A DNA stretch of 64,000 nt from Octopus vulgaris (taxonomy: Eukaryota): assembly GCA_951406725.2 (NCBI GenBank), contig CATOCA020000001.1, forward strand, positions 8,866,001-8,930,000, written 5' to 3'. The notes under the pieces were generated by a model. That model was not told the DNA's origin. It did no database searches and saw only the letters and a list, made by a program, of their open reading frames with translations. This document shows, in pieces, positions 1-64,000 of the stretch. Every line of letters begins with the position of its first letter. The stretch's first letter is position 1. Both the position numbers and the translations under genes were made by a program.

Positions 1-224
1 AGGAAGGACATCGAGCTGTAGAAACCATGCCAAATCAGACAGGAACGTGGGGCAGCTCACCGACTCATAATCTCCTGTCAAAACAGCCGACATATGCCAG
101 TATGGTGAGTGGATGTTAAATGATGATAATGATGGTGATGATGATGATGATGATGATGGTGATAATGCACAAATAGAGACATAGACATACACAAATATGA
201 AAATAACAATCAAAACTATCATTG

Positions 225-262
<38 letters not shown>

Positions 263-352
263 GTGTATATTTAGGGCTAAAAACCACTATGTGGACAGCC
301 ATATGCTAGAAGAAGATCACATACGATCTAACCATAAATCCATTCATCTCCA

Positions 353-987
<635 letters not shown>

Positions 988-1033
988 AGACAGATAGACA
1001 GAAAGATATATAGATAGATAGATAGATATAGAT

Positions 1034-2554
1034 ATGTTTCTTTATTAGCCACACAGGGCTGCACACAGATAGAACAAATTACAAGGTAGAGCTTTTCTTT
1101 TGAAGGTTTAAAAAAAAAAAATAAAAAAAGGAAGGGGGAGTTTCGATCAAAAGGGATCGTAAAAGGAGAGAAAGAGGACAAAAAAAGGGGGTTAAAAAAA
1201 GGGGGAGAGGAAAAAAAAAAATTGATCAATAGGGATCGTTATCACAGAAATGTCAATATGAAGTGTAAAGGGGAGGACAGGTGAGGTTTACCCGTGGAAA
1301 GAAAAGCCTACGGAAAAGACCACGGTAACCTCGGTCAATGGAGTCACATGTTATATTTCTTTTTTCTTTTTTTTTTGCAAATAAGCAACTCTCTGTTTTC
1401 AATTTCTGGGTTCATAGGATCATGCTCAAGGTGGCTTCGTCATTCATACGTGCCATTCTTGCTACATTCACCCTTCTTTTTAAAACATTCGCTAGACAAA
1501 ACTTGCCTCTCTACTCTCACTTTCCTTTTCAAGTGGTACTTGAGGAAGTTGATGAGAGATTGACCAGAGAGGAAAGTGTTTGTCTCCAATCCTTTCAGAG
1601 GCATCCACCAGATACATTCTTTCGCCATAGCCACAAGGATGATGAAAATAGCTCTTCCTTCCGGTTTGAAGGAGGGAGGCGTGACAATATTAACGATAGA
1701 CTCAGCTGATAAACCGACTCGTCCCACACGTGACAGCAGTTGTTCGACACAAGCCCACAGGTCGGAAATTGTTGGACACTGCACGAGTGCGTGCAGAACG
1801 GTTTCGTCGCTCTGACCGCATCTCGGGCAGGTCGGCCCCGTGTTTCTCGAGCCGTGTCTGTAAAGCTTATCCCGAACGGGTAGCGCTTCTCAGTAGCACT
1901 GCCAGGCCAGGGATCTCTGGAAGTTGTCCATGGGCCCTGGCCCGAAAGTCGTCCTGAACAGGCGGGTCAGGTACTCCTCGTCGACGTCCAGGTTCGCCCC
2001 GAGCTCGTCGTCGTACCTCCCCTCCACTAAACCCCTATAGAATGCTTTGGTTGTGTTGAAGTCACTCAAGGTCGACCCAGGACGGCAGAGTTGCTTGAGA
2101 GCAACGCGACACTCGCGGTGCCATTCGCCCTTCTTCGGCCTCTTTTCGATCCACGACTGCAGTTTGGTCATGGAGACGAGCTGCGGGAAAGCGTGCCTCA
2201 CAAACGGCGACCACACCTGTTCACCGTCGTCTACATAGAGCCAGAGATGTCGCAGTCTCAGCGCGTGTCTGCGCATCATCAACCACGGCATGCCCAGCCC
2301 TCCTTTTAACGGGTGTTGACAGCAAATGGATCGCCTGACCATCGGGACGCATCCTTTCCACAAGAAGCAAAAGAGAATGCGTTGTAGTTTGGTGATGGTA
2401 GGGTCGGGACAAGGTACGACGGTCAGGCGATAGTAGATGACGGACACGATGCACGTGTTTGCCACCTCCGCCCGACCTTTTAGGGACAGTTTCCTCTCGG
2501 CCCATTGCCGGGCGAGAGTGGCCACCCTACTCGTTATCTCGTTCCAGTTCTTCT
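1034..2554 (-). mobile_element. Tx1/L1-clade LINE, 5'-truncated, disrupted ORF2
   Basis: W..RKLSLKGRA..N, FLWKG...P..GGLGMP and the CPRC..ETVLHALVQCP zinc-knuckle motif of L1/Tx1 ORF2; GATA repeats on both sides. Confidence 0.85.
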
Positions 2555-3260
<706 letters not shown>

Positions 3261-3967
3261 GACACACACATCCATATATACATGGTTGTAGTGTAAGGAG
3301 CTTTTTTCCCAGCCATACACGGTTCCACGTTGAATCCCTCTGCATGGAAACTCAGGCAAGTATATTCTACCCTTACCTAGGGCTGAACAAAAACTTGTTA
3401 GTGGATTTGGTAAATGAAAACTGAAAGAAGCTTCATAACAGGAGTGTGTCTATGTGTGTGCCTATGTAGGTGTGTGTGTGTGAGTTAGTGTTTGCATATG
3501 TGTGTGTGTGTGTGTAGCGGTTCGGTAAAGAGGCTGAGAGGATAAGTGATATGCTTAAAATAAAAGAAAGGACTGGGATCGATACATTTGACTAAAAATT
3601 CAAGGTGATGCCCCAGCATGACCGCAGTCAAATGCCTGAAACAATTAATATATATATATATCTATATATATATATGTATATACATATATACACATGATGT
3701 CTGTTATATTTTGGTTCATCTCGTAATGACGTAGTTTCATTTGACCATTAAAGATATCATTATCAGTGATGGTGGTCAGTTGGACTGTCAACACCGCTAA
3801 TATCAACATCAACATTATCAATATACAATTCCTCCACAAACACAAGGCTTTTGTAGTACATGTGATTAAATCTATCCCCATTATTTCACTGGTACATTGA
3901 TAATATTTATATTATACAGATCAATATAATACTGGAGAGTGTATATAATATATATTTATTAACTAAC

Positions 3968-4004
3968 CTTGTTCAGCATCACAGACACCACATTATAGTG
4001 TTGG
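3968..4004 (-). CDS. ANK-RING gene copy A, 37-nt micro-exon 5 (R-QHYNVVSVMLNK)
   Basis: tactttcAG acceptor, GTTAGT donor, phase 2 to 0, which is the bridge needed before the exon-6 type seen in copy B. Gene continues off the left edge. Confidence 0.8.
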
Positions 4005-4668
4005 CTGAAAGTAATGGATGAGGAAAGAAAAACATGAAAAAAGCAAACATCACACAGCTTGAGATAATAGTTATTAGGTCATTAAAGAAAACAAATGTAA
4101 TTAGGTCACAATAACTTAATTACAGCAATTATTACACACATACTCACACACACATATATATTTATTCAATACACACTCTACACAGTAGAACAATGATATA
4201 TACACACCTGAGTAAACCCAGAAATGTAAAGACAGGAAAAATACTGCTAAGAATTCTGACAGCTTATATAAACATGAAATTTAGGAAGGAAAGAAGGGCT
4301 ACAGGTAATCATATGAACCCCAGTACATGACTGGTATTGTATTTTATCAACCTTGCAAAGATGGAGGAGAAGTTGACCTTGGCAGGATTTGAACTCTGAA
4401 CGTAAAGAGTCGTAAATAAAATAACACAATTTATTTTCTACAAAAGTAATAAGAAACAAGAACAGGAGAAAAGAAGGAAGACAGTTTATTAAAGGAACCC
4501 CTGGGTATTACTGGTACAGATTATATTGACCCCAGAGTGATAGTAAATATTCTGGTAGGATTTGAACATGGAACATAAAGAGACAAATGTAAATACTGTA
4601 AGGGGATGATTCTGTATTTAGCCCAGGGTCGGAGTAAATAGGGAAACTACAAAGGAGAGAGAGTGAGG

Positions 4669-4717
<49 letters not shown>

Positions 4718-4993
4718 TAGTTCTAGATGGGATGAAAGGAAGAAGAGAGAGGATTTGAACCTGTGACGTTGAGGAAATGGAGAACGAGATGAAGTAAAGT
4801 GTCCAGTCAGGCAACAACAATAACAATTATGGTGATGATTAATTAATAAAGTAGATTACAGTGCGAAAGAGAGAAGAAAGACAATGACCCCATGGTGGGA
4901 TTATGACATGAATGACTGAATGAAAAAGAAACAAACATTATTGAAAACATAAAAGAAACAGATTTGGATATTCCAGATCCAATGGGGACTTAC

Positions 4994-5148
4994 CGCTGAA
5001 CTGCCACCTGCAGTGGTGTGTCTCCATCGTTGCCAACCACATTGGCATCAATGCCATTGTGACCCAACAACAGCTCGACAGTGTGAAAGCGTCCCCACGA
5101 ACAGGCCCAGTGCAGCGGTGTGCGACCAGCTTCATTTCGAGGATTAAC
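4994..5148 (-). CDS. ANK-RING gene copy A, coding exon 4 (VNPRNEAGRTPLHWACSWGRFHTVELLLGHNGIDANVVGNDGDTPLQVAVQ-R)
   Basis: tttatcAG acceptor, GTAAGT donor, 155 nt, phase 0 to 2; ankyrin frame differs from the ORF-track frame; paralog at 48966-49120. Confidence 0.92.
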
Positions 5149-6021
5149 CTGATAAAGAAAAGAATAAAAACATTAAAAATGGTGTCTGAAAGGGGAGTCG
5201 GGTGGTGAAGAATTAAAAGAAAAACTCACAGAAAAAGAGAAGAGAAGGAATGAAATTAATTAAACAGGTGGAATGATTGGGGTGGGGAGTAGGTAATGGA
5301 GATTTCTATTGTATATACACACACGCGTATACACACATACATATGTACATATAAATATATTTATACACACAAACACACAAACACACGCATATAGGATGAA
5401 CAACTCAATAAATAAACACATAGAGCAGCAAAATGTGTGTGTGTGTGTGTATATATGTGTGTGTTCGCGTGTGTGTGTGTGTTCATAGTTACATTTATTC
5501 TTTTATTCTTTCATTTGTTTCAGTCATGTGACTGTGGCCATGGTGGAGCACTGTCGTTAGTCGAGCAAATCGACCCCAGTAAGCCTAGTACTTATTTTAT
5601 TCGTTTCTTTTGCAGAAACGCTAGTTTACGGGGACATAAACACACCAGCATCGGTTGTCAAGCGATGTTGGGGGACAAACACAGGCACACAAACACACGC
5701 ATGTACACAAAGACACACATAACACACACACACACATATGTAGATATATATATATATATAATGCAAGATGTGTGTGTGTGTGTGAACGTTTTTGTACTTT
5801 ATGCACATCCACAAATTAACACGCATGTCGCTCAAATTTTAGGAGGACATTTGTCCCGACCCTAGCTGTATTTTCGTCAAATTATTTTCCCCCGAGACAT
5901 CCGCGAATAGCGGTAAATAATTTTGAGCCATAACTTCTAAATTTTTAAGATGGCGAAAGCTACCATTGTTTACAAAGCAAACATTAATTAAGTCACCTCC
6001 TAGCGACGGTGTAAATAGAGG

Positions 6022-6052
<31 letters not shown>

Positions 6053-6446
6053 ATAATTTCGTCTTTTTACTGGCAATAACAGACAGACAGGTGTTGTTAT
6101 GTATGTTTGTATGTGTGAATGGCTTCAGTCACGCATACACACATACGAGCATGTATGCGTAAAAGACACATATATGCAATGTTTGTGTGTGTGTGTGTTG
6201 TGCGTATATATATATACGAGCAACATAAACGATATTCTCCGTTTCTCCACAACTAATTTCCAAATTAGCTGAATCCGTTGTTCTAATCATAGCGATATAT
6301 AGCTGGTCGTGCGTGAACATGGGAGAGAGCAGAGGTTACCAGAGCAAAAGACCTACGTGTTGACTGTAGACACGCTCCTTCGCAAACGATCAGCTATTAT
6401 TTTGTAAACAATGTTTCGAAACTGTTCATGTTTTCGAAAGGAGAGG

Positions 6447-6659
6447 GGTCAACCTAAAGCGTTTGACCCGGTCATAAAAACAAACAAAAAAATAGTAATA
6501 TGTGTAAAAGAACTTCCTCTCTAAACGAATATGACCAAAAAAATGTGCGCTCGCGAAAGGAGGGTGGGAGGAGAGGCCTATGGCCTTTTCTTTGATAATA
6601 TCTTTCTTGCTTATTTAAATTCAGTTCAATGCAGTCTTGCCTTGAACCAAACCTTTCTC

Positions 6660-6698
<39 letters not shown>

Positions 6699-6930
6699 TC
6701 TTGATAATCGTTTAGAACAAGTTGTTTTACACCTATTACACTATTTTTTTGTTTTTGTGCCCGGGTCAGACATGTAACATCCACGATGTGAATTTTCCGA
6801 GGCCTCTCCCCCACTCCCCTTTCGCGAGCGCGCATTTTTTGGGTCATATTCGTTTAGAGGAATTTGTTTTATGCCTATTACACTATTTTTTTGTTTGTTT
6901 TATGACCGGGTCAAACGCTTTAGTTTGACC
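6447..6930. mobile_element. MITE with ~130-bp terminal inverted repeats and an 8-bp target-site duplication
   Basis: Arms 6447-6579 and 6800-6930 (GGTCAA...TTGACC); AGGAGAGG at 6439-6446 and 6931-6938. Confidence 0.85.
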
Positions 6931-7371
6931 AGGAGAGGTATGACTTTCACATCTCTGCGGGAGAAGGTAGGCTTCTCTATTCCTGTTACAAAACTTACTT
7001 CCGGGAGCCAAATTTGCTTCAATTGATGGTATTACTCGGGTAGGAGGTGGTGGTGGGACAGTGGCAGGGGCAAAGGCGTGCAAAAACATGTATACAATAG
7101 GTGTATGTACGTATATGTTTGTGTGTGTGTGTTTTGCCCATATATATAAACTTAGTTGTGATCTGAACATAACCGCTTCTCACACAGAGGATCAGGAGCC
7201 CTTTTGGGCGTTTCTATTTCCTTGCTGGAAGGGTTCTCAATCCATGGGCAAAATGGGGTTACACGAAAAAACAAAGAAAAAACAATCGATGAGTGTAAAA
7301 ATCGAGAAACCGATTTCTTATGGAACCATGTGGTTTGTAAGCAAGCTACTAACCACACAGCCAATCCTGTG

Positions 7372-7409
<38 letters not shown>

Positions 7410-7664
7410 TGTGGTTGTATGTTCCTCATGAAGCTTTTTAAAATAAATATTTCTTAATGAAATTTTCTGAAAATCCATCCCTATCCATGTCTTAATCAAC
7501 AATTATGTCTGGAGTTGGGATTGGTTTGAAACTCATCAAATGCTTTTATTTTCTCAACATAATCGGAAACACCAGAAAGTTATGGGGAAAAAATAAGGGT
7601 CTCAGGAAGTATATATACATATATATATATATGTATGTGTGTGTGGATATGTATATATATACTC

Positions 7665-7709
<45 letters not shown>

Positions 7710-7980
7710 TATATATATATTAATTATAATAAAGGGTTAATTGCAACAAATTGCTCAAAACCACATACCGAAAATATTAGGAATAGCAGCCAAATAGATC
7801 ACTATTTCTCCTACTAAAAAAAAAGTCTCCACAAACAAACAGAATTTGTCACCCGTATATGGTAAAGAGAAAGAAAACAACGAAATCCCAGCCTATGGAT
7901 TAATTATAGACGAATCTTTTCTGGATTAGAACCGAAAGTTCAAGGAAATGAACTTTCGTTTTTAAATCAGAAACGATTTT

Positions 7981-8089
<109 letters not shown>

Positions 8090-8117
8090 TATATATATAT
8101 ATTATATAATATTATTT

Positions 8118-8151
<34 letters not shown>

Positions 8152-8546
8152 CTTATTTATATGTGTATATACATATGTATATATATATATCTTTTATATC
8201 TTATAGGCATATATACAGTGTACATACGGTATATATACGATTATATATACATACCTATATAAGTGTGCCTCGAAGGTCGGGAGAGGATTTGAGTTAAAAT
8301 TCGCAAGAGTAGATTTTGTTTCCTCGTAATTTACCGAAAGACGGATAAATTATTAGGAAAATTTAGAGAAAATCCTTTCGGGGAAGATTAGGATTATTTC
8401 GGAATATAATATGAATGAAGAGAAGCACTAACATATGCACACCACAATTTACATTATATATACATCCATACATTTTATTTGTATATATATGTATATATGC
8501 ACACACACATACACACACACGCACACACACATATATAGTCACTAAC

Positions 8547-8700
8547 CTCAACAGCGCTCTGTTTCATTATAGCTTTCATACCATCTGTCCATTCCGGATA
8601 TAACCTTGCAGCCAAATAGAGAGGAGTATATCCGCCGTTGGTCTTCTCGTTGACATTGCTGCCCCGAGAGAGTAATAGCTCCACAGCTTGCAGTCGACGC
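8547..8700 (-). CDS. ANK-RING gene copy A, coding exon 3 (RRLQAVELLLSRGSNVNEKTNGGYTPLYLAARLYPEWTDGMKAIMKQSAVE)
   Basis: ctctcAG acceptor, GTTAGT donor, 154 nt, phase 2 to 0; VELLLxxGxxVN...GxTPL ankyrin consensus. Confidence 0.9.
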
Positions 8701-8769
8701 CTGAGAGGAAAAGATAGAAACAATGACTAATTTACATTAAATATGAAATTATTTTGGCTTTCAGACGAA

Positions 8770-12840
<4,071 letters not shown>

Positions 12841-13046
12841 TGTGATTGTTATGATTGAATAATGACTAATGAATTGGATCGATGACTAAAGAGAAGCTTC
12901 TTTTTGTTGTTGTTGTTGTTTGCTAGTCTGCTGTTGTGCTGTTGTCCCACAACTATGGCTTCTTTGGATATTGAACCTGTGTCTGCAATTGCAACAAATT
13001 TACAAACAAAAACACATCTGCAGATTTTACTTGATTCTCAACTTAC

Positions 13047-13204
13047 CAAGTCACAGCCCAATGCAAAGCTGTCTGACCCCATTGGTCTTTCGCTCCCATA
13101 TCGCCTCCTGCGTCTATCAAAATGTCGATGATTCTTATATCGGCTTCCTCTCGAGAGGCAAACATTAAAGGAGTTGCTCCAAACCATTCAATAGGTTTAT
13201 TAAT
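13047..13204 (-). CDS. ANK-RING gene copy A, coding exon 2 (INKPIEWFGATPLMFASREEADIRIIDILIDAGGDMGAKDQWGQTALHWAVT-W)
   Basis: ttacAG acceptor, GTAAGT donor, 158 nt, phase 0 to 2; ankyrin motifs GxTPLxxA and GxTALHxA. Confidence 0.9.
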
Positions 13205-13244
13205 CTGTAATGAAGAAAGTGAGGACATGTGAAATAGAGAAATT

Positions 13245-16200
13245 CCATTTTCTCTCTCTCTCTCTATCTTTTCTCTCTTTGTCTCTCACTCTCTTTCTCG
13301 TTTTCTTTCCTCTTTCTCTCCTTCTTTCTCTCTCTATCTCCCTCTTTCATTTCTATCCTTCTCTTTCTTTTCTCACTTTCTCTCTCTTTCCCCTTTTCTC
13401 TCTCTCTCTTTCTTTCTCCTCTCTCCGTGTCTCATTTACTCTCTCTCTCTTTTCTCTCTTTGTCTCTCACTCTCTTTCTCGTTTTCTTTCCTCTTTCTTT
13501 CCTCTTTCTCTCTCTATCTCCCTCTTTCATTTCTTTCCTTCTCTTTTTTTCTCTCTTTCTCTCTCTTTCCCCTTTTCTCTTCTCTCTCTTTCTTTCTCTC
13601 TCCGTGTCTCTTTTACTCTCTCTCTCTCTTTCTTTTCTCTCCTTTCCCATTTTCCTTTCCTCTCTTTCTATCTCTCATTTCCTTACTCTTTCTCTTTCTC
13701 ATTTTTCACTTATCTTTCTCTTTCTCTATTTTTCAATTTCTCTCTTTCTCTCTCCGTATCTCTCTCTCTTTCATTTCCCTCTCTTTCTATTCTTACATTC
13801 TTTCTCTTTCCCTTCTTCTTCTCTCTCTTTCATTCTCCCTCTCTCTTTTTCATATTTTTCCCTCTCTCTCATTCTTTTCTCTCTTTTTCCATTTTACTTT
13901 TCTCTGTTTCTCTCTTTTTCTTTCTCTTTCTTTATCTCTCTCTCTATTACCTTTTTTCGTTCTTTCTCTCTCTGTCTCCTTCACTTTTCTTTTTCTCTCT
14001 TTCACCCAACCTTTTTCATCTCTCTTCCTCTTTAACTTTTATTTCTATCTCTCTCTTTCTCTCTGTGCTTCTCTTTGCCTTTTCTATCTTACTTCCTCTT
14101 TCTCTTTTACTTTTCTGTCTTTCTTTGATGTCCTTTCTCTTTTCCTTTTCTCTCTCTCTCCCTTTCCTCTCTCTTTCTTCTTCTCTCACTCACTCACATT
14201 TTATTTTCTATTTTTCACTCTCTATGTCTCTAACTCTTTGTTCTCTCTTTCTCTCTCTTTCCTTCCTCTCTCTCTCTTTTGTATCTTTCTTCCTCTCTCT
14301 CTATTTCCCACTCTCTTTTCTCTCCTATATTCCCCTCTTTCCCTCTCTGTCTCCTTTCTCTTTCTCTCCCTCTCCTATTCTTATCTCTCACTTTCTTTTT
14401 CCCCCTTTCCCTCCTTCTTTCTCCCCCTCTCATTTTCTCTTCTCTCCTTCTCCCCCGCTCTTTTACCTTTCACTCCTGCTTTCCTTTTCTCTCTTTTTCT
14501 ATTCTCTCTTCTTTATCTCTCTCCTTTTCTTTTCCCTCTTTCTCTCTTTTTCTCTCCCTTACTCGCTTCCTTTTAACTCTCTCTTTCTTTCCTCTCTTCC
14601 TCTTACTCTCTGTTGTCTCCTTTCTCTGGTAATTTTTCTCTTCTCTTTTCCTCTCGCTCTCTCACTTTCTTTTTCTCTCTTCCTCCCTCTCCCTCTCTTT
14701 GTTTCTGTCTCTTTGACCTTTCCTTTCCCTCTTCTTTCCCTCTTTTCCTTTTCTCCCTTTAAGGGACTTACTTTTTTCTTTTCTCTCCTCTCTTGAGTTC
14801 TCACTTTAATTTTTCTCTTTCTCCCTCTTTCTTTTCTCTCATTCTCTTTATTCCTTTTACGTCTCTATTATCCCTCTCTTTCTTCCTCTCTCTCTCTCTC
14901 CCTTTTCCTCTCTTTATTTCTCTCAGTACCTTTTTCTTCTCTCATCCTCCATCTTTCTCTCTTCCTCTCCCTCTTTCTCTTTTTCTATTCTCGCTCTCTC
15001 CCACTCTGCTTCTTTCCTCTCCCTTTTTATTTCCTGGCTTTCCTTCTCCCTATCTCTCTTTATCTTTTCCTTTTCTCTCATTCTTTCTCTGTTTTCTTTC
15101 ACCCTATCTCTCTCTATCTCTTTCTTTTCTCTCTTTCACTCGTATTCTTTGTATGTTCTCTCTTTCTCTCTCATTTCCTCATTGTCTTTCTCTCTTTCTT
15201 TTTCTTTATCTCTCTCCCTTTCGTCTTCTCGTTTTTCCTCTCGTTTCTTTTTATCCTTCTTCCTCTCTCTCACTCTTTCATTTCTCTCCTTTTTCTCTCG
15301 TTTCTTTCTCTCTCTCTTTCCTTTCTCGCTCTCTCACTTTTTCCTCCTTCTTTCGCCCTCTTGTTTTCTTTCTTTCCTTCTTCATCTCTCTCACTCTTTC
15401 ATTTCTCTCTTTTTTCTCTCGTTTCTTTTTCTCTCTCTTTTTTTCTCGCTCTCTCGCTTTTTTCTCCTTTCTCCCTCTCATTTTCTTTTTATCCTTCTTC
15501 CTCTCTCTCACTCTTTCATTTCTCTCCTTTTTCTGTCGTTTCTTTCTCTCCCTCTCTTTCCTTTCTCGCTCTCTCTCACTTTTTCCTCCTTCTTTCTCCC
15601 TCTTCTTTTCTTTTTATCCCTCTTCCTCTCTCTCACTCTTTCATTTCTCTCTTTTTTCCCTCGTTTCTTTTTCTCTCTCTTTTTTTTCTCGCTCTCTCGC
15701 TTTTTCCTCCTTCTTTCTCTCTCTTTTTTTCTCACTCTCTCACTTTTTTCTCCTTCCTTCTCCCTCTCGTTTTCTTTTCATCATTCTTCCTCTCTCTCAC
15801 TCTTTCATTTCTTTCTTTTTCCTCTCGTTTCTTTTTCTCTCTGTTTCTTTACTCCCTTTTATCTCCTTCTATCTCCATCTCGTTATCTTTCTTTCCTTCT
15901 CCCTCTCTTTTATCCTTTTTCTGTCTCTCTTTCCTTTTCTCTCTTCTTCTTCCTCTCGTTTCTTTTTCTCTCACTTTTTTCTCCTTCTTTCTCCTTTTTT
16001 TTTCTTTTTATCCTTCTTCCTCTCTCTCACTCTTTCATTTCTCTCTTTCTTCCTCTCGCTCTCTCACTTTTATCTCCTTCTTTCTCCCTCTCGTTTTCTT
16101 TTTATCCTTCTTTCTCTCTCTCACTCTTTCATTTCTCTCTTTCTTCCACACGTTTCTTTTTCTCTCTCTTTCTTTTCTCGCTTTTATCTCCCTCTTTCTC

Positions 16201-19200
16201 CCTCTCGTTTTCTTTCTTTCCTTCTCCCTCTCTCTCACTCTTTCATTTCTCTCTTTTTACCGCTCGTTTCTTTTTCTCTCTCTTTCTTTTCTCGCTCTCT
16301 CACTTTTTTCTCCTTCTTTCTCCCTCTCGTTTTCTTTTTATCCTTCTTCGTGTCTCTCACACTTTCATTTGCTTCTTTTTCTCTTGTTTCCTTTTCTCTC
16401 ACTCTTTCCTTTCTCTCTTCTTCTTCCTCTCGTTTCTTTTTATCTCTCTTTCTTTCCTCTCGCTTTTTTCTCCTTCTTTCTCCCTTTCTTTTTCTTTTTA
16501 TCCTTTTTTCTCTCTCTCACCCTCTCATTTCTCTCTTTCTTCCTCTCGTTTCTTTTTCTCTCTCTTTCTTTTCTCGCTTTTATCTCCTCCTATCTCGCTC
16601 TCGTTTTCTTTCTTTCCTTCTCCCTCTCTTTTATCCTTCTTTCTCTCTCTCACTCTTTCATTTCTTTCTTTTTTCTCTTGTTTCTTTTTCTCTCTCTCTT
16701 TCCTTTTCTCTCTTCTTCTTCCTCTCGTTTCTTTTTTTCTCTCTTTCTTTTCTCTCGCTTTTTTCTCCTTCTTTCTCCCTGTCTTTTTCTTTTTATCCTT
16801 CTTCCTCACTCTCACTCTTTCATTTCTCTCTTTCTTCCTCTTGCTCTCTCACTTTTATCTCCTTCTTTCTCCCTCTCGTTTTATTTTTATCCTTCTTCCT
16901 CTTTTTCACTCTTTCATTTCTCTTCTTCTTCCTCTCATTTCTTTTTCTCTCTCTTTCTATTCTCACTCTCTCTCTTTTTTCCCTTCATTCTCCCTGTCTT
17001 TTTCTTTTTATCCTTCTTCTTCTCTCTCACTCTTCCATTTCTCTCTTTCTTCATATCGTTTCTTTCTCTCTCTCTCTTTCTTTTCTCGTTCTCTCGCGTT
17101 TTTCTCCTTCTTTCTCCCTCTCGTTTTCTTTTAATCCTTCTTTCTCTCACTCACTCTTTTTTCCTCTCGTTTCTTTCTCTCTCTCTCCTTTTCTCGCTCA
17201 CTCAATTTTTTTTCCTTCTTTCTTCCTCTCTCTCACTCTTTCATTTCTCTCTTTCTCTTTCTTTTCTCGCCCTCTCGCTTTATTCTCCATCTTTCTCCCT
17301 CTCGTTTTCTTTTTATCCTTCTTTCTCTCTCTCACTCTTTCATTTCTCTCTTTCCTCTTCTCCTTTTTTTCTCACTCTCTTTCTTTTTTCTCTTTCTTCT
17401 TCTCATTTTCTTTTTATCCTTCTTCCTCTCTCTCACTCTTTCATTTCTCTCTTTTTCCTCTCGTTTTTTTTTCTCTCTCTTTCTTTTCTTACTCTGAGGC
17501 TTTTTTCTCCTTTCTTCTCGCTCTCTTTCATTTATTTCTCTCTCTCTCTTTCTTTTCTCGCTCTCTCGCTTTTTTCTCCTTCTTTCTCCCCCTCGTTTTC
17601 TTTTTATCCTTCTTCCTCTCTCTCACTCTTTCATTTCTCTCTTTCTTCCTCTCGTTTCTTTCTCTCTCTCTTTCTTTTCTCGCTCTCTCGCTTTTTTCTC
17701 CTTCTTTCTCCCTCTCGTTCATTTTATCCTTCTTCCTCTCTCTCACTCTTTCATTTCTCTTTCTTCCTCTCGTTTCTTTCTTCTCTCTCCTTCTTTCTCC
17801 CTCTTGTTTTCTTTTTATCCCTCTTCCTCTCTCTCACTCTTTCATTTCTCTTCTTCTTCCTCTCGTTTCTTTTTCTCTCTCTTTCTTTTCTCTCTCTCTC
17901 TTTTTTCCCTTCTTTCTCCCTCTCGTTTTCTTTTTATCCTTCTTCCTCTCTCTCACTCTTTCATTTTCTCTCTTTCTTCCTCTCGTTTCTTTTTCTCTCT
18001 CTTTCCTTTTCTCACTCTATCACTTTTTTCTCCTTCCTTCTCCCTGTCGTTTTCTTTTTATCCTTCTTCCTCTCTCTCACTCTTTCATTTCTCTCTTTCT
18101 TCCTCTCGTTTCTTTTTCTCTCTCTTCCTTTTCTCACTCTATCACTTTTTTCTCCTTCCTTCTCCCTCTCGTTTTCTTTTTATCCTTCTTCCTCTCTCTC
18201 ACTCTTTCATTTCTCTCTTTCTTCCTCTCGTTTCTTTTTCTCTCTCTTTCTTTTCTTACTCTCTCACTTTTTTCTCCTTCATTCTCCCTCTCGTTTTCTT
18301 TTTATCCTTATTCCTCTCTCTCACTCTTACATTTCTCTCTTTCTTCCTCTCGTTTCTCTCTCTCTCTTTCTTTTCTCACTCTCTGACTTGTTTCGCTTTC
18401 CTTCTCCCTCTCGTTTTTCTTTTTATCCTTCTTCATCTCTCTCACTCTTTCATTTCTTTCTCTCTCTCTCCTTTTCTCGCTCACTCACTTTTTTCTCCTT
18501 CTTTCTCCCCCTCGTTTTCTTTTTATCCTTCTTCCTCTCTCTCACTCTTTCATTTCTCTCTTTCTTCCTCTCGTTTCTTTCTCTCTCTCTTTCTTTTCTC
18601 ACTCTCTCACTTTTCTCTCCTTCTTTCTCCCTCTCGTTTTCTTTTTATCCTTCTTCCTCTCTCTCACTCTTTCATTTCTCTCTTTCTTCCTCTTGTTTCT
18701 TTCTCTCTTTCTTTCTTTTCTCGCTCTTTCAGTTTTTCCTCCCTCTTTCTCCCTCTCGTTTTCTTTTTATTCTTCTTCCTCTCACTCTTTCATTTCTCTC
18801 TTTCTTTCTCTCATTTCTTTTTCTCACTCTCTTTCTTTTCTCACTCTCTCACTTTTCTCTCTTTCTTTCTTCCTCGTTTTCTTTTTATCTTTTATCCTCT
18901 CTCTCACTCTTTCATTTCTCTCTTTCTTCCTCTTCGTTTCTTTTTCTCTCTCTTTCTTTTCTTGCTCTCTCCCGTTTTTCTCCTTCTTTCTCCCTCTCGT
19001 TTTCTTTTTATCCTTGTTCCTCTCTCTCACTCTTTCATTTCTCTCTTTCTTCCTTTCGTTTCTTTTTCTCTCTCTTTCTTTCCTCGCTCTCTCACTTTTT
19101 CTCCTTTCTTTCTCCCTTCTGCCTTTCTTTTTATTATTCTTCCTCTCTCTCACTCTTTTTTTCTCTCATTTCTTTTTCTCACTCTCTTTCTTTTCTCGCT

Positions 19201-19720
19201 CTCTCGCTTTTTTCTCTTTCTTTCTCCCTCTCGTTTTCTTTTTATCCTTCTTCCTCTCTCTCACTCTTTCATTTCTCTCTTTCTTCCTCTCGTTTCTTTC
19301 TCTCTCTCTCTTTCTTTTCTCGCTCTCTCACTTTTTTCTCCTTCTTTCTCCCTCTCGTTTTCTTTTTATCCTTCTTCCTCTCTCTGACTCTTTCATTTCT
19401 CTCTTTCTTCCTCTCGTTTCTTTTCTCTCTCTCATTTCTTTCTCACTCTCTCACTTTTCTCTCCCTTCTTTCTCCCTCGTTTTCTTTTTATCCTTCTTCC
19501 TCTATCTCACTATTTCATTTCTCTCTCTTTATTTTCTCTCTCCTTTTCTTTTTTCAATCTCTTTCTCTTAATCTTTTCTCTCCTTTTTTCTCTCTCTCTC
19601 TTTCTCTGTTTCGTTTCTCTTTTTGTCTTCTCTATAATTCTCTCTCAATTTTCCTTTTCTTTCTTCTATTTTTCTATTCTTCTCTTCTTTTTTCTCTTTC
19701 CTTTTCTTTCTTCTTCTTGT
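13245..19720. repeat. ~6.5-kb polypyrimidine (CT-rich) tract with a ~120-bp satellite unit from ~15230 to ~19520
   Basis: Motif TATCCTTCTTCCTCTCTCTCACTCTTTCATTTCTC recurs about every 120 bp (e.g. 18060, 18181, 18303). Confidence 0.95.
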
Positions 19721-19935
19721 TTCAGTCATGAGACTGCGGCCATGCTGGGGCTCCTCCTCGATTTTGTCTTTTATGTGTGATACCTTTTCTGTCTAATTAG
19801 CACCAACCTATAGATCTCTTTTGCTTCAGGCCAAAGTAACAGGGATGCTAATACACCGACACCGATTATCAATTAGCAGTTAGGGACACACACTTGCATA
19901 GATACACATGCATACACATACACACACAAACACAA

Positions 19936-19968
<33 letters not shown>

Positions 19969-19984
19969 CGATTTAATAACACCT

Positions 19985-21420
19985 GTAAGGATGTGTTTTA
20001 TCTATTCACCAAAGTGAATGGAGCCTGCAGAAAGCTCTTATATCTGTCACACTTCCGTTCATGGGCCTCGTTACAACCCGCACCCCACGTGACTGTTCAT
20101 TCAATTATGATTTTCTGGGCCTTTACAGACCACAGAACCACATCAGGCCTCAGGGTTGTATGGATGAACTGGGGAAACTGCAATCTCTTCCTTAAATCTA
20201 CCTTCATATCCCATGGTTGAGACCCTTGCAGCAAGCTGTGTATTGCTTTTGCTGGCTTTACTGGTTCCTGTCCCTCTTTCACGAACTTAATTGCGGCAGT
20301 TATCTTCCCTTGGTGATGATGTTTCTTACACCTTTACTGCTCCAGGGTGTGAGCAAGTATTTGTATCTGCCTTGAGAAAGTGTTATTCTGCACCCTGCCA
20401 AGATGTGTGCCAGAGTGCCCCTTTCCCACAAAGTCTACACAGCTGGTCTTCCCTCAAACCTTATCTGTCCTGGTTTGTTGACGTCGGGAGTGTGTCATAC
20501 ACTGCTCCATGCAGGAAGGAGATGTGCAAAGGTTCCAGCCTCCACAGGTCAGTCCATGTGAGCTTCTTCTTAGGGAGATCCCATTTAGTCCATGCACTCA
20601 GAGATACCAACTCCACAGCTCTTTATTTCCTTTTATCTTCCTCCTGGTACCGCACCGCTTTCTCGGTCATAGCCCGCCTCTCCTTGGTGTCTACTTTCTT
20701 CTATTGTTGGAAATAGGAAGAGCCAAGTCCCTGGTGACCCCAACATGTAGCTCCAATTATGACGCGTGGCTCCAGTATGCCTTCAGCCTGAGCGAAAGCG
20801 GTGCTAGTTACCCACACCTTGTGGTAATACCTGCATGTCTGACAAGCTCGTCCTTAGGGACTCTGTACATCATTACATTACATTTTGCTACTTTAAATTC
20901 CTCCATTAAATACAACAGGGGAAGTTGTAGCCTTCCAGATCTTATGGACAGGCCTACTGAAGTGAAGCTTGGGAAACTCCTAGCAATCTTCGGAGGTATT
21001 TAGTTATCTTTCTCTCCACCCTTTCCACACTTGTCATTGGAGCATCATACAGCGTCAGCAACCATATGAGTCTTGGGAGCAGTCTGTGTTGGTAGAGCCA
21101 TGCCCTGAACTTTCCTGGAAGCCCTGATCTATCAATCCTCATCAGCCACTCCTCTGCTTGCTTTACAATTTTGGTGACATTGCTTCTCTCTGACAGTGAC
21201 TTGTCAAACATCTTTTCAAGTCATTTACTAGGATTTACCTCTATTGATGGAATGCTCCTTGCACTTGGGGCCTGATTTTGTTGGTTACCTTACTGCCCTC
21301 CCTGATTACCATGCTCCCCCGAAATGCATAGGAAGATGGTTCAATTCATGCATAAGCTCAATGAAGAGAAAGAAAACCACTTTATGTTTGTCACTGAATC
21401 TAATACAAAGTAATTATTTG
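19985..21420 (-). mobile_element. Degenerate HERO-like (R2-group, RLE endonuclease) non-LTR retrotransposon fragment
   Basis: IDRSGLPGKFRAWLYQH..LPRLIW.L..Y and LRPDVVLWS..QKIIIE(*TV.W) motifs; many frameshifts. Confidence 0.75.
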
Positions 21421-22699
21421 AGACTAGATATATGTGGGAACTTCTGGATGACACCAACTTCTGTTGAATACGTTCAAAATGTGAAAAAGTGGATACAAAT
21501 GAAAGGAAACGATGGGGGAATAAAAACATAAATGAGGCAGAGCTTCATTTTAAATTAAATGCTTCGTTAGTACTTTGTAGCCATACAAAATGTTAAAAGG
21601 TGTGAGTTGTTCATACACAACTGTAATACATCTGTTTAGACAACAATATCAACATCATCTGGAGGAAAACACCTACCATCACAAAGTTGCAGACATACAC
21701 CCACCATTGAATTACAGGTATGATGGTCATCAAGAAAATAAAGGATGCTTCTTTCTGCATTTCACCATCTGTCAGCTCTCTTCACTCCTAATTTAAAACC
21801 AAGATTTCTGGTCTCCTACCAACAGAATCTCTATAAATTTAACAGAATCATTCTACCAACTGCTTCCTAAACATGACGGTCCTATACCAGGGATTCTCAA
21901 ACCTTTTAAATGTGGTTTCTTTTCATTTACCAAGGATTTCTCAATGTCCCTTTCCTTGCTACGACTCTATATAACACATTTTTAATGTCGTTTCAATTAA
22001 TACCAGATCAGATTAATTTCCCTCTCGATCCTAGTCTTGACATGGGTGACTACTTACCACAGAACCTTCACCAGAATAAGTGAATACTTGATGCTTCCCC
22101 ACTTAGTTTTCTTTACTGATCCAACCGTTGATACATAGCTTCAGTAAAACTCGGGTACACATTATTTGTGTTTCATATATACATGACCTCATATGCTATT
22201 TTCCCACAGCGCCCCCACACATTAGTAGTACTGACCTCACTGGGAAATCCTGCTCAATATTCCTGCAGACAATATCTTATCGAGTGACTACCATCCAGTC
22301 ATTCTAACTTCCAATGGTTCAATTATGAAGTAAAAAGTCACAAACAACCATCATATTTGTCCCTTTAGGTATCTTTCATTATTCAATGCTCACCAGTACA
22401 ATTTTATAAAGCCAGATCAAGAGGGGCTTGGTACATATGTGACACACCAGTGTTTTCATATGTTTGACAAAATCTGCATAAAATGGTGTAGCCCTTGACA
22501 TCAGTAAAACCTTCGACTGCGTATGGCAAGAGGACTTCTTTAAAAAGCCACCATCCATCTACAGATTCCATCTGTTTCTCATCTCATCTGAAAATTTCAT
22601 GTCAGAATACTCCCTTGCAGTGTGTGATGATGGGTTTCTCTCTCATTCACATTCCATCTACTTTGCCATGCTAAAAATTTGGTCAAGAATAATATTATA

Positions 22700-22900
22700 T
22701 TTTCTACTCAAGGCACAAGGCCTGACATTTTTTGGGGAGGGGGCCAGTCGATTAGACCGACCACAGTAGGCAACTAGTACTTAATATACCGACCTAGGAA
22801 GGATGACAAGAAAAGTCGACCTCGGCGGAATTTGATCTCAGAACGTAAACACAGACGAAACATTTCACCTGGCATGCTAACGATTCTGCCATCTCGCTGC
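22700..22900 (-). mobile_element. tRNA-derived SINE family 2 (also 34235-34425 and 37255-37420)
   Basis: Shared GTCGACCTCGGCGGAATTTGAACTCAGAACGTAAAGACAGACGAAA core (reverse-complement B-box GTTC.AA.CC) at three loci. Confidence 0.75.
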
Positions 22901-23068
22901 TTTGGTCAATACTTTTATTATAACATTAATGGCAATTAGAGGAAAGAGATGAAGAAAGAAAAGAAATATTATGGAGAAATAAATGGAGTTAGTTTGAAGT
23001 TTTCAAATTGCGTATAAAATAATAAAGAAATAGGCAAATTTGAGAAAGCAATAAACAGAACAACTTAC

Positions 23069-23146
23069 TTCGCCTGGCCTCTCCTCAATTAAGATTTTCA
23101 ATCCTTCCACATCATTATTTCTAATTTTATCAAAGATTGAGTCCAT
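23069..23146 (-). CDS. ANK-RING gene copy A, first coding exon (MDSIFDKIRNNDVEGLKILIEERPGE)
   Basis: Acceptor ttattcAG ending at 23152, ATG at 23146, 26 codons, GTAAGT donor in phase 0 matching the next exon; resembles an ankyrin N-cap helix pair. Not in the ORF track. Confidence 0.7.
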
Positions 23147-23738
23147 GTCTTCTGAATAAAAGATGTCAAAAAAAGAGTAAAACAGTTTTTAAAAACATAT
23201 AATATGAGGTAAACAACAATAAACAGAAATTAATGGTTCTAAAATCTTGCAAAAGATAACATTGATATTGTAAACTTCAGTTTATCTAAAGTATTATTCA
23301 TAGCCGAATGTTCTTCTTGACACTAATAAACCTAACAACAGTCGTTGTGTTGTGTCTCTATGTTAGATTACAGATTGACTGGTTCCAATTAAACCCTCAA
23401 TATTTGAATGTACAGTCTGTTGATCAGCTACGTAGAGGCATCGTACATGTTGAGCTATAAATCTGTGGATCATACCCCAGCTACGGTGGAGGGCACTTTA
23501 TATCAAAGACAAACTGATTCTCCAAAGAAAGGTAAATTTACGAAAAATAGTAAAAGAATCAATGAAACAGAGTTTGTTCAATAAAACCTCCTGTATTCAT
23601 CTTTGTCGCTACACTAGCAAAGTAGATGAGATCAAATCAGACACTATCAACAAGTGCTTACTTTATAGATTTTTACAAATATCTTTATGACTATTTCAAA
23701 ATTATTTAATAAATTTCCCTTATATATACATACATACA

Positions 23739-23806
<68 letters not shown>

Positions 23807-24147
23807 TATATCATTGCCATCATCACTTAACGTCCACTTTTCATCCATTCATGAGTAAGATGGGTGACAGGAGCAGGCCAGGTAGAAAAAAACTACCCTG
23901 GGCTATTGTCTATTTTGGAAGGGATTTTACAGCTGGATGCCCTTCCAAACGCCAACCACCAGTTTTGTCCCACTGTATGACACCTTGGGCAAGTACCTTC
24001 TTCTAAATCCCATGGTTGAGCAAGGCTTCTGAGTGGATTAAATAGAGATAATCTGAGAGAAGTCCATCGCACAACGCTGGACAAAATCTGATGACCGGTG
24101 AAAACAACTGCCAAAATGAAGTATTTGTGTGTGTGTGAGTGTACGTA

Positions 24148-24222
<75 letters not shown>

Positions 24223-24242
24223 TATATATATATATATTCATA

Positions 24243-24303
<61 letters not shown>

Positions 24304-24344
24304 TATATATATATATATATTCATATATATATATATATATATTC

Positions 24345-24386
<42 letters not shown>

Positions 24387-24540
24387 TCATATATATATAT
24401 ATATATATATATAATTAATTAATAAGGGTGAGAGAATTAGATACTAATTTAATAGTATATTTATTCAACACCAAGTGGCCTAGTGCTACGAGAAACCTGG
24501 ATTATTATAATATTTTATAACATATTACAATACTTTTACA

Positions 24541-25071
<531 letters not shown>

Positions 25072-25077
25072 TATATA

Positions 25078-25225
<148 letters not shown>

Positions 25226-25792
25226 CCTGCTTGAGTGTGTGTGTGTGTATGTTTGATTTTACTGAACATTGCTCAGCTATGAACGATTAGATTATCATTT
25301 TCCCTGTTAATAGACAAACCATTGGAATAAGTGATCCCTTGAACAACAGGTAAGGGTTAATAACATGAAGGGGATCCAGATACAAAAAGAATGGATCAAT
25401 AATATACTCATACAAACCATGGTAGTATGGAGAAAAGGTGTAAAATAATTGCTTTATATGCATATACGTACATATATAAGTCTATGTATGTGTATACTCG
25501 TGTGCATGTGTGAGTAGCTGTATGGCATAGTGATTCGGGTGTTACCCTCACAATAGCTAGATCGTGGGTTTGATTCTTGCAATGCCCTTCCTTTCCCAAG
25601 ACTTCCGAATGTTCGCCTGCTTTCCTAACCAGTGGAGTGGCATCATTGAAAACGTCAAACAATGCAAAGCACATTGTGACCAGTGATGTGTAACATCTGG
25701 CAGTATACTCGATCATGTGACTACATGATTATATATATATGTATATATATATTTATATGTGTGTGTGTGTCTTTTGTTTTCTGTAAATTTGT

Positions 25793-25837
<45 letters not shown>

Positions 25838-26253
25838 AAGGTTGGAATTTAAAACTATTTCTTGTGAAGAGTATCGACTAGTAACCTTTAACTAAGATCT
25901 TAATACATAAGCATTACGAAAGATGTTTTATGAATACATTTGTGTACACCACACACCGAGACAAAGGCCAGGGGACTGCTAGTATATATTATACACACAC
26001 ATACATACACATACATACGCATAGCAGACTTAATAACATAGGCTAAGAGAAGAATAAGATAGGGAGGAATTGGAGGAAGCGAGGTATTGAAATAAACACT
26101 GGGTTTACAATTTGAAGTTCGGAAGTGTGGAAGTTGTAAAGATAATTTATGGACAGCTCAGAAAGAAAGCTAAAACAGCAAAAGGAGTGGGAGGGAGTTA
26201 CAGTTACAGACGCTAAATACATGAAACTTGACTTTATCACTTTTACACACAAC

Positions 26254-26286
<33 letters not shown>

Positions 26287-27074
26287 TTATATTCAGTTTT
26301 AAAAGTCTTTTACTTGTTTCAGGCACTTGACAGCGACCATTCTGTAGCACCATCTTGAAAGGTTCTAGTTGAACAAATCAATCCCCGGACGTTTTTTCAG
26401 CCTAGTCCTTATTCTATCGGTATCCTTAAGCGAATCGCAAATTTATGGTGATGTAAACACACACGGATATATAAATATGTGACGGGTCTCTTTCACTTCC
26501 CATCTAACAAATTCAATCTCAAGGCTTCAAGGAATTGAACGCAGAACCATGTGGTGAGGAAGCATGCTTCTTACCACACAGCCATTCCTGTGACTATATA
26601 CACAGATATATACATATATGAATTTTGTAGTGTCCAGGGAGTCATTATGCCAATATCATTAACACACGCACTGGTTCAATTCCACTTCTTTATTGTTTGT
26701 CAATATTAAATTCATTTGTTTTCAAAATATTTTCTTTTCTAAGATGAACATAATTTTTACACAATTCATCGATGAACGAAATGTAAAGAAACATACAGGC
26801 ACGAACACACATTTACCCACTCACACACACACACACAAGCACATGCATAGGTGTATATAAACATGTATGCCTATGTATGAGTGTATACACACACATACAC
26901 ATACATACATATAAATGTATAATGATAAATGAATATTTATTGAACCGATTTTTATGAAGTTTGGTAAACGAATGAAATAAAGTCACGAGATTGAATTTAG
27001 AAACAACAAAAATGAATTGCATGTTACGGGATTTATTGTGGATTTTTTAAAGATATTTTACTTCAGAACATTCA

Positions 27075-27430
27075 GGCGCAGGAGTGGCTGTGTGGTAAGT
27101 AGCTTGCTAACCAACCACATGGTTCCGGGTTCAGTCCCACTGCGTGGCATCTGTCTTCTGCTATAGCCCCGGGCCGACGAATGCCTTGTGAGTGGATTTG
27201 GTAGACGGAAACTGAAAGAAGCCTGTCGTATATATGTATATATGTGTATGTGTGTGTGTTTGTCCCCCTAGCATTACGTCCCTGTCACTTAGCGGTTCGG
27301 CAAAAGAGACCGATAGAATAAGTACTGGGCTTACAAAGAATAAGTCCCGGGGTCGAGCTGCTCGACTAAAGGCGGTGCTCCAGCATGGCCGCAGTCAAAT
27401 GACTCAAACAAGTAAAAGAGTAAAGAGAGC
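27075..27430 (+). mobile_element. tRNA-derived SINE family 1 (cephalopod-type)
   Basis: Head GGCGCAGGAGTGGCTGTGTGGTAAG...GGTTCAGTCCC (A/B boxes), internal TA/TG repeat, tail ...CAGCATGGCCGCAGTCAAATGACT.AAACAAGTAAAAGAG. Confidence 0.85.
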
Positions 27431-28329
27431 AAAGAGAGTATGATGCGTAGAAGACAACATAACATTTTTTCAATCATCTGAAGCTCAAAGCTCCCGAAGT
27501 TGAAGGTCTATGGAGACACAAGAAGAAAGGCAGGACAGGCACGGAGACAAAGAAATGTCGTAGAGACACAACAGCAACAGGAAGTAAAACATCCGTTTCA
27601 AACAACCAGGCAAGCCTGCTGGAGGGAACAAGCGACACCAGAGGGGAAACGACAGAGGTTCGAGTCTCAAGCCATTAGAATATACGTCAACAGAACAACT
27701 TCAAAGTAACGCAGATAGAAATGCCTGCTACAGAGTACAGGAAACATCAATGTAACGACAAGTCAGGTTGGAATTTAGAACTTTATCTTTTGGAGAGGAG
27801 CGACTAGTAACCTTTAACTAAGATCTTAATACATAAGCATTACGATAGATGTTTTATGAATACATTTGTGTAGAGTACACACTGGGTCAAAGGTCGGGTG
27901 AGCGCTTGAATATATTATAAATACACAAATTTGGTGATTTGTTTTATCTACTTCTTTTCCCCAAGAGCTTCATGCATTAGTGAACAGTCAACAGCGTTGG
28001 AGACCATGGAGATTAAATTTCTGAATATTTGAAAAGAGTTTCCTGTATCATTGTAATTTTTGGTGGATATCAAAATGCCGACATCACGACTGATGCTCAA
28101 TGCTCTGTGAATACTGTAAAGGCTGTGAGATGTGACACACGCATGAGACTGTGAATCTGTAGCTACTGGGAAGGGACATAGTAGGAGTTCTGATTGTGTC
28201 TGCACCACACCACAATTCATTGCCACATCGTTGAGCAGGCAATGAGTTACGCTCTATACAGACAGCTTTGTGAAACTACTGCAGACTGGGATCAAACTCT
28301 GGCTGGAGAGGATTGCCATTGGAAGGTCA

Positions 28330-28640
28330 TATGTGTGGCAGCAAGATTCATCTCTTCGTCATACCGCTGGAAGGAACCAGACGTGATTGTTGGAGATTTT
28401 CTACGACTGCCCCAGCCCGAATTTCTGGTCTTCTAATTCCCCTGATTGTAATACCCTGGATTACTATGTGAGGGGCGCAATTGAGAAAGATACCAACCAC
28501 TCTTCCTGCAGCACTAAGTCCAAGCGGATGACCAAGATCAAAGAGGGGTTCGAAAATCTCCCCAAGGACACAGTGAGGAACGCATATGCCAGGCTTTGAA
28601 GATATGTTGAGGCTGTGGTGGAAGTGAAGGGCAGATAATT
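28330..28640 (+). mobile_element. Tc1/mariner-superfamily transposase C-terminal remnant
   Basis: FWSSNSPDCNTLDYYV.GAIE matches the WPPNSPDLNPLDY.VW motif. Confidence 0.75.
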
Positions 28641-28779
28641 TCAGTAAACCTTTATCTCTCAGCCAAAACCTAGTTTTGACAGGTTTTGAATTTTTAAAAC
28701 GCTTATTTTTGGATGTGATGAGGAGTTTTATTTTCCATGTGTTTGTGAAAACTGTCAAATGTATTCTTGTGTTCTTTTG

Positions 28780-29010
28780 TTTTTACTTCCTTCAGTCATT
28801 TGACTGCGGCCATGCAGGAGCACCACTATTAGGCGAGCAAATCGACCCCACGATATATTCTTTGTAAACCTATTACTTATTCTTAGTCTCTAAATTATTC
28901 TTAGTCACTAAATTAGAGGGATGTAAACACACCAGCATCGGTTGTCAAGCGATGTTGGCGGGGGGATAAACACAGATACACAAACACAAACGCACACTTA
29001 CACACACATA

Positions 29011-29067
<57 letters not shown>

Positions 29068-29225
29068 TATATAAATAAATATGGCGGACTTCTTTCAGTT
29101 TTCGTCTACCAAATCCAGTCACAAGGCTTTGTTTGGCCCGAGACTATAGTAGAAAACACTTGCCGAAGGTGCCACGTAGTGGAACCCAGATCCATTTGGT
29201 TGCTAAGCAAGCTTCTTATCACACA
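28780..29225 (-). mobile_element. SINE family 1 copy
   Basis: Reverse complement of the same consensus; other decayed copies near 3290-3645, 5495-5700, 19715-19890, 26300-26590 and 50420-50790. Confidence 0.8.
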
Positions 29226-29241
29226 CACACGCATTTCTGTG

Positions 29242-29286
<45 letters not shown>

Positions 29287-29689
29287 AAAATGGGTTTTTA
29301 TTCATGTTTGTTGCAGCTCTAGTTGCGATCTCTCAACTATATAGAAGCCGTCAGTTTATCGAAATTTCCTTGGAAAATTGATTTGGGAAAAAAGTGTACA
29401 AATCTCGATGCCAACACATTGTTACTGTTTCTTATTGTACACTGTCCTCTTTTGTTCTACAAAAACCTGCCACACACTGCTTGACGCTTACAGACCTGGA
29501 TCTTATTCCTTTATATAGAGCGAGATACTGACACAAACACACACACACACATATACACACACATATTACACACGTTCGTAGGCACAAGAGTAACTGTGGC
29601 AAGAAGCAATTATCTTCTGTTATAGCCGTCAGCTGACCAAAGCCTTATAAGTTGTGTATGGTGAGTGCATCTCCGACCGGGTCGATCAA

Positions 29690-30735
29690 TTTGCTCAGTA
29701 GAGTAGTATTGTTCCTATACGCCAGGTTGGTAAAATGGTTAAGTCTCGAAGGCACCACCAGATACTTTCTTACAGACCTTGGCCATCAGACAATCGATGA
29801 CACAGTTGAAAAGGTCAGGGGTGGCCTTGCAATCTTTTTGATCCCCTGTTAATGGAGAACCAGTCAGAATCCTTGCCGTTCACCCGCACGCAGCACTCGG
29901 TACTGCTATACACCTGTTGGAACAGGGTGATGGTCTTGGGAGGCGCGTCGACAAGCTTGAGAACTTTCGATGGTTGGGACACTCATATTTAAGTTGCAAG
30001 TGAATCTCGTCACCAAGAACCATCCCCGCCATGATTCCTCCTGTCTCCATGATCCTAACATCGCGCCTCAATATTCGCGGGTTCTTTGATCAATCGCTTC
30101 ATTACCCTGGCTGACAATGAGACTGTCAACTGAGAGATCTTCAAATCAAATGTCAACCAGTCTGCACATTATTTCCTGGTAAACACAATACTTCTTCCGA
30201 AGGATCTTGAAGGTAATCAATTACCACCTGGAGGCCCGAATGCGTGGCGATATGAATGAGTACAGCAGGATCGACCCGAAATGCAGCAATGCCCGTCTCA
30301 GATAAAAGAGGGAAATTCTGGGCAGAAGAAGCCGAACGTCTGGAGGCAGCATCAATGAGCGACGACATACACCAGGTGTTGAACATACTCCAAAGAGCCT
30401 GTGCTTGTCTCCAGTTCAAGACAGCACAGGTGAAGGATACCAATGACAACGCCGTAGTCAAGGAAACCACCTGCTTCAAACGCTGGAAGGAGAGCTTTAG
30501 CCTTCTTCTTCATCACCCAACTGTTCCCATCCATCGCAGCCTAACCGTCGCTATAGACTCATCCGCAACCACATTACTTACAGGTTGTGTCCTATCACCC
30601 CGACGTGGTCAGAGCCACCCTGAAGAAGCTCAACAACAGCAAAACCCTTGGAATCTACACTATCACTGCAGAGATTTTGAAGGCGGGCGGATAAATCATG
30701 ATTCAGTGACCAGCCCACATCATCCACCAGCACCA
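29690..30735 (+). mobile_element. Degenerate RTE-like LINE fragment (endonuclease to RT linker)
   Basis: DKRGKFWAEEAERLEAA...KDTNDNAV...KRWKESFSLLL motifs typical of the RTE inter-domain region; frameshifted. Confidence 0.6.
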
Positions 30736-30847
30736 GTGTGTCTTTCTGTCTGTCTGTCTATCTATCTGTCTGTCTGTCTATCTATCTATCTGTTTGTCTG
30801 TCTGCCTGACTTTCTAACTGTCTTTCTAAATCTGTTTGTGTGTGTGT

Positions 30848-30884
<37 letters not shown>

Positions 30885-31428
30885 TGTGTATCGCAACATC
30901 CACTTCGTAGCCGGTGGTGGTCCATTTTCCTCGACATAACTTAGCGGCTCTGCATTGATAGAATAAGTATCAGGTTAAACAAATAAGACCTGGGGTCTAT
31001 TCACCATTTGACTAAAATCTTTCCAGGCGATGCCCAAGCATGGCCATAGTCGACTGACATAAGTATGTATACCTCCTTGCGACGATGTAAACTTTCATTT
31101 AATCAAGATATCTTTGGCCTTGAAAAGCAGCATCCAGTATACAACAATCTCGGTTATTTGCCATTTCCAAGGTTCTGCTTGCTATGAAACATATGTAACC
31201 CGGATCCTATCGACTCCATTCCTTAACTCTTGTATTCTAATTCGCACACCGGGCAACCCTAATCGCCTTCCGAGAAATAGGAAAATAAATTTTTTTAAAC
31301 GTTTCGAACTTCGATACGTAAAAACACCGAAACTTCCGCTTCAATAACGCACTATTGTCTTTGATCGTTTTCCCTACACCTCGATCAATGGATTTTATAT
31401 ATCACCTTACACACACACACACACACAC

Positions 31429-31484
<56 letters not shown>

Positions 31485-32114
31485 GTGATAGACGTTGAGA
31501 AACCAACTAAGTGATAGTATCTGTCCAATATACTGCTTGTAGTGTACGCAATTATTCTTACCCAAGCGCTAGTTCCAAGTGTGTGTGTGTGTATATAAAC
31601 ATATATAGGCATATGTATGAGCATGTATATATATATATATATATTTTGTATATATGAGAGGCTATGCAAGAAGCCATGGGCTTCTGGGTGTTTACACACA
31701 TATGTATCCAAAGGTCTGGAAATGGATATATACGTGTGTGCGCATGTGTGGTGATAAGGGTGTGGGTATGATCGAGTTTGGATATGCATGTATATAATTA
31801 TGTACGCACATGTATATGGGTGTGAATGTATATCTGGTTAGTGGTAGTATAGGTGCATCTGTGGTTCTGTAGTTATATGTATGTATGCTTGCATGGGCTG
31901 AGTATAGACAGGTATAGATAGGAATACCCCATCGCTTTTTGTCTAACAAGGGTATGTTATTCCATACTCCTATTAGGAATATTCTACATAAACCTAGCTT
32001 ATGCAATGGGTCTAAGAACCCGTCTCTTATGAAACTTTACAAAAAACACACGCGTGACTAGTTTCTCATAGATGCTAGCATTTAGTAATTGAAAGGCACC
32101 CAATCAATGAACAG

Positions 32115-32121
32115 AATAATG

Positions 32122-32179
<58 letters not shown>

Positions 32180-32286
32180 TAATAATAATAATGATAATAA
32201 TAATAATAATAATAATGATAATAATAATAATAATGATAATAATGATAATAATAATAATAATAATAATAATGATGATGATGATGATG

Positions 32287-32335
<49 letters not shown>

Positions 32336-32349
32336 TGATAATAATAATG

Positions 32350-32389
<40 letters not shown>

Positions 32390-32415
32390 AGATAATAACA
32401 ATAAGAATAATAATA

Positions 32416-32446
<31 letters not shown>

Positions 32447-32470
32447 TAATAATAATCATAATAATAATAA
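32115..32470. repeat. (AAT)n microsatellite
   Basis: Directly visible; more (AAT)n at 33549-33620, 34152-34234 and 34426-34490. Confidence 0.97.
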
Positions 32471-33544
32471 GGAAGGAATGAAAACTGATCCAGATAGCGG
32501 CAAAACACGAGCAAAACAAAAAACTGTTCTCAGTATTTAAGGAAGCTGACAAATACAAACAAGAAATCATACCACCTAATAAACACGAAGAAGAAGAAGA
32601 AGAAGAAGATGAAGAAACAACAAAAGCTATAAAACAAATGAAATCCAAACTAAAAATAGAACAGCAACGAACCATGATAAAACGATGGCAAGAAAAGCCC
32701 CTTCATGGTAAATACTCCACTAAACTAAACGCAAAAGAAATAGACAAAGAAAAATCCCAGCAATGGTTGAGAAGCTCAGGACTCAAAGCAGAAACAGAGG
32801 GATTTTTAATTGCAGCACAAGACCAAAGCCTCCCCACCAGAAATTACCAAAAAAATGTAATGAAAAGAAATATTACAAGTAACTGCAGAATATGTGGAGA
32901 TGGACAAGAAACAATAAATCATATTATCTTTAGCTGCCCAGTCTTGGCTAAGAAGGAATATATTCACAGACATGACAGAGTTGGAACCTACATTGGAAGC
33001 TATGCCAACATTATGGAATAACAACAGAAAAAAGATGGTATAGGCACACACCAGAAAAGGTCACAGAAAACGAGAAAGCAACCATACTCTGGGATATGCC
33101 GATACACACAGATAGAGAAATTAAGGCCAACAGACCAGATATAGTTGTCAGAGATCATGAAGAAAAAAAATGCTTTCTAATTGATGTATCAATACCGGCT
33201 GATGCCAACGTGTCTCTAAAAGAAATGGAGAAACTCTCAAAATACAAAGACCTGGAAATAGAGGTAACTAGAATGTGGAATCTGAAAACAGAAACAATTC
33301 CTATCATAGTAGGTGCATTAGGCATGATAAAAAAATATTCAGACAAATACATAACAAAAACACCAGGACTTACAAACACATATAACATACAGAAAATTGC
33401 ACTACTAGGCACTGCACACATCCTACGCAGAACACTTTCCATACAATAACCATCAGAGCATCACAACAAATCACAGCACATACCCAAGGCACACTGAGCT
33501 GCGCTCGGTAGTGAAGTAAAAGCACGCTATAAAAAATAAAACTA

Positions 33545-33549
<5 letters not shown>
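32470..33549 (+). mobile_element. R4/Dong-clade non-LTR retrotransposon, 5'-truncated 3' end, in (TAA)n
   Basis: LKAETEGFLIAAQDQSLPTRNY, CRIC..ETINHI..CP knuckle and RPDIVV..LIDVSIP..K..KY.DL RLE motifs; frameshift near 32990; (AAT)n on both sides. Confidence 0.9.
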
Positions 33550-33623
<74 letters not shown>

Positions 33624-34151
33624 GATGTGATGCAGTACCATGTTGTGGCTCTCATGGCTTCTGATCTCAACTGATTAGAAGTGTTTTCATGTACATTGTT
33701 TTGTCTTGGTATAATTGATGGGCTACAGCAAATATTCTGCTCAAGACCACTGATTTGCTTGTCAGTTGTTTGACCTTAACCAGATGGGAATGTCTCTGAT
33801 CACGAGCAGAAATAGTGGGAAAGCATCATAGCCATGTGTTGAGTGGAAATCTTTGAGATTTTAATAGTTCACCTTTGGAAATACATGTGTTTTGTTCATC
33901 GTCCTTAAACAAACCTAATTCGGGGACCTTTTGAACAGGATGGGCTACTGAGCCTGAAGAAAATTCTAACTGGGCTCCACCTGCAAGATCATGCACTGTT
34001 TATCTTGATATAAGATTACCATATTGCGCACATGTGGTCGTGATGCATATACCTGGTGTACCCTTATCAGACAGGTAGTAATGAAGGGTATATTGGGCTT
34101 TCTATATTTTACCCTAGTGTCATTTTGGTGGCACGCGCTGCTCTTTCACCC

Positions 34152-34212
<61 letters not shown>

Positions 34213-34425
34213 TTAATAATAATAATAATAATAATCCTTTCTAGCGGAAGCACAAGGCCTCAGATTTGGGGGAAGGGACTAAGTCGATTTGATCGACTCC
34301 AGTGCGTAACTGGTACTTATTTAATCGACGCTGAAAGGATAAAAGACGAAATCGACCTCGGCGGCATTTGAACTCAGAACGTGAAGACAGACGAAATACC
34401 AATAAGCATTTCTCCCGGTGTGCTA

Positions 34426-34477
<52 letters not shown>

Positions 34478-34549
34478 GTAATAATAATTAGTGATGGTGT
34501 CACAATAAAAACACTGGTAATTGCGCAACCTGATAATCGCTACCTCATA

Positions 34550-35965
34550 TGTGTGGCAATGAAAAAACAAAATATTGTGAATAACGGTGGTAATGAAACT
34601 GAAGCCAATGATTGTGACAGTGTTACACCCGGTAGGCTCAGAGATTCTGGTCCGGCTCCAGCCCGCCCATATCCAGAAAGGGACTACCACACACGGCGTA
34701 GATGGAGGAAGCAAATTAATGCTGTTGTCATGGAGTGTTAGTACCTTGAGCAGCACGGTAGATGAAAATGGTGCTCAAACTAGGGGTTACTCATAATGTA
34801 TGTATGATCCTGGGAGAGAAAAGGGATTGATTCAACTCCCGGAAAAGAGTATATGTGGTCAAGCTAGAGCAATAAGAATAAACTTGTTTGGTATAAAAGA
34901 CGGGTCATGGAATATAGTAGCAGAGATAACAAGGAAAATACAGTTCTTAATAATAAGAGTAAATTCATAGCACAGGAAAGGAGCAGTGGTAGTCTACTTG
35001 ATTAGAGACATATAGACGATCTAAAAGAAGACAATAAAACTAATGGCGACATGACAGATGAAGAGGTCTACGACAGAATAAAGGTAGGACTACAGGAGAA
35101 TGATATAGCGACATTATTTGCAACCTTAGAAAGGTTGATCGATGGAAATTGAACGAAGAAACGAAAAATGTCAATAAAATTCTGAAATACATCAAAACAA
35201 ACATCACAGAAAAAAATAATTTGATCAAGGCAGCAAGTAGTGTTGTAGCAGAAATCTTGGGCGTTGATGTCAAAAAAAACAACATAATGGGAATGGCAAA
35301 AGAAAAGATCCATGGTGGTAAAGAAGAACACAGACAGGGTCAGACTTGCTCTCGAAGGAAATCTCTGTGGTAGACCGAAAAGAGAAAGGGGGGTTTCAAA
35401 GAAAACAAAAATACAGGGCGATTTAAAGAAAGTATAATATTGAAAGAAATGGCCTGAAAGTAGTAATCGAGGGACTGAAACAGCGCCTCGTTGCAAAGAA
35501 AGCAAAGATGGTAAGATACGACCAAAGAATTTGGATAGTAGTCTGTCTAAAACAAGCAGAACTAGTCATTTCAGTTAAGGAAGAGAAGGAAATCAGCAAA
35601 ACAATGAGCAACTGGAAGGCCCCGGGACCAAGGCTACTGGATCAAAAAATTTGGTGAATGTCATGCACGAATAGCTGCGCAAATGAACACCTTGTTAAAT
35701 GCCGACCAAGTAATATCAGAGAGAGTAGGACAGTGCTGTGCCTGAAAAAAACATGGAAAAAGGCAATACGGTAGACAATTACAGGCCGATATCCTGTTTG
35801 CCACTTATGTGGAAATGATTGACTGGAATACTCGCAATGTCCGAACATCTGGAAAAAATGGAGTCCTGCCACATGAGCAGAAAGGTTGCAAGCGTAAGTG
35901 CAGAAGTACCAAGGATCAATTCCTGATAGACTAAAGTGTACTTAGAGACTGCAGAAAGAGGAAAA
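34550..35965 (+). mobile_element. Older R4/Dong-like element, decayed N-terminal and RT part
   Basis: NWKAPGP, NYRPISCLPLMWK and EQKGCKRKCRSTKDQFLID RT motifs; follows (AAT)n; cut by the Gypsy fragment. Confidence 0.7.
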
Positions 35966-37222
35966 CTAGTCATGGTAGTATTTCTGATTATTGTGGGTTA
36001 GTGAAACCGTGCAGTATCCCTTGGATTCCGCAGAAAGTGATGCAGAAGCCATACCAATGACGCTCTTCCATTTGACCGTGATAATGTCGAGTGTGTTCTC
36101 TAGCTTCTCACTAATGAAGCTCTTGTCAGTGCTACCGCCATCAATTAATGCTTCGGCTTTATAGCTATTGTTCAGTATAACCTTGGAGGTTACTCGGAAG
36201 TGTGAACCTGCTGATGCTGATACTGCCAATCGCAAATAATTTTCACCATCATCCTGTGTTACAGTTGCTGCGGTGCTCCTACATAGTTTTCCAAAATGCC
36301 CTATTTTGGGCATTTGTGACAGACTGCTTTCCACGCAGAGCAGTGAGTCCGCGGGTGTCCGGAATAGCCACAAAGCCAACATTGACAGGGGTCTCCTCCC
36401 TGCTTTGGGGAATTTATTGGCTTAGCTACAATGGATGCAGTTGGACTGAATTTGGCACCCTCAGAGTTTAGAAAGACACAGGAACTATGTTGCGCCACAT
36501 CTAGGGAACATGCTTGATCATAAGCTGTACTGAGGTCGACACTTTTGTTTTCTAATAGTCTTTGTCGTATTTGATTCGAAGTGAGCCCATTTATAAACAC
36601 ATCTCGAATCATTTCAGACCGGAACTGCTCAGCACTCACTGCAACAAAGTCACAGTCTTTCGCTAATATTTTGAGTTCGTTTAAGAACTGGTCTAGAGAT
36701 TCTCCTAGTTTCTGTTTCCTTGTGGCTAAAAGATGGCGTGCCATTACGATGTTCTTTGGTTTAATGTACACACTCTTTAGTGTATTCACAGCTTATTCGT
36801 AGTTCTTAGCTTCACTGATGAATTCGTATACGTTCGGTTCCACATAATTAATCAAAAGATTGCGTTTATCGATAACCCTACCTTCCTGCCTTGGTAGTGA
36901 GTCTATAAAGTTGGTGAAAGTTCTAAACCAGTGATTAAAAACTTTATCAGCATTTATAGAATTTCAGTTTGTATTCAGTCTGTCAGATTTCAAGTATCTT
37001 TCCATATCGTTCGCGTCTTTTCGCAAGTTTCTTTCTGCAACGTTTCCCAGTTGTGTATTTTCAAAAATTAGTTTCTTTAATTGTAATGTATAACCAGTAA
37101 ATCCTGGTTCAAAGAAACTAATTTTTAGTCATGGGCCTGTGCCTTATTCCGAAAGGCCGTTCTCTGTTTTCCTCTTCCTGTCAAATGCGTATGCTCTTTA
37201 TATCAACGTTGTTTGCATAACA
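35966..37222 (-). mobile_element. Ty3/Gypsy LTR retrotransposon 5' part: LTR, gag and protease (frameshifted)
   Basis: TG...CA 141-bp LTR candidate at 37082-37222; ATG ~37005; ARHLLATRKQ..GESLDQF..IRDVFINGL..IRQRLLE; two CCHC knuckles; ALIDGGS protease motif. Confidence 0.85.
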
Positions 37223-37890
37223 TTCTATATCTTACTAGTATCAGTTTAGACGCTGAGAATTTTGACCCCAGTATGCAACTGGTACTTAATTTATCGACCA
37301 CGGCAGGATGAAAGGCAAAGTTGATCTCGGCTGAATTTAAACTCAGAATGTAAAGACAAACGAAATATCGCTAAGCATTTCGCCCGACGTGCTAACGTTT
37401 CTGCCTGCTCGCCGCCCTCTGTTGTTAATGATATTAATAAGGTAATAATAAGGTGGCTAGCAAGTTCACACGGTTACTGGCACATTATAAGCTAAATTTA
37501 GATTCAGTAGGGTATATAATACCACTTGCTAAAATCAGAGCCAAAGCTCCAAAACCATCGGAATCTCACAATATATATGTATTGTGGTATTTCGGTCATT
37601 TTTGCCAAATAAACATATGCTCTATATATTCGTTCTCTTTACTCGTTTATTAATGTTCTTATTTTAACTCATGTCCATTGTCAGGAAATCCTTCGTCACA
37701 CATCTGTGGCCTCTTCAGCGACACTCCCCGTCCCCCATGTGTGCTCCTTTTCTGCTCATTCCGTGGAGTGAAGAACGAATAAATAGTTCGACTGTTTAAT
37801 TAGCCCCTAAAATATAATAATGACCATCCCGAAATACAACAATACCTGTTTCAAACTCATGGTTTCAAACCAGGAATCTTGCAACACATG

Positions 37891-37954
<64 letters not shown>

Positions 37955-38124
37955 TATTAGAGACAAAACCACTATTTTGCAAAACAAACAAGGAAAGACT
38001 TAATCAATACATAAAATTTAATAAATAGTAACTATAATCGTTTCTTGTCTTGATCGACAATCTTCAGGTGGACTTCAATAAGTCAGTTTCAAATTATATA
38101 TATATATATTTATTATATAGAAGG

Positions 38125-38175
38125 AGCTTCTACAGGACTAGAACTGTTTCATTCAAGAGAAATCTTCAGGAAGCT
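38125..38175 (-). ncRNA. Type I hammerhead ribozyme motif
   Basis: Minus strand: AGCTTC CTGAAGA TTTC TCTT GAAT GAAA CAG TTCTAGTC CT GTA GAAGCT (6-bp stem I, GUA site, U-U at 10.1/11.1). Confidence 0.7.
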
Positions 38176-38767
38176 AGTTAACAAGAATTGTATTGGCATT
38201 TATACATTTAGGCAGGTTTAAAGGGGTGGTGGTGGGGGACTTTTTGGGGGTAGGCATAGCGCAAAATATCATACTTGGGGGAGTGGTCAAGGAGTCAGTG
38301 TTAAATTAGATAGAAGAATAAATAAAAAAATAAAAAAATAAAAAAATATATGTATAAAAAAAAGGGGAATAGAGTTTTAGGTAAGTAAGGAGATTCTCAC
38401 TTATACCTATGCACATATGTGTACATATATACACACACATATACAAACATATATACATATACATACACACATACATACACACACATATATATACATATAT
38501 ATACATACACATACATATACATATCTACACATACACATATATGTATACATACACACTCACATGCATACACTTATACACACATGTATATATACACACACGA
38601 CCACACATACATATACACACATAAAGATATATATATATACATACACACACATACTCACATACACGCATACACACACATATATCCACACACACACATGCAC
38701 ACACAGCACACTAGTCCCTATATACACATATATACACATACACACATATATATACATATACATACAT

Positions 38768-38815
<48 letters not shown>

Positions 38816-39128
38816 GTGTACCTATGCATACCTACACATACACACATATATATACACATACAAATACAGACCCATTCCCTAATTTTAATTTTATTATCTT
38901 CATTTATTACTTTTGTTATCTTTGACCGCTTGGTCACAAACATCTTGGCTATGACAGCCAGTCCATTTATCTGTCTACTGGAAAACAAGCACTCATTCAC
39001 TCACGCACACTCTTTAGCACGTACACTCACTCATTCGTACATTCATACACATACACGCACGCACGCGTTATATTCATACATACATACATCTACATACATT
39101 CACGTATATACACATACGTACGCGTACC

Positions 39129-39173
<45 letters not shown>

Positions 39174-39262
39174 AAATATTAGGGAATAAATCCAAACTTA
39201 CAGGGAAAAATCAGATTTAGGATTAAATCCAATTTCATAGTATAAATATATTATATCATATT

Positions 39263-39627
39263 ATATTAAATTAGAGATAAAACCACTATTAGGCAAATCA
39301 AACAATGAAAAACATAAGCCAATACATAAATTAATTAATTTATATTATAATAAAAATATATCAAAAGTATTAAAAGTTTAATAAAAGATAGTGAGAATCA
39401 GAATCGAAATCGATCAATGGAAATTGCAGCTGAGATACCAGTGCCGGTGGCACGTAAGAGAATCATCCGAATGTCGCCGTTGCCAGCGCCACCCCGACTG
39501 GCCTCGTTATATTTTATTAAACTTTTAATACTTTTGATATATTTAAAAATAATATTAATTAATTAATTTTATGTATTGGCTTATGTTTTTCATTGTTTGA
39601 TTTGCCTAATAGTGGTTTTATCTATAA

Positions 39628-39634
<7 letters not shown>
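39263..39634. repeat. Foldback with ~125-bp AT-rich inverted arms around a GC-richer spacer
   Basis: 39263-39390 is the reverse complement of 39508-39634. Confidence 0.85.
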
Positions 39635-39663
<29 letters not shown>

Positions 39664-39667
<4 letters not shown>

Positions 39668-39883
39668 TATAATTAAGAGCTAAAGAAGATTATTCTAAAG
39701 CCAATACACTGATTTATCCACTTATATTCCGAAATTGATTCAATATAGAGATAACGAAATTAAAATTTTCTAAAGGTTAGTTGCCCGTTTTCAGTTTCAA
39801 TTTTCCTGTAACAAGTGGATTATAAGTGGATAAATCAGTGTATTGGCTTTAGAATAATCTTATTTAGCCCTTAATTATATGAT
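39664..39883. repeat. Foldback with ~60-bp inverted arms
   Basis: 39664-39725 is the reverse complement of 39821-39883. Confidence 0.8.
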
Positions 39884-39972
39884 GTTTATACTTCAACCGT
39901 AACGGTTTTTTTAATATACTGCCACGCTTTCTGATGGATTCCTTTTCTGTAGAGAAAGGGACTCCATCCTAG

Positions 39973-40018
<46 letters not shown>

Positions 40019-40998
40019 CAGTTTGGCGATCTCGGTTGGGACAAATGCTACTACCGTTTAGCCCCAGGAGACAACATCTCCTGCTGGCTAAACGTCACAC
40101 AATCTGTCCTTATATTTTCGAAAATACTGTGTAATTAGATGAATATTGTGACTAAATTCCATCAAATAGCTTTTCTACAGATATAAGCAAACTATACCTT
40201 ATATTATATCCTGGAAATATTAATGATATATAAAATACTCTCTGAAAATAAAACGAATTTCCATATAAAAGTATGTTTGCGTTGGAAATTGTTATAATGA
40301 AACTTTGACAATATTAAAGAGTAAGAAAATATTGTGTTAATTAAAAGCAATAGAAGAAGAATATCTACCTGAATAATTAATTTCTTTCAGTTGGAATCTG
40401 AAGAGTTTTTCTGTCAGGAATATCTTCCACGTTCAGTGAGTTCAAAGAACAGCAAACGAATAAAGAAATGTGTTGAATTTTGTCTATTTATATTGATGTT
40501 ATGAGACTTGGAGACGTTAAATTTTGAGATAAGAGTTTGTGTGTGCGTGTGTCTATTTCGGGATAAGAATATTATGTGTATATGTGATGCTACGAATGTA
40601 TGTATATGTGTCTATGCATGTGCGCGTGTGTGTGTGTGTGTGTTATAAACCCTACACATAATCCGTTCTGTTATTTAATCACATCGACAAATGCTAAATC
40701 CTGACAACAGTTATAGCAGTAAACGTTCTGTGTGTGTGTCTGTGTATTATATCTATATGTGTGCACGCATATATTTATGTATATGTGTGTTTCTAGGCAT
40801 GCCATGTTCTCACTGCAGGTAAATAAAGGAAAATACTTGGATACGCACATACACACACATATTTATATGTACATATGCAGATACCATATATGTAATGTAT
40901 AGCATAATACACGTGTATATATATATATATATATATACACAATATAATATATTGTATATATGTATGTATGTATATATACTTATATATATTTATATACA

Positions 40999-41602
40999 GG
41001 CGCAGGAGTGTCTGTGTGATACGTAGCTTACTTAGGAAGCACATGGTTCCTGGTTCAGTCCCACTGCGTGACACCTTGGGCAAGTGTCTTCTACTACAAC
41101 CTCTGTCTGACCAAAAACTTCTGAGTGGATTTGGTAGATGGAAACTGAAAGAAAACTGTCGTATATATATATATATATATATATATACGGCAGGTTTCTT
41201 TCAGTTTCCATTCAAATCCACTCACATATATATATATATATATGCGTGTGTGTGTGTGAGTGTGTGTGTCTGTGTGTGTGTGTGAGTGTGCATGTGTGTG
41301 TGTATGTTTGTGTGTCTATATTTGTCCTCCCAACATCGTGTGGAAACCGATGTTCGTGGGTCCTGGTAACATAGCGGTTCGTCAAAAGACACCCATAGAA
41401 TAAGTACTAGGCTTACAAATAGTAAGTTCTGGGGTCGATTTGTTCGACTGAAGGCGGTGCTCCAGCATGGCTGCAGTCAAATGACTGAAACAAATAAAAG
41501 AATAATAGAATACATACACACACACACGTACATGCATATATATGTGTGTATGCATATATATATATTTACGTGTATGTGTGTGTATATATATATATATATA
41601 TG

Positions 41603-41645
<43 letters not shown>

Positions 41646-41744
41646 TAATACTTTGAGGGAATATTATTCCTAACTTACAGGGGAAAATTCAATTTGAAGT
41701 ACTAAATCAAATTTCACAAAATATAATTTAATATAATATAATAT

Positions 41745-41810
<66 letters not shown>

Positions 41811-42210
41811 GCGCAGGAGTGGCTGTGTGGTAAGTAGCTTGCTTACCAACCACATGGTTCCGGGTTCATTCCCACTGCGTGGAACCTTGGGCAAGTGTCT
41901 TCTACTATAGCCTCGGGCCGACCAAAGCCTTGTGAGTGGATTTGGTAGACGGAAACTGGAAGAAGCCCGTCTTATATATGTATATATATGTATGTATGCA
42001 TGTTTGTGTGTCTGTTTTTGTCACTCCACCATTGCTTGACAACCGATGGTGGTGTGTTTACGTCCCGTATCTTAGCGGTTCAGCAAAAGAGACCGATAGA
42101 ATAAGTACTGGGCTTACAAAGAATAAGTCCCGGGGTCGAATTGCTCGACTAAAGGCGATGCTCCAGCATGGCCGCAGTCAAATGACTGAAACAAGTAAAA
42201 GAGTAAAAGA
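40999..42210 (+). mobile_element. Two SINE family 1 copies (40999-41505 and 41810-42210)
   Basis: Full consensus head to tail in each. Confidence 0.85.
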
Positions 42211-42213
42211 GTA

Positions 42214-42254
<41 letters not shown>

Positions 42255-43052
42255 GTTTGTATCTATGTATGCATGTAAGTCGACCACAATATACAATTTA
42301 ATTTAGATTGGTTGATTCTCTCAATTTCGATCCCTTTTGATAAAGACAAGGAATTCTGTCTTCTCAGTAATTCAGAACTATTATTTATTTTTTCTAGAAC
42401 TTCCCTTGTACACTCGGTTATAGACCGTGTATACCGATGTTGGTAGTGTGTTTATATATGTGCATGTGTGCCTTTCTTTATATACATATATATATACATA
42501 CTATACATATATACATGTCTATGTATGTATATAAATTTATATGGTATTTGAGTGTATATACATATATACATATTTACATACACACACACATAGGTAGATA
42601 GATAGATAGATGTCGGAAGGTAGATACATAAATAAATTCATGTGAATACATATATATATATATATGCTCCACACAAAGGGTTTCATTCAGTTTCTATCTA
42701 CCAATCGGCACAGACGGCTGTAGTTGGCCACAGCTATAATGGAAGAGAATTGCCAAATGTGGGGTTGAACCAGGAATCATTTGGTTGTGAAACAAACTTC
42801 TTACCACACCGACACATTTGGAAGCACATAATCGTTGATCGAGCAGACATGATCACAAGCATTCCATCCACGACCATCTTGAGGATTTACATGCATTTAG
42901 AATTACACTATGTAATCTGTCATACGATATATGACTAAGGTGAGATTTGGGCTAAAATTTGGCTGCTATTTCTTGTAGATCAAATGAACCCCACAAATCC
43001 AATCGTTACATGCTTCTGTGTATGTCTGTGTGTGTGCATGTATGCCCATGTA

Positions 43053-43095
<43 letters not shown>

Positions 43096-43838
43096 TGTTC
43101 TGCTTGTAAGTAAAGCCTTTTGTCAGCGTTGTAAATTTAATCTCGTATTTTATCTGGAAATTAGGTCGAGTGTTTATGACATTCCTCTTGTGTTGCATGG
43201 CTGCCATGGTATATACAAGCGGGGAAGGCCATTGCCGCTCCTAACAGAAGTCATTATGTAAATAATGTCAATAGAAAGAAGATAAGATAATTCAATATTT
43301 GAAGTGGTGTGCAAAGTTGTTTGAATATCAGTGGCTTATTTGGTCCACGTGAGTTCAATTCCTTGTAAAGCATTGTGTCCTTGAGTAAGACTCTTTATTT
43401 CCCGTTGCTCCAGTTCAATCTGGTGGTAAAAACAAGTAGTACCTGTATTTCAAAGGGCCAGCCTTGTCCCACTCTGTGTCACGCTGATTCTCCCGCAGAA
43501 TTACGTTAATTGTACACGTTTCTGTGGAGTGTTCGGCCCCTTGACAATAATTTCACGAGGAGGCTGTTCCGTCGATCGGACACCTTGGAACCTTTGTTAT
43601 TGTAACTGAGTGTCACTGATATATATAACAAACAACAAATGCACTACGGAGGAAACAACTACCAACACAATATACCTGAGGAACTAAGACGTAACACTAG
43701 GTTCAACAACAGACTCCAGAACAGAGCACCACAAACTCACTCTGACAATTATAACAACATGAGACAGATAAATAATAGCTTTGAACATAACTACACCAAC
43801 CATTTTTTAGACCCCACACACAGGAACAGGGACACACG

Positions 43839-46112
43839 ATGGCAAAGGACAAACAAAAGAAACCTCAGGTAATTAAGATAATCAATCTCTCAAACAAAGA
43901 ACTTACACCTAACGAAATAAGCATACTCTCCAAAGGACTTAAATTTACACCCACCCCACAACGTTCTAATTATTATGAAATGAAAGATGATATTTCGGAA
44001 TTTTGCAGAAAACTAAGACTCACCGAGGCATTTCAAGACAAACAAATAGAGGAGGACTCAATAGCTAGAAACAAGAGCAATTACACCCCCACCAAAGGTA
44101 AGAATAAAGCCTTAGACCGCTATTGTGACTACATAACTAATTTCCCGTTTCAATTCATCAAGAAACAAAAACACAGCCCTAACTTCAACAAAAGAGAATG
44201 GAACGACCTCATCAAACTAAGAGAAGACAAAACAATAACAATTAAGGAGGCAGATAAGGGCAACGCGATAGTAATAATGAATACAAACAATTATAAAAAT
44301 TTAGTGCTATCCCTATTAAGAGATGAAACGTATTATGAAAGGGCCCAACAGTATAACCAGCAAAAAATAATGCATAACCTTAGGACATTAATCAACACAT
44401 ACCAAGAAGGACTCACGAACAAGGAGTATGAATACATCACTAACTTCAAATGCAAATCGAGTTTGTTCTATGGTATCCCTAAGGTACACAAAAGCCAAAC
44501 CATTAGAGAAACGTGCAAAACATCCACCGACACACTCATCAAAATCCCTTCACCAAATGATCTTAAACTAAGACCGATAATAGCAGGGCCAGCATGTGAA
44601 ACTCACCGCCTCAGCAATTTCTTAGACACACTTCTTAAACCTTTCCTAAAACACATCAAAAGCTACGTAAGAGACGATATAGATATGCTCAACCACCTCC
44701 CTAAAACAGTCAATGAGAAAACCCTTCTAGTATCATTCATCCCTCACAACCTAGGAATAGAAGCGATCACCTTCTGGCTGAATAACTACCCCTTTGAACT
44801 CCCAACTCGCATAAACAAAGACCTTATAATAGAAGGACTTAGATTCATTTTAGAGAACAATTATTTTATTTTTGACAATGATTTCTACAGGCAAAGATCG
44901 GGAACAGCGATGGGCACGCGTACTGCACCATCTTTTGCCAACCTAGTGATGGGATACCTCGAGAAAATACTATACCGGATGACACTCGAGAAATATGGAA
45001 ACACCTTCGCCACCTATATCCATAACAACTGGAAAAGATACCTCGATGACTGTTTCATCATCTGGGACAAAGGCATAGAGAAACTTGAGGAATTTAAAAT
45101 TCTATTAAATGGAATAAATGACAATATACAATTCACGATGGACCACAACGAAAAAGAATTACCATTTTTAGACATCCTCATTAAGAAAACCGGCAACAAA
45201 ATAGAGACAGATATCTACTATAAACCGACAGACTCTAAACAGTACCTACCCTTTGATTCATGCCACCCACGACACACTAGAATGAATGTCCCTTTTTGTT
45301 TAGCTAGAAGGATTTGCACCATAATATCAGACACAAACACCCGACACACACGTCTCCAGGAACTTAGAACCACACTCACAAATAGAAACTATCCACAGCC
45401 CCTAATAGACAGTGCAATCCAACGGGTACTTAAATTAAGTATAGAAGACCTGAGACAAACAAAACCAAAAAAGAAAGAACAATTAAAAACCCTTCCCTAC
45501 ATCTCTACACACAACCCACTCAACAATGAGGCCTTCAACACCATACTACAAAGCACAGCCCTACTAAAGGGAGACCCAAAGATGAACCAGATCCTCGAAA
45601 CACACACCATCATTAAAAGTAAACGGCAACCAAAATCCTTGAAAAGGATTTTAACCCAAGCTACACTGCACTCAACATCAACCACAAAACCAGCAGTTAG
45701 AAAATGTGGAAGGCCCAACTGCGGAATCTGTGTCATCTTGAAAGAAGGATCAGAATTTATACTGGAACAAGGCCACCAGTTCACCATTAGAACAAACTTC
45801 ACCTGCGCATCAGAAAACTTAATTTACGTCATAACATGCGCAGGCTGCAATAGGCAGTATATAGGACATACAAAAAATAGCTTACGTAACAGGATGGCGG
45901 TGCATAAATCACAAATTAGAAACCCTGATTACCGCAAAATACCGGTCAGCGGACACATAGATAGATGTGCTGGAAATGTAAATCCGAAATTTACAACTAA
46001 CCCGCTCTATAAATTCAGTGACAACGCAACCTTCACACAACGCCAAAATAAAGAACTATATTTCATAAAAAAATTTAGACCAAGTTTAAACACCCTGGGC
46101 CAGGAATACTAA
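43839..46112 (+). CDS. Penelope reverse transcriptase + GIY-YIG endonuclease, 757 aa, with in-frame loss of RT motif A
   Basis: FYGIPKVHK, LRPII, GTAMGT..AP, RYLDD, LPFLD, YYKPT, SCHP and NLIYVITC..C..QYIG.T...R...H motifs. Confidence 0.92.
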   Translation: MAKDKQKKPQVIKIINLSNKELTPNEISILSKGLKFTPTPQRSNYYEMKDDISEFCRKLRLTEAFQDKQIEEDSIARNKSNYTPTKGKNKALDRYCDYITNFPFQFIKKQKHSPNFNKREWNDLIKLREDKTITIKEADKGNAIVIMNTNNYKNLVLSLLRDETYYERAQQYNQQKIMHNLRTLINTYQEGLTNKEYEYITNFKCKSSLFYGIPKVHKSQTIRETCKTSTDTLIKIPSPNDLKLRPIIAGPACETHRLSNFLDTLLKPFLKHIKSYVRDDIDMLNHLPKTVNEKTLLVSFIPHNLGIEAITFWLNNYPFELPTRINKDLIIEGLRFILENNYFIFDNDFYRQRSGTAMGTRTAPSFANLVMGYLEKILYRMTLEKYGNTFATYIHNNWKRYLDDCFIIWDKGIEKLEEFKILLNGINDNIQFTMDHNEKELPFLDILIKKTGNKIETDIYYKPTDSKQYLPFDSCHPRHTRMNVPFCLARRICTIISDTNTRHTRLQELRTTLTNRNYPQPLIDSAIQRVLKLSIEDLRQTKPKKKEQLKTLPYISTHNPLNNEAFNTILQSTALLKGDPKMNQILETHTIIKSKRQPKSLKRILTQATLHSTSTTKPAVRKCGRPNCGICVILKEGSEFILEQGHQFTIRTNFTCASENLIYVITCAGCNRQYIGHTKNSLRNRMAVHKSQIRNPDYRKIPVSGHIDRCAGNVNPKFTTNPLYKFSDNATFTQRQNKELYFIKKFRPSLNTLGQEY

Positions 46113-46274
46113 AACAAAAGATAAGTCCTCCGAAAGGGAGAAGCGGGGTTCCACCACGGCCGCTGCTTCAAACAGACACTCACTCTGACGGAAATATGCC
46201 TTAGTAAAAAAGGGAAAAAATTCTTTCGTGCAAATCTGACCCTGATACATACGATACAGCTAAGGGTCAGACCC

Positions 46275-46745
46275 GATTCTGATTGGTCAACAAGTTGATG
46301 ACGTCTAGCTCTGCTAGAATGGACAGGATACAAACAGGGGACAGTCATTAGTCAGAATATTGATGACGTCCTTTTCTGCTTGAATAGTCACCTAACAAGT
46401 ACAGACAGGGGGCAGATCTAATGTAGCTATAAGTCGTGATTGGGCAGAATCTGGATGACGTCCCGCTCTGCTTGACTAACGAAGCGACTGGTCAAAACAG
46501 GAAACAAACAAGAGGCAGATATAATGCAGCGATTGGTCAAAATAATGATGACGTCCCGTTCTACTTGACTAACGAAGCGACTGGTCAAAACAGGAAACAA
46601 CCAAGAGGGAGTTATAATGCAGGGATTGGTCAAAATAATGATGACGTCCCGATCTACTTGATTAAAGCCACCTAACGAAACGATTGGTCAAAACATTGAT
46701 GACGTCACGCTACGCTAGATTGACCACCTAACAGGCATTATAAAA
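46275..46745 (+). promoter_or_regulatory. Tandem CCAAT (ATTGG) + CRE (TGACGTC) array followed by a TATA box in the Penelope 3' region
   Basis: Six TGACGTC motifs, most preceded by GATTGG at similar spacing; TATAAAA at ~46739. Confidence 0.55.
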
Positions 46746-47179
46746 CCGAGCATTTCACAAAAACTAGAACCACCCAGCGAACTTCCACCATGGGTCATCA
46801 CAATTGCTTAAGGTAAAAATGAATTCCTCGCTCTTTCGGAAACATCAATCTTCTGTATTGACCGTTTCCCACCACTTTGATCTGTTTTTTGTATTGAATA
46901 CGTATCGCCACCGTGGGCCACTACATCAAACACTTTGAACATATACTTCAAACTATATATCAACTATACATGAACTATATATCAACTATACATGAACTCT
47001 AAGATGTCTGACTCCGTTGTGTATTATAAATGAATTTCTTATGTTTGACGGCATGAGCTGTCTTTTTTTATATATAACTTTTTTTGATAAGGTTCATTTC
47101 AGGAACTGAAACATGTTATAATGTATATATAAAAATTAAAAATTGTATAATACAGCAGCATTTTCGAACTTCATTTTTT

Positions 47180-47270
<91 letters not shown>

Positions 47271-47349
47271 TGTATGCACACGTATATATGAGTATGTACA
47301 CACACCTACACACACACCCACACACACCCACACACACACACACACACAC

Positions 47350-47410
<61 letters not shown>

Positions 47411-47634
47411 TTCTTGATCCCCCGTATTTTTCCCCATATCTTTCTGGTGTTTCCTACTTTTTAATGATAATCATTGATTTTCGATGACGATTATGTTGAG
47501 AAAACGGAAGCATTTGATTAGTTTCAAACCAATCACAACTCCAGACATAATCGTTGATTAAGACATTGAAAGGGATGGATTTTCAGAAGATTTATTTAAG
47601 AAATGTTTATATTAAAAAGCTTCATGAGGAACAT

Positions 47635-47674
<40 letters not shown>

Positions 47675-47677
<3 letters not shown>

Positions 47678-48630
47678 CACAAGAATGGCTGTGTGGTAAG
47701 TCGCTTGCTTACAAACCACATGGTTCCGGGTTCAGTCCCACTTGGGCAAGTGTCTTGTACTTTAGCCTCGGGCCGACCAAAGCCTTGTGAGTGGATTTGG
47801 TAGACGGAAACTGGAAGAAGCCCGTCCTATATATGTATATATATATATATTTTTATATATATATTTGTGTGTTTGAGTGTGCGTGTTTGTTACTCACCAT
47901 CGCTTGACAACCGATGCTGGTGTGCTTACGCTCTCGTAACTTAGCGGTTCGGCAAAGAGATCGATAGAATAAGTACTAGACTTACAAAGAATAAGTCCTG
48001 GTGGCAATTTCCTCGACTAAATGTGGTGCTCCATCATGGCCACAGTCAAATGATGGAAACAAGCAAAAGAGTAAAAAATATCTATTTACATACTCACACA
48101 CACACATGTGTGAGAGACAGGCGCAGGTGTGGCTGTGTGGTAAGTAACTTGCTTACCAACCACATGGTTCCCGGTTCATTTTCTTTGCATGGCACAATGA
48201 GCAAGTGTCTTCTGCTATAGCCCCAGGCTGGGCAAACCTTGAGAGTGGATTTGGTAGATGGAGACTGAAAGAAGCTCGTCGTATGTATATATATATAAAT
48301 ATGTATAAATCTATATATATATATATATGTGTGTGTGTTTGTGTGTGTGTGTGTGTACATATATATATATATATATACATATGAGTTTGTGTATGTGTGT
48401 GTGTGTTATGTGTGTCTGTGTGTACGTGCGTGTGTTTGTGTGTCTGTGTTTGTCCCCCAACATCGCTTGACAACCGATGCTGGTGTGTTTACGTCCCCGT
48501 AAACTAGCGTTTCTGCAAAAGAAATGAATAAAATAAGTACTAGGCTTACTGGGGTCGATTTGCTCGACTAACGACAGTGCCCCAGCATGGCCACATTCAC
48601 ATGACTGAAACAAATGAAAGAATAAAAGAA
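47675..48630 (+). mobile_element. Two tandem SINE family 1 copies (47675-48075 and 48120-48630)
   Basis: Full consensus head to tail in each. Confidence 0.85.
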
Positions 48631-48965
48631 TAAATGTAACTATGAACATACACACGCGAACACACACATATACACACACACATTTTGCTGCTCTATGTGT
48701 TTATTTATTGAGTTATTCATCCTATATGCGTGTGTTTGTGTGTGTGTATATAAATATATTTATATGCACATATGTATGTGTGTATACACGTGTGTGTATA
48801 TACAATAGAAATCTCCATTACCTACTCCCCACCCCAATCATTCCACCTGTTTAATTAATTTCATTCCTTCTCTTCTCTTTTTCTCTGAGTTTTTCTTTTA
48901 ATTCTTCACCACCCGACTCCCCTTTCAGACACCATTTTTAATGTTTTTATTCTTTTCTTTATCAG

Positions 48966-49120
48966 GTTAATCCTCGAAATGAAGATGGTCGCACACCGCT
49001 GCACGTGGCCTGTTCACGGGGATACTTGCACATTGTCGACATTTTGTTGGGTCACAATGGCATCGATGCCAATGTGGTTGACAACAATGGAGACACACCA
49101 CTGCATGATGCAGTTCGGAG
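48966..49120 (+). CDS. ANK-RING gene copy B, exon 4 paralog (VNPRNEDGRTPLHVACSRGYLHIVDILLGHNGIDANVVDNNGDTPLHDAVR-R)
   Basis: tttatcAG / GTAAGT, 155 nt, canonical ankyrin repeat; inverted paralog of 4994-5148. Confidence 0.92.
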
Positions 49121-50097
49121 GTAAGTCCCCATTAGATCTGGAATATCCAAATCTGTTTCTTTTATGTTTTCAATAATGTTTGTTTCTTTTTCATTCAGTT
49201 ATTTATGTCATAATCCCACCATGGGGTCATTGTCTTTCTTCTCTCTTTCGCACTGAAATAACACTGTAATCTACTTTATTAATTAATCATCACCATAATT
49301 GTTATTGTTGTTGCCTGACTGGACACTTTACTTCATCTCGTTCTCCATTTCCTCAACGTCACAGGTTCAAATCCTCTCTCTTCTTCCTTTCATCCCATCT
49401 ATAACTACTTTCTCTCTCTTCTCTCTTTCTTCCTCACTCTCTCTCCTTTGTAGTTTCCCTATTTATTCCGACCCTGGGCTAAATACAGAATCATCCCCTT
49501 ACAGTATTTACATTTGTCTCTTTTATGTTCCATGTTCAAATCCTACCAGAATATTTACTATCACTCTGGGGTCAATATAATCTGTACCAGTAATACCCAG
49601 GGGTTCCTTTAATAAACTGTCTTCCTTCTTTTCTCCAGTTCTTGTTTCTTATTACTTTTGAAGAAAATAAATTGTGTTATTTTATTTACGACTCTTTACG
49701 TTCAGAGTTCAAATCCTGCCAATGTCAACTTCTTCCATCTTTGCAAGGTTGATAAAATACAATACCAGTCATGTACTGGGGTTCATATGATTACCTGTAG
49801 CCCTTCTTTCCTTCCTAAATTTCATGTTTATATAAGCTGTCAGAATTCTTAGCAGTATTTTTCCTGTCTTTACATTTCTGGGTTTACTCAGGTGTGTATA
49901 TATCATTGTTCTACTGTGTGAGAGTGTGTATTGAATAAATATATATGTGTGTGTGAGTATGTGTGTAATAATTGCTGTAATTAAGTTATTGTGATCTAAT
50001 TACATTTGTTTTCTTTAATGACCTAATAACTATTATCTCAAGATGTGTGATGTTTGCTTTTTTTTCATGTTTTTCTTTCCTCATCCATTACTTTCAG

Positions 50098-50132
50098 GCA
50101 AAATATGAACAGTGTGTGCGATGCTGAAGCAG
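50098..50132 (+). pseudogene. ANK-RING gene copy B, micro-exon 5 paralog, 35 nt (frameshifted as assembled)
   Basis: Same splice flanks as 3968-4004 but 2 nt shorter; adding one A to each of two A-runs gives R-QKYETVCAMLKQ. Confidence 0.7.
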
Positions 50133-50549
50133 GTTAGTTAATAAATATATATTATATACACTCTCCAGTATTATATTGATCTGTATAATATAAATATCAT
50201 CAAGGTACCAGTAAAATAATGGGAATAGATTTAATCACATGTACTACAAAAGCCTTGTGTTTGTGGAGGAATTGTATATTGATCATGTTGATGTTGATAT
50301 TAGCGGTGTTGACTGTCCAACTGACCACCACCACTGATAATAATATCTTTAATAGTGAAATAAAACAAGGTTATTATGAGATGAACCAAAATATAACAGA
50401 CATCATATATATATATATATAAATTGTTTCAGGCATTTGACTGCGGTCATGCTGGGGCATCACCTTGAATTTTTGGTCTACTGTATCGATCCCAGTACTT
50501 TTATTATTTTAAGCATACCACTTATCCTTTCAGCCTCTTTGCTGAACCA

Positions 50550-50595
<46 letters not shown>

Positions 50596-50859
50596 AAACA
50601 CTCACACACACACATACATAGGCACACAGCTATTATGAAGCTTCTTTCAGTTTTCATTTACCAAATCCACTAACAAGATTTTGTTCAGCTCTAGGTAAGA
50701 GTGGAATATACTTGCCTGAGTTTGCATGCAGAGGGATTCAACGTAGAACCGTGTATGGTTGGGAAAAAAGCTTCTTATTCTACAACCATGTATATATGTA
50801 TGGGTGTGTTGTACTCATTTCTGTGTAAATATATATACATACATAACTTAGAATAACTT

Positions 50860-51345
50860 AGAAAGGTTTTGGCCAGTATTGGCCCAAGCCATGTCTAACT
50901 TAATAGCACCACCTGGCGAAGTCTTTCAGTTCAGGATTTGGGCACCAAGGCCCATTCGAGCAGAGAGTTATTGTTTGCGGAGACATATCCGAGTGTGGGT
51001 GGTTTGTCCGGTACTGTTTGAAGGAATTTGTCCAAAGACTTCTTGAATTTTGTGTGGTCAGTTTCTTTTTTGACGTGTCCTGGTGTAATGTTGAAGAGAG
51101 CGGGTCCAATTGAGGTGAAATAGTTGTGCCGTATTGTCGTTATGTGATGCGATTTAGATTTTTGTTGTGGACGGATGGCACGTGGTCCAAGCCTTGGATG
51201 TATTTTGAAGGTGATGCCAACATCATTCGGACAGTGCTGATGGAATATTTTCCACATCATACAGATAATGTAGCGTTCACGGCGTCGTTGGAGTGAATAC
51301 AATTTCAGCTTCTCTAGTCTACCCCAGTAGTCAAGGTCTGACATG
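50860..51345 (-). mobile_element. CR1-group LINE 3' fragment
   Basis: [24 protein letters not shown]...GPALFN..P...FKKSLDKFL..VPD.P motif; absent from the left arm. Confidence 0.8.
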
Positions 51346-51389
51346 CCATACATACATACATACACATATTTATATATGTATAGACATAG

Positions 51390-51434
<45 letters not shown>

Positions 51435-51436
51435 TG

Positions 51437-51549
<113 letters not shown>

Positions 51550-51567
51550 ATATATATATAATATATA

Positions 51568-51674
<107 letters not shown>

Positions 51675-51929
51675 TATGTATATGTCTATATATTTGTATA
51701 GAGAGAGACATATACATACATATATATATATGTACTGGAGATGCATGGATTTATGGTTAGATCGTATGTGATCTTCTTCTAGCACATGGCTGTCCACATA
51801 GTGGTTTTTAGCCCTAAATATACACATGTATATATATATATATATTTTTTTTTTTTTAACCAATGATAATTTTGATTGTTATTTTCATATTTGTGTATGT
51901 CTATGTCTCTATTTGTGCGTTATAGCCAT

Positions 51930-53810
51930 CATCGTCATCACCATCATCGTCATCATTATCATCATTTAACATCCACTCACCATACTGGCATGTGTCGGCT
52001 GGTTTGACAGGAGATTATGAGTCGGTGAGCTGCCCCACGTTCCTGTCTGATTTGGCATGGTTTCTACAGCTTGATGTCCTTCCTAATGCCAACCACCCCT
52101 GGTGTGTAATTGGCGTTTCACATGCCACCGGCACGGGTGCCACTTGCATGACACCGACAATGGCCACGACTACGATTCACGGATGGTTGCCATTTAAATG
52201 GCACCACCAACGACGATAATTCCCAGGTGCCAATTTACATGGCACCATCGGTGACCACAACTATGATACCCAGGTGTCATTGACATGGCACCGGAAGCGA
52301 ACAGCCACGGCTATGATGCACGGCTGCCACTTATAGGACACTGGCACGACCACATCCTTATCGTCACTTGGCCTGACATGTCCTCTCCCGCAGAGAATAT
52401 CACCAGGGCTCTCGGTCACTTGTCATCTCCTCTATGATGTCCAACGGTTGGAGATCATTCTTCATCAACTCATCGAAAGTCTTCTTGGGTCTCCGTCTTC
52501 CAAAGGATCCTTCCACAGTTAGAGATCGGCACTTTTTGACACAGCTGTCCATGTCCATACACATCGCAAGACCATACCAACGCAGACGTCTCTCTTGCAC
52601 ACCCTATTTGATGTCTTCAATGCTCAGCTTTTCTCTCAAGACTCCTATACTCTGTCGTACATGCACACTGACATTGTACATCCAGCGAGGCATACTGGCT
52701 TCATTTCTTTCAAGCCTATGGAAGTCCTCAGAGAGGTCACATCCCATGTTTCACTGACATGTAACATAGTTGTTTACACACAGGCATCATAACGTCTGCC
52801 TTTCAATCTCAGGGAGACGCTCTTTGTTACCATTAGAGTTAAGATCACTCTGAACTTTGCACGTCTTATTCTTATTCTTGCAGCTACACTCAAGGAAGAA
52901 CAAACCACACTCCTGACTTGGCCACCTAGATAGCGGAAACTATCAACTCCCAGTAGCTTACTTACCTGGCAATTGATGGGCTCTATTTTCTCTACATTTG
53001 TGCTGTTTATTGTACCTGTGCACCTTCCACACAGAAAAACTATTATCCCTGTTAACCTTCCTCTGATATTGCTGCAACACTTATGTGTCCATACCTTACA
53101 CTGGGCACATCTTATGAACTTCCTACCTACGCTTTTTCTACAGATCGAACAGTGCCATCTTCCTAAGGGGATTTGTGAATTGTCCGCTTTCCTACTTACC
53201 AAGACTGGTTTTTGTTAGACTAAGTTTAGGGTCCTTTGGTTCTAGTCCTTACTGATATACCTAAAATTTACCTAGTTCTGAAAGTTATTCGGCTATGATA
53301 ACAAGGTCATCAGCATTGGGGATCTCCTAGAAGCAGTTCATCTTAAATTCCTCTGTTATTGCCTGGAGGACTCTGATAAACAGGAAGGAGCTAAGGACTA
53401 ATCCATGGTGAACCCCTACTTGTACCCTAATTCATTGCTACACACGATGCCAAACCTCACCTTACTGACAGCATCCCTGTACATGGCTTGTAACGCTCTC
53501 ACCAACCATTCGTCCATCCCTAGTTTTTGCAGTGACCGCCAAATAAGGGATCAAGGGATCCTGTCAAAGCCTTTCTCCGTGTTTAACAAAGGCCCAGTAC
53601 AAGAGTTTATCTTTGGCTTTGTACTTCTCCTGCAGCTGCCTTACCAGGAATATAGCATCAGAGGTTCTTCGCTGTGGCACAAAACCAAATTGCATCTCTT
53701 CTAGTCTAACACACATCCTAATTATTTTGTCTGTGACCCTCTCAGTAATTTTCATTGCTTCATCTAATAGTTTGATACTTCTGTAATTCTTCCCGTCCAA
53801 GGCATCATCT
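51930..53810 (-). mobile_element. RTE-clade LINE, decayed RT to 3'UTR with (GAT)n tail
   Basis: NYRSIKLLD.AMK..ERV, QFGFVP...DAIFLVRQLQEKY and RRLRWYG..GRRRPKKT motifs. Confidence 0.85.
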
Positions 53811-53814
53811 TCCC

Positions 53815-53855
<41 letters not shown>

Positions 53856-54027
53856 GTATGTATTTGTAATTATTTGGAATTTGGGTATACATTTAGAAGT
53901 ATACCCCTTAAAGCTCTTTCGCTGATTCGGTTACCTCATGTCATCCACAGTTGAGCTATAAGTGACACTGGATCTACCTCATGTATTCTGCAGTGTTCGT
54001 TCAGTTTATAATGAATGAGGGAAGCAG

Positions 54028-54450
54028 AAAATGGAGTTAATGAGAATTTTTATTCATCGCAACGATTGTTTCAATCCATCTTGCATCGGTCCCTTGCAGG
54101 TAGGATATTGTATAACTGGTTGTGGTACATCCTCCGGTGCAGATGCATGTCATCGGGTGTCTTCTTTTAAAGAAGATACCTCTGTAAATATATTCGGTTT
54201 CGCTTGGAATGTTGTTGTTGCCAGAAGGCTGTTGTCTCTCATGTTGTAATCCAAGAAGCTCCTAGCAACAACATGTCAAGTGAAACTGAATATATTTAGT
54301 GAGGTATCTTTACATTAAAACAAGGCACCCGATGAGATGCATCTGCACTGGAGGATGCAACACAACATGTATAGTAGCCCACCCGCAAGCGACCGATGCA
54401 AGATGGGTCGAAACGGTCGTTGTGATGCATATTCTCGTGAACTCCGTTTC
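54028..54450. repeat. Diverged foldback with ~200-bp inverted arms and a degenerate hammerhead-like core
   Basis: 54028-54230 is approximately the reverse complement of 54255-54450; CCGATGA...GAAACGGTCGTT in the right arm. Confidence 0.75.
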
Positions 54451-54899
54451 CCCAATTCATTATATGTATTTATATATGTAACACTGATGTTTATGTGTGT
54501 GTGTGTGCGTGCGTGCACATTAGTTTTATGCATGTGGACGCTAACCGGCTCAGCAGTTTTATGAACCCCTTATTAATGTAGCAACGTCAAAAGTAAACAT
54601 TAGAAATTATAATTCTTCTTTACTTGACTTGATCTGCTAATCATGTGTTTACTCTAGTTCTGTTGCCCTACAACTTACTATAGTGAGGGGCAAATGTAGG
54701 ACATCTTAATATGTTTATCATGTCTCTAACACACACATGTATCAGGTTATAGAAGGTCCTTATGGAAGATTTATTTCACTGACAAACATCAAATGTATTT
54801 GATCAGTTTGATCTAGTACCCAGTAGAAAACTGTAATGACATTGATATCAACCCTGATTTTCATGTAAATTTTCATTTTCCATTTTTACCTCCACAAAG

Positions 54900-55112
54900 G
54901 ATTCGGTGAATTTAGAAATTGTGAACAAAGAATATAGGACACCATTGCTTGAAGCTGTTTCGGACGGTCACCTCGGAATAATGCAGCGGCTGATAGCCAG
55001 GGGCGCGAATGTAAATGTTGTCGAACATGGAGGAAATAATTGCCTGCATCTGGCGTTAAAAAGAGAAAACAACTTTCATTCTGAGGTGGAGCACATGACC
55101 ATGTTAGATCAG
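54900..55112 (+). CDS. ANK-RING gene copy B, exon 6 (DSVNLEIVNKEYRTPLLEAVSDGHLGIMQRLIARGANVNVVEHGGNNCLHLALKRENNFHSEVEHMTMLDQ)
   Basis: Pyrimidine tract + AG acceptor, GTAAGT donor, 213 nt, phase 0 to 0; ankyrin motifs TPLLEA..GH..GANVN..NCLHLA. Confidence 0.9.
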
Positions 55113-55135
55113 GTAAGTTTTCACATTGTTTGTGA

Positions 55136-55215
<80 letters not shown>

Positions 55216-55674
55216 ATTTGTGAGTCTGTGTGTGTGTAAAATAGACAAACTGACAGAGAAAGACAGACAGAAACAGACATTGTTTATATCGCAATTCTCA
55301 CCTACCAACCCCATCCTCCATTACCATTTCCTGATCCAGTCACAATGGTAACCCTTAGTTATATTATTATGTAACAAACACTATTCTCTATTCCGTCCCC
55401 TTCCGTCCTCAAAGGCACGACCTCTCCATGGTAGAGAAGGTGATCCATCTCGAATGTTGGCCATACAAACACGGTCATCAAAATTTGAAGGAGAAATGAT
55501 CTATTCAAGACAGGAGATATTATTCTGAATTAACAATGATACTGGGTAGAAGAGAGGTTCATATGATAGACAGTAACATTTATAGTGCTGGGGCCATGAT
55601 AATAAATACATCTTGTCCATTCCATGAAGAATTCTGCCTGAAACAGCTCTCTGTCACATTTCTTTTATATAATA

Positions 55675-56005
55675 CTAGCAGCATAGCCCGGCATTGCCCG
55701 GGTATGTAAGAGCCCCTAGTAGGCAACGACTAATCCCAATCTAGTCCTTTCCCTCTAGGGAACGAAGGTGCGTGTGTAGGTTGCAATATCTTCTCTTCAC
55801 TCGAATACTTCTGTGTATACGATGTTCCTAGCTGTCCCTTTGGGCGATAAAAAGGTCGAGTTGCGTCCTCTAGACAGAAGATGTGTTGCATATAAAAAGT
55901 TTAGATTCTCGACTCCATGTCGAATTTATCGATTTTTTTCAGAACTGGGGGAACTTTTCAAAATTTTCGCTGCGTTAGTTTTGAATTATGACATTGGGCT
56001 ATTCC
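55675..56005 (-). mobile_element. Non-autonomous Helitron-like 3' end
   Basis: Minus strand ends CCCGGG-CAATG-CCGGG hairpin ...CTAG then T; a similar hairpin + CTAG end lies on the plus strand at 58090-58122. Confidence 0.55.
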
Positions 56006-56259
56006 CATATGAATAAAGCTCACTACAGATGACTGACTACTATTCAGGCAGTTGATGGTCATCTGTGTATTGTTGTAATGTCTACTTTGGTGAGAGGAAC
56101 CTACTCTGGCAGCCAGCGACCTCCCCACCCACTGGAATATCCATCAGACTAACACTGAACAATTTATCAACTATGCGTTGGTGTTCTGCCTCAACTGTGA
56201 CACCGATTCTTACTTCCCTTACTTCACTTTCTTCATCAAAAGATGTTTCCTTATTAATT

Positions 56260-56860
56260 CATCATCATCATCATCATGATAATGTATCGACTGTTTTCAA
56301 AGCTGGCATGGGTTCGACGCTTTGACAGAAGCTGGTCAGCTGAAAAGCTACCTGGGCTCCATATCTCTTTACGCATGGTTTCGACAGTTGGACGTCCTTC
56401 CTAATGCCACCCAATTTACATAATGTACTGCGTGCTTTTCTGCAGCACCGACACGGATATTTGTATGTGACACCAGCATGGGTGATTTTTCCGAAGCATC
56501 AGCACCCATGATCCCACAAGATTAGGATATCTCAGACGAAGAATGATACAGGGGTCATGACAGTATGCAAGGACAACGACGACTTAGCTTGGCATATCAT
56601 CTCAAGTACAGCAGACTGCCAAAAGTATCGCTCCCATTTCATCCCCTCTGTGAGGCCCAACGTCTGACGGTCCTTTCTCACCACATTATTGCACGTCTTT
56701 CTGGGTCTACCCCCTCCACACATTCCCTCCACAATGAGAGATCACCACTTCTTGATGAAGCTATCTTCATCCATATGCATCACATAACCATACCATGGTA
56801 GACTTCTCTCTTGCGCACAAAATCCGATGCCTTATATACCCTGTTTTTCTCTCCAATCCA
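56260..56860 (-). mobile_element. RTE LINE 3' remnant
   Basis: GGGRPRKTCNNVVRKD..LGL motif, same 3'UTR type and (GAT)n tail as 51930-52600. Confidence 0.7.
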
Positions 56861-58628
56861 CTTAATTAAAGAAACATTATTGATCTGCGTGGATATGTCT
56901 ATGTGGTGTTGATTTAGTTGTTATGTCTGAAGGCCTTGCTATGTTGTTGCTGTTCTCTTTTCTGGTATAACTTATATTATTTGTGGTGTTATTCATATCT
57001 ATAAGACAGTCCTTTGACGAAAATTTTATGCACATTTTGCTTTGGAGGTTAATGGCAGCCAAACCGAGGCAAGGATACTAAATGCGTGGTGAGAATGAGA
57101 CCCGCGATGGTTAAAATTCGCAAGCTATAAGATGTGGTTGCTATGGCAAAAAGAGTGATTTTTTGATCCCTCTATAACGATGTCTCTCTGTCACTCTTTC
57201 TTGCACCACCTCTCTCACTGTACATCTGTCTGTATCTATAGACAGAAAGCGATGACAACCGCAAAAGTTTAAAATATTCTCGCCACAGGTCTTTTAGAAC
57301 GGTGAATTAATATCGCCCACCTCCATCGCACAGTCATAACAGATATTATTAAACAGATATATTGTGTTAATTTATATATATACTGTGTGCATATGTGGTT
57401 GGATTTGGCTAAAAATATGCACACCTATGTTAAAAGTGCTAGCGAGTTTGTATTGGAACTTCGAATTTGCTCAATTGAAAGGCATGGACTCTAGGGCAAA
57501 ATTCCTCATCTTTTAAAACGTGGCCCGCTTAGACCCGAATGAAATCGGGTTATAATACCAAAACGAGTAAAACAATAATAAACTATTTTAATCCCGAACA
57601 AGGCCGGGTATGTATTTCTAATCTATCAAATGAAGAAGGCGAACGATGATACAAATTGGATTTTTATGTAAAAATATGTGTAATTGGGCCTGGAATGGGA
57701 TTACAATTTAAAAGAGGGGGTAACTTGCGGTGAGAAATTGTTTGAGAGACTTTTGGGGCGCTACTGTGGTCGTTTTGGTGTGAAAATAGGGATTTTATTG
57801 ATTTTGGGGGACAATTGGGGATTTAGATTGGACACCTTTTGCCCGATTTCAATCAAATTTTCAACATGGTAAAGTAGAAGATTTGTAATTTAAGCACGGA
57901 AATCTAATTTTTTATAAATGGGAGATAGATAGATAGAGAAAGATAAAAAGCAAGAGAAAGTGAGGGAGAGTCCGAGATAAAGGAAGAGTAAGAGAGTGGG
58001 GATGCGAGAGAGAAAGGAGAGAGGAACAAAGAGGGTGAATATGGCGATAAGAAACAAAGGAAGCAATAGAAAGTAACAATCACACCCTCACCCACGCGTA
58101 GAGCGGGTCACCTTAAGCTAGTACTTATATGTACAATACTCTTCCGTAAGTATTTCTCTTGCTGTGGCCATTTGGCTCTATCAAGCCAGTTGTAGAGATA
58201 GGTTCTTGTTGGTTTGTTGTCTTTTATTATTGTGACATTTCTGTCCTTATACTTTGTATATTTGACTTGATGTTATAATAACTTTATATTGTGTTTTAAT
58301 TGAATAGTTTGTGACATTTGTGATTGGCAAGTAAATATTTACTCCTTAAATATCATCGTTAAGCAATAACGTTGACCACTAATGTGCGTTTTGTTCAATA
58401 TAATGATCATAATGTTTTTCTTAATGTGGAACGTAAAGTAAAAACAAATGATAATGAAAAGTGGACTCAACTAAGAGATGATGTAAGAAATCAACGCTGT
58501 GTGAATAGTTTAATCACTGGGGAAACAAACTATGTGAAAATGTAGTTGAACTGTTGTGTAATTTGGGGCATCTTTAGTATATGTTTGTGTAATCTTTAAC
58601 TCATCATTTTATATTTCATCATTTGTAG

Positions 58629-58808
58629 TACTTAAAAGATCTGAAACTGGGAAAGAAAGAAAGGTACTCTGGCGTGGTGGTTGCCAGTTACCTAGCCCAC
58701 CACGGGGCCAACTTTTACTGTAAAAACAAAATTGGCAGAACACCATTGGACCTAATAAAAAAGGAAAAATTAAAAAAAAACGTTAAAGACGTTATTCCGA
58801 CCAACGCA
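58629..58808 (+). CDS. ANK-RING gene copy B, exon 7 (YLKDLKLGKKERYSGVVVASYLAHHGANFYCKNKIGRTPLDLIKKEKLK...), frameshift in A9 run
   Basis: tttgtAG acceptor, GTAAGT donor; terminal ankyrin motif YLxxxGAxxxxKNxxGxTPLDL; needs phase 2 to join the RING exon but ends in phase 0 as assembled. Confidence 0.8.
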
Positions 58809-59331
58809 GTAAGTATTCACTGGCAATGACAAGATAAACCATTACATTTTCTATTTTGTATATAACCGTGTTTATATGTTTATATTGTTTTAATTCGACT
58901 GATACATTATACTGCTTTAGAGGCTTAATGAAAGGTTACGCAACAACAGTAAGAAGAACAATAAACGATATGCAGTTGTTAAGCTAATTAAAGAAAGAAC
59001 ACTATTTTGATTACATTCAAATGATTGGTTGTGTTGACTGTTATACCTCTCCTAAAATCCCAACCCACCTCTCTCAGTTCCCTATTTTAAAGATTTGGGA
59101 CCAATGAGAAAATGTAGAAGTAAATAGTGAAGTGATGGAATTTATCTGTCTACCAACAGATTGTTCCTCTGTTTTCTCTGTCCCAGCCAGTCATGTCCAT
59201 GTGAGCTATCCTGAGAAAATCACTACAAACACATACAATGAGTGTACATACACGAATATATACATACATACATACATACATACATACATACATACATACA
59301 TACAGACATATATATGTATATACACACACAC

Positions 59332-59411
<80 letters not shown>

Positions 59412-59425
59412 TATATATAATACAT

Positions 59426-59464
<39 letters not shown>

Positions 59465-59892
59465 AAAAAGGGTGAAATATAATTAATTTAATAAAATCAA
59501 TAAATATCACCTAGTAGATTTTTCGGTATGGAAAAGACCATATTTGGTAAGAATTATATTAATTATAATAAAGGGTTAATTGCAACAAGTTGCTCAAAAC
59601 CACATACCGAAAATATTAGAAATAGCAACCAAATAGATCACTATTTCTCCAACTATTAATCGAAGTAAGGTGAATAAAGTCAAAATATGCAGCAGGATAT
59701 CAAATAGTGATGTAGTACGACCATTTCAAGCGAGTCCATTGACTTGAAAAATACAATTATTACATCAATTTAAATGCAGTGCTATCTTCAGCTGCACAAA
59801 ATAAATAGTATTTTTTAACAAGTAGGCTACATTAATGTTATATTAAAAAATCATGTTTATGTGTCCATTTATTAAAAAACTCCATTTAGTTT

Positions 59893-59980
59893 GTGCAGCT
59901 GAAGATATAATTGCATTTAAACTGATGTAATGATTGCTTTGTTCAATTAAATGGAGTCGCTTGAAACGGTCGTACTGCAT
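59893..59980 (+). ncRNA. Hammerhead ribozyme motif with extended stem II (inverted copies at 59712-59797 and ~60995-61080)
   Basis: GTGCAG CTGAAGA ...~57 nt... GAAA CGGTC GTA CTGCAT. Confidence 0.6.
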
Positions 59981-60054
59981 TACTACTTGTTATCCTGTTG
60001 CTTATTTTGATTACACACACACACGCGCACACACACACACACTCACACACACAC

Positions 60055-60122
<68 letters not shown>

Positions 60123-60396
60123 CAAAGACATGTATCACATTATAGCAGGTTTGACAAAAAACCGAGTTTCATTGGGAGAGTAGATCCTCATAGGCGTATA
60201 TGACATTGCGAGACTCCAAAACAAATCGTCCATACCGTTTTTTCACTCGATAAAGAATGAGTGAAAAAACGGTAAGGACGATTTGTTTTGGAGTCTCGCA
60301 ATGCCATATACGCCTGTGAGGATTTACTTTCCCAATGAAACTCGGTTTTTTCTCAAACTTTTTCTCAAACTTGCTATAATGTGATACATGTCTTTG
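60123..60396. repeat. Near-perfect long hairpin (~125-bp arms, ~10-nt loop)
   Basis: 60123-60248 is the reverse complement of 60259-60396, with one short duplication in the right arm. Confidence 0.9.
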
Positions 60397-61599
60397 GTGT
60401 GGTAATTGTACGTGGCTGAAGAAGGCTTTTGATCTACCTGCTATATCAATTATGCATTGATATAAGTTGTTCAATAAAGCCCGAAACATATGTACCACAA
60501 AATCCTTTGTGTCCTGTTTTTCTTTTGATACATATATCCTATCACTTATAACCCTAGCTGGCATATACAGGTGCTTACTTTTATCAAGTATTCACCCTGA
60601 ATTTATATATATATATATATAAAGGGTAAAGAAATCATTCGGTTATGAATGATCATCGGATAGCACCCAGGATGATAGATGTTACTCTCCGAGGCACGAG
60701 CCCGGGTAATGTTTTTATGGAAGACCAACAGTGGCCTATGTATGCCACACTCCATTCTCCACGCCACCAATGTCATCTAAGAGAAAGACAAGGGCCGATT
60801 CAGCTTGACACCAGTGACATCAGAACTCACTTCTAAAGCCTATTGAACTGGAAAAACATGTAAATATTGTGTCTTGCTCAAGCACAAAATCGAACTCCCT
60901 ACCTCATGAGTGTGAGCCTGAGGTTCTAACCACTGAGCCTTGCATCTTCATATATATATATAATCAAATTAAGCAACAGGATATCAAGTCTTGATACAAT
61001 ACGACCGTTTCAAGCGCCTCCATTCAATTGAACAATGCAATCAATACATCAATTTAAATGCAGTGCCATCTTTAGCTGTAGAAATAAATGAATAGAATTT
61101 TAACCATTCGGACACATTACTGTAATGTTTCTAAAATATTTTAACAGAGTAAGAAGATGGAAGAAATTAATGTTATCGATATTGTAGCTAAGAAAAAGAA
61201 CTACACTTCCAAGAATCGCATGAAGCCTATTGGGGTGATAGTGTTGTAAAGGATTGTAATTCATTTCTAATTTCATTTATCTCTTTATCAACTACTAAAT
61301 CTAAGACCAGAAGACAGTGTTCTGTTTTGAATAAAGGACAAGAATAAGTTGACAGCTCATGGCTAGGTATGGTCATAAATGTTGTCGTATGTATTCCCTT
61401 TCCTCTAGGCAGAAAGAAGACATTAGGGGTAGTCAATCGGATATAAAGTAAGTGTCCATAAAAAGAGGCTTAGTAGTGTAAGACTTTAAATCATGATGTT
61501 GATTACCAGTTAAAGGGGCAAGGCGCAAAGAAACCAAGGATGTTAATGCAGACGAAATTTTATTATGTGTGATTGCTTATAAACAATATTGCTATGTTG

Positions 61600-62270
61600 T
61601 ATAAAAAATATAATTAAGATTGTCAAAAATGGTATCAATACCGAAATAGGTAAAATGTGTGTCTTTATTTATTATAAACATTAAAAAGGAAAGATTACCG
61701 GAGACTAAACAGTATGCCTATGCCTCAGTAGAAGGTAAATCTGCAAAATCTAGGTTTTGGTACAATCGATTTAGGCAGATAAAATTTTGGGTAGAAATAC
61801 ATTTGAAGTGGACAAGTTGTCAAAACATGTTTGTAGATCAATGATTTCTTTAGATACACCAATAACAATTACATCATGTGTGGCAGAATCAGTGGTTTAT
61901 TTCTCAATGTCCCTGGATTTAGCTATAACTAGGGGTAGATTTTTACCTGATGTTTTCTTATTGGACCTTTAATGTAGGATTATGTAAGGAACTTTGCTTT
62001 TAATATCCGTCACAACAAATGTCCAGAATTTTCCTGTGGATGGTAAGATTTTGTTCGACTGCAAAGATGGGGAAAGACACACGGGCCAGCCACCGTGGGG
62101 ATCATACAACCATAATGCATCTTTGATTGGCCTGAAGTTAATGGTGCATAGAAACATTGCATTTATTGCAGTCAACTCATCTGTTTTTAAAATATTCTCC
62201 AGTTTTGTACATATACATTGTATTGTATTCTCAAAACATTCTTCTATTTTAGAACAGTGACTTGTTTAGT
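61600..62270 (-). mobile_element. Possible highly decayed piggyBac-like transposase remnant
   Basis: Weak motifs (Y.TGE...DE, GKFW..V.D.KS, FDN..TS); low support. Confidence 0.3.
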
Positions 62271-62418
62271 TATACGGATCTCGTATATATGAAGCTATAG
62301 CAAATGTGTCCCGTCTCTCCAGCCATAAAATTCAAAACCAGATGTCTAAATATAGAGGACTTGTGAAACAGATTAGATACAATGAAGAGTTTTATATATA
62401 CATATATTAATGGTTGTA

Positions 62419-63234
62419 CATGATCTTATCAATAAGTATCCAGACTGTTGCCATAGTAACAAAGCTAAAGCACACAGAGTAAAGTTGCTTGGCACAGATT
62501 GACCTTTATCTCTGTTGTGCATGCACGCTAAGTTTTGACTTTCTAGAGCAATTCCACTGTTTACAGCAGTGCTTGGAAGGAAGGTGTGTAGCGTGTGATC
62601 GTCACATTGACAATGATATAGAAAGTTGAGCAGAGAATCTGCATCAAATTTTGTCAAAAGTTTGACGATTCCTGCTCAGAGGGCCCTAGAAATTTTTCAA
62701 TAAATTTTTATCGTCCCTGACACAATCAAGGACATCTTGTGCATCTGAAACCCGTGTGTCCTTTTGGTCCGCTGAAAGCAGTTTTGGCGCACATTTGGTA
62801 GACAGGCGTCTCAAACCCAAATCTTCAGTGGTAATGGCCCGAACCGTAACAAACCTGCACATCCTCTGATAATTCAAGGATGGTAATTCGACGGTTTACC
62901 CACACAACTGTACGCACATCAGCAATGTTTTTTCTCAGTTCTGCTCGTTGCAGATCTTCCAGAATGTTCGTCAATATCGACATTTACGGCCATACTTAAA
63001 ATGTCTGAACCACTCTTACATGTGTGTGTGGCTCATACACTCCTCTCCATACACTTTCTGCAACTTTACGTAGGCTTCCAAGCACTGCTGTAAACAGCGG
63101 ATATGAGCTAGAACATAAAAATTAGTGCGCATGTACAGCACAGATTGAGATCAATCTTTGCCAAGCGGCTTCACTCTGCGTGTTTTTGCTTCGTTACTAT
63201 AGCAACAGTCTGGATACTTATTGATCAGACCTCG
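62419..63234. mobile_element. Mariner-derived element made of two inverted 5' halves, TA-flanked
   Basis: TIR ...ATCAATAAGTATCCAGACTG at both ends; KVEQRICIKFCQK on plus; EDLGLRRLSTKCAPKLLSADQK on minus. Confidence 0.8.
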
Positions 63235-63578
63235 TATATAGACACAAAGTTGTGTACATATATAGTTTTGTTCAGCAGAAATGGAGTCTAGAAGTGAAGT
63301 ATGGTTTTGGAATATATGTGGTGCACTGCTTTTGTAATATATCAGAGTCAAGACGTATATTTAACAAAATCTGTATAAATATACACGTGTGTGTGTCTGC
63401 GTAGCACTTATACACACATAAATCTGTCCGAACGTGGTTCTTTAAAATAGAAATTGTGAGACACTCATGGAGGTCACTGCAGAGTTTCATAATATTTTGT
63501 CCTGTAAACATGTATACCATGTAAAAATTGATATACATGAATGTTATTGATGAAATGTGTTTATATTTTGTTCCATAG

Positions 63579-63721
63579 ATGTCGCTACTGTCAAGAGAAC
63601 ATGGCCACTGTGAGACTGCAACCATGTGGAGATCTTGTTCTCTGCGAGAATTGTTCTTCTGAAATGACAATTAAGAGATGCCCCGTGTGTCGAGAATACA
63701 CCCTCAGCAAAAGTGAATTTG
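63579..63721 (+). CDS. ANK-RING gene copy B, RING-finger exon (CRYCQENMATVRLQPCGDLVLCENCSSEMTIKRCPVCREYTLSKSEF)
   Basis: ttccatAG acceptor, GTAAG donor; C-x2-C-x11-C-G-D-x3-C-x2-C-x8-C-x2-C spacing of MIB/IAP-type RING-HC fingers. Gene continues off the right edge. Confidence 0.88.
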
Positions 63722-64000
63722 GTAAGATAATCTTTGGGGCTCTGTTTGTTGTCTTGTTGACCTTATTGTGTGGAATAATGTGCTTCAAGCTTTCGTGTAG
63801 ACCCAGGTATGTCATAATGGGACAGATTTATGATAGGTGTTCCTGGGGTCTTTTCTTTGTGACAGTATATCTATCACTACATCCACTAAATATTGCCTTT
63901 ACCTAATTTTAAGATGTCACACTTCAAGATGTCTGTCAGGATATGTTGTTTAGGTACGTACCCTGAATGTCTCTTTAGGTACGTACCCTGAATTATAAGA

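Follow-up and report, generated by a model that had tools for sequence, protein, structure and literature searches.

A spliced micro-exon marks an Octopus ankyrin-RING-Death gene family in which exons are more diverse than introns, probably through paralog conversion and selection

The DNA analysed here, hereafter the window, is a 64,000-nt stretch of the Octopus vulgaris genome that lies within contig C31 and contains an inverted pair of partial gene copies, at 1-7.6 kb (copy A) and 47.4-52.1 kb (copy B). The exons of both copies are listed in Table 1. The 3' half of copy A falls outside the window, no exons 1-3 were found upstream of copy B within it, and copy B carries two frameshifts, one in the micro-exon and one in exon 7. 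The micro-exon of copy A is bounded by ttTCAG and GTTAGT, and that of copy B has the same splice sites. Just upstream of the start of the copy B homology is a 773-aa open frame (43791-46112, plus strand) with a GIY-YIG domain at its end, which we take to be Penelope-like; it may mark the 5' truncation of copy B. The introns of copy A contain about 11 kb of low-complexity DNA of extreme strand skew (~8800-20000; first CAT/CCT triplets, further on CT-rich) and, after the micro-exon, a GC-rich retroelement-like fragment (~650-2560, minus strand) that has no Pfam match and whose 3' end is tandemly duplicated (650-963 and 1224-1540).

Table 1. Exons and intron 4 of the two gene copies in the window.
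Feature	Position	Strand	Description
Likely first coding exon, copy A	23068..23146	-	starts MDSIFDKIRNNDVEGLK; ends approximate; tblastn with paralogs P0004/P0006
Exon 2, copy A	13047..13207	-	ankyrin; ends approximate
Exon 3, copy A	8547..8700	-	ankyrin
Exon 4, copy A	4994..5148	-	155 nt; ankyrin repeats, variable codons within invariant framework
Intron 4, copy A	4005..4993	-	989 nt, GT-AG; removed in transcript-like contigs of paralogs
Micro-exon, copy A	3968..4004	-	37 nt; last base of split codon + QHYNVVSVMLNK; helix1-helix2 turn and outer helix of ankyrin repeat
Exon 4, copy B	48966..49120	+	
Micro-exon, copy B	50098..50132	+	35 nt, frameshifted as assembled
Exon 6, copy B	54900..55112	+	ankyrin, type I
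Exon 7, copy B	58629..58809	+	frameshift near 58757; ends approximate
RING-finger exon, copy B	63579..63722	+	ends approximate; PF13920 in family members

Exons 3 and 4 encode ankyrin repeats, and the exon-4 peptide is 100% identical to part of a 457-aa O. vulgaris protein labelled 'MIB2-like', the close homologues of which all belong to Octopus. Besides ankyrin repeats, family members have a C3HC4 RING and, in most cases, a Death domain (five proteins scanned). Mind bomb (MIB1/MIB2) E3 ligases likewise have ankyrin repeats followed by a zf-C3HC4_3 RING, and are defined by MIB/HERC2, ZZ and SH3-like N-terminal domains. The octopus family differs from them. These N-terminal domains were absent from all five proteins scanned, as were a central NACHT or NB-ARC domain and any other Mind bomb or NLR domain; the family has one RING and a C-terminal Death domain, and is multi-copy and hypervariable. 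Searching with the half that follows the ankyrin repeats yielded 63 proteins, from Octopus in every case where the name was legible, and ten mid-ranking matches checked from a wider HMMER search were all from Octopus. In the ESM Atlas the sole matches were generic ANK-RING clusters below 0.9. No published description of an Octopus ankyrin-RING-Death family was found in the literature searched, and the passages of PMC13218726 and PMC10970066 reached by term look-ups contain none; the supplements of octopus genome papers could list the family.

The family is large and diverse. The exact 31-nt donor flank occurs 45 times in the genome (control 0) and the exon-4 motif 62 times. Copies were collected from 90 fetched loci and the window, and all counts are lower bounds: at least 57 micro-exons, 40 of them on C31, and at least 62 copies of exon 4. 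The 57 micro-exons comprise 40 distinct sequences, and 51 are intact. The other six have indels or stops at variable sites (four of the wrong length, one with a stop and one with a probable compensated shift) and were left out of the codon and linkage tests (n = 51); they raise the possibility that dissimilar haplotypes were merged into a consensus in part of the assembly. Seven dispersed copies (L031, L032, L071, L072, L074, L075 and L076, on C2, C4, C6, C7 and C9) lie within ~0.25 Mb of contig ends, a location that may favour ectopic exchange. At several loci (L040-L042, L057-L058, L061-L062 and L076) the exon 3/exon 4 module is apparently repeated in tandem inside single genes, and proteins P0002 and P0005 contain an exon 4 to exon 3 join. 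In an alignment of annotated proteins, some of which may be chimeric models, the types of exon 6, exon 7, RING and Death domain are combined in many ways, which suggests whole-exon shuffling along the gene. A copy on the 74-kb contig C49 (L002/L068) has the same micro-exon as copy A and introns that differ by 1.6%; it is possibly the other allele of copy A.

The sequence-only reading took the 37-nt segment for a micro-exon, and transcript-like contigs bear this out. Contigs in which exon 4 is joined to the micro-exon and precisely 989 nt are missing were present in four of four runs from four studies; the runs are presumed, by guess, to be RNA, and the junctions are those of paralog-type variants on the acceptor side of the micro-exon. 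Many annotated O. sinensis proteins also carry the micro-exon peptide between exon-4 and exon-6 sequence. In the predicted structure of paralog P0004 (pLDDT 86), used for secondary structure only, the micro-exon corresponds to residues 144-156, comprising the turn after the inner helix and the outer helix (147-154).

The comparison of copies A and B that drew attention to the micro-exon holds up. Some 12 differences had been reported within it, between identical flanks of about 30 nt before and 60 nt after; the micro-exons differ by ten substitutions and two bases missing in copy B, and there are no differences over 38 nt upstream of the acceptor and 65 nt downstream of the donor. At the intron SNP rate of this pair (45 in 1589 nt), the probability of at least ten differences in 35 nt is 3e-8. 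The same pair differs at 20 sites in the 155 nt of exon 4 versus 12 in the intervening 989-nt intron. Two SNP-dense intronic windows separate A from B, one with seven SNPs within 24 nt, +222 to +245 from the donor (window 3723-3746), and one with 11 SNPs that borders a TA microsatellite. Near the former is the intronic window with the highest diversity across the family (pi 0.15). Intronic patches as divergent as the micro-exon are not common, however; none of 1480 intronic 37-nt windows in 32 genes exceeded a pi of 0.151, versus 0.265 for the micro-exon. The peptide that had been restored for copy B (QKYETV...) is absent among the intact variants, three of which have the ACA codon, always preceded by GAT, so that the restoration is doubtful.

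Across the family, exon diversity exceeds that of introns. Pi is 0.267 in the micro-exon (57 copies) and 0.147 in exon 4 (62 copies), versus 0.01-0.10 in 25-nt flank windows, and the median p-distance of intron 4 is 0.045. Exons 2, 3 and 6 were measured in the 14-15 copies of each that lie inside fetched loci: pi was 0.204 in exon 2 versus 0.054 and 0.065 in its flanks, 0.199 versus 0.11 for exon 3 and, within type, 0.080 versus 0.011 for exon 6. All five exons tested thus show the excess, and an effect specific to the micro-exon was rejected. Ascertainment through intron similarity was also rejected, since recollecting copies by the exon-4 pattern left the result unchanged.

The limits of divergence are set by codon rather than by exon. 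Variation in exon 4 is confined to 19 of 51 codons, mainly at hairpin and inner-helix positions, and these stand beside framework codons whose wobble bases are mostly invariant (wobble pi of at most 0.04 in 24 of the 32 amino-acid-invariant codons). The micro-exon looks exon-bounded because ten of its 12 codons vary. The earlier claim that divergence stops at the splice sites is true of the A/B pair, but probably reflects codon-level selection, and the same pattern is seen in exons 2, 3, 4 and 6. In the 51 intact micro-exons pN is 0.29 versus a pS of 0.17, with pN greater than pS in 99.8% of codon bootstraps. Many of the variants are older than the split between two Octopus species, and not fresh mutations, because 15 of 28 distinct O. 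sinensis micro-exon peptides (31 pattern matches minus three from other repeats) exactly match peptides in the O. vulgaris genome. Mutagenesis of the kind directed by diversity-generating retroelements produces adenine-specific variation from a template; it was rejected here, C/G/T exchanges being common at the variable codons.

The micro-exon variants are mosaics of shared blocks; the TCCA block, for example, is found with four different middle blocks. Linkage within the micro-exon decays from an r2 of 0.23 to 0.03 over 36 nt (no equally extreme value in 1000 permutations), and four-gamete failures become more frequent with distance (from 0.26 to 0.77). Intron SNPs decay similarly, from 0.17 to about 0.05 by 30-60 nt. 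The same micro-exon also occurs on other backgrounds, as a check for mosaicism had called for: in 18 of 20 gene pairs with identical micro-exons, exon 4 has diverged by 6-17%. Such pairs share intron alleles at +1 to +40 (ratio 0.29, p 0.0005) and at -40 to 0 (0.63, p 0.03), and no sharing was found beyond -80 or +80. The effect persisted after removal of recent whole-gene duplicates, which were thereby rejected as its source. Genomic conversion is favoured because genes with the same micro-exon share intron alleles within ~80 nt. On a larger scale, the 5' module is common to old 3' subfamilies; genes that share just 70-76% identity at exon 6 are in most cases 86-95% alike over the region between -1.5 and +0.3-0.7 kb of the micro-exon. 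Coupling of micro-exon type to exon-6 type was not seen, the same peptides preceding types I and II.

It is probable that the micro-exon is a spliced coding exon of an Octopus ankyrin-RING-Death family whose exons are more diverse than its introns, likely through frequent short-tract conversion between paralogs combined with selection. Near-identical introns would let paralogs pair and exchange short tracts by ectopic gene conversion. Conversion would homogenise unselected DNA, that is, introns and framework codons, while selection would keep old amino-acid variants that exchange recombines into new mosaics. The sequence-only reading put forward two routes, and the family-wide data support this one, in which conversion homogenises introns and selection preserves the differences between exons. 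Conversion, and not serial duplication alone, appears to be the process of exchange, and selection the force that retains exon variants. Several findings count against this explanation. The last 10 nt of the micro-exon have no overall linkage to the flanks, and flanks taken as 250 nt do not follow the exon (rho 0.05). Exon 4 has a pN of 0.14 and a pS of 0.15 (pN/pS 0.93 overall), and seven of its 32 invariant codons have high wobble diversity. In the P0004 model the micro-exon is mostly outer helix, not the concave binding face, and the annotated model of copy A (P0003) skips the micro-exon.

A history in which the 5' module was recently duplicated in series and point mutations then came under strong positive selection, conversion playing little part, would fit introns that are uniformly about 4.5% apart and a micro-exon pN some six times the intron diversity. 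It is nevertheless unlikely, given multi-base blocks that recur on unrelated backgrounds, linkage that falls with distance, identical micro-exons that adjoin diverged copies of exon 4, variants common to two species, and segment histories that are incongruent as judged by linkage, Mantel and permutation tests. The second route proposed at the outset, exon-limited replacement templated by spliced paralog transcripts (cDNA-mediated conversion), would explain the sharp boundaries at the splice sites. It also draws on the 250-nt flanks, which track each other (rho 0.27) and do not track the micro-exon (rho 0.05), and on copy B and a copy 3.1 Mb away (C31:5816730), which have no differences over 455 nt, two in the intron, and then different micro-exons; the latter case, which also fits conversion between paralogs, is uncertain because copy B is frameshifted. 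However, adjacent intron alleles travel with the exon, the 3' end of exon 4 and the 5' end of the micro-exon are unlinked across the spliced junction (rho -0.07), and none of 62 exon-4 copies joins the micro-exon without an intron, 61 running into their own intron donor. Nor are variable sites adenine-restricted, and a cDNA route can reshuffle variants but cannot create a family-wide exon excess. The cDNA proposal is unsupported by these data and is very improbable.

An artefact of assembly or polishing, whereby multi-mapping reads homogenised the introns or mixed haplotypes made mosaic exons, is given an equally low probability. Indels at variable sites, in the six defective micro-exons and in several exon-4 copies, and the two frameshifts of copy B are what it would leave behind, yet the introns contain tens of copy-specific SNPs and large insertions, most micro-exons are intact, and independently annotated O. 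sinensis proteins contain the same peptides, which also turn up as joints in public runs. Artefact probably accounts only for the broken copies. It is harder still to credit that purifying selection on splicing or regulatory elements conserves the introns beside the exons and that the exons, their constraint relaxed, are drifting. The 40-60 nt upstream of exon 6 are similar even between old subfamilies, as such selection would have it, but similarity covers the whole 989-nt intron, simple repeats included, the framework codons do not vary, and the micro-exon has a higher pN than pS.

The preferred explanation, paralog conversion with selection on exon variants, has precedents. In a study of primate (gibbon) L/M opsin paralogs, exons are more divergent than introns, which is ascribed to conversion of introns and selection against conversion of exons (PMC3213168). 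The octopus family is like the opsins in that exon divergence exceeds intron divergence, and its segment histories are incongruent, with exchanged tracts that include intron DNA. The opsins, as described there, are two genes with fixed differences and a dN not above dS; in contrast, the octopus family has ~57 genes, dozens of variants, pN above pS in the micro-exon, and shuffling of blocks inside a 37-nt exon. A report on Podospora NLR genes describes concerted evolution of ankyrin repeats with positive selection on the binding face (PMC4986451). Fungal NLRs with ANK, WD or TPR repeats resemble the octopus family in their homogenised framework, in hypervariable inner-helix and hairpin positions of the kind seen in octopus exon 4, and in exchange within and between loci. 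They have a NACHT/NB-ARC core and repeats homogenised within the gene, whereas the octopus proteins are ANK-RING-Death without an NTPase, and their repeats are split over exons and homogenised between paralogs, introns included.

Two further systems resemble the octopus family in part. In Ectocarpus, repeat exons of ROCO LRR and NB-ARC-TPR genes are positively selected and shuffled, the genes are candidate immune receptors, and many are pseudogenes (PMC3341825). One exon there equals one repeat and spare exons lie in introns; octopus exons and repeats do not coincide, and the units exchanged are smaller than an exon. Variation in octopus exon 4 falls at hairpin and inner-helix positions that differ among the aligned repeats of DARPin libraries (PMC8683736). 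Unlike DARPins, the octopus proteins are natural, and variation of the micro-exon extends onto the outer helix. Exon 4 thus has variable residues on the ankyrin hairpin and inner helix within a homogenised framework, and variation of the micro-exon is mainly on the outer helix.

Finally, the micro-exon feature is real and is explained by a known kind of process; since an explanation for higher exon than intron diversity already exists, it reveals no new mechanism. Its importance is as the marker of an Octopus family that is apparently undescribed and is shuffled on a fine scale: ~57 genes, Octopus only in the searches run, filed under 'MIB2-like', with a variable ankyrin surface, an E3 ligase and a death domain. 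This architecture suggests that the proteins may act as variable sensors of targets, linked to a ubiquitin ligase and to a death domain, ubiquitinating their targets or signalling, and a role as immune sensors is conceivable. Tentatively, the family may be an undescribed cytosolic recognition repertoire of octopus, with DARPin-like ankyrin heads joined to a RING ligase and to a death domain. Introns that are nearly identical could then serve as homology arms through which dozens of genes, some clustered and some dispersed, exchange ankyrin exons and blocks smaller than an exon. New binding specificities would arise continually and might differ from allele to allele, or even from cell to cell. 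If it is a pathogen-sensing repertoire, the family would represent a diversified intracellular receptor system in cephalopods and would serve as a test case for diversification by conversion on a scale finer than the exon.
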